Positions 1 through 64,000 of a stretch of 64,000 bases of DNA are shown in pieces. The first letter of the stretch is position 1, and each line of letters begins with the position of its first letter. The DNA comes from Candidatus Woesearchaeota archaeon CG10_big_fil_rev_8_21_14_0_10_45_16. GTDB taxonomy: Archaea; Nanobdellota; Nanobdellia; Woesearchaeales; GW2011-AR9. A model generated the notes under the pieces. That model was given only the letters and a program-made list of their open reading frames with translations. It was not told the origin of the DNA and did not search any database. The stretch is taken from contig PCXY01000005.1 in NCBI GenBank assembly GCA_002762785.1, positions 31,434 to 95,433 of the forward strand. The letters run 5' to 3'. The translations under genes and the position numbers were made by a program.

Positions 1-9469: not shown

Positions 9470-9635
9470 TGCCCTGGCCGGGACTTTCAGATCCCATTAG
9501 GATTTTTGAACCCGGGTCACTGCCTCTCTTCAACAAGAAGAGCTTAGAAGCTTGCTTCTCACTGCGAAAGGGCAGTATGATAGTTTGTCCTTCATCATCA
9601 ACATTGATGACAAAACCGGACTACACCACCAGGGC
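9470..9635 (-). tRNA. tRNA-Glu(TTC) with three introns
   Basis: Removing three inserts gives a complete cloverleaf (anticodon arm CTGCC-CT-TTC-GA-GGCAG; T arm CCGGG-TTCAAAT-CCCGG). Introns: ~9584-9614 (D-loop, borders uncertain), 9526-9564 (37/38), 9484-9504 (59/60). Confidence 0.9.
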
Positions 9636-9724
9636 ACTTATAAACGTCGAATTAGGGAATAGTTTAAAAAACTTTTGTCTTGACTAAAGAAAAGCTTATA
9701 AAAGCAGTAATAGACTAATTCTTA

Positions 9725-10075
9725 ATGAAAGAAAGGTCAATTTTAGGGCTGACGGAGACAGTTAAGCTATTAGGAAATGACCAGAAAGAAGAAATTCTCC
9801 TGGCCCGTATTGATTCTGGAGCCACTTCTTCATCTGTAGACCTGAATATCGCTGTAAAACTACAACTTGGCCCTATAACAAGGTCTAAATTAGTAAAATC
9901 AGCTTCCGGTGTCGGCAAAAGGCCGATTGTCAAAGCTGAAGTGATCATAGATGGCAAGAACATCGAAGGTGAATTTACTTTAGTTGATAGAAGTCATATG
10001 ACTTATCCAATCCTCATCGGTCAAAATATATTAAAAAAAGGAGAATTTCTAATAGATCCTCTCAAAACATCATGA
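9725..10075 (+). CDS. RimK-associated retropepsin-like aspartic protease (RimB-like)
   Basis: ARIDSGATSSS motif; DRSHMTYPILIG; overlaps the RimK-family gene. Confidence 0.85.
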   Translation: MKERSILGLTETVKLLGNDQKEEILLARIDSGATSSSVDLNIAVKLQLGPITRSKLVKSASGVGKRPIVKAEVIIDGKNIEGEFTLVDRSHMTYPILIGQNILKKGEFLIDPLKTS

Positions 10076-11160
10076 AAGCAGCATTGATATCATTGGGTAG
10101 CGTCAGTTCGCAGATGACAGCGGAAGCTATGAAGAAATATTTCGATCAGGTTGATATGATTCAGTTGAAGAATATTGAAGTTAACCTGGGGAAGGAAGCT
10201 GGAATCTATTACAATGGAGAACCTTTCTCACAATATGATTGTGTTTTCTTAAAAGGTTCTTTCAGGTATGCTCATTTATTACGTTCAATAGCTGCTTTAT
10301 TGGAAGGAAGGGTACCTTACATGCCTCTCCCAGCAAATTCTTTCAGTACCGTACATAACAAGCTATTGACCCATCTGATATTACAACAACATAACATCCC
10401 CATGCCCCGAACATATATCTCTTCCACCATCAGTGCTGCCAAAGATTTGTTGAAAAAAGTTAATTATCCTATCGTGATGAAGTTCCCGGAAGGGACGCAA
10501 GGGAAAGGAGTGATGTTCGCTGATTCCATCAGCAGCGCTTCCTCGCTGCTTGACGCTCTCGGAGCGTTGAACCAGCCGTTCATCATCCAGGAATACATCG
10601 AGACCAACGGCTCTGACATCCGCGCTATTGTCGTCGGCGACAAGGTCGTAGCCGCCTACAGAAGGAAAGCTCAGAAAGAAGACAAAAGATCAAATATCCA
10701 TGCCGGCGGCACTGGAGAAGTCGTCACATTGAGCCGGGAAATCAGCAAGATTGCCGTGGACACTGCTAAAGCTTTAGAAGTTGATATCTGCGGCATCGAC
10801 ATCCTGGAAAGCCCTCTCGGCCCATTGGTGATCGAAGCTAACCTTTCTCCGGGATTACAAGGAGTTACAAAAGTTAGCACCATCGATGTCGCTGATGAGA
10901 TCGCCAAATACCTCTACAGAAGGACCAAAGAAGTGGTCGAAAAACACAGGAAGAGAGCCAGCGATGAAGTGATGCGGGAAATATCCATCGACAACACAGA
11001 AAAAGAAAGATGGCAGCAGATCATATCCTCGCTGACGTTCAGAGGAGAAAGGATCATCCTGCCGGAATTTGTCACCAAGATCACCCAGTTCAGCGATCAG
11101 AAAGAATATGTGATAAAAGCAGAAAAAGGAAAAGTAGAGATTGAAGAATTCAAACTGTAG
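10072..11160 (+). CDS. RimK-family ATP-grasp alpha-L-glutamate ligase with C-terminal extension
   Basis: EGTQGKGV, IIQEYI, DIRAIVVG, RSNIHAGG, EANLSPG motifs. Confidence 0.9.
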   Translation: MKAALISLGSVSSQMTAEAMKKYFDQVDMIQLKNIEVNLGKEAGIYYNGEPFSQYDCVFLKGSFRYAHLLRSIAALLEGRVPYMPLPANSFSTVHNKLLTHLILQQHNIPMPRTYISSTISAAKDLLKKVNYPIVMKFPEGTQGKGVMFADSISSASSLLDALGALNQPFIIQEYIETNGSDIRAIVVGDKVVAAYRRKAQKEDKRSNIHAGGTGEVVTLSREISKIAVDTAKALEVDICGIDILESPLGPLVIEANLSPGLQGVTKVSTIDVADEIAKYLYRRTKEVVEKHRKRASDEVMREISIDNTEKERWQQIISSLTFRGERIILPEFVTKITQFSDQKEYVIKAEKGKVEIEEFKL

Positions 11161-11467
11161 TTTTCTTCTTTGGTTTTGCCGCCGTCTTGGTAACTGTCTT
11201 ATGCTGCACTTGCGGCTTTTTCTCAACCGAAACAGTCATCCCTAACGGCTGCGGTCGGAACCAGATCAGATAGAGTATCTCTAACAACCCTAAAGTATTG
11301 ACAATCAGAAGAGCGATAAACCAGCCTTTCTGCTTGTTCTGGGAGCTGTACCACAGCGCATAACCCTTCCAGATCAATGACCAGACAACGGCGACCAAAA
11401 GACCAGATAAAGCCCAAGCAGGCCGTTGATAGATACCATATAACGTCATCATGATGAAAACCTCCAT
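11150..11467 (-). CDS. Small membrane protein (DUF5652-like)
   Basis: WSLIWKGYALW..WFIALLIVNTLGLLEILY pattern. Confidence 0.75.
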   Translation of the reverse strand: MEVFIMMTLYGIYQRPAWALSGLLVAVVWSLIWKGYALWYSSQNKQKGWFIALLIVNTLGLLEILYLIWFRPQPLGMTVSVEKKPQVQHKTVTKTAAKPKKKTTV

Positions 11468-11518
11468 ATAAACAAAGACGAAACTGGTTTTTATGCTTTG
11501 TGTAAGTCAAGAAGCGGT

Positions 11519-12379
11519 TTACTTTCTCTTTTCCAATTTCTGGATACTCTCTAAGTCTGCCACAATATCGGAAGCGATAAAAGCATACCCTTTCTTTTTC
11601 TTCAGCAGCTGATCACCGATAAAACCGTTGATATAGGCTGCTGCCGCTGCGCTCTTGAAAAGGTCTTTACTCTTAGCCAAAAAGCCAGCGCAAAGTCCTG
11701 CCAAGACGTCGCCGGTGCCGCCTTTAGTCATGCCCTGGTTACCGGTTCTATTGTAAGCGATCTTGTTTCGGGAGATGACGAGATCAGTAGGACCTTTCAT
11801 CAAGAGGACGTTGTTGTTCTGCAGGAAATAACGAAGGTTGCCTTGCAAGACTTCGCCCTTCTCTTTGGCATTTGATTCCCTCAGTTTAGGAAGCAGGAAA
11901 TCCTTATTGCTGTTGACCAGCATCATTTCCAGCTCCGTCTCATGCGGTGTCAGGACAGCGTTGCTGAAATCTTTAAAAGATAATGATTTAAGAGCATCAG
12001 CGTCGATAACTTTTAGTTTCTGCGACTTGCGGATGAAATAATTAACAAACTTGTCGGCCTTCCGGGTGATGCCGTTGCCGATCAGGACCACATCAAAACG
12101 TTCGGCGTATTTGACCAGTTCTTTGGCCAATTTAACTGTGAAAGCTCCTTTGATCTTATAAGTCATCAGGTCAGGGGCGTACCTATTGATATGCCAGGCA
12201 ACCTTTTCCGGAGCGGCGATAGTGACGAGGTCACAGCCAGCCCGCAAAGCACCTAGTCCCGCCAATGCGACCGCGCCGACATACTCTTCAGAACCGCCGA
12301 TAATAAGGACGTGGCCATTCTCTCCTTTGCGGGAATTCTTCTTCCGCTCCATCAATTTTTTGACTTGATTTAAGTTCAT
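11519..12379 (-). CDS. nnrD: ADP-dependent NAD(P)H-hydrate dehydratase (YjeF C-terminal)
   Basis: KGENGHVLIIGGS, VIDADAL, LTPH, GGTGDVLAG. Confidence 0.92.
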   Translation of the reverse strand: MNLNQVKKLMERKKNSRKGENGHVLIIGGSEEYVGAVALAGLGALRAGCDLVTIAAPEKVAWHINRYAPDLMTYKIKGAFTVKLAKELVKYAERFDVVLIGNGITRKADKFVNYFIRKSQKLKVIDADALKSLSFKDFSNAVLTPHETELEMMLVNSNKDFLLPKLRESNAKEKGEVLQGNLRYFLQNNNVLLMKGPTDLVISRNKIAYNRTGNQGMTKGGTGDVLAGLCAGFLAKSKDLFKSAAAAAYINGFIGDQLLKKKKGYAFIASDIVADLESIQKLEKRK

Positions 12380-12486
12380 ACTACCTTTCCGGAACTCTTT
12401 TTTGGGTTTATATATCTTTATTGTAATTTAAGGGTAGTCACTCTCTTTTTATCTGTTTTTTATAAAGGGGCGACTATTTTTCATAA

Positions 12487-12500
12487 GAAAACCTTTTAAA
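12487..12500 (+). promoter_or_regulatory. BRE/TATA of the tRNA-Ile gene
   Basis: GAAAACCTTTTAAA ~26 nt upstream of the tRNA 5' end. Confidence 0.6.
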
Positions 12501-12526
12501 TGGATCGGACAATCGGATTAGCAGGT

Positions 12527-12647
12527 GGGCCTGTAGCTCAGCCTGGTTTAGAGCGCTGGTCTTATATGACCATTAATGGCACAACTTACAAAACCATTAA
12601 TCGCTTGGGACAGCCAGAGGTCCGGGGTTCAAATCCCTGCAGGCCCA
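12527..12647 (+). tRNA. tRNA-Ile(TAT) with canonical 37/38 intron
   Basis: GGGCCTG/CAGGCCC acceptor stem; anticodon TAT at 12563-12565; 45-nt intron 12567-12611 with BHB (CTTA/TGGG helix); followed by a T-run. Confidence 0.9.
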
Positions 12648-12795
12648 CTTTTTTTTTTGCTTTTTGGTAAGCTTTAAAAAAACGGCAGTCTTAGATTTAA
12701 CATAGAAAGAGATGATAGAGACAGCTGAAGGAAGAGAGAAGCTGATGAGATTATATAATCTCAAAAATAGAAACGGATACGACTGACTGGAATGA

Positions 12796-13569
12796 TCACT
12801 TCTTTACCGTAAAATCAATCATCAACGGCAGATGGTCTGAAAAAGGAAAATGCAGTATAGAATACTTCTTTACTTTGATCTGAGGTGATGTCAAGATGTA
12901 ATCCAGCCGCCGCTTAGGATGCCAAGCCGGTTCAGTAAGCGGCAGTGATTTCTTGTCTAGGGCGATCTTGTCGTTAAGATGGGTCTTTTCCTGAAGTTCC
13001 CTTATCTCTCTCTCGCCGTTGAAAGTGTTGAAGTCGCCCATCAGGATGACCGGGTTCTTGATCCTGTTGACGATATTTATCAGTTCTTTGATCTGCCGGG
13101 CTCGAGCCTTCTTTCCAAGCGCCAGATGGGCTACCAGTAATGTGACCTTTTGAGGACATTGGATCGTCGACTCGATGACGACCCGTTTAGTGCCTTCATG
13201 AAAAACGTGATATTTGACATTGTTCAGTTTAAACTTAGAGATGATGGCATTAGCCTGCTTGTCTAATATGGGAATATGATGAAATAATTTCAGCCAGCCT
13301 TTCAATGGATACTTTATCTGCTCCACGAAACTGTTCAGTTTCAGCTTCTCTTCCAGGAACTTGACTTCATCCCGGCCACGGCTGCGGAAAGAGCCGATGT
13401 CCACTTCGATCAGGGCCAGGATGTCCGGCTTGAGCTTGTGAAGGGCAGAGACAATTTTTTCATCAAGATCTTTAGGAGGGAAGAAAATCTTCCAGAATTT
13501 TAAGTATTGGTACCAGATCCCTTCGATACCCTCGCAGTATTCGATGTTGTAGGTTATAAGCTTGACCAC
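12796..13569 (-). CDS. Endonuclease/exonuclease/phosphatase family protein
   Basis: TYNI, DILALIEVD, MGDFN, LDYI, SDHLP motifs. Confidence 0.9.
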   Translation of the reverse strand: MVKLITYNIEYCEGIEGIWYQYLKFWKIFFPPKDLDEKIVSALHKLKPDILALIEVDIGSFRSRGRDEVKFLEEKLKLNSFVEQIKYPLKGWLKLFHHIPILDKQANAIISKFKLNNVKYHVFHEGTKRVVIESTIQCPQKVTLLVAHLALGKKARARQIKELINIVNRIKNPVILMGDFNTFNGEREIRELQEKTHLNDKIALDKKSLPLTEPAWHPKRRLDYILTSPQIKVKKYSILHFPFSDHLPLMIDFTVKK

Positions 13570-13656
13570 AACACACTATTAGAAAGAGATTATAAAAGAC
13601 TTGTTGATTACTAACCCATAGAAACATATTTAAGTTTAGGAAAAAGTGTTGATGAT

Positions 13657-13920
13657 ATGGGTTCAGCTAACAATCTAGAAAAGGACATCGCTTTGATCAA
13701 AGAAAGAAATCTGAGAGTCGAACTGGATAAAGCCTGGGAAACAAGTCTAACAAGAAAAGTAATCATCGCCATCTTAACTTACTTTGTGATCGTCCTGTTC
13801 TTTTTTTTCGCCGACCTGCCGAAACCATTTATCAATTCAATAGTACCAACCATAGGTTTTGTATTATCGACATTATCGTTATCGTATTTTAAGAAGATCT
13901 GGATCAGATACAACCAATAA
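13657..13920 (+). CDS. Small conserved 2-TM membrane protein
   Basis: ERNLRVELDKAWETS followed by two hydrophobic helices; TATA upstream. Confidence 0.7.
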   Translation: MGSANNLEKDIALIKERNLRVELDKAWETSLTRKVIIAILTYFVIVLFFFFADLPKPFINSIVPTIGFVLSTLSLSYFKKIWIRYNQ

Positions 13921-15153
13921 CTACTTCAAGATTCCGTATCCGATCAGCCTGAACCTGTCTCCAACCCTTCGGGAGATGGTGATCCTATCGCCTTTATCTG
14001 CACAGATCGGTTTTCTCAAAGAAAGGATGGTCTTCTTCTTAGAAGGATCGACGACGATACCGACGGTGGCAGCAGAGTTGACGTTAAGCATCAGCATCTC
14101 TCCTTTAGCCAGAGGCTTGACATCAGTCTCATCTTTCACGCCGACAACGCGTTCTAGAAGATTCGTGTCTAATTCAATATCGTAATGGACTGGCGGCAAT
14201 TTCCCAGGAAGGCCGACAACACAGCCAGTAAGAGTATCTGATTTGACGATAGTTGGATCCAGTTCTGTGCCCAGGGCCATGCTGCCTCCAGGAAGGATCT
14301 CATCAACCGGCTGGCCGCCAGAAAAGATCTGAGTCACTTTCGTGGTCAGCGGCTTCCAGATGCGCTTGTTTTTCTCTTCTACCATGTAACCTGGAGCGAT
14401 CTCTACTTCGTCACCAACCTTGAAGCGGCCCTGCTTGACAGTTCCACCAAGGACACCGCCGACCAATTGTTTTGGTTTTATACCTGGTTTGTTGATATCA
14501 AAGGAGCGAGCGATAAGCATCATCGGTCTTTCGTCAACTTTCCGTTCAGGAGTGGGAATCTGTTCCTGGACAGCGCGTAACAATTCATCCACGTTGACGT
14601 TTGCTCTGGCGGAGATCGGAACGATAGGCGCGTCGCTATACTCAGTATCAGCCAGGAATTGTTTGATCTCCTGATAGTTTTGTAAAGCCTCTTCTTTGGA
14701 GACCAAGTCGATCTTGTTCTGGACGACGATAACTTTCTTGATGCCGGAAATCTGTAAAGCCATCAGGTGTTCTTTAGTCTGTGGCTGCGGGCATTTCTCG
14801 TTGGCCGCCACCAGCAATAAAGCGCCGTCGACGATGGCTGCTCCCGATAACATGGTAGCCATGAGACTCTCGTGGCCAGGAGCATCTACCAAAGAGATCT
14901 TCCTTTGGAAGACAGTAGCTTTATTGGATTTGATACTTTTCTCTTTTGTCGTATAGAAATCGTTCTCTTTATCGTAATAGATGTTGAAATCAGCGTAGCC
15001 AAGACGGATAGTGATGCCTCGTTTCAGTTCTTCAGAATGCGTGTCGGTCCATTTGCCGCTCAATCGCTCCGTTAGAGTAGTCTTGCCGTGGTCGACGTGG
15101 CCGACAAGGGCAATATTAAGCTCCGGTTGCACCGCTTCTTTCTTCTTCGCCAT
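13921..15153 (-). CDS. eif2g: Translation initiation factor aIF2 gamma
   Basis: GHVDHGKTT, EELKRGITIRLGY, DAPGHE, QNKID, RLIGYG. Confidence 0.97.
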   Translation of the reverse strand: MAKKKEAVQPELNIALVGHVDHGKTTLTERLSGKWTDTHSEELKRGITIRLGYADFNIYYDKENDFYTTKEKSIKSNKATVFQRKISLVDAPGHESLMATMLSGAAIVDGALLLVAANEKCPQPQTKEHLMALQISGIKKVIVVQNKIDLVSKEEALQNYQEIKQFLADTEYSDAPIVPISARANVNVDELLRAVQEQIPTPERKVDERPMMLIARSFDINKPGIKPKQLVGGVLGGTVKQGRFKVGDEVEIAPGYMVEEKNKRIWKPLTTKVTQIFSGGQPVDEILPGGSMALGTELDPTIVKSDTLTGCVVGLPGKLPPVHYDIELDTNLLERVVGVKDETDVKPLAKGEMLMLNVNSAATVGIVVDPSKKKTILSLRKPICADKGDRITISRRVGDRFRLIGYGILK

Positions 15154-15186
15154 ACATTGCTAGAAAAGGGGCGTATTTATAAAAGT

Positions 15187-15459
15187 TTAGGAGCGCTTAG
15201 ACAGGGTTATTTCGATGTTGCTGACTCGCACCGGCTTGCCTTCGCTCTCAAATTCTTCACTGCTGATACGAATATCTTTTACGTCAATATCATGTAAGAA
15301 ACGGTTACGGGTGACTTCAGCCACATCAACAGCCCGAGAGATGAACTTCCCCCTGGCTTTGACGATCACTTCAGAAGCACCTTTACTGGTAAACTGCATG
15401 ACCACGCCCGTCACGTAGTTCATGAAAGGCTTTTCGCCTATGAGAATAGAGTTATCCAT
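15187..15459 (-). CDS. albA: DNA/RNA-binding protein Alba
   Basis: [25 protein letters not shown]. Confidence 0.96.
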
Positions 15460-15460
15460 T

Positions 15461-15646
15461 TTACTCTTTCTTCTTCAATCTGGTCATATATCCTGCGATA
15501 ACATTACGTAATTTCTTGCTTGGAATCACGGTGTGACGTGAAGTCAGCACTTTATTCTGTGTAAAGTCTGTGGTAAAGTTCTCACCATGGATCTTAAGCA
15601 GTTCACGGGTCTTTCGCTTGATGAATGTGGTCTTGATTCTTCCCAT
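15461..15646 (-). CDS. rps17e: 30S ribosomal protein S17e
   Basis: [26 protein letters not shown]; start corrected to 15646. Confidence 0.95.
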
Positions 15647-15687
15647 GGCGGCTTGAGAGAGTGGCCTGTTTATAAAGATTTCTGTAA

Positions 15688-15747
15688 AGCCCTGTAGAAA
15701 ATCTCCTTGAGAGGTTGTGGCCAACCTGCTTTATTTTCTACAGAACT
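15688..15747. mobile_element. MITE family A, 60-bp complete copy
   Basis: Terminal inverted repeats AGCCCTGTAGAAAAT / ATTTTCTACAGAACT with an internal hairpin. Confidence 0.7.
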
Positions 15748-15820
15748 TGTCTTTGACGGAAGATGCCCCCTAGTATAGCTTTACGTAATGTTTATATATT
15801 AAGCGGGATTTAAATGCCCC

Positions 15821-16219
15821 ATGGTTATCCTCATAGATCAGTTCAATCTTCCGGAAGATATCTATACGGTAATCTTTGCCACGGAACAGCAGCAACTGGT
15901 AGCCAAGATGCTCATCAAGTATATGTTCGACAACAGCGGTGAGATCGGCAAGACCGAGATGAGCCTATTCGCCACGGCTCTGCACGAAGGGAAGGCAGTG
16001 GTAAAAGAGAAAGGAAAGTCGCCGCTGCAGAAAGAAGAACGGATCTCCTACAATAAGAGACAGTTTTATGATAGGATCCTGACCCCGATGCGAGGCATGG
16101 GATTGATCGAGTACGACCTGTATAAGAAGACGTACAAAGTTTCTGATAAGTTCAACAAGCTGATGATCCGCGTAGGATTGATGTGGCTGCGGGAATTAGA
16201 CAAGCATAAGAAGGGTTAG
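15821..16219 (+). CDS. Hypothetical protein, probable winged helix
   Basis: RQFYDRILTPMRGMGLIEYDLYKKTYKVS wing-like pattern; TATA upstream. Confidence 0.65.
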   Translation: MVILIDQFNLPEDIYTVIFATEQQQLVAKMLIKYMFDNSGEIGKTEMSLFATALHEGKAVVKEKGKSPLQKEERISYNKRQFYDRILTPMRGMGLIEYDLYKKTYKVSDKFNKLMIRVGLMWLRELDKHKKG

Positions 16220-16224
16220 GGTCT

Positions 16225-16641
16225 TCAATCTTGAAGAGGGAATTTCATCCGTAAAAACTTTTTAATTGCTTCTTTTCCATCTTCCACAACAGGAGTTAAG
16301 TCCATCAAAGCTAAAAGGCTCCAATGTCGACCAGAGCGAATGGCTTTTACTTCAGCTCCAGTAATATAAACTCCTTTTATTTCATCACCTGCTAGCGCAT
16401 AGAATTTGGCAATAGCATTATTTCTTTCTCTAACTAACATATCTCTTGCATCAAAACGAAGTGTGTAACCAGTATTGACAGGCGTATCCAACTCTATTCC
16501 ATAACCACGAAATCTTTCAAGAGCTTCTCTCCCAAAATCCCTTATCAATGCTTGTTCTAAAGTCGCTCCCTCTGATGATAAAGAAGCAAGCGCATCAACA
16601 CTGGGAATTTCCAGGATTAGTCTTTGTAGATATAAAGCCAT
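16225..16641 (-). CDS. Hypothetical protein
   Basis: 138-aa ORF with TATA upstream; no recognised motif. Confidence 0.55.
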   Translation of the reverse strand: MALYLQRLILEIPSVDALASLSSEGATLEQALIRDFGREALERFRGYGIELDTPVNTGYTLRFDARDMLVRERNNAIAKFYALAGDEIKGVYITGAEVKAIRSGRHWSLLALMDLTPVVEDGKEAIKKFLRMKFPLQD

Positions 16642-16696
16642 GACCTAATTTAGCTTAATGAGGATATAAAAACATTTAGAAATTCAAGAACACACA

Positions 16697-17266
16697 TCAC
16701 CCTTTAAACCTCCCTTCCATGATAATATCTTTCAACGGCTTCCGATCGTTCGGCTCTTCCATCTTCTGCAGATCGGCAGGCAGCTTTTTCTTGTCACCTT
16801 TCTTGCCGATGGCGATCATCATCATCACTTCGTAACCAGCAGGGATCTTAAGAACTTTCTGCGCTTTATCGTAATCGAACCCTTCCATCCCATGGACTAC
16901 CAATCCCCTCTTACATCCTTCGATAGCCAAGTTTTCCCAAGCTGCCCCAGTGTCAAAAGCATGTGTTCTCGAAGGCTTGCTGTTATATTCAAAATCCTTC
17001 CGTGAGATAGTCACGACCAGCACAGCTGCTTTCGTCGCCCATGCTTGATTAAACTCCGTCAACAGGCTTACAAACGTCTGCCATTGTTTTGATCCCCGCT
17101 TGGCATAGATAAAACGCCATGGTTGGTTATTATAGGACGAAGGCGCCCATCTGGCTGCTTCAAAGAGAGGCATCAAGTCTTTATCCGTCAACTCTTCCCC
17201 GCTCATCGCTCTCGGTGAATGTCTATCCAGGATAAGCGGACTGATATCGTAAGTAGAAGTTCTCAT
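16697..17266 (-). CDS. Nitroreductase family protein
   Basis: RHSPRA, AARWAPSSYNNQPWRF, FDTGAAW. Confidence 0.93.
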   Translation of the reverse strand: MRTSTYDISPLILDRHSPRAMSGEELTDKDLMPLFEAARWAPSSYNNQPWRFIYAKRGSKQWQTFVSLLTEFNQAWATKAAVLVVTISRKDFEYNSKPSRTHAFDTGAAWENLAIEGCKRGLVVHGMEGFDYDKAQKVLKIPAGYEVMMMIAIGKKGDKKKLPADLQKMEEPNDRKPLKDIIMEGRFKG

Positions 17267-17311
17267 TAGGAACCTTCAGGTCATTAGATATTTAAAGATA
17301 TCGAAAGAGAT

Positions 17312-17475
17312 GGTTCTGTAGAAAACCTCTTCGAGGGGTCACTACCAACTCGCTCTTTTACTGAAGCGATAGGAATGCGACATCCCCGGATGGGTCACCC
17401 CCTGTCGCAAACCGCTACCACAAATTGTGAGCGCCGCTCGTACAGAGGCAGTGACCCTTCATTTTCCACAGAGCC
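17312..17475. mobile_element. MITE family A, 164-bp complete structured copy
   Basis: GGTTCTGTAGAAAA..GAGGGGTCACTACC pairs with GGCAGTGACCCTTC..TTTTCCACAGAGCC; flanks gaaagagat/gaaagaaaa match 7/9. Confidence 0.7.
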
Positions 17476-17503
17476 GAAAGAAAAGAGAAAAAATCAAAAT
17501 TTA

Positions 17504-18667
17504 CTACAAACTAGCTTCCTGCCTCAATACTTCAGCTTTATCGGTCTTTTCCCAAGTGAAATCTGGATCGTTCCTGCCAAAGTGGCCGTAAGCTGCCGTC
17601 TTCCGATAGATCGGCCGTTTCAATTGCAGCTGATCGATCATCGCTTTCGGTCGGAAGTCAAAATGTTTCTTGACAAGTTCAATGATCTTATCATTAGAAA
17701 CTTTGCCGGTGCCAAAAGTGTCGACGAAGATGCTGACCGGCTGGGCTACACCGATGGCGTAAGCAACCTGCACTTCACATCTTTCTGCCAATCCTGCTGC
17801 CACTATGTTCTTGGCAACGTATCGGCCGTAGTAAGCACCGGAGCGATCCACCTTACTCGGATCTTTTCCGGAGAAACAGCCGCCGCCGTGAGAACCATGG
17901 CCGCCGTAAGTATCGACGATGATCTTCCTGCCCGTCAATCCAGCGTCACCGACAGGACCGCCGATGACGAACTTGCCCGTCGGATTTATGAAATATTTAG
18001 TGTTGTCATCGACCCAGTTGGCGCAGATAGGTTTTACCACCTTTTCGATCATGTCTCTACGGATAGTCTCCAGATCGACGTCAGGATGATGCTGGGTAGA
18101 GATGACGACAGCATCAACACGTTTCGGCCTGCCGTTTTCATATTCAATCGTCACCTGTGATTTGCCGTCAGGGCGGAGGTACCATACTTCTCCCCTTTTC
18201 CGAGCTGAGGCTAATCTTTGTGTCAACTTGTGAGCCAGTAAGATAGATAATGGCATGAACTCTGGTGTTTCATCGGTAGCGTAGCCGAACATCAAGCCTT
18301 GATCGCCTGCGCCTTGTTCTTGATACAAGCCTTCTCCTTCATTGACACCTTGAGCGATATCGGGTGACTGCTCAGAGATGGCTGCCAGAACACCACAGGT
18401 AGCACCTTCGAAGCCGTACTCCGGCTTGTCATAGCCGATCTCGAGGATGGTATCCCTTACGATCTTCTGGATATCCACATAGGTAGTTGTCTTTACTTCA
18501 CCGCCGACGACAACAAAGCCAGTCTTGGTGAAGCTTTCTACAGCTACCCGAGCGTTAGGGTCGTCTTTCAGCATCGCATCAAGAATCGCGTCCGAGATCT
18601 GGTCACACATCTTGTCAGGGTGACCTTCGGTCACGCTTTCACTTGTAAAAAAATAGTTGTTTGTCAT
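17504..18667 (-). CDS. metK: S-adenosylmethionine synthetase, bacterial/eukaryotic type
   Basis: [35 protein letters not shown]; likely start MTNNY at 18667. Confidence 0.97.
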
Positions 18668-18683
18668 TTTTAGTCTTTCCTCA

Positions 18684-18977
18684 TTAATGTCCACTGTTCC
18701 CTCGGTTTTTGTAGGATTGCGGTTTGAATGTTGGTCCTTCGTAACTAGCAGTCGTATTCCTAAAATGAGCAGGATATTGCTTTTGGAGAGCTTCGTAACC
18801 GGCTCTTAGATGATCATCAGACGGAGAACTCTTGAGTGCTGTTTCAGTAAGACCGACCAGATGATCGATAAACGTTGTGCCGCTTAGACCTAGGTCAAGC
18901 TTCCCCCTAATAGAATCAGATCTGCATAGATCAACAATTACTTTTTCTCTTTTAGTAAGTTCATTTTTCGGTTCCAT
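18684..18977 (-). CDS. Hypothetical protein
   Basis: Likely start MEPKN at 18977 with TATA upstream; no motif. Confidence 0.45.
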
Positions 18978-19082
18978 AATCTCAAAAAACACCCACCCTA
19001 TATATAAATCATCTTGACAGAAATATTCCAATAGGAATATTTTATCGAAATATTTATTAAGCTGCGATGGATCCAAGACTGT

Positions 19083-19625
19083 ATGAGATCATTAGAAGAG
19101 ATCAAAAGATTACGGAAACAGTACCATCTTAACCAGAAGGAATTAGCAGATAAAGCCGGCGTATCGCAGAGCTTGATAGCCAAGATAGAGTCCGGAAAAG
19201 TAGACCCGACGTACACCAAAGCGCGGCAGATCTTTGAAGCTCTGGAAGAACTGAGAGAAAAAGCAGAGATAAAAGCGTCTCAACTCATGCACAAGAAAGT
19301 AGTCTTTATAGAGAGTAAGGATTCTTTAAAAGAAGCCATCATGACCATGCGGAAAAGAAGCATCTCTCAGATGCCAGTGCTCTCGAAAGGAAAAGTGGCA
19401 GGATTATTGACAGAGAACCTGATCTTACAGCAGATTGTCGAGAACAACGACGTCGATATCCCTGTCGGCGAGATTATGGATGACGCGCCACCGATCGTCT
19501 CACCAAAGACCGGGTTCAAGAGCATTTCAGAACTGCTGACCCATTCTCCAGTAGTGTTGGTCTCTGAAAAAGGAGAGATACAGGGCATCATCTCCAAAGC
19601 CGATCTTTTAGGCAAGATAGAATAG
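19083..19625 (+). CDS. XRE-HTH plus CBS-pair transcriptional regulator
   Basis: QKELADKAGVSQSLIAKIESGKVDP; CBS motifs SQMPV and GIISKADLL. Confidence 0.92.
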   Translation: MRSLEEIKRLRKQYHLNQKELADKAGVSQSLIAKIESGKVDPTYTKARQIFEALEELREKAEIKASQLMHKKVVFIESKDSLKEAIMTMRKRSISQMPVLSKGKVAGLLTENLILQQIVENNDVDIPVGEIMDDAPPIVSPKTGFKSISELLTHSPVVLVSEKGEIQGIISKADLLGKIE

Positions 19626-19649
19626 ATCGAATAGATTGTCAACCAGCGA

Positions 19650-20486
19650 TCAATCGCCGGCCTGGAAAGCTAAGATGTCTTCGGTGCTCAACTTCTTTCC
19701 TTTTCTCATCTTTTCACGGACTTCTTGGGTCTTCTCTTTTACTTTAGCTTTAAAACTCTTCTGAGTCTCTTCCTCGAAGTGTTCACCCAGCTCTTTTACT
19801 TTAGCTTCCAGTTCTTCTTGAGATTTCTTAGACTCTTCAAACTTGGTCTTAAGATCTACATATTTCTCAAGGATCGGTTTCTCCTCCTCACGAAGCTGTT
19901 TGATCTCCTCATAGAGCTTGCCCATGGATTCGTGCTTCTCCTGAGACTGTTGAGCCATCTCCTGCACTTTCTTATGAGAATCCTGAGCTTTACGGCGTTC
20001 TTCAGAAAGGTTTGTGCCGGCGACTTTAACTTCGTTCCAGACTTTTTCTAATGAAGCGATCTTAGCATATTTAGTTTTCAATTCTTTGAGCTTCTTCCGC
20101 AATTCCTGCTCTTTACTGAAAGCCATGACTTCAATCTCAAGTTTCTGCTCGATGGCATCGATATCTTTTTTGAGCTGGAGAGGATTTTCCTTGACGTTCT
20201 TGATCAGGTCTCGCTTCTGATCGATATCTTTACGGACTTCAGCTTTCTCTTTGACAGTAGTGTTGAGCTTGTCGCGTTCGCCTTTCAGCTTTTGAACTTC
20301 AGAAGTGATAATATCTCGCTCTTCTTTTAGAGACTTTAATCTAGCGGAGCGAACCTTGATCCGGTCCCTAAGCGACCGAAGCTGACGGTAAATCTCCTCT
20401 TTTTGGGTGTTGAGAGAACGTAGCGAATCACGAAGTGACGCCAGTTCTTTCTTCTTTTCTCTAAATTCGCGAAGGTCTGCTTCCAT
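19650..20486 (-). CDS. Archaeal coiled-coil protein (COG1340-like)
   Basis: Long K/E heptad repeats ending GKKLSTEDILAFQ; downstream of the P1 gene. Confidence 0.75.
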   Translation of the reverse strand: MEADLREFREKKKELASLRDSLRSLNTQKEEIYRQLRSLRDRIKVRSARLKSLKEERDIITSEVQKLKGERDKLNTTVKEKAEVRKDIDQKRDLIKNVKENPLQLKKDIDAIEQKLEIEVMAFSKEQELRKKLKELKTKYAKIASLEKVWNEVKVAGTNLSEERRKAQDSHKKVQEMAQQSQEKHESMGKLYEEIKQLREEEKPILEKYVDLKTKFEESKKSQEELEAKVKELGEHFEEETQKSFKAKVKEKTQEVREKMRKGKKLSTEDILAFQAGD

Positions 20487-20531
20487 GATTAAACCTTAGA
20501 AAAAGAAGAAATTAAGAAAAAAAAGTCAAAT

Positions 20532-20843
20532 TCAGCCAAACAGCGCGCCGAGACCGGCAGCTGCAGCTTCTTCTGCTTTCTTATCGTCTTCCTTCTTTTC
20601 CTCTTTCTTTTCTTTTGCAGCAGGTGCATCACCGCTGGCAGCTGGAGCAGCCGCAACTGGAGCAGCCATAGCTGCTTTGCTGATAGCCTCTTCGATGTTG
20701 ACGCCTTCAAGAGCGGCAACCAACGCTTTCACACGAGCTTCATCAACTGCGACGCCCGCTGCTGCCAGCACTGCTTTAACAGCGCCTTCAGTGACTTCTT
20801 TTCCTGCTTTGTGGAGCAACATTGCTGCGTAAACGTATTCCAT
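20532..20843 (-). CDS. rpl12: 50S ribosomal protein P1 (archaeal L12)
   Basis: [21 protein letters not shown]. Confidence 0.97.
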
Positions 20844-20855
20844 TTTCCTTCCTCC

Positions 20856-21698
20856 CTAATCTAGTTTAGCCTCCTTCTTGACTGAAAGGGCTTGTTGTTC
20901 TGATCGTGCTAGGATCTCATCACGGGTCTCAGCCGTGAGGACAGCTGCTTCGATAGCAACTGCTTTTGCTTCCCGGAAGGCTTTCTGAACCAGCACTTCC
21001 GTGGTCTCCTTTGTAGGATAGCCGGCTTCAACCGCAAGGTTAAAGGCCCACGTGGCAGCCTGGATGAAATTCTGCGTGTATTCGGCTTCATCAACACGAA
21101 GCTGTTTCGCGTCGAATACCAGACCGTCTTCCCATACAGCCACCAAATCTAGGCCAATCTCCATCGGTTTAATATCAAGCCTTTTTAAAGTCTCTGCTAG
21201 TTTTCCGGAGATGACCGCCCCTTCCTTGGCGACAGTAACGTCATTGATGATAGCCAGCTTGCCCGCATCAACTTTAGTCTTGATACCGACAGCTGCTAAT
21301 TCTGAGATTATCGGACCTGGCGCAAAGTTGGTAGGACCGCCCTTGACGACGATATCTCGCGGCGCAGTCTGACCAGCCTTCGCCGGAGCTTCTGATTTAT
21401 TTTTTTGGATAGTTGAGTATAATGTAAAAGGATTGGCATCGCTGAACAGCAGAGCAGGCATGCCTTTGATCTTGGCTACCAGCTGATCGATGTTCTCTTT
21501 CTTAGATTCGTTAAGAGCGAGAGTCAGCAGCTTTTTCCTGGCCATGGTCATCTTGACCCCCTTCTTTCGCAGGGTATCTCTCATCTTCTGCAGCTGCTGG
21601 GCCGGAAGGTTCTGCATATTAAGAAGACCGACGATCGGGTTGTTCTGGATCTCTTTGACGAGTTCCTGTACCTGTTTTTTCTTCGTATCGCTGACCAT
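20856..21698 (-). CDS. rplP0: 50S ribosomal protein L10/P0
   Basis: GPTNFAPGPIISEL, LKRLDIKPMEIGL; start MVSD at 21698. Confidence 0.95.
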   Translation of the reverse strand: MVSDTKKKQVQELVKEIQNNPIVGLLNMQNLPAQQLQKMRDTLRKKGVKMTMARKKLLTLALNESKKENIDQLVAKIKGMPALLFSDANPFTLYSTIQKNKSEAPAKAGQTAPRDIVVKGGPTNFAPGPIISELAAVGIKTKVDAGKLAIINDVTVAKEGAVISGKLAETLKRLDIKPMEIGLDLVAVWEDGLVFDAKQLRVDEAEYTQNFIQAATWAFNLAVEAGYPTKETTEVLVQKAFREAKAVAIEAAVLTAETRDEILARSEQQALSVKKEAKLD

Positions 21699-21699
21699 C

Positions 21700-22338
21700 T
21701 TAGACCACAACCGGTTTTCCCATCGTTAGTTTGAGCGCAACATTTCTGATGTTTTGAGATTCGCTCGGCAGCTGCTTGACAGTTGCCTGATAGACAGCCA
21801 GGACATTATCGATGACATCGTCCTGCGGCTGATCTTCTTTGCCGACCATGCATTGCAGGTTAAGACCTTTCTTAGCAGAAAGGCGGACGGTTCTCCTCAA
21901 CTTATCCACTAATGGTTCTAAAGTAGCATTAGGAGGGACGACACAACCTAGTTTCGGGTTAGGCATCTTGCCGTGCATGCCTAGAACTTTACCAAAAGCT
22001 GCCGCCACTTTTGGCATCAGGGTAGCCTGAGCGATAAAATAGTCATATTCTTTGGCAAGTTTCTTGAGAGCTTTCTTATCTTGATATTTAGAAAAATCGG
22101 CTTCTTTGATGACCAGATCACAGTTCTGCTGAGCCTGATCAGCCAGTTGTTGATCGACAAAACAAGCTGTCTTGATAGGTTTTCCTTTCGGATGCTGTAA
22201 AGTTGCAAAGAAATCAACGGGATTCTGCTTGATGACAATGTTCTTAAGATTGATCACAAGATCGTAAGATTGCGTGAACTTCTTCTTAGGCTGTTTGTTC
22301 AACTCTTCCAATGCCTTTTTTACTTGTTGTTTATCCAT
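21700..22338 (-). CDS. rpl1: 50S ribosomal protein L1
   Basis: FTQSYDLVINLK, GKVLG..GKMPNP, LKLTMGKP. Confidence 0.95.
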   Translation of the reverse strand: MDKQQVKKALEELNKQPKKKFTQSYDLVINLKNIVIKQNPVDFFATLQHPKGKPIKTACFVDQQLADQAQQNCDLVIKEADFSKYQDKKALKKLAKEYDYFIAQATLMPKVAAAFGKVLGMHGKMPNPKLGCVVPPNATLEPLVDKLRRTVRLSAKKGLNLQCMVGKEDQPQDDVIDNVLAVYQATVKQLPSESQNIRNVALKLTMGKPVVV

Positions 22339-22466
22339 GAAAACCTCCTACCATAGGTAGTATTGACGGTTATTGGCTGAGGATTGGGGGTTATTTATAA
22401 AGATTTTGGTAATCAAGGGTAATGTTGGACTCCAGGTTCGCTTCAGGGACAGGTAAGAAAGCCAAC

Positions 22467-23066
22467 TTATAATGTTTCTGTGAGAAATCTCTCTTCTTTT
22501 TGCAAGGTCTCCACGATCTCCTGCCAATCACTTACCCTGATGACATTCTCCGGCAGCTGTCCGCGCTGGTTCCAGGGACAGTCCATAAGAAATACGGTAA
22601 CGCCGGCAGCCGAGCAAGTTAAAGCATTTTCCAAAGAATCTTCTACCAATATGGATACCCCTTGCTGTTTGCAGATGGCTGCTTTGCTCATTTTCGGCAG
22701 CCCGGGACTGTTGGAGAAGAGGATCTTAGAAAAACAGCCCGGGAAATTATGATGAAGCCAGCCGACGGTGCGGTCATAGATATCTGAACTGCGGGCAGTG
22801 ATTATATGTAAAGAATGCCTGGAAGAAAGATTGCCGATAGCTTCTTTAGAACCAGGTATCAGCTGCATCCTGACGAAAGCATGGGAACGAAGATATTCGT
22901 TCATGATTGAAGAGATCTTATCTTGAGGCAGACCAAATGCTTCTTCCATATAATAGGTAGTGGCATCATTGTACTTCAAGTCCGTCCCGTACTTTAAGTT
23001 ATAGTATTGCAAAAAACCGCTGACGAAATCTACCAGGACACCATCTATATCGACACCGATCTTCAT
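22467..23066 (-). CDS. HAD-superfamily 5'(3')-deoxyribonucleotidase-like protein
   Basis: IGVDIDGVL, IITAR, LVEDS, PWN. Confidence 0.85.
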   Translation of the reverse strand: MKIGVDIDGVLVDFVSGFLQYYNLKYGTDLKYNDATTYYMEEAFGLPQDKISSIMNEYLRSHAFVRMQLIPGSKEAIGNLSSRHSLHIITARSSDIYDRTVGWLHHNFPGCFSKILFSNSPGLPKMSKAAICKQQGVSILVEDSLENALTCSAAGVTVFLMDCPWNQRGQLPENVIRVSDWQEIVETLQKEERFLTETL

Positions 23067-23371
23067 TTTTCAGGTTTCTTCCCTGTTTTCTCCGCTTTCA
23101 TCTCTTTGACAGTCTTTTTGAAAGCTTCGACCTGTTTCTCCGTCAGCGAACCGAACCGGATGTAGGATTCTTTGATCTTCCTTAAGAAATAATTCTTCTT
23201 GTAGAATTCTACTGGGATGTCAAACATCTTCTTCATCACTGGGTCTTTGATGGGCTCCTCGAGACGTTTCATCTGGCAGTCCACACAGATCGGGAACTGC
23301 TGGCGGGAAAACATCTCCACCATGTTATTCTTGCAGATTGCGCAACGCTGCTTGTATTTCGCTTCAGCCAT
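23063..23371 (-). CDS. Zinc-finger hypothetical protein
   Basis: CAIC...CVDC; GSLTEKQVEAF. Confidence 0.7.
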   Translation of the reverse strand: MAEAKYKQRCAICKNNMVEMFSRQQFPICVDCQMKRLEEPIKDPVMKKMFDIPVEFYKKNYFLRKIKESYIRFGSLTEKQVEAFKKTVKEMKAEKTGKKPEK

Positions 23372-23411
23372 GATTCGTAGGTTTTCCTTGGATTTATTAA
23401 AGTATTGGTCT

Positions 23412-23540
23412 TAATAAAACAAGGAGAATATAAACTAAATAAGGACAAAAATAAACATAAATTGAATTAAATGACTAAAAATAGACCTAAATAAACAAAA
23501 ATAGAACTCAAATAAACAAAAATAGAATAATTTATAAATA
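23412..23540. repeat. A-tract-rich degenerate ~10-bp repeat in a divergent promoter region
   Basis: Units like AAATAAACAA/AAATAGAACT; AAATAAACAAAAATAGAA occurs twice. Confidence 0.6.
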
Positions 23541-23548
23541 ATGATTGA

Positions 23549-24043
23549 TTGCTGATGAGGGTGGACACAGTAGAAAAGAGGACTGAAGCAGAAAGAGTAT
23601 TGAAAACCTTACTCCAAGAGCTTGATTTCTCTCAAATTTTAGAGCTGGTCACGACAGCTAAGAACGATATTCTTATCCCCCTATCAATTTTTGACACCCC
23701 ACTGCATCCGGCTGAAGCGTTATACAAATATCTTAGGGAGAACGAACGGTTGTCCAACCAAGATATCGCAGAGTTATTGGACCGCGACCAACGCAGCGTC
23801 TGGGCCAGCTACAGAAGAGCAAAGAAAAAACGGCCGCAGCATTTTCTTAAGAAACGAGAGAGATATCAGTTTAATATCAATCTGTTCAGGAACCGGCAGT
23901 TCAGTATCCTTGAGTCCATCATATACTACTTACACACCGTCCATAGATTGAGGACCAAAGAGATGGCCAGACTGCTAGGAAGCAGCCCTAACTCAACCGC
24001 TGTCTTACTGAAAAGAGCCAAGGTGAAACATGGAAAGAAGTGA
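23549..24043 (+). CDS. Tandem-HTH (sigma70 region-4-like) DNA-binding protein
   Basis: Two repeats: LSNQDIAELLDRDQRSVWASYRRAKKK and LRTKEMARLLGSSPNSTAVLLKRAKVK. Confidence 0.75.
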   Translation: MLMRVDTVEKRTEAERVLKTLLQELDFSQILELVTTAKNDILIPLSIFDTPLHPAEALYKYLRENERLSNQDIAELLDRDQRSVWASYRRAKKKRPQHFLKKRERYQFNINLFRNRQFSILESIIYYLHTVHRLRTKEMARLLGSSPNSTAVLLKRAKVKHGKK

Positions 24044-27000
24044 CCATGGTCCGCTGAAAGAGAAAGAAAGAGTCCTCATCATGAAACAGCGGCAGCTCTT
24101 CGACAGCCTGGCAAAAAGCAGAGTGATCAAGGGGAAAGATGCAAAGCGTTTCCAGCCATTGATCAAGCATGAAGAAGAGGAGCTTAAACAAGTACAACGT
24201 GAACTCAAGATCACCAGAGAAAAGATATGGGGAGCTGAGAACAGAGAGAAAAAATACACCACCCTCCGTGTAGGCATCGCTCTCAGTTTCCTCATCTCAA
24301 TCATGGTTCTGGTTAGTTTAGTTGGTGAGGGTGGCTTTGGTCTTCACTTAACCAAGGAAGGCCAAGGTTACACCTCTTTCTTCCAGAAAAATGTGATCAC
24401 TGGAGCGGCAGTGGCAGAGCAAGAGATCTCGGCGCAGCCACAGAAAGAGATTACGGTCGAACCAGAAAGAAAATCGATCGAGACGATAATAGATGAACAA
24501 CCAGAGAAGCAGGAAAAGGTAAGCACAACGGCGATAGGCCAGCCAGGATTTTTTATCCAGAGCGATCCGCCTCTCCTGGGAGCTAACTCTAACGTCAGCG
24601 CTTATCTTTTTAACGACTCTAACAACAACATACTCATATTTAATACGACGGAAGCTAACGACTACGACAACCTTCCAGCTTCAGGTTTCTTCGGCGGGGA
24701 TGTAAGATGGTGGGAGATGGGCGGTTTCCCCGACATGGCCTACATCGGTTCGACCAGTCGGTTCAGAAAGATATTTTTCAACCTTACCTCAGAAGGGTTC
24801 TCAGATCCGAATGATGAATGGTTTTATTATGACGGTAGCGGCTGGACGCCATTCAACCCGATCAACGAGACCAAATATTTTCAACAGACCGGAATCAACA
24901 TCCTTAACTTTACGGCTGGAGCGAACTGGAGCACTGTTTCTGTCGCAGGACTATATGGACCATATTATTGGGTGCGATTTACCTGCACTGACGGTTGTCA
25001 GACACTTGGAGTAGCGCAGATCTCCATTACGGCGACAGAATGTGAAGAATATATCTCGGCCTGTAAAAGTTCAGGATGGGTTCCAGGAAGAACTTACTGC
25101 TTAGACACAGATATCATCGGTGACGATGCCAGCTGCATGGTTTTCGATAATTCCAATATCACCCTTGATTGTCAGGGAAACATGATTGATGGTGACGGAG
25201 ACAGCAGCGGTCACGGCATTGATGTCACCACTCATGACAACATAACCATCGATCACTGCCTTATCAGTGATTTTAACCGAGGAGTATATTTCAGCGGCTC
25301 AGACGATTCCGTCGTGAGGAACTCCAACCTTACCCTTAACGTCGATGCGGGAATCTATATCACCAACAGCGACAACGGCACCGTGTTCAACAACTCCATC
25401 ATAGATCATGAGGGAACTTCTGCAAACGCAGACGGCGGCATCTTTATCAATGATCAAGCCCAGCATTGGAATATCTCTTTTAACAACTTCAGCTCTAACT
25501 ATTTCGGCATCAACTTCTATGGCAGCGCTGGACTTAATTCTCACAACAATGTCACCAGCAACCGTTTTGAAGGCAGCACCAGGGCGATCGGATTCCATAG
25601 CAACAGCGACGATACTGTCATAAAAGACAATATATTCTTAGACAGCACGCAGTATGCGGTGATCTTTGGGACAGCATCAGCTAACCAGAACAGATTTTAT
25701 AATAACCAGTTCAACGGCTCTACAACATTTGACATCTTTTTAAACATAGCACCAGGGGGCTTATACCAAACTTTCCTCAACAACTTTGCAGACGGATACG
25801 AGTTTTTCATGTGTTTCAATGATACATCATTCAGGTCAAACAACAACAGGACTGAAGCAGACAAGATCTTTAACATCGGTTCTTCCATCATCTATCAATG
25901 CAACAACGCCATCATCAATAATCTGACGACAGCATTCCATGTATCAAACAGTGATGATTTTGGAGCTCTGCTTATCACCGAAAGCGACAACGTCATCGTC
26001 AATAACAGCAATTTCACCAGCAACCTGGAAGGGATCAGCGTCAGGACATCTAACAATGCCACTATAAAGAATTCAGTATTTTACCTGAACGGTGATGCGG
26101 GGATCTACGTGAGTACTGGTGACAGTGGGACTATCTTTGGGAACACTTTCGTAGACCAGGATGGATCATCCAACAACCAGGACGGAGGCATCTTCCTCGA
26201 ACAGCTCAGTGATTACTGGAATATCACTGGCAACAATTTTTCATCTAACTACCACGGCATCAATCTTTATGGGAGCGGAGGAGTCAACACTTTTAACAAC
26301 ATCACGGCTAACTATTTTGATGGCAACACCCGAGGAGTAGCCTTCAACAGCCAGGGCCGTAGAAACATTATCCAGGACAACATCTTCCGTGGTCAGACGC
26401 AGTATGCAGTAATTTTCAACAGCGCGAGTGAGCTTTATGACGAGTTCTACAATAACCAGTTTAATGGATCGACGACATTTGACGTATTTTTGAGTTCTAT
26501 TGCGCTTAAGCATAACTTTCGAAATAATTTTGCCGACGGCTATGAATTTTTCATGTGTTATAATGAGAGTTATTTTGTGAGCAGCAACAATATGACCTTA
26601 GTTGACAGAGTATTCAGCCTAGGGTCTTCTATCCTGGCCGAATGTCCTTATGCCACGATCGACAACCTGACAGTGATGAACCATGTCTCCAACTCAGACG
26701 ATTTCGGGGCTTTCCTCATCACGCAAAGCAGTAATGTTACAGTAACAAATAGTAACTTCTCCTCAAACCTAGAAGGGATCAGTGTCCGTAGCTCTGATAA
26801 TGTAACGATCAAGAACTCAAAATTTTCCAGCAACACCGACGCGGGGATCTATCTCAACACTGCCGACAACGGAACTATCTTTAACAACACTTTCGTAGAT
26901 CAGGATGGATCATTCAACAACCAGGACGGAGGCATCTTCTTCGAACAGCTCAGTGATTATTGGAACATATCGCATAATACGTTCACTTCAAATTATCATG

Positions 27001-29954
27001 GGATAATGATGTATGGCTCCGGGGGATTGAACAGCGGTAACAAGCTTACCAGGAACGTGATCAACGGGAGCGTCTATGGGCTGCGTTTCGGATCTAACAG
27101 CGACCTTAACTTTATCTTTGAGAACACGTTCAGACACAGTGTCATTTCAGCAATACTTGTCGGTATCGGAGATGACTTTAACGTCTTCTTCCGCAACAAT
27201 TTTGAAAGCAATGCTGGAGCGACGGTAGTGAACACACCAGCCGACAACTATTTCAACACCACAGGTACGGGGAACTATTGGTTCCACTATGACACTGCTG
27301 CTGAAGGTTGTAACGACGACAATCTTGATGGTTTCTGTGATTCGCCTTTCAACAGCACCATCCAAGCTTCATTCCTGTCGCAGGATAATTTTCCATACAC
27401 TTCAGAAATCCAGTTCAACAAGCTTCCTAATATCACTTCAGTCTTTATTAACACGACAAATCCGGCTGCCAATGATACTACTACCAACATCACCTTGCAT
27501 ATCCAAGCCAGTGATGAAGAAGGCGATGCATTCACCAACATCACTGATTGGAGAAAAAACGGAACTTCTATAGCGGTAGTAAACCTACGCTTTGAAGCGA
27601 CAGACGGAAATGAAAGCAGTTGGACAAAAGATTATGGCAGTAAATTGAATCATGGGGTTGTAAGTGGTGGCGCAAGCTGGAGTTCAACTGGTGGATTTGA
27701 CGGTTATGGTGCTTATGATTTTGATGCAGATTCTGAAACTATAACTATCCCTTATCAGGATTCATTAAATATCACCGGGGATCTTACTATCTCTTTATGG
27801 ATAAAAGCAAGACCACAATCTGGAAATACTAGGATTCTTCAGCGAGGATCTTTAGGTTACTCTCTCTATTTATTTGGATCGACCGGAAGCCTCTACTTTG
27901 GTAACAACAACGGACAGATAAGAACAACAGCGACAACTTTTGAAGATGATACTTGGCATCACGTCGTCGCGCTACATAATGGTACTTCTGGAACATTTGC
28001 AGATTACGACCTTATTATTGATAGTGTCAACGTTCCCACTGTTAATTCTGGTTCATACACTGCATTTAGCGGTAGTAACTCAGATATACGAATTGGTTCG
28101 TTAGGCACAATAGATTACAATGGCTCTTTAGATGAGCTGATGATCTTCAACCACTCATTGTCGCAGGAACAGATCCTTGCTCTTTACCACAACCGGACCG
28201 ATCTGATTGTCAGTCAGGAAACAGCTACTGGAGATAACTGGACTGTTTGTGTTACTGCTAACGATAGGTTGCAGGATAGTCCAGAAACATGTTCAAACCA
28301 AGTGTTGATTATTGAAGCAACAGCCGGTCAAACTGTGCCGAGCATAACTTCTGTTTATGTCAATGCTACAGATTTCCCAAACAACACAACCAATGGCAAC
28401 CTGACAGTTTATGTTCAAGCAACAGATGCTGAGGGCGATGCGTTCACCAACATCACTGATTGGCGAGTAAATGGTACCTCGATAGCTGTTCTTAACATGC
28501 CATTTGAAGCGATGGGAGGAAATGAAGGTGAATCAACAAAGGATTATAGCAGTAAATCAAACAATGGAACAGTGACGGGAGCAGTATGGAACCAGACTGG
28601 AGGGTATGATGGATTTGGAGCGTATGAATTTGACGATACAGCAGATTACATCACCATACCATATACTCCTTCATTGAACATAACGCAAAATCTCACCATC
28701 TCAGTGTGGATTAAAGCACAGCAGCAGCAAGGAAATTCAAGAGTTATTTTTAGGGGGACGTTGGGATATAATCTCTATCTTTTTGGATCGACCGGGAGCC
28801 TCTACTTTGGTAACAACAACGGACAGATAAAAACAACAGCGACAACTTTTGAAGACGACACATGGCACCACGTCGTCGCGATGAAGAACGGAACTTCAGG
28901 ATCATTTGCAGATTACGACCTTATTATTGATGGTGTTGATGTTGAAACCACTTCATCTGGATCATTTGTGGAATTTAATGGAGATGGTAGCGACCTTAGC
29001 TTGGGGATATCAAGTATCGCTTTCAACGGTTCAATGGATGAATTGAAGATATTCAACCGTTCACTTTCAATAGAACAGATAATGGCGATTTATAACAACA
29101 GGACGGAGACCATAGTTAGCCAAGAAACTCTGGCTGGAGAAAACTGGACAGCTTGCGTAACTTCTAACGATAGAACTTCTAACAGCGCTGAAGTCTGTTC
29201 AAATCAATTGTTGGTATTGGGTGTCGCTGGCAACACCGCGCCGCCAGCTCCAGTATTGATCTCGCCACCGGATCAAAACACGACCATCAACAGGACGCCT
29301 AACTTCATCTGGAACAATTCAGTAGATACTGATGGCGATAACGTAACATATCATCTCATCGTCGATGACAACTCGGCATTCAACAATCCAGAGATAAATG
29401 TTAGTAATCTTAACGCATCCAACTTTTACAATACGACATACGCTAACACGACAGAACTGGCCGTCGATACGACATATTTCTGGAAAGTCCGCGGCTTTGA
29501 CGGAACTGACTTCGGATCTTTTTCCAGTACATTTAATTTCACGGTGCAGTCGTTCCTGGCCGTATCAGTACTGCAAGACACCATAAATTTCGGCACTGGA
29601 CTACCGAACCAGACTTTCAACACTACAGACGGCGCGCCCGCTCCGTTCAGGACAGAGAATGTCGGCAACATCGTATCTAATGTCACTATCACAGGGACGG
29701 CATATTTCACCTCCGTGGCCTTCCCTTCAAGCTACTATGTATTTAAAGTAAGAGAGAATGAGAGCAATGCTTTTAACCAGACGTTGTCAAACATCACCTA
29801 CATCAACATGCCTGATGCCAGCGCCTCACCGCATGTCCTCAACTTAAATTGGTATTCGTTCCAGAATGACTTTTTGACAGATATCAACATTACCGTACCG
29901 CCTGACGAGTCGTTCGGAGCCAAGAGTTCCACAGTCACATTTACGATATCATGA
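24030..29954 (+). CDS. Giant surface glycoprotein/adhesin: N-terminal TM, parallel beta-helix repeats, 2 LamG domains, Fn3, C-terminal pilin-like domain
   Basis: TM near aa 81-99; NosD/PbH1-type repeats; LamG motifs (LTISLWIK..WHHVVA..GSLDELMIFNHSLS); many N-x-S/T sequons. Confidence 0.88.
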   Translation: MERSDHGPLKEKERVLIMKQRQLFDSLAKSRVIKGKDAKRFQPLIKHEEEELKQVQRELKITREKIWGAENREKKYTTLRVGIALSFLISIMVLVSLVGEGGFGLHLTKEGQGYTSFFQKNVITGAAVAEQEISAQPQKEITVEPERKSIETIIDEQPEKQEKVSTTAIGQPGFFIQSDPPLLGANSNVSAYLFNDSNNNILIFNTTEANDYDNLPASGFFGGDVRWWEMGGFPDMAYIGSTSRFRKIFFNLTSEGFSDPNDEWFYYDGSGWTPFNPINETKYFQQTGINILNFTAGANWSTVSVAGLYGPYYWVRFTCTDGCQTLGVAQISITATECEEYISACKSSGWVPGRTYCLDTDIIGDDASCMVFDNSNITLDCQGNMIDGDGDSSGHGIDVTTHDNITIDHCLISDFNRGVYFSGSDDSVVRNSNLTLNVDAGIYITNSDNGTVFNNSIIDHEGTSANADGGIFINDQAQHWNISFNNFSSNYFGINFYGSAGLNSHNNVTSNRFEGSTRAIGFHSNSDDTVIKDNIFLDSTQYAVIFGTASANQNRFYNNQFNGSTTFDIFLNIAPGGLYQTFLNNFADGYEFFMCFNDTSFRSNNNRTEADKIFNIGSSIIYQCNNAIINNLTTAFHVSNSDDFGALLITESDNVIVNNSNFTSNLEGISVRTSNNATIKNSVFYLNGDAGIYVSTGDSGTIFGNTFVDQDGSSNNQDGGIFLEQLSDYWNITGNNFSSNYHGINLYGSGGVNTFNNITANYFDGNTRGVAFNSQGRRNIIQDNIFRGQTQYAVIFNSASELYDEFYNNQFNGSTTFDVFLSSIALKHNFRNNFADGYEFFMCYNESYFVSSNNMTLVDRVFSLGSSILAECPYATIDNLTVMNHVSNSDDFGAFLITQSSNVTVTNSNFSSNLEGISVRSSDNVTIKNSKFSSNTDAGIYLNTADNGTIFNNTFVDQDGSFNNQDGGIFFEQLSDYWNISHNTFTSNYHGIMMYGSGGLNSGNKLTRNVINGSVYGLRFGSNSDLNFIFENTFRHSVISAILVGIGDDFNVFFRNNFESNAGATVVNTPADNYFNTTGTGNYWFHYDTAAEGCNDDNLDGFCDSPFNSTIQASFLSQDNFPYTSEIQFNKLPNITSVFINTTNPAANDTTTNITLHIQASDEEGDAFTNITDWRKNGTSIAVVNLRFEATDGNESSWTKDYGSKLNHGVVSGGASWSSTGGFDGYGAYDFDADSETITIPYQDSLNITGDLTISLWIKARPQSGNTRILQRGSLGYSLYLFGSTGSLYFGNNNGQIRTTATTFEDDTWHHVVALHNGTSGTFADYDLIIDSVNVPTVNSGSYTAFSGSNSDIRIGSLGTIDYNGSLDELMIFNHSLSQEQILALYHNRTDLIVSQETATGDNWTVCVTANDRLQDSPETCSNQVLIIEATAGQTVPSITSVYVNATDFPNNTTNGNLTVYVQATDAEGDAFTNITDWRVNGTSIAVLNMPFEAMGGNEGESTKDYSSKSNNGTVTGAVWNQTGGYDGFGAYEFDDTADYITIPYTPSLNITQNLTISVWIKAQQQQGNSRVIFRGTLGYNLYLFGSTGSLYFGNNNGQIKTTATTFEDDTWHHVVAMKNGTSGSFADYDLIIDGVDVETTSSGSFVEFNGDGSDLSLGISSIAFNGSMDELKIFNRSLSIEQIMAIYNNRTETIVSQETLAGENWTACVTSNDRTSNSAEVCSNQLLVLGVAGNTAPPAPVLISPPDQNTTINRTPNFIWNNSVDTDGDNVTYHLIVDDNSAFNNPEINVSNLNASNFYNTTYANTTELAVDTTYFWKVRGFDGTDFGSFSSTFNFTVQSFLAVSVLQDTINFGTGLPNQTFNTTDGAPAPFRTENVGNIVSNVTITGTAYFTSVAFPSSYYVFKVRENESNAFNQTLSNITYINMPDASASPHVLNLNWYSFQNDFLTDINITVPPDESFGAKSSTVTFTIS

Positions 29955-29964
29955 CGCCAAAAAA

Positions 29965-31203
29965 ATGAATCGAAAAACCATAACCTGGATACTAGTACTG
30001 TTGCTGTCATTCCAGCTAGTCTTAGGGCTGGGAATACGGCCGGCCAAGACGACCATCTCGGCCGAAGACGGACCTATCTACGAAGGGACACTGACCATAG
30101 TTAATACTGATCACCAAGAGATGAAACTTAAGATCCACGCGGATGGTGAGATCGCTGACTTTATAGACATCGACAAGAAAAACATCAATTTCAAAGACGT
30201 TGATGAAGCGGAGACCGTACACTTTACTATCGAACTGCCGGAGGAAGTACCGCCAGAAGCATTATACGGCCTTATCGTGGTAGAACAGGAACCTGGCAAG
30301 AAAGTACAAAACGGCGTCGATTCCAGGGTCATCCTAAACCACGCCGTCAAGATTGAAGGAGAGATCCCAGAACTGTACCTTATGGCCAAGCTTAATTTCT
30401 ATGATAACGGCGATAAGATCAGACTGGTGTCTGAAGTTGAGAACATTGGCCATAAGGATATCAGCAAGGTGCAGACAACGTTCTATATCAACGACAGGAA
30501 ACAGGAAGTGCAAGCTTTGAAAACGGAAGAGACCAGCCTAGGATTAAGCGAAAACAAGCTGTTAGATACAGAGATCAGCAGGGACAACTTTGAGAACGGA
30601 GAGTTTTCAGTGTCAGCCGTCACAGATTATGACGGTCAGCAGACAGAAGTTGTCAAAAGCCTTATCATCGGAAGGCCGGAAGTGGAAGTTACGTTCTTTG
30701 ATAAATATTTCATAGCGAACAAGATCAACCAATACACTTTGGACCTGTTAAACCATTGGAACAAAGAGATCCAGAATGTCTACGTTGATGTGGCTGTGAA
30801 AAAAGACGACGAGAAGATCGATGAGTTCAGGACGCGTTCAGTTGATATCCCAGGGGAAGTTACCAAGAGGTTAGAGGATTACTTCGATGCTAAAGACAAA
30901 AGTCCAGGAGAGTATTCATTTGAGATGGTTGTCAATTTCTGGAACACCTACCGGATGGAAAGCAAAACTTATACCAGTGAACTGCTGACGGAAGAAGAGT
31001 TTAGAGGATTAAGCAGAGAGAAGATTCTGGAATCGGCAGTCAGCGGACAACCGGAAAGCCAGGAACCAAGATCAGGATTCTGGAAGATGGCAGGCATTGT
31101 AGCTCTTACGTTGATCCTAGGGTTCTTTTGCATCCTCGGCTTTGGATATCTGAAGCGAAGAAAGAACGAATATGAAAACGGCCCCAGTAACGATGAGTTT
31201 TAG
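29965..31203 (+). CDS. Secreted three-Ig-domain protein with C-terminal TM anchor (paralog of 61245-62453)
   Basis: Signal peptide; VENIGH, DYDG, NHWN, GEY motifs; C-terminal TM plus basic tail. Confidence 0.75.
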   Translation: MNRKTITWILVLLLSFQLVLGLGIRPAKTTISAEDGPIYEGTLTIVNTDHQEMKLKIHADGEIADFIDIDKKNINFKDVDEAETVHFTIELPEEVPPEALYGLIVVEQEPGKKVQNGVDSRVILNHAVKIEGEIPELYLMAKLNFYDNGDKIRLVSEVENIGHKDISKVQTTFYINDRKQEVQALKTEETSLGLSENKLLDTEISRDNFENGEFSVSAVTDYDGQQTEVVKSLIIGRPEVEVTFFDKYFIANKINQYTLDLLNHWNKEIQNVYVDVAVKKDDEKIDEFRTRSVDIPGEVTKRLEDYFDAKDKSPGEYSFEMVVNFWNTYRMESKTYTSELLTEEEFRGLSREKILESAVSGQPESQEPRSGFWKMAGIVALTLILGFFCILGFGYLKRRKNEYENGPSNDEF

Positions 31204-31275
31204 TAGATGAATTTTAGCTGAATTTCAGATGAGTTTTAGAGGATTTTCAGAGGAGTTTTAGCAGACGCATTTTAG
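31193..31275. repeat. Degenerate 11-bp tandem repeat (~7 copies)
   Basis: ATGAGTTTTAG, ATGAATTTTAG, CTGAATTTCAG, ATGAGTTTTAG, AGGATTTTCAG, AGGAGTTTTAG, ACGCATTTTAG. Confidence 0.75.
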
Positions 31276-31295
31276 CTAACTTTACAACCAAGCGA

Positions 31296-32405
31296 TCAAG
31301 ACCCAAAGATCTTCTGTAGGAAGCTCTTGATCGGTTTCTCTTCTTTTAACTGAAGGATAAGATCTTTTTGTTTCTTAGTTATCTTTTCCGGCACGGCAAT
31401 CTTCACTTTTACCAGCTGGTCACCTTTTCCAGAACTATGAAGATGGCGGATGCCTTTCCCTTTCATCCTAAAAGTGGTCTCAGAGGAAGTTCCTGCAGGG
31501 ATCTTAAAGGTGGCAGTTCCATCTATCGTCGGCACGTCAATCTCGTCGCCAAGAACTGCCTGTGAAAATGAGATTGGGATAGTGATGTGAAGATCATCTT
31601 CAGATCTCTTGAAATATTTATGTTCTGAGACGTGGACCTGGACATAAAGGTCACCAGCAGGACCGCTGTTCTCACCGATCTCGCCTTCTCCGGAAACACG
31701 CAGGCGCATGTTGTTATCGACACCAGCTGGAATCGAGACTTCAAGTTCTTTCTTTATCCGGATGAACCCTTCTCCAGCGCATTCTGAACAGGAATCCCGG
31801 GGCAGTTCGCCTTTGCCATGGCAGTAAGGACAAGGTCCGGTCTGTTGAAACAAGCCGAAGGCAGTGCGCTGGGTCTGCTTTATGTAACCAGAACCATGAC
31901 AATGATGGCAATTCTCAAAAGAAGTCGCGCCTTTGCCATGACATGTTTTACAATGTTCTAATTTGTTGAGAGAGATGGTTTTCTCCACCCCTTCAGCAGC
32001 TTCTTCCAGCGTAAGAGCCACTTCATACAGCAGGTCTGAACCTCGGCGAGCCCGGCTTCGACCGCGAGAACCGCCGCCGCCAAAAATCTGGTCGAAGATG
32101 TCGCCAAAATCACCGAACGAGCCGGAACGGAACTGGGACATGACATCAGAAAAATCAAAACCCTGCTGACCGCCCTCAAATGAAGAAGAGCCAAACTGAT
32201 CGTATTGTCTGCGTTTCTTCTCATCCCCCAGCACCGCAGCAGCAGCGCTGATCTCTTTGAACTTTTCTTCATACTCCTGCTTCTTATCTTCAGGAGCGCG
32301 GTCGGGATGATATTTAAGAGCAAGCTTCTTGTACGCTTTCTTGATGTCCTCTTTGGTGGAATTTTTAGAGACACCAAGAAGTTCGTAATAATCTTTGTCT
32401 GCCAT
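31296..32405 (-). CDS. dnaJ: Chaperone DnaJ
   Basis: J domain HPD, G/F region, four CxxCxGxG repeats. Confidence 0.98.
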
Positions 32406-32437
32406 ATCGATACCTTTATTTGATTTTTATTTGACTT

Positions 32438-33103
32438 TTATTTGATTTCTACCCCTTCTGCTTTGCTGTTCTTTACGTTCTGTGGGCTTGGCTGGTCTAA
32501 TAGTTCTTCCATCTTATCACCCAGATCATTTGGTTGGTAACCTAGCGATACAAAGATCTCTTTCTCAAATTGTTTCATGCCAGCGATCTCCTCAACGCGC
32601 TCAGCGATACAGTGATATACTTCCTCAATATATGCGACGCGATCTTCAAAAGGGATAATGATGTTGCGCAATACTCTCCAATCACAGTAATGCACTAGCT
32701 CCTCTTCGGGAGTCCGGTCTTTAACCTGAGGATCACTGGTCCTCTTCAACGAAACAGCTAGCCCAGGATAAGAATCTTTGAACACTTCAAAGGCGATCTC
32801 GCCTTCATACATCCCTTGATATTTAGCCCGCAGCTCTTTCCAAGCTTCAATTTCGGCAGGAGTTGCTTGATAACTATGATATTTAGACGGTTTCAGCTCT
32901 TTAAGAGCAGCAGCTTTGAAGAGATCATGCAGGAGACTTAAGACCCTCACTTGTTCTATGTTAAGAGTATGGCCTTTCTTGTTCAACTCTGCAGCCAGAA
33001 AGAGGGATACTTCCTGTACTTTAAGACAATGCTGAAAGATGTTTCTAGGAACAACGTATTTCTCAAAATAATCCAGACATTGTTGTTGGGTAGGGAGGTT
33101 CAT
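32438..33103 (-). CDS. HD-domain protein
   Basis: H..V, LLHD, HYCD motifs; lies between dnaK and dnaJ. Confidence 0.8.
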   Translation of the reverse strand: MNLPTQQQCLDYFEKYVVPRNIFQHCLKVQEVSLFLAAELNKKGHTLNIEQVRVLSLLHDLFKAAALKELKPSKYHSYQATPAEIEAWKELRAKYQGMYEGEIAFEVFKDSYPGLAVSLKRTSDPQVKDRTPEEELVHYCDWRVLRNIIIPFEDRVAYIEEVYHCIAERVEEIAGMKQFEKEIFVSLGYQPNDLGDKMEELLDQPSPQNVKNSKAEGVEIK

Positions 33104-33147
33104 GATCTTTATCCGATGGCGACAAAAAGAAAGGAATAAAAAACTTC

Positions 33148-35034
33148 CTATTCTTTTTTCTTCTCTTTGAACTCAGCATCGACAATGCTGTCGTCGTCAG
33201 GTTGACCACTTTTGCTTTTCTCACCACTCTTGCCCTTGCTACCAGCATCCTGCTTGGTAGACTCGGCTTGAGCAGCTTCCTGATACATCTTGGCACCGAT
33301 CTCCTGGACCACTTTGTTCAAAGATTCAATCTCTCTGTTGATAGTATCCGGATCGCCGTCCTTACGGGCTTCTTCAACTTTTTTCAGGCCGTCTTCGATG
33401 TTCTTCTTGGTCTTCTCGTCAATCTTGTCCTTGAACTCTTCCAGAACTTTCTTGGTCTGGTAGACGACCGCTTCAGCGTTGTTCTCCGCTTCGACTTTAG
33501 CTTTCCGTTTCTCATCGTCAGCAGCGTTCTTCTCGGCTTCTTGTTTCATCTTCTCAACCTCGTCTTTATTGAGGGTGCTGGAGCCAGTGATCTTGATCTT
33601 CTGCTCTGTTCCGGTGCCTTTGTCTTTAGCGCCAACGTTAAGGATACCATTGGCATCAATGTCAAACGTTACTTCTATCTGCGGCACTCCACGGGGCGCC
33701 GGCGGGATACCGACCAGGTCAAATTGACCTAGAACTTTGTTGTCAGCAAACATGGAACGTTCTCCCTGGGCGATGCGGATGGTAACGGCCGGCTGATTAT
33801 CGGCAGCGGTCGAGAACACCTGCGATTTTTTCGTCGGGATGGTGGTGTTCCTCTCGATCAGTTTGGTGAAGACACCGCCAAGGGTTTCTATACCAAGGCT
33901 GAGAGGTGTCACGTCAAGCAGCAGAACATCTTTGATGTCTCCCGCCATGACGCCAGCCTGGATAGCGGCCCCGACAGCTACTGCTTCATCAGGATTGACA
34001 GACTTGTCGCCTTCTTTACCAGTTATCTTCCGAACAAGATCCTGCACAGCCGGAATCCTGGTAGAACCGCCGACAAAGATGACTTTATCGATCTTATCTG
34101 CCGTCAGATCTGCATCTTTCAAAGATTGCCTTACTGGTGTTTCCAATCTCTTCAGGATAGTAGCGATAAGTTCCTCAAACTTGGCCCGAGTCAGTTCGTC
34201 TTTGATATGTTTTGGCCCGTTCTGGTCAGCAGTGATGAAAGGGATGCTTATCTCCACTTTAGCTTTACTAGATAGTTCGATCTTGGCTTTTTCTGCCGCT
34301 TCTTTAAGACGCTGCATGGCCGTAGCATCATTGTTAAGATCGATGCCAGTGGATTTCTTGAACGTGTCTATAAGGTGATCCATGATCACTTCATCGACAT
34401 CATCTCCACCAAGCATATTATCACCGCTGGTAGATTTGACTTCAAAGACGCCGTCTCCCAGCTCTAGGATAGAAACATCAAAAGTACCTCCGCCAAAGTC
34501 GAAGACAAGAACAGTATGTTCTTTTTCCTGTCTGTCCAGACCATATGCTAATGAGGCTGCTGTCGGTTCGTTGATGATCCTGAGAACATTCAAGCCAGCA
34601 ATCTCGCCGGCAGCTTTAGTAGCCTGTCTCTGTGAATCGTTAAAATAAGCTGGGACAGTAATAACTGCATTCTTGACCGGCTGACCCAGATACGCTTCAG
34701 CATCTCTCTTCAATTTTTGCAGGATCATGGCTGAGACTTGCTCAGGAGTATATTCCTTGCCGTCAATCTCAACCTTCTCAGAAGTCCCCATCTTTCGCTT
34801 GATGGACCTTATAGTGTGAGATGGATCGACGATAGCCTGGTTTCTAGCCACTTGACCGACGATGATCTCCTCATCTTTGATATGGACGACGCTGGGCGTA
34901 GTCCTGGTTCCTTCAGAGTTTGTTATGATAGTCGGCTTGCCGCCTTCAAGGACCGCTATCGCTGAGAAAGTTGTTCCCAGGTCGATCCCGATAGTTGCTC
35001 CGCTCACTTTAGTATCTGGTTTTTTTTCTGTCAT
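33148..35034 (-). CDS. dnaK: Chaperone DnaK
   Basis: [25 protein letters not shown]. Confidence 0.99.
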
Positions 35035-35036
35035 TT

Positions 35037-35648
35037 TTATTTTCCTCCATCATTGGTAGTATCTTTAATCTCTTTCTCTGATCTGCTAATTTTTCCTGAA
35101 CTGATCTTAACCCTGGCTGGCCTCAAAGTAACGCCATACATCTGATAGCCATCCTGCAGCACTTCCAAGACAGTGTTTTCAGGCTGTTCTGACCCCACTT
35201 TAAGCAATGCTTCATGCTTTCGAGGATCAAAAGGCTGACCGGCTGCCTCGATGATCATCACATTGTTATCTGCCAACAGTTTCATCAACTGCGCATGGAT
35301 CAGTTCGACGCCTTGGACAAAGTCGCTGCTTTTGATAGCAGGATCGATATTCTTCAAAGCCAGCGTAAAGTTATCGACGATCGGCAGCAGCTGGGCAAGA
35401 ATGTTTCGAGACGCCATCTGTTTCATTTCGTCCAGACGTTTCTCGGTCTGCTTTCGGTAATTCTCAAAGTTAGCCTGGGTCCGCTGCAATAAGTCAGTGA
35501 TCTCGGCAACTTTGTCAACAACCCCATCAACAGTCGTGCCTGACTGCGTTTTGATATCCTCAACAACCTCTGCCTCTTTCTTTTTGGAAGCAAGGTGGGC
35601 CTTTTCCTGGTTTCCCAGATTATCCTGTGGTTCAGTGTGTTTTGTCAT
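35037..35648 (-). CDS. grpE: Nucleotide exchange factor GrpE
   Basis: [25 protein letters not shown]. Confidence 0.97.
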
Positions 35649-35742
35649 TTTGTAGGTTTTAACTCGACTTTGTAGAGCTTACACCAACAAGTATATAAAT
35701 TTTTCGGGAAACCTTTAAAATCTCCAGCAACATTACCAACCC

Positions 35743-36138
35743 ATGACCCAGAAATTTATCCTTATCAAAGTGCGCAAGGCAGCTAACCCTAATGTCAATG
35801 AGGAACTGCAATGGCTGGGAAATTCCCTGGGATTATTCAACCTTAGGGATAAGGACAGCAGTTGTTTCAGGGTCTTCATCACTTTTGTTAGGAATGCCAA
35901 GACCAATACGGCCCTTAGTTCTGATGAGATCGCCGAAAAGCTGAGGTTAAGCCGAGCCACAGTGATCCACCATCTTGATAAGCTGATGGACGCAGGCATC
36001 GTCGTAAAAGACAGACAACGCTACATCCTCAGAGAAAATTCTTTACAGACATTGGTAAAGGATTTGCAGCAAGACATGGAAGCTTTTTTCTCAGAACTCA
36101 GAGAAGTTGCTAAAGAGATCGATGAGCAGTTAGGCTGA
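35743..36138 (+). CDS. Winged-helix (ArsR/TrmB-like) transcriptional regulator
   Basis: SSDEIAEKLRLSRATVIHHLDKLMDAGIV; divergent from grpE. Confidence 0.85.
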   Translation: MTQKFILIKVRKAANPNVNEELQWLGNSLGLFNLRDKDSSCFRVFITFVRNAKTNTALSSDEIAEKLRLSRATVIHHLDKLMDAGIVVKDRQRYILRENSLQTLVKDLQQDMEAFFSELREVAKEIDEQLG

Positions 36139-36189
36139 TCTTCTAAAAGGGAAAGTATTTATAGGCTGATTTATTCATATTCTTTGTAG

Positions 36190-37098
36190 ATGGACAGACA
36201 AAAAAGAGGGATACTTGTAGCGGTAGTTGTACTGCTCGTTCTTTCATTAGTTCAGGTTACGACTATGTTCACTTTAACTGGAAAAGCCACCGCCACCAGA
36301 GGAAGCGTCAGCCTCAATTATCAGTTCCCCACACCTTCGGTTGTGCTTATCGCACCTGCAAATAATTTCACGGTAGAAACTGGAGAAGATAACTCAACCA
36401 TCACTTTTGTCTGCAAAGCAGGACACGTCACTACCCTTTTCAACCTGTCTTTGTATCTTAGCAACTCCACAAGAGGCAGTTTCGCCATCAACCAGACGAC
36501 CAATACCTCTGCCAAGAATGTTTCAGCTTTCTGGACCTTAGTATTAGAACGAGGCAACTACACCTGGAGCTGCCAAACATCCGATAACCGGACATACCCC
36601 TTCGCAGCAAACAGAAGCTTGACCATAAAATCACCGAACGCTGCGGTCGAAGTTGTACAAGGCGACGGAGGGGGAACAACGATTATCGGCGGCGGCGGCA
36701 CTCGTACGTTTAGGACCACTATCGAGAAGAATGCGACGTGTCCGCAGGAGACGATCTGCTTCGCCTGGAGTGAGTGCCGCATAGATGGAGCTCAAACAAG
36801 AGACTGTGTCCTGGTCCATGATGATTGTTCCGTCACCAAGTTCTCAGAAAAGAAAGAATGTAGGGCTACACCGTTGGAGAGACAGGTTCCCGGAGAGATT
36901 GAAAGGAGACAGGTTGAGCAGGCTCTAGAACAGATTGTCGAAAAGGGAGCCGATTTCATTCAAAGCAAGAGAACCACCGCATTTACAGCAGCCATCCTGC
37001 TATTAGCGTTCATAGTCTTTGTGATTATAAAAACTTCAGGACATAAAGAGGCTGCAACAGTTGCAACAGAGGTCACAAAAACCAAAAAGAAAAGATGA
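36190..37098 (+). CDS. Surface protein with N- and C-terminal TM helices, Ig-like domain and Cys-rich module
   Basis: TM, LTGKAT motif, GNYTWSC, Gly linker, CxxWSECxxDGxQTRxC. Confidence 0.75.
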   Translation: MDRQKRGILVAVVVLLVLSLVQVTTMFTLTGKATATRGSVSLNYQFPTPSVVLIAPANNFTVETGEDNSTITFVCKAGHVTTLFNLSLYLSNSTRGSFAINQTTNTSAKNVSAFWTLVLERGNYTWSCQTSDNRTYPFAANRSLTIKSPNAAVEVVQGDGGGTTIIGGGGTRTFRTTIEKNATCPQETICFAWSECRIDGAQTRDCVLVHDDCSVTKFSEKKECRATPLERQVPGEIERRQVEQALEQIVEKGADFIQSKRTTAFTAAILLLAFIVFVIIKTSGHKEAATVATEVTKTKKKR

Positions 37099-37150
37099 TT
37101 ACCACAATTTAATTTTACTACACTCGGCGATAGTAGGTCGATACCCTAGA

Positions 37151-37417
37151 TCATTTCGCCAAAGCCTTCTTGATTCCGGCAGGGTCATAGCCGACGATGA
37201 TCTTCTTGCCGATCTCGACCACCGGAACGCCCATCTGGCCGGACTTTTCGATCATGGCATCTCTGGCTTTTTCATCAGAAGCGACGTTCAGTTCCTTAAA
37301 AGGGATCTTGTTCTCCTTCAGAAACTCTTTAGTCTTCTTACACCACGGACAGGTCGGAGTAGTGTATACTTTTACAGTTGTCATAGAACCAGCAGTCTTT
37401 TTTGTCGTTTTAGCCAT
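37151..37417 (-). CDS. Glutaredoxin-like (NrdH/YruB-type) protein
   Basis: YTTPTCPWC, SGQMGVPV. Confidence 0.92.
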   Translation of the reverse strand: MAKTTKKTAGSMTTVKVYTTPTCPWCKKTKEFLKENKIPFKELNVASDEKARDAMIEKSGQMGVPVVEIGKKIIVGYDPAGIKKALAK

Positions 37418-37528
37418 GGTATCACCTTAGTATTAGTGATCTATGTAACTTCTTTCATTTAAATTTCTTTTGTTTTGATGTGCTAAAAAGAAGAAAAATT
37501 TAATAGTGGGCGTGGTTCTGAGCTCCAG

Positions 37529-37954
37529 ATGAAACTTCAGAATCGGGCAACGATCTTGTACATCATCCAGCTCATCAGCGTACTGGGACTGGTGACATCG
37601 CTGTATCTTACCAATGCCCATCTTACCGGTGGTTCTACTGCCTGTGACATTTCCCCGACAGTATCCTGTTCTTTTGTGAATACAAGCACGTTTTCTGAGA
37701 TCTTCGGCATTCCGGTGGCTCTGCTGGGAATGGTCTGGTTCGTGGTGTTATCATATCTGGGTTTCAAGTATTTCTGGAAGCCAAAGCAGTATGTAAAGTG
37801 GCTATTCTGGTGGTCGATCGTAGGGATACTTTCGGTAGTCTATCTAATTTGGGCGGAGATTATCCTAGGCGCGATCTGCCTGTACTGCACTTTCGTGCAT
37901 GTGCTGGTGCTAATCACGTTTGGGTTAGTGCTGTATCTGAGGAAGAAGAGGTAA
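37529..37954 (+). CDS. Vitamin K epoxide reductase (VKOR) family protein
   Basis: C..SC..V.TS..SEIFGIPVALLG; CLYC active site. Confidence 0.92.
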   Translation: MKLQNRATILYIIQLISVLGLVTSLYLTNAHLTGGSTACDISPTVSCSFVNTSTFSEIFGIPVALLGMVWFVVLSYLGFKYFWKPKQYVKWLFWWSIVGILSVVYLIWAEIILGAICLYCTFVHVLVLITFGLVLYLRKKR

Positions 37955-37956
37955 GA

Positions 37957-38568
37957 CTATTCAATAACGATCACTTCGCCATCACGCAAAGTCTTGAAGG
38001 GAATCTTATTTTTCTTACAGAATTCAACTTCTTTGTCAATGTCTGCTGATTCAGGGTGATCTGATCGGTAATGGGGCAGGATGATATAATCAAGCATCCC
38101 TAAACCTTCCCAAACTGTTTCTTTAGATTCTTTGTAAGGCATTACAGAAGGATCATCAACCTGCTGAAGCGCTTCTAAGCTCGGAGCAAGAACACAGATG
38201 CCTGCGCTATAGCCACCGTACAAGAAGTCTTTGTTATTAAGATTCTTGATGATCTTATCAAAACCAGATAATTTCATCGCCTGGCGGAGGACAAAAGTAT
38301 TGCCGCCCCTCACCCAGACACCACCGAGAGTATCGATCTTCTCTTTCAGCCGCTGCTTCTTGCCGAAGTAATCTTTAAGATCCAGAATTTCCACGTCCAG
38401 ACCGAGACTGGATAATTCTTTCAGGTTCTTCTCGTTGCTCGCTTTTCTCTCCCCAGGCTTAACGTGATCTAAAGCATTAAGGATAAGACCTATTTTTCTG
38501 CCGCGAGCCAGTCTCTTCAGCTCCCCTGCTTTTTTTCCAATCCCATAGGAGGATAAGTAAAATTTCAT
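37957..38568 (-). CDS. Peptidase E (S51) family protein
   Basis: GGNTF, GYSAG, LPHY. Confidence 0.9.
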   Translation of the reverse strand: MKFYLSSYGIGKKAGELKRLARGRKIGLILNALDHVKPGERKASNEKNLKELSSLGLDVEILDLKDYFGKKQRLKEKIDTLGGVWVRGGNTFVLRQAMKLSGFDKIIKNLNNKDFLYGGYSAGICVLAPSLEALQQVDDPSVMPYKESKETVWEGLGMLDYIILPHYRSDHPESADIDKEVEFCKKNKIPFKTLRDGEVIVIE

Positions 38569-38679
38569 GATAACAAGAGATAACGATAGATTTTATTAAA
38601 TCTTTGTATCGATGGAGACAATATCCAACGCACAATATTTATATAAGATAAATATCTCTCTCTTTAAAAGAGGTCCCAG

Positions 38680-39507
38680 ATGAAGAAAAACTCTATTCTG
38701 ACAGCGATCATCATCCTAAGCATCGTCGGGCTAGCAGTATCAGGCTATCTCATCGAGAACCATTATGCTTCACCTACACAAGGATCTGTCTGCGACCTGG
38801 GTGAGACTATCTCCTGTTCACTGGTCAACACCAGCGTCTTTTCAGAAATCTTCCACGTTCCCGTGGCTTTGTTCGGCGCCATCTGGTTCTTCATCCTCTT
38901 AGGATTAAGCTGGAAAGGCAGAGGAAAGAGTCCGGCGTATGTGACAGCCATCTTATGGTGGAACATCCTCGGCATCCTATCTGTCATCTATCTGATCAGC
39001 GCGGAAATCATCTTGCAATCAATCTGTCCATTTTGCACGATTGTTCATGTTATCGTATTAACCACGTTGACTTTATCCATCCTACTTTACAAAGATCAAA
39101 AAAAGAAGGTGTCGCTCGAAAAGACCATAGAATCATTAAAAACATGGGTCGGTCTGATCCTGATCCTCAATCTTCTGCCTTTATTGTTCTTTAATATCTC
39201 CTTCAGTCCAGACGAAAACCACGATGCTCTGGCAAAATGCCTCACAGAGAAAGGCGTAGTGATGTACGGCTCGTTCCGTTGCGGAGTCTGCGCCAAGACC
39301 AGGGAGATGTTCGGTGAGTCTTTCCAATACGTGAAAGAGATCGAATGTCATCCGCAGGGAGAAGATTCAGAGACAGAATTATGCTTAAGCAAGAATATTG
39401 AAGGAACGCCGACCTGGGTCCTGGAGATAGACGGCGTTGAGCAGAAGAGATACGCCGGTTTCCTGACCATCGATGAACTGAAAGATTTTTCGGGGTGTAC
39501 TGAATAA
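38680..39507 (+). CDS. VKOR-thioredoxin fusion
   Basis: VKOR CPFC plus C-terminal Trx-like domain (MYGSFRCGVC, IEC, GTPTW). Confidence 0.9.
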   Translation: MKKNSILTAIIILSIVGLAVSGYLIENHYASPTQGSVCDLGETISCSLVNTSVFSEIFHVPVALFGAIWFFILLGLSWKGRGKSPAYVTAILWWNILGILSVIYLISAEIILQSICPFCTIVHVIVLTTLTLSILLYKDQKKKVSLEKTIESLKTWVGLILILNLLPLLFFNISFSPDENHDALAKCLTEKGVVMYGSFRCGVCAKTREMFGESFQYVKEIECHPQGEDSETELCLSKNIEGTPTWVLEIDGVEQKRYAGFLTIDELKDFSGCTE

Positions 39508-40220
39508 TGGTCTTCCCAGAGGGATTGACCTTGCCGATCCTGGTCCTGGCAGCGCTAGCAGACAGCATAAATCCTTGTGTCTTCGGGGTTCTGATATTCT
39601 TGATAGCATTCATGACCAAGATGTATAAGAAACCATCTCGGATGCTGTTAGGAGGTTTTCTCTATACGTTGGTGGTCTACCTCTCTTATTTCTTTTTGGG
39701 ATTAGGTTTCCTCAAGATCACCGTCTCGTTCAACGTGTCGCAGACAGTCTACTGGGTAGCGGCGCTGATAGCAATCTTTGCCGGCATCCTGGAAATCAAA
39801 GACTTCTTCTGGTACGGCCGAGGATTGACGCTGAAGATGATCCCTGGTGCTGAGAAACGCATCAAGATGTATACCAAAAAAATCAAGAAGGCTCATGAGA
39901 AAAGCGTCTCGCTCAGCTACCTGGCAGCTGCGGCGTTGGGCTTCTTTGTAGTGCTGGTCGAACTGCCTTGCACCGGAGCGCCATATCTAGCCGTATTGGC
40001 TTTGATCGGACATGGCAATTACGCCCAAGGCGTGCCATTATTGTTGTTGTACAATTTTATCTTTATCCTGCCGTTGTTTGTGATCATCGGTATCGCTTAC
40101 TTTGGCAAGTCTTCCAAAAAGCTGGAGGGATGGCGTAAGGAGCACCGAGGATTGATGCGGTTAGGCATCGGATCATTCTTGATAGCTCTAGGAGCATACA
40201 TGTTATATACAATATTATGA
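39507..40220 (+). CDS. CcdA/DsbD-like transmembrane electron transporter
   Basis: DSINPC and ELPCTGAPY cysteine motifs; 6 TM. Confidence 0.85.
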   Translation: MVFPEGLTLPILVLAALADSINPCVFGVLIFLIAFMTKMYKKPSRMLLGGFLYTLVVYLSYFFLGLGFLKITVSFNVSQTVYWVAALIAIFAGILEIKDFFWYGRGLTLKMIPGAEKRIKMYTKKIKKAHEKSVSLSYLAAAALGFFVVLVELPCTGAPYLAVLALIGHGNYAQGVPLLLLYNFIFILPLFVIIGIAYFGKSSKKLEGWRKEHRGLMRLGIGSFLIALGAYMLYTIL

Positions 40221-40229
40221 GGTGAAACT

Positions 40230-40337
40230 ATGGCAGCGAAGAAAAAAGCGGTGAAAAAGACGGTCAAGAAGAAAGCGGCGAAGAAGAGCGCTAAGAAACC
40301 GATGAAGAAAGGCAAGAATGTCTGCGAATTTTGTTAA
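40230..40337 (+). CDS. 35-aa Lys-rich peptide ending in CEFC
   Basis: SD GAGGTGA; MAAKKKAVKKTVKKKAAKKSAKKPMKKGKNVCEFC*. Confidence 0.65.
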   Translation: MAAKKKAVKKTVKKKAAKKSAKKPMKKGKNVCEFC

Positions 40338-40381
40338 ATTTTTTGTTTATTTTTATTCGATTATTTTAGGAGGCGAAACTG

Positions 40382-40516
40382 ATGGTACAACTACGATGCG
40401 GCTGTGAAGTGACGGAAGAAGGAAAATTCAAAGTGGGAGAGAGATGTGCTCAGTGTCTGGAATGCAATACTGTGTCTGAACTGCATCCTTTCGGCGAGAA
40501 AAGGTTGAGTAGATAA
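40382..40516 (+). CDS. 44-aa Cys-rich small protein
   Basis: SD AGGAGG; MVQLRCGCEVTEEGKFKVGERCAQCLECNTVSELHPFGEKRLSR*. Confidence 0.65.
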   Translation: MVQLRCGCEVTEEGKFKVGERCAQCLECNTVSELHPFGEKRLSR

Positions 40517-40548
40517 ATATTTAAAATTTCTTCTTTTCCATTCTCTTT

Positions 40549-40977
40549 ATGGCAGAAAGAAAATTAGCTTTGATGGTTTTCTATAATAGCGATGGGAAGA
40601 TTCTTCTTCAGGATAGATTCAATATGAGAAAGTGGGGAGAAGATTGGGGATATTTTGGAGGGGCTATTGATGAAGGGGAAACTCCAAAACAAGCAGTTGT
40701 AAGAGAGATTAGAGAAGAACTGGAGTTCAATATTAAAAAACCAGAATTTCTTGGCAGATACGAAACTACAGGCATCCCGCTTAAGAAACATCTAGGGGAG
40801 ATCAAAGTCATCCAGGAAGTATTTATCGCGATGATCTCTGAAGGAGATTATGAAAGTATGATCCTGCATGAAGGTGCTGGAATGGAATGGTTTAGCATAG
40901 AACAGGCTAAGACGTTAAACATGTATCCACTGGATCCCAAAATTTTAGAAGATGTTGAGAAGCGTATCAAGAAATAG
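40549..40977 (+). CDS. NUDIX hydrolase
   Basis: GGAIDEGETPKQAVVREIREEL Nudix box. Confidence 0.92.
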   Translation: MAERKLALMVFYNSDGKILLQDRFNMRKWGEDWGYFGGAIDEGETPKQAVVREIREELEFNIKKPEFLGRYETTGIPLKKHLGEIKVIQEVFIAMISEGDYESMILHEGAGMEWFSIEQAKTLNMYPLDPKILEDVEKRIKK

Positions 40978-41037
40978 AGACTATCGCACCAAGCACAATG
41001 TTTATTAACTTCTTTTATTTAGGCATATCAAAAGAGG

Positions 41038-41973
41038 ATGAAAAAACTTACCAAGATCAAAGACCTGCAGATGATGGCTGATGTCATCCGAGAGGACACT
41101 ATCGCTGCCCTTACGGAAGCAAAGTCTGGTCACTCCGGCGGGCCGCTAGGGATGGCAGACATCTTCACTGCGTTGTACTTCAATATTCTGAAACATAACC
41201 CTAAGAAGCCGTGCTGGGAGGGAAGAGACCGGCTCGTCCTGTCAAACGGCCATATCTGTCCGATCTTGTACTCGACGATGGCCAATGCCGGGTATTTCCC
41301 CAAGGAAGAACTGTTCACGCTTAGAAAACTAGGAACACGATTACAGGGACATCCGCATCGGGAAGCTCTTCCAGGATTAGAAACGACTTCAGGACCGTTG
41401 GGTTCTGGACTAAGTCAGGCCTCTGGGATGGCCTATGGGTTGCGGCTGGATAAGAAGAAAAACATCGTCTTCTGTCTCTGCAGCGATGGAGAGCAGAATG
41501 AAGGAAACCATTGGGAAGCTGTCCTTTTTGCCGCCAAGAACAAGCTGAGCAACCTTATCGCGATAACTGACCGGAACTATATCCAGATCGACGGCAACAC
41601 GGAAGAGATCATGCCTCTCGATCCGTTAGACCAAAAATATAAAGCGTTCAACTGGAATGTGGAAGTGATCGACGGCCATGATTTCAGGCAGATCTTGCAT
41701 GTCTTGAAGAAAGCCAGGAACAACAAAGGAAAACCGTTGATGATCATCGCCAATACCATCCCAGGCAAAGGTGTCGAGTACATGGAAAATGATTACAGAT
41801 GGCACGGTTCTCCGCCGGGAACGGTAACGACGGAAAGGACGCCACCGAAAGACGAACAGACAGATGTTGCTTTAGAAGAGATCCATGCCCACGAAGCTGA
41901 GGAAAGGGGCGACTGGTACTTAGAGCATCTCAGATTAAGACCGATACACACGATGAAGAGGAAACAGAAATGA
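41038..41973 (+). CDS. Transketolase N-terminal subunit
   Basis: SGHSGG, RDRLVLSNGH, LQGHP, SDGE. Confidence 0.95.
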   Translation: MKKLTKIKDLQMMADVIREDTIAALTEAKSGHSGGPLGMADIFTALYFNILKHNPKKPCWEGRDRLVLSNGHICPILYSTMANAGYFPKEELFTLRKLGTRLQGHPHREALPGLETTSGPLGSGLSQASGMAYGLRLDKKKNIVFCLCSDGEQNEGNHWEAVLFAAKNKLSNLIAITDRNYIQIDGNTEEIMPLDPLDQKYKAFNWNVEVIDGHDFRQILHVLKKARNNKGKPLMIIANTIPGKGVEYMENDYRWHGSPPGTVTTERTPPKDEQTDVALEEIHAHEAEERGDWYLEHLRLRPIHTMKRKQK

Positions 41974-42947
41974 ACCTGCAGGGCGTCAACAAGAAGCTGT
42001 ACCTGAACTTTTTCAGAGAAAGAGTGCCGACAAGAAACGGCTACGGCGACGCACTGGTAGAATTGGGAAAGAAGAACAAGAACATCATGGTCCTTTGCGC
42101 TGACCTGACCGAATCGACCCGAGTCCATAAGTTCAGAGAAGCTTTTCCAGACCGTTTCGTGGAGATCGGTGTCGCTGAACAAAACCTGGTGACCGTCGGT
42201 TCCGGACTAGCAGCCGTGGGTAAGATTCCGTTCGTCTCTTCATACGCCATGTTCTGTCCCGGAAGGTGCTGGGAGCAGATCCGAACCACTATATGCTACA
42301 ATAACCGCAATGTTAAAGTCATCGGCGCTCACTCCGGTATTTCAGTCGGTCCAGACGGCGCTACCCATCAGGCCCTGGAAGATATCGCCATCATGCGGGC
42401 ACTGCCCAACATGATCGTCGTCGTGCCGGCTGATTATGAACAGACCAAGAAAGCGACGAAAGCGATAGCCGAATGGCAGGGGCCGGCGTACATGCGTTTC
42501 GCCAGAGAAAAGACGGAACAGGTGACGACCGCAAAAACACCGTTTGAGATCGGCAAGGCGCAGGTTTTGAAAGATGGAAAAGAGGTCTTATTGATCGGAG
42601 CCGGTCCGATGATCCATGAATGCCTGGTGGCGGCAGAAGAGTTGCAGAAACAAGGCATCAAAGCCATGGTCATCAACTGCCATACGATAAAACCGCTTGA
42701 TAAGAAGACGATCGTAGCGGCGGCTAAGAAGTGTAAAAGAGTAGTGACGGTTGAAGAACACCAGATCAACGGCGGCCTGGGCGGAGCGATCAGTGAACTG
42801 CTGGCTGAGAATCATCCTGTCCCTATCGAGAGAGTGGCGGTCAATGACCGTTTCGGTGAGTCCGGCGAACCGGATGAATTATTGGTGAAGTTCGGACTAA
42901 GTTCTCAGCATATCGTCAAAGCCGCTCTAAGAGTCAGGAAGCGTTGA
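41970..42947 (+). CDS. Transketolase C-terminal subunit
   Basis: GVAEQN, GPDGATHQ, VEEH. Confidence 0.95.
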   Translation: MNLQGVNKKLYLNFFRERVPTRNGYGDALVELGKKNKNIMVLCADLTESTRVHKFREAFPDRFVEIGVAEQNLVTVGSGLAAVGKIPFVSSYAMFCPGRCWEQIRTTICYNNRNVKVIGAHSGISVGPDGATHQALEDIAIMRALPNMIVVVPADYEQTKKATKAIAEWQGPAYMRFAREKTEQVTTAKTPFEIGKAQVLKDGKEVLLIGAGPMIHECLVAAEELQKQGIKAMVINCHTIKPLDKKTIVAAAKKCKRVVTVEEHQINGGLGGAISELLAENHPVPIERVAVNDRFGESGEPDELLVKFGLSSQHIVKAALRVRKR

Positions 42948-43605
42948 TTATCTCTGCAATCTCTTCCTCATGACCAAAGAAATTATGGCCCATATCTTTG
43001 ATAAGATAATGTTTGTATTTTGCCGTCTCTTTCTGGTCTAAAAGACAGTCTTTATCGCCAGAGATAATAATGCATTTGTTCTTAAGCTTCTCTAAAGACC
43101 GATTGTCGTCCTTGAGGATGGTGTCCCTGATGGAACTGGAAGCCGACCGATAGGTGTGCTTAAAATAATCGACAAAAGAGTTGAAATATTTGTGATAAAA
43201 GATAAAGAAAAATGGAAATAAAGGATATTTCCATAGATGTTTAGACTGGCACATCAGCTTGGCCATGGGAGACTGCTTGATATAATGGCTGTAGAACCAG
43301 TGGGTCTTGACTTTTTCCTTTCTGAAAGGATAGTTGATGAGGATCACTTTTTTCACTTTATGTTTCAAAGCGTATTCTTTAGCCAAGATGGCGCCTAATG
43401 AATGACCGACCAGGGTGATCTCTTTTTTTTTAGGGATCTTTTTTTCTAAGAAGCGAATGAACAATGCAGAATCATAAGTGACATTTGGTTTCTTTTCCTG
43501 CCCATAACCGATGAGATCAAAGGCAAGGCTGTCAGGGAAATGCTTCTGCAGAAGAGTGAAGTTTCTCTTCGATCCAGCTATTCCATGAATGAAGACAATG
43601 TTCAT
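42934..43605 (-). CDS. Alpha/beta hydrolase
   Basis: FIHG, DLIGYG, GHSLG nucleophile elbow, GH. Confidence 0.88.
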   Translation of the reverse strand: MNIVFIHGIAGSKRNFTLLQKHFPDSLAFDLIGYGQEKKPNVTYDSALFIRFLEKKIPKKKEITLVGHSLGAILAKEYALKHKVKKVILINYPFRKEKVKTHWFYSHYIKQSPMAKLMCQSKHLWKYPLFPFFFIFYHKYFNSFVDYFKHTYRSASSSIRDTILKDDNRSLEKLKNKCIIISGDKDCLLDQKETAKYKHYLIKDMGHNFFGHEEEIAEIINAS

Positions 43606-43725
43606 GCTTATGGCAAAGACACGGAGGTTTATATATCTATTTTACGTAAGGCCCATATGTCAACTTTCGCTGGAGAGGATATGAATGTCCTTTTTGGGTG
43701 TCATGAAAAATTCGCCGAAAGCGTC

Positions 43726-44055
43726 TCAATCCGACTTGCCGTTCCATTTGTGCCAGCCTTTCCCTTCTTTGTCAAAACTACCGTCGTCGTTCTTCCTCTT
43801 AGGGAACAGGCTGCCGCCAGTCTTGTGCTGACCGAAAGCAAGCTTGGCAAAACATTTCCGGCACTTTAATTCGTAATAATCATTGCCGTCAACGGTACGG
43901 ACGACAAACTGCAGATCTTCGTTATGACACAGCTGACAGCAGGATTCATCAAAGACTTCCTGGAACTCCGCCAGTTTCTTGAATGTTTCCTTGACGGAAT
44001 CAGAATCGATCTCAACCTGAAGACGCTGATTTTTGGTGGTGTATGTTAGTTTCAT
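43726..44055 (-). CDS. Zinc-ribbon hypothetical protein, possibly phage-derived
   Basis: CQLC...CRKC; FGQHKTGGSLFPKRK; GWHKW. Confidence 0.7.
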   Translation of the reverse strand: MKLTYTTKNQRLQVEIDSDSVKETFKKLAEFQEVFDESCCQLCHNEDLQFVVRTVDGNDYYELKCRKCFAKLAFGQHKTGGSLFPKRKNDDGSFDKEGKGWHKWNGKSD

Positions 44056-44228
44056 AGAAAAAAAGCATAATTTTCAATTTATAATTGTTACCCGGACTTG
44101 ACCAGTGCGTCCAGTGGGCCTCTGCAATGGCTGAAATGTAGAAATTTTTAACTTACAGAGGCTGTAGCACTGGACACCAGAAGTTGTCCAGTGGAGAGAC
44201 CAACAAACAGAATAATCCTAAATAAAAA

Positions 44229-45599
44229 TTATCCCACATCCATCTCCACGACTTCTTTGCATCTCTTCTCGTTGATGCAGCCCTCGAAACAAGCTTCTTG
44301 TTCTGGTGTCAGGACGTCGGTATCAGGAGTTTCACAGAAACTATCGCAGTCACTCTGCTGAGAATCGCTGCACTCAGGCCAGGAACCGGTATCAAGAACC
44401 TTGATGCCAGAGTCGGCAACGACGCCTTCGCCGAAGACACGAAGAGCATTCTTATAGGCGACAGCTTCCTGATCTTCCTTATCAAATCCAGCAATCACCA
44501 GACGAGAGATTTTGACTGCCCTGTCAAATACTTCTGGTTCAAAAGCATACTCGGGACCTATTTCCGTCCCCCACATGACCTTATCGGGCGCGGCATCGAC
44601 TAGGGGTTTATACGCTTTGATGGCATTGCTGACCAGCAGGCTCTCTTTAGAGTCGTAATAATTGACAAATTTCTGGACAGACGCATCTTTATTAGCGCTA
44701 TCAAATTCGTAGATGACATCACCATCAATGTGGATAATGTGGGCAGCGTCCATGCTAAAATAGAGGTTATCATGCTCATTCAGGATGGTTATGAGACGAG
44801 GCATGCTCTTCGCCAGATCTTCCCGATACATATGGATCAAAAACGTTGTCTGTGGGTAAGCCTCGACAATCCTCTCCACGTCGTCAATCTTGCTGGCGAC
44901 GGGATGGAACATAAAATCAATATTATTGGCCTTAGCCAGATCTATCAGTTCCAAAATTCGGGGATCATTATGCCTAGCGCTCCACTCCTGGGTCTCCACC
45001 TCCCCAAAACCTTTGATGAAATCATCACCGACAATCCTTTTGGAAGCTGTAAGCGTCTTTTTGTACCAACCAAGGAGTTCTGTCTGAAGATATCTTTTCT
45101 CTTGGATCTCTTCGCCGCCGATACCGGGATTGAAGAAAGGGATGATCCTATGTGGGTGTTTCTGGGCAGCGGCAATCACTTCACCCAGCCCTTTATCGCT
45201 GACAAGACTGCCAGGCTGCGGCTCGCCTTCAATACCAAACATACCGATAAAGAAGTTGATGCCGTTCCTGTCAAGAAGCTGAAAATACGAATCCATCGAT
45301 GCCGAGCCAACCTGCTCTGAGGTTCCGTATAAAGGACCGTTGTAAGCGCCAGGATAGGTCAGACGAGGGTTGAAGACTTTAAAACTTTGCTGGACAACCG
45401 GCTGCGGTTCTTCAATGACTGGTTCCGAAACTGCCGACTCTTCCATCACGATCGGTTCTTCAACCTCTGGAGCCGGCTGCTCAACCACAGGAGCATCGTT
45501 AACATCATCTGCAGAGATATCTTGCTACGGGGCTTCTTGAGGAGCGCAGCCGCTTAGCATCAGTAGAAAAATCAATACGAATGTTGACAGGATCTTCAT
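44229..45599 (-). pseudogene. Lipoprotein with amidohydrolase-like TIM barrel, interrupted by an in-frame TAG
   Basis: MKILSTFVLIFLLMLSGC lipobox with SD upstream; TAG at 45525-45527 in frame with the 44229-45488 ORF (GFGE, MFH, LIH, WGTE). Confidence 0.75.
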
Positions 45600-45641
45600 C
45601 ATAACACCTCTTCAATCTCAGAACGACAAAATATTATTTAA

Positions 45642-46130
45642 ATGTATCTCCACAGAAATCATTATAAACTTACACGACACTTTGATGCCGTGCAATACAA
45701 ACATACCCAGATCGGATACTTGATGATCGTGATCACGGCTATCCTGCTGGTGTTCTATACTTCTCTTTTGATAGTGGTCGGATCAGACCCTGTAATCCTA
45801 GCAATAATGCTATTCATCATCTTTATTGTAGCTTCATTTTCGACGCTGACAGTTAGTATCGACCAAAAATATCTGAAGATTAGATTCGGATATGGGTTGG
45901 CCGGAAAACAGTTTTTACTTAAAGATATCCATTCTGTGAAGACAGTGAGAAACCATTGGTATTACGGCTGGGGGATTAGAGTATGGTTTTGGCCGACGAT
46001 GTGGATCTATAACATCTCTGGCTTCGATGCTATCGAAATGGTGATGAAAGATGGCCGGCGGTACCGCATCGGAACCGATCAACCGAAAGAATTAGAACAG
46101 GCTGTGCTTAAAGCTATCCGAAAACAATAA
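45642..46130 (+). CDS. Membrane protein with bacterial PH-like domain
   Basis: 2 TM; GWGIR, IGTDQP motifs; real start may be ~45690. Confidence 0.75.
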   Translation: MYLHRNHYKLTRHFDAVQYKHTQIGYLMIVITAILLVFYTSLLIVVGSDPVILAIMLFIIFIVASFSTLTVSIDQKYLKIRFGYGLAGKQFLLKDIHSVKTVRNHWYYGWGIRVWFWPTMWIYNISGFDAIEMVMKDGRRYRIGTDQPKELEQAVLKAIRKQ

Positions 46131-46155
46131 CGTTCACCAAAAAAGAGGTATAACT

Positions 46156-46374
46156 ATGGTAAAAGAAAAAAGGCTTTTATTCGGGACAACATTGAAATAT
46201 TTTGACATTTTTGATGTAGCATTATTGAAGCTGACGATCATCTCGTTCACTTTATTTGTCGTCTCAGCCTGGCCAGTTTTCGCTTCCTGGGCTACAACTA
46301 CATCATGGACCTGGTTCTTGGCGGCCTGGATACTGTTCGCGATCAGACCACTGATGAAAGCGTTCAGGAGATGA
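46156..46374 (+). CDS. Small membrane protein
   Basis: SD GAGGT; two hydrophobic segments. Confidence 0.65.
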   Translation: MVKEKRLLFGTTLKYFDIFDVALLKLTIISFTLFVVSAWPVFASWATTTSWTWFLAAWILFAIRPLMKAFRR

Positions 46375-46393
46375 GCCTATCAAATCTCCTAGA

Positions 46394-46572
46394 GTACGTA
46401 TTTAGTTAAGTGGGTGAGCAGTGCCCACGAGAAATCTTAAGATTTCTGGGGGTCCTGAAAAATCGATGATTTTTGGGACCCATTGAAGCGATGGTGACCA
46501 TAAATTTACAGTAAAAACAAGTCACCATGATAAGCGCCGTGCCCTGCTCACAGGAAAGAACTAAATACATAC
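46394..46572. mobile_element. MITE family B, 179 bp, 14-bp TIR, 8-bp TSD
   Basis: TIR GTACGTATTTAGTT / AACTAAATACATAC (13/14); direct repeat CTCCTAGA at 46386-46393 and 46573-46580. Confidence 0.85.
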
Positions 46573-46672
46573 CTCCTAGAGAAAGATTTATAACCTAAAT
46601 CTGATTTGGCCTGACAAAAGATATGCTCATAATGAGGATATCTACGAGACAAGAATGTGGGGTGAAAGCTCT

Positions 46673-46765
46673 ATGGCAGAATGTGATTTCTGTGGGGATG
46701 AAGTAAAGAAAGTCTGTAAAGAATGCGGTGGATGCCCAGGCTGTTGCGAATGCGAACAAGACTAA
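46673..46765 (+). CDS. 30-aa metallothionein-like peptide (8 Cys)
   Basis: SD GGGGTGA; MAECDFCGDEVKKVCKECGGCPGCCECEQD*; T-rich terminator follows. Confidence 0.7.
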   Translation: MAECDFCGDEVKKVCKECGGCPGCCECEQD

Positions 46766-46829
46766 GTGTTTTTCTGTTACGGTTCTAATTTTTTTTATTT
46801 TTTGTCTTGAGCTTGTGTTTTGAAATCTG

Positions 46830-46967
46830 TTATTTATTAATATGCTTAAAGAATTGGATCTGTCGTTCCCGCTTAAGAGCATCTGTCTTAGTCTTGAACG
46901 TCCCCAGGACTTTCTTCTTATCTTTGCTGTAAAGCACCCATTTGTATCCTTCCTTGACGATGACCAT
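46830..46967 (-). CDS. 45-aa basic small protein
   Basis: MVIVKEGYKWVLYSKDKKKVLGTFKTKTDALKRERQIQFFKHINK, coupled to the upstream stop. Confidence 0.6.
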   Translation of the reverse strand: MVIVKEGYKWVLYSKDKKKVLGTFKTKTDALKRERQIQFFKHINK

Positions 46968-46968
46968 A

Positions 46969-48315
46969 TTAGCTTCGATACGCGGCCCTTTGCACCACTT
47001 CATTAAGAGCTGGATGAACATGGACAGTATTCCTAAGGATCTTAAGAGCTTTCTTTCGGCTGGCTTTCATGGCTATTAAAACTTCATGCAATAATATAGA
47101 CGCTTCCGGCCCGATGATATGGCAACCAAGTATCTCGTCTTTATCGGCAAGGATCTTCACGAAGCCATGTTTCTCGTTTAAGGCTAGTCCTTTTCCAGTA
47201 TTTTTGTAATAAGCTTTACCGACCGTATATTTCTTCTTCTGCTCCAGACATTCCTGTTCCGTCAAGCCCACGCCGGCGATCTGCGGGCTGGTGAAGACAG
47301 CATGGGGCATCGGATAATAATCGACAGCTTTCTTCCTGCTTAAAATATTATTGGTAACGTAATCAGCTTCCAGGTTAGCGCTGTGCCGGAACAGATAGAT
47401 ACCGGCTATATCACCAAGAGCCCAGATGTTCCTGACATTGGTCCTCATGTACTTGTCTACTTTGATGAAACCACGCTTGTCGGTCTTGATACCTGCTTTT
47501 TCCAGATCAAGGGTATCGGAATTAGGGACTACTCCTGTCGCAACTAACAATTTTTCTCCAGTAATTTTCCTAGTCTTGTTGCCTATTTTAACAGTAACTA
47601 AAACATTCTTTCCTTTCTTCTGGACTTTAGTGGCAGATGCATTGAGGAGGATCTTGTTTTCCCATAGTTTGGTAATAAGTCCTGCAACTTCTTTGTCTTC
47701 CCTCGGTACCAATAACGGACCGCGCTGGATGATCGTCACTTTACAGCCGAGAGCTGAATAGAAATGTCCTAACTCAACGCCGATATAACCCCCGCCGATG
47801 ATGACTAAACTTTTAGGCAGTTTCGTCTGTCTTAAAGCTTCGGTACTGGTCATGTAGGGCACTTCGTCCAGCCCTTCGATCGGTGGGATAAATGGTCTGG
47901 CCCCGGCGGCGATGACGATCTTCTTACCCCGAATGGTCTTGCCGGCTACCCTGATAGTGTGTTTATCGATAAACCTGCCTTTCCCTTTGAACAACGTTTC
48001 TTTGGAAGTTGATCTTACTCCTTTCTCGATATTTCTAGCATCGGCATCAACGGTCTTGTTAGCCCTGTCTGTAACAAACTTAAAGTTTACATGTTGCAAA
48101 GAAGCCTGAAGCCCGAACTCTTTAGCTCTTCGGATGGTTTCGGCAACTTCCGCAGAATGAATGACGATCTTGCTGGGGATACATCCTCTGTTGAGACAAG
48201 TCCCTCCTAAAGGACCATCTTCAACGACAGCCACACTCAAGCCACGTTCAACAGCAGCAGAAGCCACGTTCAATCCAGCTCCAGAGCCGATGACTATCAG
48301 ATCGAATGTTTTCAT
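46969..48315 (-). CDS. Class I pyridine nucleotide-disulfide oxidoreductase (LpdA/mycothione reductase-like)
   Basis: GSGAG, GGTCLNRGCIPSK, GGGYIG, HVHPALNE. Confidence 0.92.
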   Translation of the reverse strand: MKTFDLIVIGSGAGLNVASAAVERGLSVAVVEDGPLGGTCLNRGCIPSKIVIHSAEVAETIRRAKEFGLQASLQHVNFKFVTDRANKTVDADARNIEKGVRSTSKETLFKGKGRFIDKHTIRVAGKTIRGKKIVIAAGARPFIPPIEGLDEVPYMTSTEALRQTKLPKSLVIIGGGYIGVELGHFYSALGCKVTIIQRGPLLVPREDKEVAGLITKLWENKILLNASATKVQKKGKNVLVTVKIGNKTRKITGEKLLVATGVVPNSDTLDLEKAGIKTDKRGFIKVDKYMRTNVRNIWALGDIAGIYLFRHSANLEADYVTNNILSRKKAVDYYPMPHAVFTSPQIAGVGLTEQECLEQKKKYTVGKAYYKNTGKGLALNEKHGFVKILADKDEILGCHIIGPEASILLHEVLIAMKASRKKALKILRNTVHVHPALNEVVQRAAYRS

Positions 48316-48373
48316 GTACACCTCTTTTTATAGTAAGAATGAATTTTGATATTTAAAAGGTTCGGTCACAAGC

Positions 48374-48399
48374 GGCCCTGTAGAAAATGAAATGTCACC
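48374..48399. mobile_element. MITE family A truncated end between 9-bp direct repeats
   Basis: GGCCCTGTAGAAAATGAAATGTCACC flanked by GTCACAAGC at 48365-48373 and 48400-48408. Confidence 0.65.
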
Positions 48400-48408
48400 G
48401 TCACAAGC

Positions 48409-49692
48409 TCAGGAGGTTTCCGTACAAACCTCATACACTTTCTGGAACAGCAGAGTTATCTTTTCTTTAGAGATTGAGGAATACGCAATACGCAGTAGTT
48501 TTCCAGAGGATATCACTCCGACACCACTCTCGGAGATCAATCTCTTACGGATCATATCAGCATCATGTTTCTTCAGTTCGATGCACATGAAATAGCCGGA
48601 GTTGAACGGCAATGGTTCAAAACAACGTGTATATTCGGGATGTTTGTTCAAAACGTCTTTCACAGCTTCATACCTTTGTTGCAAGATTTTTTTCTTCTCT
48701 TCTACTTGAGAAGTGAAAGAAGCATCTGAAAGTCCTTTAAAGACTACGTTCTGTGAATGGGTACAGACGTTGGAGACAGTACCGCGGATGATACCGGCAG
48801 TCTTGTTCTCTAACACTTCCAATACTTCGGGAGAAAGACCTTTGCCGCCATAAGTCACGAAAGCGACCCGCAGGCCCCAGGAGTACGCTTCCTTGCTGAT
48901 GCCATCTATCTTGACAGCGAGAAGGTTCTCATGCAGATCTGTCAGAAGATCGAATAAAGAAGAAGGATAGATGTTCTTTTCATAGTTCAGGCCGAAGTAA
49001 GCATCGTCACAGATGACCAGCAGACGGTTGCCCCGCTCAGCGCTTTCTTTCAGGACTTTGATGATAGCTTCTGCTTCTGAAACCGTCGGTGAGTAACCAG
49101 TCGGATTATTCGGAAAATTAAGCAAGACTATCTTTTTCTGGTTGTTGCCTGAAGTTTTCTCTTCCAGGCTTTTGATGTTAAAACCGTCGTTATCAAATAA
49201 GGGATAAAGATCAAGGTCAGCCTGTTCAAAGATCAGCTTGTAATTGCCCCAGTGTAGGTCAGGAAGCACTAACGTGTCGTTGTCATCCACAAAGAGACGG
49301 CTGATGATATATAGGCCATGAGTAAGACCGCTGCAGACGACAGGCAGGCTTATCTCTGATCCCAGATCAGGATTTTTCTCCAGGATCAGCTCTTTCCACA
49401 GCTTCCGCAGCTGCGGCTGGCCGTAATTAGGAGAATACATAAATGTCTCTTCCGGCGATAAGAGAGATTGTTTCTTGAAAGCGTTTAAGAACATGATACG
49501 GCCGTCATCTTCAAAAGCCTGACCGATAGTAGCATTTATTTTAGTTCCTTTGGCATCAGCTGTCTGCCCGGGGATGCCGTCTTTAGGGAAGAAAGCTTTC
49601 TGTCCAGCTTTAGACAGCAAAGAGCAGATGAAAGGAGATTGTTTCTCCAGGACTGCGTTCAGCTTCTCTGCCGCCAGGGATAAATGTACCAT
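48409..49692 (-). CDS. PLP-dependent aminotransferase class I/II
   Basis: NFPNNPTG, DDAY, DGISKE..WGLRV; start corrected to MVHL at 49692. Confidence 0.92.
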   Translation of the reverse strand: MVHLSLAAEKLNAVLEKQSPFICSLLSKAGQKAFFPKDGIPGQTADAKGTKINATIGQAFEDDGRIMFLNAFKKQSLLSPEETFMYSPNYGQPQLRKLWKELILEKNPDLGSEISLPVVCSGLTHGLYIISRLFVDDNDTLVLPDLHWGNYKLIFEQADLDLYPLFDNDGFNIKSLEEKTSGNNQKKIVLLNFPNNPTGYSPTVSEAEAIIKVLKESAERGNRLLVICDDAYFGLNYEKNIYPSSLFDLLTDLHENLLAVKIDGISKEAYSWGLRVAFVTYGGKGLSPEVLEVLENKTAGIIRGTVSNVCTHSQNVVFKGLSDASFTSQVEEKKKILQQRYEAVKDVLNKHPEYTRCFEPLPFNSGYFMCIELKKHDADMIRKRLISESGVGVISSGKLLRIAYSSISKEKITLLFQKVYEVCTETS

Positions 49693-49780
49693 GTTGAGGA
49701 AATACTTCCAGGAAGTTATAAATCTTATCAAGCAACATTTAAATACAATAAAATATTGGCAGATATAAAAAGAGGCAAGT

Positions 49781-50266
49781 ATGAAGAGAGACCAATACAT
49801 CTGGGGAATACTACGTATCACACTGGGATGGATATTTCTCTGGCCGTTCTTCGATAAGCTGTTTGGCTTAGGATTTGCCACGGCAGCTGGAAATTCTTGG
49901 CTATCAGGAACGTCGCCTACCTCCGGATTCCTGCTTCATGGAACAAAAGGTCCATTGGCTTTTCTCTTCCAGTCACTTGCCAACAATCCCGTCGTTGATT
50001 GGCTGTTCATGCTCGGCCTGCTGTTGATCGGATTGTCGCTGATCTTGGGCATCGGTGTCAGGATAGCCTGTTATTCCGGCATGACTTTGTTGATCCTGAT
50101 GTACCTGGCAACTCTTCTTCCCGAGAATAATCCGATCGTCGACGAGCACATCGTATTTTCAATCATCCTCTTTGGTCTATCATCGCTGAAAGCCGGACAA
50201 TGGCTGGGTTTCGGGAAACGATGGTCGAAGACTAAACTGGTAAAAAAATACAGAATATTGGAATAA
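49781..50266 (+). CDS. DoxX-family membrane protein
   Basis: LRITLGWIFLWPFFDKLFG; NNPIVDEH. Confidence 0.85.
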   Translation: MKRDQYIWGILRITLGWIFLWPFFDKLFGLGFATAAGNSWLSGTSPTSGFLLHGTKGPLAFLFQSLANNPVVDWLFMLGLLLIGLSLILGIGVRIACYSGMTLLILMYLATLLPENNPIVDEHIVFSIILFGLSSLKAGQWLGFGKRWSKTKLVKKYRILE

Positions 50267-50267
50267 G

Positions 50268-51254
50268 ATGGTAAAAATATTTGTGACAAGGAACCTTCCT
50301 GGAGAAGCGATCGCCAAGCTGAAAAAGAAACACACCGTCCAGATCTATCCTAAAGATAAAGTTATCCCCAGAAAGAAGCTGCTGAAAGGTGTAAAGTGGT
50401 GTGATGTCCTATTATGTCTTCTTACCGATAAGATCGACAAGGAAGTCATCGACGCCAACCCTAACCTGAAGATGATCTCTAATTATGCTGTCGGGTTCAA
50501 CAATATCGATGTCAAATACGCGACTGAAAAAGGCATACCCATTACCAATACGCCTGGTCAGGCTATCGTCGATGCAGTCGCAGAACATACTTTCGCGTTG
50601 ATGCTGGCTGTTTCCAAACGAGTGGTGGAAGCTGACACCTTCACAAGAAAGAAAAAATATCGCGGATGGTCCCCCACTTTGTTGATGGGAACAGAACTTA
50701 CCGGCAAGACCCTGGGAATCATCGGTCTGGGAAGGATCGGAACAGGTGTAGCAGAAAGGGCTGGCCATGGTCTTGGGATGAAAGTGATCTACCACGATGT
50801 GAGACGAGATAAAAAGTTTGAGAAAAAGTATAAAGCGCAATTTGTTCCATTGAACAAACTTCTCAAAAATTCAGATTTCATCACTTTACATGTCCCTTTA
50901 TTAAAATCAACAAGACATCTTATCGGAGCTAAAGAATTAAAGATGATGAAAAAAACGTCATTCCTGATCAATACCTCCCGAGGGCCTGTCGTTGATGAGA
51001 AAGCATTGGTATCGGCATTGAAGAAGAGGCAGATAGCCGGCGCGGGATTAGATGTTTATGAATTTGAACCAAAGTTAGCCCCTGGACTGACAAGACTGCA
51101 AAATGTGGTACTGACTCCGCATATCGCTTCAGCCACGATAGAAGCAAGATCAGAGATGGCCTGGGATGCTGTCAATAATATCCTGGCCGTGCTCAGCGGT
51201 AAGAAAGCGGCGAAGACAGTCAATCCAGAAGTGTATAAGAAAAATAATAAATAA
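50268..51254 (+). CDS. D-isomer 2-hydroxyacid dehydrogenase (glyoxylate reductase-like)
   Basis: AVGFNNID, GLGRIG, NTSRG, DVYEFEP, PHIAS. Confidence 0.93.
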   Translation: MVKIFVTRNLPGEAIAKLKKKHTVQIYPKDKVIPRKKLLKGVKWCDVLLCLLTDKIDKEVIDANPNLKMISNYAVGFNNIDVKYATEKGIPITNTPGQAIVDAVAEHTFALMLAVSKRVVEADTFTRKKKYRGWSPTLLMGTELTGKTLGIIGLGRIGTGVAERAGHGLGMKVIYHDVRRDKKFEKKYKAQFVPLNKLLKNSDFITLHVPLLKSTRHLIGAKELKMMKKTSFLINTSRGPVVDEKALVSALKKRQIAGAGLDVYEFEPKLAPGLTRLQNVVLTPHIASATIEARSEMAWDAVNNILAVLSGKKAAKTVNPEVYKKNNK

Positions 51255-51260
51255 AAAAAC

Positions 51261-51677
51261 TTATTCTACGTTCAAAGTTGCTCTAACACCATAGGCTACG
51301 GTCCAGAACTGATAGGTTCCAGCCATATCAAAGGTCTTCTCGTAACTCTCGCCTGATTTGATCAAGCTGCTGGCGGAGTTGCCGCTTGGCCCTTTAAAGG
51401 TCAATGTCATCGGTTTAGCGTCATCGTTGACAAACCTAATGGTTCCACCGGCTGAGACGGAAACTTCTTCCCTGTCAAAACCTTCCTTTCCCAGGATATG
51501 GACTTCGTCGCCGCTTGGAGCTGCCGGAGCCGTATCGACTGGCGCTGCTGATTGTTCTTGTGGAGGGACCGCAGGCGCTGGAGCTGGTTCTGAAGGAGCA
51601 GCTTGGGGAGCGCTAGGGCTGCATCCTGCCACGAGAGCAAGTACCAGCAAAATTCCTACAATTGCTTGCAATTTCAT
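51261..51677 (-). CDS. Lipoprotein with cupredoxin-like domain lacking copper ligands
   Basis: LVAGC lipobox; Pro/Ala linker; VSAGGTIRFVN..GESYEKTF..AGTYQF. Confidence 0.75.
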   Translation of the reverse strand: MKLQAIVGILLVLALVAGCSPSAPQAAPSEPAPAPAVPPQEQSAAPVDTAPAAPSGDEVHILGKEGFDREEVSVSAGGTIRFVNDDAKPMTLTFKGPSGNSASSLIKSGESYEKTFDMAGTYQFWTVAYGVRATLNVE

Positions 51678-51693
51678 GTTATTTCACCTCGTG

Positions 51694-52380
51694 TTAAATA
51701 TACCATGTCATCACGATAAATAAGGCATAGGTTATAAATCCTATTGTAAAGTAACCTATATTTCCATCACGACCAAATGGGATGTGGTGCCTGATGACTG
51801 TGAAGAGAAGGACACCAGTGGCCAGACCGACAAGGAAAAATTCAAAGCCGACAGGGATAGTCTTCCATAAGAGAGCAAAAAGAACTCCCAATACAGTAGA
51901 ACTGGCCATCAAAGCCGCTTTCCATTTGCTGTGATGAGGCTCCATCGGCAAAGTGCTTACCAGCGTGAAAGTGAGGATAGGGATGAAAGCGATGATCCCT
52001 TCCAAGAGGCTTTCCTGGAACAAGGTCACGAAGACGACCCCCAGGATAACGTGATATACGAATGAAAAGACATTCTCTTCGATGGAGATCAGTTTCACCA
52101 GCTGATGGCTGCGGTTGTGCTTATAGATCTCTTTCTCGATCAGATGATGAGTGATAAAACCGATAAGGAGCGAGATAAACAGCAGTTTGCTGATAGAAAG
52201 AGCCACTTCAGTAAAAGTTGGGAAAAGCTCCAGAAGGACGTAGGTGATAGAGATGCCGGCCGCAAACGAAATCACTTTCTGACTATAATGCCGGCGTCTT
52301 ACCTTGACCCGATTGGCATAATAATGGGTTACAGCTATGACTATACCGAAAACCAAAGGGAGATAAACACCTAACACCAT
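51694..52380 (-). CDS. Multi-pass membrane protein, ZIP-transporter-like
   Basis: SFAAGISITYVLLELFP; ~7-8 TM; several His. Confidence 0.6.
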   Translation of the reverse strand: MVLGVYLPLVFGIVIAVTHYYANRVKVRRRHYSQKVISFAAGISITYVLLELFPTFTEVALSISKLLFISLLIGFITHHLIEKEIYKHNRSHQLVKLISIEENVFSFVYHVILGVVFVTLFQESLLEGIIAFIPILTFTLVSTLPMEPHHSKWKAALMASSTVLGVLFALLWKTIPVGFEFFLVGLATGVLLFTVIRHHIPFGRDGNIGYFTIGFITYALFIVMTWYI

Positions 52381-52403
52381 CTAATATAGTAAAAAAGAGA
52401 TAC

Positions 52404-52643
52404 TTAAAAATGTTCCTTCAGGTACTTGACTATCTTCTGCGAATCGCCGATGAAAGTTTCGCCGACCTTTATGACCGGAACCGTTGGAACGCCGCTTTTC
52501 TGAAGCAGCTCCTGGCGTAAAGGATCGTCACGATCGTAAGGGACGTTGACTTTCTGGTATTCAAGCTTCAGATCAGCTAACTGCTGTCTTACTTTTTCAC
52601 AGAATGGGCACTCTTCAAATTGGTATAAGGTTATGGTTGGCAT
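52404..52643 (-). CDS. Glutaredoxin/GST N-terminal-like protein
   Basis: LYQFEECPFC, SGVPTVP, DS. Confidence 0.9.
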   Translation of the reverse strand: MPTITLYQFEECPFCEKVRQQLADLKLEYQKVNVPYDRDDPLRQELLQKSGVPTVPVIKVGETFIGDSQKIVKYLKEHF

Positions 52644-52732
52644 AAATTGTCAAGAATGATGATCATATATAAGATTAATGAAAAAACCCAATCCCAGGAA
52701 GAAATGAAAACAAAAAGAAAAAAGGAGAAGAT

Positions 52733-52891
52733 TTACTTCTTCCCCATTATTCGGAACATTGTCGTGCCGCACTTAGGACATTTACCTTTCATCGCACGTC
52801 TTTCGACACCGCCTTTACCTTTCATAGCAACTTCTTTAGCAGCAGTCATCTCTTGTTTTGCTTTACACTTAACACAATATCCTTCAACCAT
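52733..52891 (-). CDS. Small zinc-ribbon protein (DUF5679-like)
   Basis: MVEGYCVKCKAKQEM..RRAMKGKCPKCGTTMFRIMGKK*; SD GAGGTG; not in the ORF track. Confidence 0.85.
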   Translation of the reverse strand: MVEGYCVKCKAKQEMTAAKEVAMKGKGGVERRAMKGKCPKCGTTMFRIMGKK

Positions 52892-53060
52892 AGTCAACAC
52901 CTCAATCTTTTAGGAACGTAAACGCCTCACGCCCTTTTTTATCCATAAGCAGGATTCCGCTTAAAAATGTTTCGGCTATCCAGCCTATTTTTGCCCGAAA
53001 AATCTGATTTTGATCAACATTCCCGAAAAACATATAAAAACCCTGCCTAGAAAGAAGAGA

Positions 53061-53297
53061 ATGCTTACGCTGGAACAGATCAAAGAAAAGATCAAAGCTG
53101 GACTGCCAGGAGCAGAAGTGGAGATCCTTGACCCACGGAAGGATGGAGTGCATATCAAAGTCATCGTCACTTTCGCTGGATTTGAAGGGAAGCCTCTCTT
53201 ACAGCAGCATCGGATGGTCTATCAGACACTCAAAGAAGAATTAAAGGAAAAAGTTCATGCGTTGGGCATAGAAACGAAGGTACGATACGATGGATGA
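53061..53297 (+). CDS. bolA: BolA/IbaG family protein
   Basis: DGVH, FEGKPLLQQHRMVY, VHAL; start corrected to 53061. Confidence 0.92.
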   Translation: MLTLEQIKEKIKAGLPGAEVEILDPRKDGVHIKVIVTFAGFEGKPLLQQHRMVYQTLKEELKEKVHALGIETKVRYDG

Positions 53298-53595
53298 AGA
53301 TATACGAAACAGGATCGAGACGATGATCAAAAGCAATAAAATCTTTCTGTTCATGAAAGGGACACCAGAAGAGCCGCAATGCGGATTCTCGTTCCGGGTG
53401 GTGAAGATACTCAAAGAGATCGGCGCTGAATTTAGCTCTTTTGATGTCCTTTCAGACATGAAGATCAGGGAAGGCGTGAAAGAATATTCTGACTGGCCGA
53501 CCATCCCTCAGCTATACATCAACGGCGAATTTGTCGGCGGCTGTGATATCGCTGAACAGTTGTTCGCTTCCGGAGAATTGCAGAGGATGTTATGA
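53290..53595 (+). CDS. grxD: Monothiol CGFS glutaredoxin
   Basis: FMKGTP..PQCGFS, WPTIPQLY, GGCD. Confidence 0.96.
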   Translation: MDEDIRNRIETMIKSNKIFLFMKGTPEEPQCGFSFRVVKILKEIGAEFSSFDVLSDMKIREGVKEYSDWPTIPQLYINGEFVGGCDIAEQLFASGELQRML

Positions 53596-54209
53596 GATCT
53601 CTTATCTATGACATAGATAATACTTTAACCCCTACTACCAAACATTATTTTAGAGAATTGCATCGGCTTCTGAAACATCCTAAACCGGTTGAAGAGTTGA
53701 TAGCAAATCATGAACTAGTAGAGCATGTGCCAGAATGGCAAAGTCACCCTCAATTTGGAGAAGAATTTCAAAAGCTTTTATATTGCGGGGTTACCCATGC
53801 GCAGCTGCCACCGATTGAAGGTTCTCAAGCTGCAGTTTGGAACACCCATTCCAGAACACCGACCGCCGGCTATCTCACAGCCCGGCCGCATACATTAACA
53901 GAGGTCACCGAGATATGGCTGCGGACTCATGGGTTCCCGATTGAATGGCTGCCAGCGTATCACCGACCAGCTGATGTTGACGCAAAAGATGCAAACGCCT
54001 GGAAAGCTGACTTTTTAGTAGAACGTTTCCCTGAAATCGGCGGAATAGCGGATGATAGTAGAGGTCTTCCCAGAGAACTTAAAAAAAGAGGCTACAGAGG
54101 GAAGGTATTTATCGTCGGCAGCGCTGAACATCCTTTACAAGACGAAGAACATTACATCCCATGCCCGACCCTAGATCATATTTTAGACCACATCAAGAGA
54201 TCAGCGTAA
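53592..54209 (+). CDS. HAD-superfamily nucleotidase-like protein
   Basis: YDIDNTL, LTARP, K, ADDS. Confidence 0.75.
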   Translation: MRSLIYDIDNTLTPTTKHYFRELHRLLKHPKPVEELIANHELVEHVPEWQSHPQFGEEFQKLLYCGVTHAQLPPIEGSQAAVWNTHSRTPTAGYLTARPHTLTEVTEIWLRTHGFPIEWLPAYHRPADVDAKDANAWKADFLVERFPEIGGIADDSRGLPRELKKRGYRGKVFIVGSAEHPLQDEEHYIPCPTLDHILDHIKRSA

Positions 54210-54638
54210 GACACAGTTGAATTTTTCTAAGAGGTAATCTCTCAATCTGCCGTAGACATCCTCAGGAGAACTGCCCTGGATGGTTATTCTGGCCGAAGGG
54301 ACGAGAGGGGCACTTACAACAACAGTTGCAGATCTGTCCTGAAACCGATCGGTAAGCTGACCCTTAAACCTGCCAAGCGCTGCGGTCACTTCAGCGAAGG
54401 CTTCAGGAGCTTGTTGTTCGTTAAGCCAATACATAGTGACCATCTCAAAAGCCCCAGGACCTTTAGAATCATTGGAAGCCTGAGAAGGGTCGTATGTCGC
54501 CGTCACAAACCCCAATCCGGGCGCAAGATTCGGTTTCTTATATTGTTGAACCCCAGAACGATCTTCTGAAATGGCTCTCCTTGTAAAACAGATAAATCCC
54601 AACCCTTCAAATGCAGCATCAATACTCTCATAATCCAT
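54201..54638 (-). CDS. Hypothetical protein
   Basis: 145-aa ORF with TATA upstream. Confidence 0.55.
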   Translation of the reverse strand: MDYESIDAAFEGLGFICFTRRAISEDRSGVQQYKKPNLAPGLGFVTATYDPSQASNDSKGPGAFEMVTMYWLNEQQAPEAFAEVTAALGRFKGQLTDRFQDRSATVVVSAPLVPSARITIQGSSPEDVYGRLRDYLLEKFNCVLR

Positions 54639-54724
54639 AGAAAATCTCAGCCATTGGCTATTTTATAAAGATTGTTGTGCTCACTGTCAACAATCCATAT
54701 AAACAGATGTCTTCTAGAAAACCC

Positions 54725-55948
54725 ATGAAATATGCCCATCTAGCTGATCTGCACCTTGGTTCTTGGCGGGAGCCGAAGATGAGAGACCTTTCTACTAAAG
54801 CGTTTATGATGGCGGTCGATCAATGCATCCAGGAAAAAGTGGATTTCATCCTTTTTGCCGGGGACCTATTCAACACCTCCTTGCCATCTCTAGACACTTT
54901 AAAGCTGGTGACCAAACGGCTGAAAGAGATCAAAGATTTAAACATCCCTATCTACGTCATAGCCGGATCGCATGATTTCTCACCCAGCGGTAAGACCATG
55001 ATCGATGTCCTGGAGAACGCCGGCCTGTTGAAGAATGTCTGTAAAGGCTCTATCGACCAGGAAACCAAAGAGCTGCGGCTCCATTTTACTATTGAAGAAA
55101 AGACCGGGGTTAAGCTGACTGGTCTCCTGGGAAGGAAAGGACAGCTGGACCAACAATATTACGAAACTTTAGACAGAACTTCACTAGAACAAGAGCAAGG
55201 GTATAAGATTTTCATGTTTCATACGACTGTCTCAGAACTGTTATCGAGAGACATGGACAAGATCGAGTCACAGCCGTTGTCAGTCTTTCCTAAAACGTTT
55301 GACTATTATGCTGGTGGTCACATCCATCACCCAGCTAAAGTTGAACAGCCAGGATACAAGTGCGTCACGTATCCTGGTGCATTATTCCCTAATAATTTCC
55401 AGGAAGTAGAGAAGTATGGAAACGGCGGTTATTATCTAATAACAGTTGAAGACGGAAAGCAGGAAGTGACCTGGAAGCCGCTGGAAGTGGTGAAGCATCA
55501 GCAGTTCCTCCTGCAATGCAACGGTAAGTCTCCCGAAGTTATCCACTATGAGGTCTCTGATCATTTCGAGCACGTTGACGTGGAAGGAGCGATCGTCACC
55601 ATCCGTCTGCAAGGATCGATCAAAGGCGGACGTGTCTTTGACATCAACTTTAAAGAGATCTTTGAAAGGCTTTATCAGAAAGGCGCCTATTTCGTGATGA
55701 AGAATACCGCGAAACTACAGTCGGAAGAGTTTGAAGAGATCAAGATCGCTCAGGCTAATCCGGAACTGGTGGAAGAAGAGATCATCAAAGAGCATCTGGG
55801 CCAGCACACTGCTTTTCCGGCTGAGAAAGAGCTGGAAGTGACCAGATCGCTGCTGAATTTCTTGGATACAACCAAGAAGGAAGGCGAAACCCAGACTGAT
55901 TTCCAGAAGCGCGTCGAGGACGACATGGAGAAGGTGCTGGGGTTGTGA
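54725..55948 (+). CDS. mre11: Mre11/SbcD-like DNA repair nuclease
   Basis: ADLHLG, AGDLF, GSHD, GHIH, YPG; start at 54725. Confidence 0.85.
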   Translation: MKYAHLADLHLGSWREPKMRDLSTKAFMMAVDQCIQEKVDFILFAGDLFNTSLPSLDTLKLVTKRLKEIKDLNIPIYVIAGSHDFSPSGKTMIDVLENAGLLKNVCKGSIDQETKELRLHFTIEEKTGVKLTGLLGRKGQLDQQYYETLDRTSLEQEQGYKIFMFHTTVSELLSRDMDKIESQPLSVFPKTFDYYAGGHIHHPAKVEQPGYKCVTYPGALFPNNFQEVEKYGNGGYYLITVEDGKQEVTWKPLEVVKHQQFLLQCNGKSPEVIHYEVSDHFEHVDVEGAIVTIRLQGSIKGGRVFDINFKEIFERLYQKGAYFVMKNTAKLQSEEFEEIKIAQANPELVEEEIIKEHLGQHTAFPAEKELEVTRSLLNFLDTTKKEGETQTDFQKRVEDDMEKVLGL

Positions 55949-55990
55949 AGGGGGATAAGATTAATATTAAATCAAAAAATTAAGTAAAGC

Positions 55991-56938
55991 CTAGTGGTCA
56001 CCAAGCAGCGTCCCTCTTTGCAGATGTTCTATCTGCTTCCTGGCTTCTTCAAACACTGGAGCCTGCCAGCGTTGATCATTTAGGACGCTGTTAACAAACT
56101 TCTGGTGATCGTAACCTTCCATCACAGTGAAAAAGGTAATTTCTCCTTGCTGTCGTCCAGGATCATATTCAACGATCATCCCAGCTGGGCGATAGTCAAG
56201 CTTTCCGTCTGGAGTAAACATGGTGTTAGCGCCGCAGGCCGAAGCAGCGACCAGGACATAGTTGTGATCCGGATCGATCGGAACCGTCCAGATGTCTCCT
56301 CTTGAAGAGACAGCGCCTTCTCGCGGCTTTGGTTTTTTTGTAAGACAGCCGGTTGTGGCTTCAGTAAGGTCTTTCGGTACGCCCATATAAGAAGCGGAAT
56401 GAGAATGACCACGTATGACTAATTGGTCAGAATGTTGAGCCAACTTCAGGAGAAGGGAGGTCTTCGGATCGTATTTTTTATCACTAGGATCTCTCATGCT
56501 TTCTCCAAAACGATGATGCATATCCGTTTCTTTATAGGGATTAGTATGGAAGGGACTATTATGGACAAAAGTCACGCCGTCCCAACTCATGGTCGTTGGT
56601 AGTGACTGCAAGTAAGCCATAATTTTGTCCTGATCTGATGAGGAAGATATATCTCGCCTATTGTAATCTAACGCAGCAATCCTTTCTTCACGTTGAGGAG
56701 TGTCTTCAAAATATTGCAATAACATAGCGTCATGGTTGCCTAGAATTCCCCTGCCCGCCTCGGCTATTGATACCCTGACCGTTTCTAAGCATCCAGGGAA
56801 CATTCCAACAATATCGCCAAGATCAAGAGTGTGTTCTTTGTCAATACCTTCTCTTCGAAGATAATTTAGTACTGCCTCCTGACCCCACGGGTTAGAATGG
56901 GCGTCGGTGATAATCCCTATTCTCATAGTCGAATCCAT
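55991..56938 (-). CDS. Calcineurin-like metallophosphoesterase
   Basis: TDAHSN, LGDIVG, GNHD, VH, GHSH. Confidence 0.85.
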   Translation of the reverse strand: MDSTMRIGIITDAHSNPWGQEAVLNYLRREGIDKEHTLDLGDIVGMFPGCLETVRVSIAEAGRGILGNHDAMLLQYFEDTPQREERIAALDYNRRDISSSSDQDKIMAYLQSLPTTMSWDGVTFVHNSPFHTNPYKETDMHHRFGESMRDPSDKKYDPKTSLLLKLAQHSDQLVIRGHSHSASYMGVPKDLTEATTGCLTKKPKPREGAVSSRGDIWTVPIDPDHNYVLVAASACGANTMFTPDGKLDYRPAGMIVEYDPGRQQGEITFFTVMEGYDHQKFVNSVLNDQRWQAPVFEEARKQIEHLQRGTLLGDH

Positions 56939-57047
56939 GACTACTTCGCAAAGAAATTCTTTTAAATATCTTATGAAAAACTGATTATCTTAAATGACAT
57001 AGGACAATCTATATAAAGCTGTAATCATTTATTCTGATGAGCGTGAG

Positions 57048-58262
57048 ATGATGGCTTTATTCGATATTATGACCTATCCCCTACGGGGAAAGACTGTCCT
57101 TCTTCGAGTAGATTACAATGTGCCACTTGAAAAGAAAAAAGTTAAAGACAACCGCAAGGTCCTGGCTTCGCTCTCAACCATCAAGCTCCTCCTAAAAAAT
57201 GACTGCAAGATCGTCCTGATGAGCCATCTGGGGCGGCCCGACGGCAAGATTGACGAGAACCTAAGGGTCACACCGCTAGCAAAAGAATTGGAATCGTTGC
57301 TCAAACACCCAGTACACAAGCTTAATGATTGTATCGGAGAGGACGTAAAAAAGAAGATAGATAGCGGCAAGCCGAAAGACATCTTCATTCTGGAAAACTT
57401 ACGGTTTTATGCTCAGGAAGAAAATAACGACCCAGCGTTTGCCCATTCGTTGGCTGATCTGGGAGAGATCTATATCAACGATGCCTTTGCCGTATCGCAT
57501 CGCGCCCATGCTTCAGTAGAAGCTATTACCCATTTCCTGCCTTCGCTTCCCGGATTGTTGATGAAGAAAGAGATCAGTTTCATGGATCAGGCCTTACTGC
57601 CGCAAAGACCGGCTGTCTGGATCCTGGGAGGAGGAAAACTTGATAAGATACCTCTCTTAAAGAACGCTCTGCAAAAAGCAGATCATGTCCTGCTAGGAGG
57701 AGCCCTGCCGTTTGCCTTCCTGAAAGCCCACGGTATCTCTACCGGAATGTCGAAGGTAGATGCAGCCGCCGTAAGCGAAGCAAGAAAGATCATGCAGATG
57801 AAAGAAGTTAAAAAATTGATCCTACCGCCAGATTTTGTCGTCGCTGACAAGATTACACCAAGAGCCAAGACTAAAACTGTCATGGCCCAGGAGATCGCCT
57901 CTGATCAGATCGCTCTGGATATCGGACCGGAGTCGATCAAACTGTTCAAGCACTACCTGCGTAAAGCGCACACTATCGTCTGGAACGGACCTCTAGGCTA
58001 TTTTGAGCTGATGCCGTTCGCTGAAGGAACGCGGGATATCGCCCGTTTCCTAGGAAGACTGACGGCCGTAACCATCGCCGGCGGCGGAGAGACGGCAGAA
58101 GCTTTGCGCAAGTTTCAGGTTGATGATCTTTTCACGCATGTTTCTACAGGCGGCGGGGCAGCCGTCGAATATTTAGAAGGAAAAAAACTGCCCGGCATCA
58201 CGGCTTTAGAAAGAAACCATAAGCATTTTAGAAAAAGATCAGATCGTCTCAAAAGACGATAG
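57048..58262 (+). CDS. pgk: Phosphoglycerate kinase
   Basis: RVDYNVP, SHLGRP, LENLRF, STGGGA. Confidence 0.97.
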   Translation: MMALFDIMTYPLRGKTVLLRVDYNVPLEKKKVKDNRKVLASLSTIKLLLKNDCKIVLMSHLGRPDGKIDENLRVTPLAKELESLLKHPVHKLNDCIGEDVKKKIDSGKPKDIFILENLRFYAQEENNDPAFAHSLADLGEIYINDAFAVSHRAHASVEAITHFLPSLPGLLMKKEISFMDQALLPQRPAVWILGGGKLDKIPLLKNALQKADHVLLGGALPFAFLKAHGISTGMSKVDAAAVSEARKIMQMKEVKKLILPPDFVVADKITPRAKTKTVMAQEIASDQIALDIGPESIKLFKHYLRKAHTIVWNGPLGYFELMPFAEGTRDIARFLGRLTAVTIAGGGETAEALRKFQVDDLFTHVSTGGGAAVEYLEGKKLPGITALERNHKHFRKRSDRLKRR

Positions 58263-59454
58263 ATACTTTCTTGCCGGTAGAAACAGTCAGAAGATCTTCT
58301 AAAGCGTTTTTCTGGATCCTGCGTGATTCTTTGCTATGTTCCAGCGTATCATCCATCTCTTTGATGGCGCGCTGCAGTTTCTTGCGCTGGGAACGATAAT
58401 GCTCCAGCTTATATTCTAATTCCTGGACGCGCATCATGAAATCTTTTTCACGACGCTGCAATGGCTGCTGTTCAGAAAGATGCTGGAGACCGCTGTACTC
58501 TTTCTGAAGATGCTGTAGATGTCTCAAGTCCAGCGCTTTCTGAAAAAGATGTTGATGGCCATCCTGTAAGGTAATGCGGCCGGCTTTGATCAAAGCATCA
58601 AGGTGCTGGAGGATGTGAATTATGGACAGATTGTGGTCAGCCAGAAACGCTTCCAGGGGATTCTCTAGATACGTTTCCACGATAGCGGCATGAGGCGCCA
58701 TGCGGTTGTATTCCAAGAGCAGCGGCTGCAGCCGGTTCAATATCTCTGAGATCTCTTTCAACAGCATCTCTCTCTGTTGCAGCAAGGCTTTCTTCTTCTC
58801 TTTTGTCTCAGTGATAGTCCTATGCAATGGATCTTTTTCAAAAAATGATAGCTCTTCCTGCTTCTGTTGGATTCTCTGCTCTGTCTCTTCCAGACGTTCC
58901 TGCAAGGAAGAATGCTGCTCCTGAAAGCCGTCGTAATCTTTCACAGCTTTCTGAAAAGTATCATTTTTCTGCTTCAGCAGCTGGATTGTCTGCAACGGCG
59001 CAGCAAGAAGGCGTTCCTGAAATTTTCTCTGGAGGTCTAACAATTGCGTCAATCTCGCCAGGAGTGAGTTTACCGTCTCCGACGGCTCCACCGCATCAAA
59101 GACAGGTCGCAGCACAATAGCTTTCTGGGACAATTCTTTACTGGAAACGCTCACCTGATCCAAGCCAGAAGAGTTGATGACTTCTTCGACCGCTTTGATA
59201 AGCTGTTTAAGAGGAGAGCTTAAAAGACCTAATTCAACAGATGATTCCTGAAACAAGTTCTCAAGATACCATTGCAGATCTTTCAAAGAATTTGTGTACT
59301 CGATCAACTCCATAGCTAAGCCGTTTCTTTCAAGCAGGACTTGCGACTGCTGGCCGATCCAGCTGTCCAGGGAAGCAAAAGGAACCACTTCTAGAGAAGT
59401 CTCTGGAACAGGTCGCCATCTAGCGAGCAATCGTTGAAACCACCCCATGATCAA
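58249..59454 (-). CDS. Coiled-coil hypothetical protein
   Basis: Long heptad-rich helices; no Walker motifs. Confidence 0.65.
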   Translation of the reverse strand: MIMGWFQRLLARWRPVPETSLEVVPFASLDSWIGQQSQVLLERNGLAMELIEYTNSLKDLQWYLENLFQESSVELGLLSSPLKQLIKAVEEVINSSGLDQVSVSSKELSQKAIVLRPVFDAVEPSETVNSLLARLTQLLDLQRKFQERLLAAPLQTIQLLKQKNDTFQKAVKDYDGFQEQHSSLQERLEETEQRIQQKQEELSFFEKDPLHRTITETKEKKKALLQQREMLLKEISEILNRLQPLLLEYNRMAPHAAIVETYLENPLEAFLADHNLSIIHILQHLDALIKAGRITLQDGHQHLFQKALDLRHLQHLQKEYSGLQHLSEQQPLQRREKDFMMRVQELEYKLEHYRSQRKKLQRAIKEMDDTLEHSKESRRIQKNALEDLLTVSTGKKVSIVF

Positions 59455-59496
59455 CTTAGAGAATTATACTCTTTTAATGATTTCTATACCAGAAAA

Positions 59497-60693
59497 CTAT
59501 CTTCCCGCTACTATCTCGATAATGTCCAGGTTCCGCAGCAGATGTTCTTTTCCTACTGTCCTTTTGGTCTTGATGTCGATCGCCCGGATGAAATTTTTGC
59601 CGAAGTCAGTATGCAACTTATAGGCAAAATCTAGTGCCGTGCTGGCTTTAGGCATCAGGAAACAGTCAGGCAGGACATTCCCATCTTTGTCTTCCAACCT
59701 TGCGCCGCCAGGAAAGATGGCCAAGTAGCCGAGGAGCGAGAAGACAGCTTTATCCAGCACCTCCTGGACACCAGTAGAACCAAACTTTTTCAGGACGCCG
59801 CTTTCGATAAACGCGAGTGCCTGTCGCTGCCGCTCGTTGAGGGCAGAACCTTCAGGGATAGAAAAAGTGTTCTCTCCAGGGATGTGATCGATAAGGTCAG
59901 CTTTGGCCGCCTCTTTAAGAGCCAGCTCAGCCTCTGCCGAACAGCCGATGAACGTGTACTCAGAAAATAGTTGTTTGAGCCGGGCAAGGTTTTCAGAGGC
60001 TCCCGGCACGTCGATCTTGTTGCAGGCGATAAGCATCGGCTTAGTCTTTTTCCGCAAGGTTGTCGACAATCGACTGAGATCATCTTCCGACCACATATGC
60101 GGCTTGTCCTTATCAAGGTCCAGGAAAGCGATAGTCTCTTCCACCAGTTCTTCCGTCACTTTAAGACCAGATAATTGTTTAGCCAAGGCAGTTTTGATCT
60201 CTTTCTTCTCCTGGATGACTGTCCTGGCAAACTTTTCCCAGCCTTTCTTGAGGATGTGTAGATACCACATGTCTAGCTCAACTTCCAGAAAGCGGACATC
60301 TTCGGCTGGATCGTAACTGCCTTTCTCGACCTGTTCGCCTTTCTCGTTGGTGCTGCCGGAAACGTCGATGACATGTATCAGCACATCGGCCTGACGAAGA
60401 TCGTCCAGAAATTGGTTGCCCATGCCTTTCCCTTCATGAGCTCCCGGAACCAGACCGGCAACGTCAATCAGCTGGACCGGGATAAACCTAAACTTACCTA
60501 AAACAAACCCGTTACGAGGATTAGAAGATTTGCCGAAATCGAGAGCAGGATCGGGAACCTTAACATAACCAACACCTGAATTAGGCTTGATCGTCGCGAA
60601 AGGATAGTTGGCTATCTCTGCTTCAGCCAGGCTGGAAGCCTTGAAGAAAGTTGACTTTCCTACGTTTGGTTTCCCCACTATCCCTATTAACAT
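59497..60693 (-). CDS. ychF: Obg-family YchF-like ATPase/GTPase with TGS domain
   Basis: GKPNVGKST, NYPFATI, DVAGLVPGA, NKID. Confidence 0.93.
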   Translation of the reverse strand: MLIGIVGKPNVGKSTFFKASSLAEAEIANYPFATIKPNSGVGYVKVPDPALDFGKSSNPRNGFVLGKFRFIPVQLIDVAGLVPGAHEGKGMGNQFLDDLRQADVLIHVIDVSGSTNEKGEQVEKGSYDPAEDVRFLEVELDMWYLHILKKGWEKFARTVIQEKKEIKTALAKQLSGLKVTEELVEETIAFLDLDKDKPHMWSEDDLSRLSTTLRKKTKPMLIACNKIDVPGASENLARLKQLFSEYTFIGCSAEAELALKEAAKADLIDHIPGENTFSIPEGSALNERQRQALAFIESGVLKKFGSTGVQEVLDKAVFSLLGYLAIFPGGARLEDKDGNVLPDCFLMPKASTALDFAYKLHTDFGKNFIRAIDIKTKRTVGKEHLLRNLDIIEIVAGR

Positions 60694-60798
60694 GGAGCTC
60701 TGGGAAGCGCAGTTCTTTATTAGTTTTTCGCACTATAATGCTTCAGAAGATGGATGGTTACCGTAAAAGATTTATAGGGAACCGGATTCTATCATGGA

Positions 60799-61248
60799 GT
60801 GAAACTAAAAACAGCCATCTTCATCATCAGCTGCACCATCATCGTCCTGCTCTCTAGCATCTATTTTATAGCCGACCACACCCTGCCGAAAGAGGTAATC
60901 AGTATCGATTTCGATTTTAATGTTTCTAATACCAACATCGGCTTTAATCTTGATGCCGACAAGATGCATTTCGGCCGCATCCATAGAGAAAGCCAAGGGA
61001 CCAGGAAGATCAAGATCGGCAATGATGCAGATTATCCGCAGAGAGCTGAGATACTGATCGCTTCTAAAGAGCAAGAGCAGATCCAAGATTGGTTCACGGT
61101 CACCCCTAACTGGAACTATCGCCTGCAGCCAAAACAGACAGAAACATTTTTGGCAACGCTGACCATCCCAAAAGAAGCTGAATATAAAACCTACGAAGGC
61201 GCTTTTGTCATCTATCTCTATAAAGACTGGCCCTGGAAAAAATCCTAA
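60799..61248 (+). CDS. Membrane-anchored single Ig-like domain protein
   Basis: N-terminal TM; GFNLDADKMHFGRI..RKIKIGN..LTIP..YEG. Confidence 0.7.
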   Translation: MKLKTAIFIISCTIIVLLSSIYFIADHTLPKEVISIDFDFNVSNTNIGFNLDADKMHFGRIHRESQGTRKIKIGNDADYPQRAEILIASKEQEQIQDWFTVTPNWNYRLQPKQTETFLATLTIPKEAEYKTYEGAFVIYLYKDWPWKKS

Positions 61249-62453
61249 AACCCATCCTGACTAGGCCCTTCTCGTTTATACTTATATAACAACAAGAACG
61301 AGAGCATGATGATGATAAGGATCAAGACGATCGGCAAGGCCAAGAAATAGTTCTGTCTAGCCGGCTGCTGCATGGCCGACTGCTCAGGAGTCGGTTCTAC
61401 CACAAGTATTGAAAAACTAGAATTAGCGCTTGGCTCATCGTCTACAAAGGTAGCTGCTTCTAAAACATAATCACCACTATTAACATCGCTAAAATCAAAG
61501 AAAGCATCGACATCAGCAGCTGAACGAGCTTCTATAGGATACGCTGCCGTCTGCGCCTCGGCCATGGTAGTACCATTCTTTGCTTTAAGAGTAAGAGAGA
61601 TCTCAGCTTTCAGGTCGCGGTTCCAGAAGTTCTCTACTGAAAGTTGGAATTGATCGATCGTACCCTGCACAAATTCATGCTTACTGATGCCGACAACTTT
61701 CACTACTTTATCGCCTAACTGTAGTAAGCCCTGGGCTTTGGCAGCTTCGCCATCATAATCCACAACTGCTTTATACTGGTACTGACCTAAAGGAAAATCG
61801 GAGGAATCCCATTGGGCATACATCTCGCCGCGTTCTTTATATCCCAAGTTCTGGACAGGGGTCAAAGGCACAGACAGGTTAATACCATCTTCTTGAGAAG
61901 AGATCTGGAGTTCACCCTTTGTCAAACCGACTGTCTCCCGACCATGGTTTCGAACATGAGCTACAAAATAGATCATATCGCCAACATGGTAGCGAAAAGA
62001 TTGATCCTGGGTCTGGACATCTATCGTAAGAAACTTGTTAGGATAGGGACCGATCAGAAAAACTTTTGCTTTTACCTGTGCTTTTCCCGCGAGCGGAGAT
62101 TGGCCGTATCCTTCCGGAGGTACTCCCTCTTTAAAAAAGATATCCATCGATTGGTAACCAGGCTGGTCTTCAAGATTGGGAACAGTAATTTCCAGATCAA
62201 TACGGCAAGAACTCAAACAGGTTTTTAGATCTGTCTTGATTCGGGAATGATCAGCAAGGGAACCGTCTAAAGTGATATCAACACCGTTTGGAATATTGGA
62301 TACAAAAAAAGTGATAGTCTCTTTATTGCCCGGAACATAATCTATTTCATAACCTACCGGAGAGATAGTGATGGCCAAGACAGAAGAAGAGAGAAATACA
62401 AAAGAGAGAGATAAAAAGAAAAATGTAGCTGTTTTTGACATCGTAGAGATCAA
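61245..62453 (-). CDS. Secreted three-Ig-domain protein with C-terminal TM anchor (paralog of 29965-31203)
   Basis: Signal peptide; VRNHG, DYDG, NFWN, GDY motifs; C-terminal TM. Confidence 0.75.
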   Translation of the reverse strand: MISTMSKTATFFFLSLSFVFLSSSVLAITISPVGYEIDYVPGNKETITFFVSNIPNGVDITLDGSLADHSRIKTDLKTCLSSCRIDLEITVPNLEDQPGYQSMDIFFKEGVPPEGYGQSPLAGKAQVKAKVFLIGPYPNKFLTIDVQTQDQSFRYHVGDMIYFVAHVRNHGRETVGLTKGELQISSQEDGINLSVPLTPVQNLGYKERGEMYAQWDSSDFPLGQYQYKAVVDYDGEAAKAQGLLQLGDKVVKVVGISKHEFVQGTIDQFQLSVENFWNRDLKAEISLTLKAKNGTTMAEAQTAAYPIEARSAADVDAFFDFSDVNSGDYVLEAATFVDDEPSANSSFSILVVEPTPEQSAMQQPARQNYFLALPIVLILIIIMLSFLLLYKYKREGPSQDGF

Positions 62454-63187
62454 TCCTGCTGGCCTATGGATTCAGCAGTGAAAGTGATGATCGTGGAGTG
62501 GCCGCCAATTGCAGCATCAAATGGGACAGATGCTCTATATGAAACAGATAACAGGTCACCAGAGTTGCCATAATCAAAATCCCCACAAAGGAGGACACCA
62601 GTAAGATTATGCGGTGCTGTCGGTGAAGAGGTATTGGTTTGGTTAAGCAGATCTCGAAAATTTAACAAAATCCCCGTATCGCAAGATCCTGCTTCAGCAG
62701 TTCCGGCAGAGATCGAGAGCCTCGCTGTAGCTGTTGATGTACATCCAAGTTCAGAACCACAAAAGAATTCCTCTGCGTCAAAATGATTGGCAGCAGCAGT
62801 CAAGTTGATATCAACGTTACCAGTATTCTCGATAGTCATGTTAGGATCGGAACCAAGATTGGCAACATTAGTCCAGGCGCCGGTGATGTTAGTGTTATTC
62901 TGAAAATTATGTCCTCCGTGAGTGTAGATTGTAGCCGTCGTGTTCCCTGGATTGACGTAACCTGTCCCGAACGTAGCGTTGGCGTCATTCATCACAATAC
63001 CAGCCTGAGCTTGGATAGTGATAGACGTCGAACCTGTACCGGTAGTAGCTGCTCCAGAGATGCCAAAACTATTAGGTTCAGAAAGTTGACTGACAGTCAC
63101 CACTGTTCCAATAACCGTGACAAGCAATGAAAGCATCAAAAGGCTGACGATGGCCCTGTTAGAGAAATCAGCTTTTACTTTCTTCAT
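62450..63187 (-). CDS. Putative pilin/fibre major subunit
   Basis: Signal anchor; ISGAAT motif; beta-rich domain homologous to the C-terminus of the 24030 protein. Confidence 0.65.
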   Translation of the reverse strand: MKKVKADFSNRAIVSLLMLSLLVTVIGTVVTVSQLSEPNSFGISGAATTGTGSTSITIQAQAGIVMNDANATFGTGYVNPGNTTATIYTHGGHNFQNNTNITGAWTNVANLGSDPNMTIENTGNVDINLTAAANHFDAEEFFCGSELGCTSTATARLSISAGTAEAGSCDTGILLNFRDLLNQTNTSSPTAPHNLTGVLLCGDFDYGNSGDLLSVSYRASVPFDAAIGGHSTIITFTAESIGQQD

Positions 63188-63417
63188 CAGAAATCATCTC
63201 CAGAAGATTTTATCAAGACGGAAACTTGACCATCCATTGTTGACGATCCAGTATTATAATCGGCTGGGGGATAGGCTTGCAATGAAACATCTCCCGTTGT
63301 AGAAGAACTGATGCCTCCCAAGATATCTAGGTAGAGAACAAGGCTGACTACACTCACCAGGATGACAAATGTCAGCATAAACACAACCGTCTCGTTAGAT
63401 ATATCTTGATTTGCCAT
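63187..63417 (-). CDS. 76-aa membrane protein, putative fibre anchor
   Basis: N-terminus similar to 62450 (ISNETVV vs FSNRAIV); SD GAGGT; coupled to 62450. Confidence 0.65.
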   Translation of the reverse strand: MANQDISNETVVFMLTFVILVSVVSLVLYLDILGGISSSTTGDVSLQAYPPADYNTGSSTMDGQVSVLIKSSGDDF

Positions 63418-63489
63418 CCATTACCTCAACTCTTTTTGTAGTAGAATGAGTACATTATGTTTATATATCTTTCGTATCCTGTAAAGTGC

Positions 63490-64000
63490 ATGACCTTCGC
63501 TTTTGGACACCTTATCGGAGTATGGCTGGCAGGAAAAGGCTACGAAAAATTCGGCAGCAAGAAACTCAGCCATTACGCCTGGTTTTTCTTACTACTGGGA
63601 GGCATATTGCCGGATAGCGATCTTTTACTGGAATGGACTATCGGCATCGAATCGCACCGGACCATCACCCACAGCCTCTTGTTTGCCGTGATCGCTCTGG
63701 TGGTTGTGTACGTGGGAGTTACTTTATTGTGGAAGAAAGAGCTGCCAAGAAGAAAAGAGTATGCTTTAGCCGTAGGATCAGGGATAATCACCCATCTTCT
63801 TCTGGATATGCTCTCATCGGGAGTGCCGTTATTGTGGCCATTACCTTACTACTTTTCCTATTTCAATATCGAGTTTGGCGTGAGAGAGAAGATAACTATC
63901 GTCCATCAACTACTACCATTTTTAGAGGATAAGATGCGTCGGACCATCATCGACATGGCACTAGGTACGGCCTGGATCTTCTACTTCTGGTACAAGAAAA
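63490..64000 (+). CDS. YdjM-like membrane metal-dependent hydrolase (runs off window)
   Basis: Manual translation MTFAFGH..LPDSD..HRTITHSL..HLLLD..GVPLLWP; no stop before the edge. Confidence 0.88.
   Translation, partial: MTFAFGHLIGVWLAGKGYEKFGSKKLSHYAWFFLLLGGILPDSDLLLEWTIGIESHRTITHSLLFAVIALVVVYVGVTLLWKKELPRRKEYALAVGSGIITHLLLDMLSSGVPLLWPLPYYFSYFNIEFGVREKITIVHQLLPFLEDKMRRTIIDMALGTAWIFYFWYKK

Follow-up and report, generated by a model that had tools for sequence, protein, structure and literature searches.

A candidate locus for a chaperone-assisted strand-complementation surface fibre in a Woesearchaeota-type archaeon

In a 64,000-nt stretch of DNA (the window) from a tiny groundwater archaeon of Woesearchaeota type (DPANN), we hold, with a little better than even confidence, that four adjacent genes specify the core components of a surface fibre that is assembled with chaperones by strand complementation, and that a half-locus at 24030-31203, located 30 kb away, would supply its adhesin. 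By analogy, the best reading of these genes is as an archaeal counterpart of the Elr/WxL and Pam pili of bacteria.

The four ORFs encode proteins of 76 aa (63187..63417, minus strand), 245 aa (62450..63187, minus strand), 402 aa (61245..62453, minus strand) and 149 aa (60799..61248, plus strand). All were recovered from the ORF list where a sequence-only reading had placed them, together with the motifs ISGAAT, TGTGSTSITI and MDGQVSVLI. The genes for the 76- and 245-aa proteins overlap by 1 nt, and those for the 245- and 402-aa proteins by 4 nt. The start codon of the 402-aa ORF is TTG; an ATG at 62441 would give a protein of 398 aa, and the ESM Atlas contains a sequence identical to this shorter form. 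Immediately 5' of the ATG of the 76-aa ORF is a Shine-Dalgarno-like motif, GAGGT, and about 45-55 nt upstream of this start codon is cGAAAGATATATAAAC (63459..63474, minus strand), a putative archaeal BRE/TATA element. By eye, the same element, in the form cGAAA(a/g)gTATATAAA, was recognized in about 14 of 30 loci, where it precedes the small gene by 35-75 nt.

The order of these genes, which the proposal of a fibre operon required to be conserved, was kept in 31 distinct Woesearchaeota/Nanoarchaeota loci. The small gene was followed by the subunit gene in all 31, and the subunit gene by a 402-type gene in 29, the remaining two loci stopping at a contig edge. The gap between the small gene and the subunit gene was 0 nt or less in 10 of 30 cases. 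A member of the 149-type family was found in 28 of the 31 loci. The 149-aa gene had been described as convergent, which is correct for the present locus but does not hold as a general rule: of 26 loci, 19 had it immediately after the 402-type gene in the same orientation (with overlapping genes at 14 of the 19 same-strand junctions) and seven had it inverted. The same-strand arrangement identifies the 149-aa protein as the fourth member of the cassette.

With a deeper profile, the subunit family was detected in 157 of the 301 genomes sampled from the phylum. Among genomes G001 to G060, subunit and 402-type genes occurred together in 27 and were both missing from 22. Three genomes had a subunit match without a 402-type gene, all of them weak and confined to the N-terminus, and eight had a 402-type gene without a subunit, five of which became subunit-positive with the deeper profile. 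In some relatives the number of subunit paralogues per genome is 2-11, and tandem subunit genes occur inside one cassette; the source genome has a single subunit gene.

The 245-aa protein had been proposed as the major subunit, and both its conserved family motifs and its predicted structure support this assignment. At the cluster level the search gave 538 relatives with E<=1e-3, of which 123 had E<=1e-10; like the recurrent gene order, this goes far beyond chance. Residues 9-35 comprise a conserved D[IV]SN[KR]T motif and a membrane helix, and are followed by an L[TS]GAA motif (residues 43-47) and a Gly/Thr-rich arm that holds the strand G..S[IL]T[IV] (residues 52-60). Residues 64-240 form a beta-sandwich with two conserved Cys pairs and nine N-glycosylation sequons; direct coupling analysis (DCA) of the family recovered the pairs C143-C149 and C169-C201. 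The AF2 monomer model (pLDDT 83.5, pTM 0.71) consists of a helix at 9-35, a segment without secondary structure at 36-63, and strands from residue 64 onwards, so that the strand-bearing arm is free in the model. The segment after the helix is a Gly-rich linker of low confidence and not a continuation of the helix.

The N-terminal helix was strongly conserved among 86 subunit relatives (S9 in 77, N10 in 80, G27 in 82 and T28 in 82), far more so than an ordinary cleaved signal peptide. This speaks against the preferred reading, as a hint that the helix is retained or has a dedicated partner. Cleavage would be expected near L[TS]GAA, approximately 12 residues past the helix. The [TS]G of this processing-type motif was present in 26 of 30 subunits and in none of 30 small proteins. 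In the source genome, the similar pattern [LIVFM][TS]G.[AV] follows the N-terminal helix of 16 secreted ORFs, against a background of 2.2e-4 per residue, and the giant adhesin has it too.

The earlier statement that no class III signal peptide is present was borne out for the family, whose consensus is N-K-T, but not for the source subunit, which matches the FlaFind-type regular expression (R-A-I-V-S-L), a loose form of the class III pattern. The residue before the helix (position -1) was T in 67 and A in 4 of the 86 relatives, and G was absent from the five commonest residues listed. The four class III-type proteins of the source genome share the motif [KR]GQVT[VI]F[IV]I.

In the fold comparison with VIA-align, 40 of the best 50 rows were strand-complemented filament subunits, namely type 1, P, Csu and CS pili, cannulae, bundling pili, thread and TasA. 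The top row was a cannula fibre (Z 7.1), and the AbpA bundling pilus (Z 6.5), thread (Z 6.3) and TasA (Z 5.8) were also matched, while FimA, FimG, PapA and CsuA/B gave Z 5-6.5 with an rmsd of 3.2-3.9 over 110-120 residues. The best Foldseek matches were an entry titled TLP-1a (E 8.1e-4) and the TasA fibre (E 9.6e-4, prob 1.00, TM 0.37). The nearest folds were mostly strand-complemented pilus subunits, but every match lay at Z<8 and TM of at most 0.37, values which, according to the note supplied with the tool, may mean no more than that two proteins have an Ig-like or jelly-roll arrangement in common. Structural neighbours of the subunit in the ESM Atlas included SipW-class/camelysin clusters (TM 0.43) and a Saccharimonadota cluster (TM 0.51 by query), and a WxL cluster was matched by features (0.81).

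The 76-aa protein consists of a DISN motif, a membrane helix and two strands of the subunit type (GDVSLQA.. and GQVSVLI), and is homologous to the first ~65 residues of the subunit (jackhmmer; HMM positions 2-63). In the source genome, the D[IV]SN arm module was confined to the 76- and 245-aa proteins. Within the small-protein family, at least one strand motif was present in 28 of 30 members and two copies in about 13 of 30; the core common to small protein and subunit is G1..[STN]4-[ILV]5-x-[IVL]7. Since the protein is a helix plus strand without a fold of its own, it must pair with another sheet. The earlier suggestion of a strand-only membrane anchor fits what was found, i.e. the N-terminal module of the subunit without its body, and the protein is a candidate for the base anchor or terminator. 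No LPxTG motif was seen in the 76-aa sequence, and anchoring would be by the N-terminal membrane helix.

Strands of cognate small protein/subunit pairs were more similar to each other than those of non-cognate pairs (14.70 vs 12.02; label permutation p=3e-4), in a test for which 23 of 30 pairs were usable and which drew on related, non-independent genomes. The similarity could also be due to common descent or to gene conversion inside a locus.

The 402-aa protein has a Sec-type signal peptide, an Ig domain (D1), two further Ig repeats of CARDB-like type (D2 and D3) and a C-terminal membrane helix followed by a K/R tail, in which the last three residues are acidic, acidic and hydrophobic. The three Ig domains attributed to it earlier were found as D1 plus the repeats D2 and D3, which are homologous to each other (hhalign 96.9%, E 1.6e-10). 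D1 is homologous to the Ig domain of the 149-aa protein (hhalign 94%, E 8e-8); by itself, D1 had no significant sequence match in the PDB, which counts against a chaperone-assisted fibre. The product of ORF 29965..31203 (plus strand, 412 aa) was identified as a paralogue by BLASTP (E 4e-16 across 330 columns), and these two are the only full-length members of the family in the source genome. Most positive relatives hold two copies of the 402/412-type gene, and in relatives the 412-type gene comes after the giant adhesin gene. Both proteins had been called chaperones. The data support paralogous, membrane-anchored multi-Ig proteins for which the sequences suggest a chaperone-like role. In the ESM Atlas, the 402-aa protein matched a WxLIP_PGBD+WxLIP_HBD cluster by features (0.90, 200/256 features), and multi-Ig surface proteins of CARDB/DUF11 type were common among its structural neighbours.

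The 149-aa protein consists of an N-terminal membrane helix and one Ig domain, which we take to belong to the ASH/PapD-like clan. Its profile matched the PDB sequences of HYDIN (8.2e-13), FAP65 (5e-7) and CEP192 (5e-4), and its sub-threshold Pfam matches were ASH, Cep192_D4 and WxLIP_PGBD. As these matches are to ASH-domain proteins, they link the domain to PapD at the superfamily level only. The protein is a candidate for a second chaperone-like or platform component.

ORF 24030..29954 (plus strand) encodes a candidate tip adhesin of 1974 aa, recognized from profile matches. An N-terminal membrane helix is followed by VITGAA, beta-helix repeats, two LamG/ConA-like lectin domains and, at about 29517-29951, a subunit-like C-terminal domain. 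The subunit profile matched this C-terminus (E 1.8e-6), and homology between the domain and the subunit was found by hhalign (96%, E 3.4e-9), as it was for an alignment of such giant proteins against the subunit profile (98.1%, E 9.8e-14). The C-terminal module is common to 35 large proteins with varying payloads (LamG, beta-helix, pentaxin and others), and in six relatives the giant adhesin and the cassette form one operon. In chaperone-usher adhesins the payload is likewise N-terminal and the pilin domain C-terminal, an arrangement also described for ElrA in the accessible text of one preprint (bioRxiv 10.64898/2026.10.17.759780). The earlier assignment as fibre tip is supported by the acceptor-type, subunit-like C-terminal domain; this domain, together with the lack of a subunit-type arm, would place the protein at the distal end. 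Against the preferred reading, hhalign also aligned a segment of the giant adhesin with the first strand of the subunit, so that another strand may be the one exchanged. Host attachment is a function that we infer from the lectin-type payloads.

None of the four cassette proteins reached a family threshold in Pfam or NCBIfam, which also counts against the preferred reading. Only three families were matched by any of the 86 subunit relatives, and neither PF13731 (WxL) nor Peptidase_M73 was one of them (86/86 without the Peptidase_M73 signature). A scan of five genomes with PF13731 gave a single match (E=3.4), in an unrelated 1707-aa ORF and in no subunit gene, and PF00345 (PapD_N) gave no match at E<=10 in the same number of genomes. 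PF11797 was matched below threshold by 7 of 17 members of the 402 type (best E 2.3e-4), and PF06030 by the 149-aa family only, again below threshold (4 of 15 members, best E 0.006). Scans of five genomes with the WxLIP models gave weak matches, mostly on other large Ig proteins. Membership of the WxL, DUF916, DUF3324 or TasA families by sequence was therefore rejected, no family model having passed its cut-off. The parallel drawn earlier with WxL/DUF916 clusters applies to parts and logic, but not to sequence-family membership.

Two bacterial systems resemble the present locus most closely. The Elr/WxL pilus (ElrA-E) is known from Enterococcus faecalis and other Bacillota, and is reported to be confined to Bacillota in the accessible part of the preprint (bioRxiv 10.64898/2026.10.17.759780); WxLIP is described in the accessible part of PMC10599100. 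The Pam pilus comprises the pilins PamA/B/E, the tip PamT, the chaperones PamC/D and the anchor PamR, and is given as exclusive to CPR in the available portion of its report (PMC13278184). According to these same sections, ElrE and PamC/D have a C-terminal anchor (bioRxiv 10.64898/2026.10.17.759780; PMC13278184). The description of the filament as undescribed must accordingly be narrowed: close functional analogues in Bacillota and CPR were described in 2026, but none was found in the literature for archaea.

As far as the Elr system is set out in that text, both it and the archaeal locus encode a large tip adhesin (in the archaeon a candidate), in which the lectin/beta-helix payload varies and the C-terminal domain is of pilin type, a pilin of ~230 aa whose N-terminal strand sits on a flexible arm, a small strand-bearing protein without an acceptor body that ties (or here may tie) the base to the cell, and a multi-Ig chaperone or chaperone-like protein held in the membrane by a C-terminal helix. 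No usher or ATPase is known to be part of either, and several copies per genome are possible in both. The ESM Atlas feature matches to WxLIP (0.90) and WxL (0.81) clusters and the sub-threshold PF11797 and PF06030 matches are weak leads towards this system. The archaeal host differs in having no peptidoglycan, and the base protein would be anchored by an N-terminal helix and not by LPxTG/sortase. The archaeal subunit and base protein also have a highly conserved helix and the D[IV]SN motif in common, the chaperone-like protein has three Ig domains and an additional single-domain relative of 149 aa, and none of PF13731, PF06030 and PF11797 reaches its cut-off in the archaeal proteins.

With the Pam pilus, as characterized in the text available, the archaeal locus shares ultra-small, episymbiont-type hosts with a single membrane, no trans-envelope machine, Ig-like subunits with proposed donor-strand exchange, and two membrane-anchored chaperone-like proteins with C-terminal helices. 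The Pam terminator is membrane-anchored and inserts an N-terminal strand, a trait to which the archaeal protein was compared by architecture alone. Unlike the single-domain archaeal subunit, Pam pilins have two domains and a linker strand, and where the archaeal anchor would be a bare peptide, PamR carries two FnIII domains.

Chaperone-usher systems (Fim, Pap, Csu, CFA/I) share the C-terminal position of the adhesin's pilin-type domain and, by way of the 149-aa relative, a chaperone-like domain of the ASH/PapD-like superfamily; unlike their hosts, the archaeal host has no outer membrane, and its chaperone-like proteins are membrane-anchored. The best fold matches were those to TasA, AbpA, CanA and the Saci_0406 thread, all at Z<8. 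The subunits of this group, which also takes in the Tat-dependent bundling pili, are likewise extracellular, glycosylated beta-sandwiches that carry an N-terminal arm. A role similar to that of TapA or of the Saci_0405 cap is conceivable for the archaeal 76-aa protein. To our knowledge, the archaeal strand-donation filaments and TasA-type systems in print have no dedicated membrane-anchored Ig chaperone.

In the proposed assembly, the subunit would be inserted into the membrane by its N-terminal helix and processed near L[TS]GAA, freeing the Gly/Thr-rich arm that bears the strand G-x-x-S-[IL]-T-[IV]. The 402- and 412-aa Ig proteins and their 149-aa relative would keep the exported subunits and the adhesin at the membrane. 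With the giant lectin/beta-helix protein at the distal tip, subunits would join at the base, each giving its N-terminal strand to the sandwich of the preceding subunit. Finally, the 76-aa protein, which has neither body nor processing motif, would plug the last subunit and tie the fibre to the membrane. The fuller claim, of a true chaperone-assisted donor-strand-exchange pilus of Woesearchaeota and related DPANN archaea that is lectin-tipped, glycosylated, base-grown and capped by a strand-only membrane peptide, and that corresponds to the Elr/WxL and Pam pili and may be distantly related to them, is put forward tentatively, with somewhat less than even confidence.

Much of the same evidence (synteny, strand co-variation and the C-terminal domain of the adhesin) would equally suit a short strand-complemented display complex instead of a long fibre, in which the peptide anchors one or a few subunits carrying the giant lectin protein. 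The Csc/WxL 'cell-surface complexes' were first pictured in this way, the source genome has a single subunit gene, and the two strands that small proteins often have could tie two subunits. We consider this rather unlikely, since the 2-11 paralogues per genome and tandem subunit genes of relatives are typical of polymerising pilins and the nearest folds are those of filament subunits. It is more doubtful still that the locus merely brings together ordinary membrane-anchored, glycosylated envelope or adhesion proteins without strand exchange, the N-terminus being a targeting or anchoring signal. Such a reading agrees with the absence of any family over threshold, with fold matches that are all at Z<8, with a helix conserved as a functional anchor would be, and with the common CARDB/DUF11-type neighbours, but it leaves unexplained why a protein should consist of the helix and one or two copies of the first strand, as well as the co-variation of cognate strands, the detached arm of the model and the subunit-like C-terminal domain of the giants.

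A chaperone-free fibre of the TasA, bundling-pilus or cannula kind appears very unlikely. Its subunits would fold by themselves, the 402-, 412- and 149-aa proteins would be stalks, anchors or adhesins, and the 76-aa protein would be a TapA-like nucleator or anchor. The best Foldseek (TLP-1a, TasA) and VIA-align (cannula) matches and the camelysin-type ESM Atlas neighbours point in this direction, as do archaeal strand-donation filaments published without a chaperone, as far as the accessible text of PMC9715654 and of bioRxiv 10.64898/2026.10.17.759780 (on Tat-dependent pili) describes them. Peptidase_M73 was, however, missing from the families matched by the 86 subunit relatives, the subunit gene is tightly coupled to a membrane-anchored Ig gene in 29 of 31 loci, and a separate paralogue of that gene goes with each giant adhesin; coupling to a chaperone gene is the defining trait of the Elr and Pam systems in the parts of their reports that are available. 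Least probable of all is an atypical type IV pilin-like subunit and 76-aa protein, whose helix would become the filament core after cleavage by an A24 prepilin peptidase. Small archaeal pilins of about 70 aa exist, the helix is very conserved behind a short leader, the source subunit fits the loose class III pattern, and the genome has one Peptidase_A24 and one T2SSE-type ATPase. This ATPase is a single copy on another contig (C4), and the conserved set of 14 extended loci includes no ATPase or platform gene. The T-rich position -1 (67 of 86, with A in 4) and the different motif of the four canonical proteins argue against it too, as do the Gly-rich, low-confidence linker predicted in place of a longer helix, and an adhesin with a subunit-like domain at its C-terminus and not a pilin helix at its N-terminus.

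A chaperone-assisted fibre built from lent strands has so far been shown in bacteria only, and the ranges given in the accessible text of the two 2026 preprints are narrow (Bacillota for Elr/WxL, CPR for Pam). If the proposed reading is true, the principle would extend to a third known lineage, in the other domain, and to about half of the phylum sample (157/301), and membrane-anchored chaperone pili would be a common answer of single-membrane cells in both prokaryotic domains. It would also give a role to several large hypothetical families, i.e. the 538 subunit clusters and the LamG giants. Experiments would have easy points of entry in the conserved helix motif and the strand-only anchor. 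The fibre would then be a main host-attachment organelle of these episymbionts, and a concrete, testable proposal for the way in which uncultivated DPANN cells attach to hosts or surfaces.

The open reading frames that the sequence-only reading had listed for this region were exactly those found, and its description of the region as a whole was confirmed at the locus. According to the ORF listing, the minus strand carries genes for a 76-aa protein (63187-63417, the small protein), a 245-aa protein (62450-63187, the subunit) and a 402-aa protein (61245-62453, with a TTG start; the ATG at 62441 gives the 398-aa form of the ESM Atlas), and a 149-aa protein is encoded convergently on the plus strand (60799-61248). 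The first two genes overlap by one base and the second and third by four bases, while the convergent 149-aa and 402-aa genes share 4 nt at their stop codons. The 76-aa gene is preceded by a putative BRE/TATA-like element (cGAAAGATATATAAAC, 63459-63474, minus strand) and a GAGGT motif. The host genome (1.18 Mb, 6 contigs, 98% complete) is represented in groundwater metagenomes (5 DNA datasets, no RNA dataset being listed), and relatives of its proteins carry the depositor names Woesearchaeota or Nanoarchaeota.

A word-prefiltered protein search returned only the subunit itself and one relative, and for the 398-aa protein only itself. Because an exhaustive search of 1.84 billion representatives gave 538 cluster-level relatives of the subunit at E<=1e-3 (123 at <=1e-10), these few matches reflect a limit of the word prefilter. 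The subunit profile matched 157 of the 301 genomes sampled phylum-wide, corresponding to 113 of 225 genera.

For the comparison of gene order, 20 short, 14 extended and 20 named MAG loci were taken and their ORFs scanned with purpose-built HMMs; five duplicates were dropped, giving 31 distinct loci with the window counted in. The small protein adjoined the subunit in all 31, including locus L044, where its ORF was automatically classed as 'other' through ORF extension and was counted as the motif is visible in its sequence. A 402-type gene followed the subunit in 29 loci, the remaining two reaching a contig edge, and a 149-type gene was found in 28. The gap between the small-protein and subunit genes was 0 nt or less in 10 of 30 cases, and the same-strand junction of 402-type and 149-type genes overlapped in 14 of 19. 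Lack of a conserved gene order had been named beforehand as an argument against an operon of this kind; the cassette order recurs across the 31 loci. The 149-type gene lay directly downstream on the same strand in 19 loci and was inverted, as in the window, in 7. Since it is co-directional in 19 of these 26, the window and six other loci seem to have undergone a local inversion that falls exactly on the gene boundary.

Cross-reading of two profile scans over sampled genomes G001-G060 placed subunit and 402-type proteins together in 27 genomes and found neither in 22. The subunit occurred alone in 3, each time as a weak N-terminal-only match, and the 402-type alone in 8, of which 5 became subunit-positive with a deeper profile. 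The occurrence of the 149-type protein across genomes mirrored this pattern. Genome G005, from the same family, has 9-11 subunit paralogues on several contigs, yet one 402-type gene; several of these subunit frames hold an in-frame TAG, which could represent variation, decay or a code question. Complete cassettes were also seen on a contig labelled Omnitrophota bacterium (L037, JAGVOB010000125.1) and on 'uncultured Methanosarcinales' MAG contigs (L039, L043, L045, L047, L048, L052, L055); these labels are probably binning or labelling artefacts and not the true hosts. In several relatives, ORFs of ~490-530 aa that partly match the ASH-like domain of the 149-aa profile lie a few kb from cassettes (G007:C4:37451, G019:C2:3952, G021:C17:34885, G029:C27:7028, G060:C88:5375). 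These ORFs, of which the 149-type profile scan detected none in the window's genome, may encode an additional part of the system that is facultative.

Among 86 relatives, the subunit starts with M-x-[DE]-[VI]-S-N-[KR]-T and continues into a hydrophobic helix of 20 residues, and conservation of this N-terminus is unusually high (S9 in 77, N10 in 80, K/R11 in 84, and G27 and T28 in 82 each). The motif L-[TS]-G-A-A is located about 12 residues past the helix (G45 in 83 of 86), and downstream of it are a Gly/Thr-rich stretch and a strand, G-x-x-[STN]-[ILV]-T-[IVL]. Past this strand the body of the protein is beta-rich; it contains two conserved pairs of Cys residues and 9 N-glycosylation sequons. 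The small protein corresponds to the first ~65 residues of the subunit alone: D[IVF]SN and the helix, in many cases behind a K/R-rich tail, and then the strand, usually with E-P-P after it. Of 30 small proteins, 28 had the strand at least once and about 13 had it twice, among them the 76-aa protein of the window.

A gap-free alignment was possible for 23 of 30 locus pairs. In these, the strand of the small protein was closer to that of its cognate subunit than to those of other subunits (mean BLOSUM62 14.70 against 12.02; p=3e-4 by label permutation), related genomes being dependent samples, and the cognate similarity also exceeded residue-shuffled controls (p<=5e-4). Gene conversion could have contributed to it. 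In mean-field DCA of 171 sequences, the disulfides came out, as did contacts of the core strands; the analysis gave no signal for the N-terminal strand and is uninformative on it either way.

The [TS]G of L[TS]GAA was found in 26 of 30 subunits, but in none of 30 small proteins. In 16 secreted ORFs of the genome a more general form, [LIVFM][TS]G.[AV], occurs 8-45 residues past the membrane helix at the N-terminus (background 2.2e-4 per residue); it is possibly a lineage-typical signal-processing region. Examples are the 24030 region, 36190-37098 in the window and G000:C1:3852 of the host genome; the carriers include a 1496-aa protein whose next segment resembles the subunit arm.

When the host genome was searched with the subunit profile, only three targets were obtained: the subunit, the N-terminal part of the 76-aa protein, and the C-terminus of a giant 1974-aa protein (24030-29954, plus strand). 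In profile-profile comparison the C-terminus of the giant matched the subunit at 96% (E 3.4e-9), and those of eight giants, one row being a misplaced small protein, matched subunit columns 49-229 at 98.1% (E 9.8e-14). The giant combines beta-helix repeats of NosD type with two lectin domains of the LamG family, and it has VITGAA past its own N-terminal helix. The same C-terminal module was carried by 35 large proteins (354-1978 aa; 45-60% identity, one weaker match at 35%), whose payloads are mostly LamG, with beta-helix, pentaxin-like, FG-GAP/VCBS and others. Directly after the giant gene lies that of a 412-aa paralogue of the 402-aa protein (29965-31203, plus strand; E 4e-16). These two are the sole full-length members of their family in the genome, and most positive relatives likewise have two. 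In six relatives (L024, L026, L031, L039, L047, L049) the genes form a single array in the order giant, 412-type, small protein, subunit(s), 402-type and 149-type. The shared C-terminus, the paralogous 412-aa gene and these arrays indicate that the two loci of the window, 30 kb apart, are halves of one system. The 3' end of the gene for a 164-aa protein (23549-24043, plus strand) overlaps the start of the giant gene by 14 nt; this protein has two helix-turn-helix motifs (Sigma70_r4_2, 7.9e-11; HTH_24, 2.2e-5) and may regulate the half-locus of the adhesin.

Proteins of the 402/412 family begin with a Sec-type signal peptide and close with a membrane helix and a basic tail; between these lie three Ig-like domains (D1 to D3) whose fold is predicted from profiles. 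The K/R-rich cytoplasmic tail ends in a conserved acidic-acidic-hydrophobic tripeptide (61245-61290, 29965-31203 and relatives L022-L035; DGF, DEF, EEF, DEV, SEI, NEL and others), which suggests a cytoplasmic binding partner or a sorting signal. D2 and D3 are CARDB-like repeats that are homologous to each other (96.9%, E 1.6e-10; CARDB sub-threshold in 6 of 17). D1 shares homology with the one Ig domain that proteins of the 149-aa family contain (94%, E 8e-8). Against PDB sequences, the 149-aa profile matched the ASH domains of HYDIN (8.2e-13), FAP65 (5e-7) and CEP192 (5e-4) and, weakly, the CS6 fimbrial subunit (0.01); profile searches gave nothing significant there for the subunit, the 402 family or D1 alone, and hhalign found the 149-aa and subunit families unrelated (9.7%). 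Pfam places ASH domains in one clan with PapD-like chaperone domains.

D1 ends in a long strand of alternating hydrophobics directly ahead of a conserved P-Y-P. PapD-type chaperones donate a strand from the corresponding position, as does the chaperone ElrE according to the Elr pilus report (bioRxiv 10.64898/2026.10.17.759780). The resemblance to these donor strands is one of position. After Elr/WxL, the next comparator is the CPR bacterial Pam pilus, whose PapD-like chaperones and terminator are both reported to be anchored in the membrane (PMC13278184). WxL, WxLIP_PGBD, WxLIP_HBD and PapD_N remained sub-threshold on every component, with weak matches largely on other Ig proteins, so that membership in the WxL, WxLIP or PapD_N families fails by sequence. 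Three independent weak leads nevertheless match part to part (subunit to WxL, 0.81, and 402-aa protein to WxLIP, 0.90, both by ESM Atlas features; PF11797/PF06030, sub-threshold), making distant homology to the WxL system possible but unproven. Literature searches found no paper on a chaperone-assisted strand-exchange fibre in archaea, and nothing relevant on Woesearchaeota, pilin and adhesin.

The AF2 model of the subunit (86 sequences; mean pLDDT 83.5, pTM 0.71) has a helix at 9-35, a segment without regular structure at 36-63 (pLDDT <50 at 41-47, mean 79 over 51-60) and a beta-sandwich at 64-240, so that the conserved strand 52-60 lies outside any sheet in the monomer. Foldseek against the PDB gave two matches at E<=1e-3, a TLP-1a-titled entry (8.1e-4) and the TasA fibre (9.6e-4, prob 1.00, TM 0.37), followed by TLP-1b, the Sulfolobus thread, PapE, FimF/G and CfaB. 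VIA-align, its list drawn from Foldseek's top 1000, put the cannula fibre at the top (Z 7.1, rmsd 4.8, 141 residues), then FimA (6.5), the Pyrobaculum bundling pilus (6.5), Csu (6.3) and the thread (6.3); its best 50 rows held 40 strand-complemented filament subunits, 5 ASH/MSP/PapD-like domains, 2 TLP and 3 others. The proposed search against known filament subunits thus placed TasA, the bundling pilus and chaperone-usher pilins among the best, but none reached Z >=8, a range in which the tool warns of a possibly mere common arrangement; with the preselection by Foldseek, the fold evidence is suggestive, not decisive. A chaperone-free TasA-like fibre, to which the TasA match is relevant, is improbable beside the recurrent 402-type gene, and ordinary envelope proteins are similarly improbable.

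An atypical type IV pilin, for which the N-terminal hydrophobic helix might be taken, is likewise improbable. The absence of a class III signal peptide had been claimed earlier and holds for the family, although the window's own subunit fits a loose class III regex: T, not G or A, typically precedes the helix in the subunit family (T in 67 of 86, A in 4), and the four class III-type proteins of the genome share a different motif, [KR]GQVT[VI]F[IV]I. The D[IVF]SN motif is limited in this genome to the 76-aa and 245-aa proteins, and the only A24 peptidase and T2SSE ATPase are encoded away from the cassette. These features rule against the subunit as a type IV pilin. A short display complex would use the same strand-complementation principle and is a less favoured alternative, with about one chance in five against somewhat better than even odds for the fibre.

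The locus is thus read, with somewhat more confidence than doubt, as encoding a chaperone-assisted, strand-complemented fibre. The best-supported reading of the roles is the one first proposed, with 62450 as subunit, 24030 as tip, 61245 and 29965 as chaperones and 63187 as anchor. Processing at the L[TS]GAA-type motif would free the N-termini of the subunit and the adhesin and would leave the small protein anchored in the membrane.
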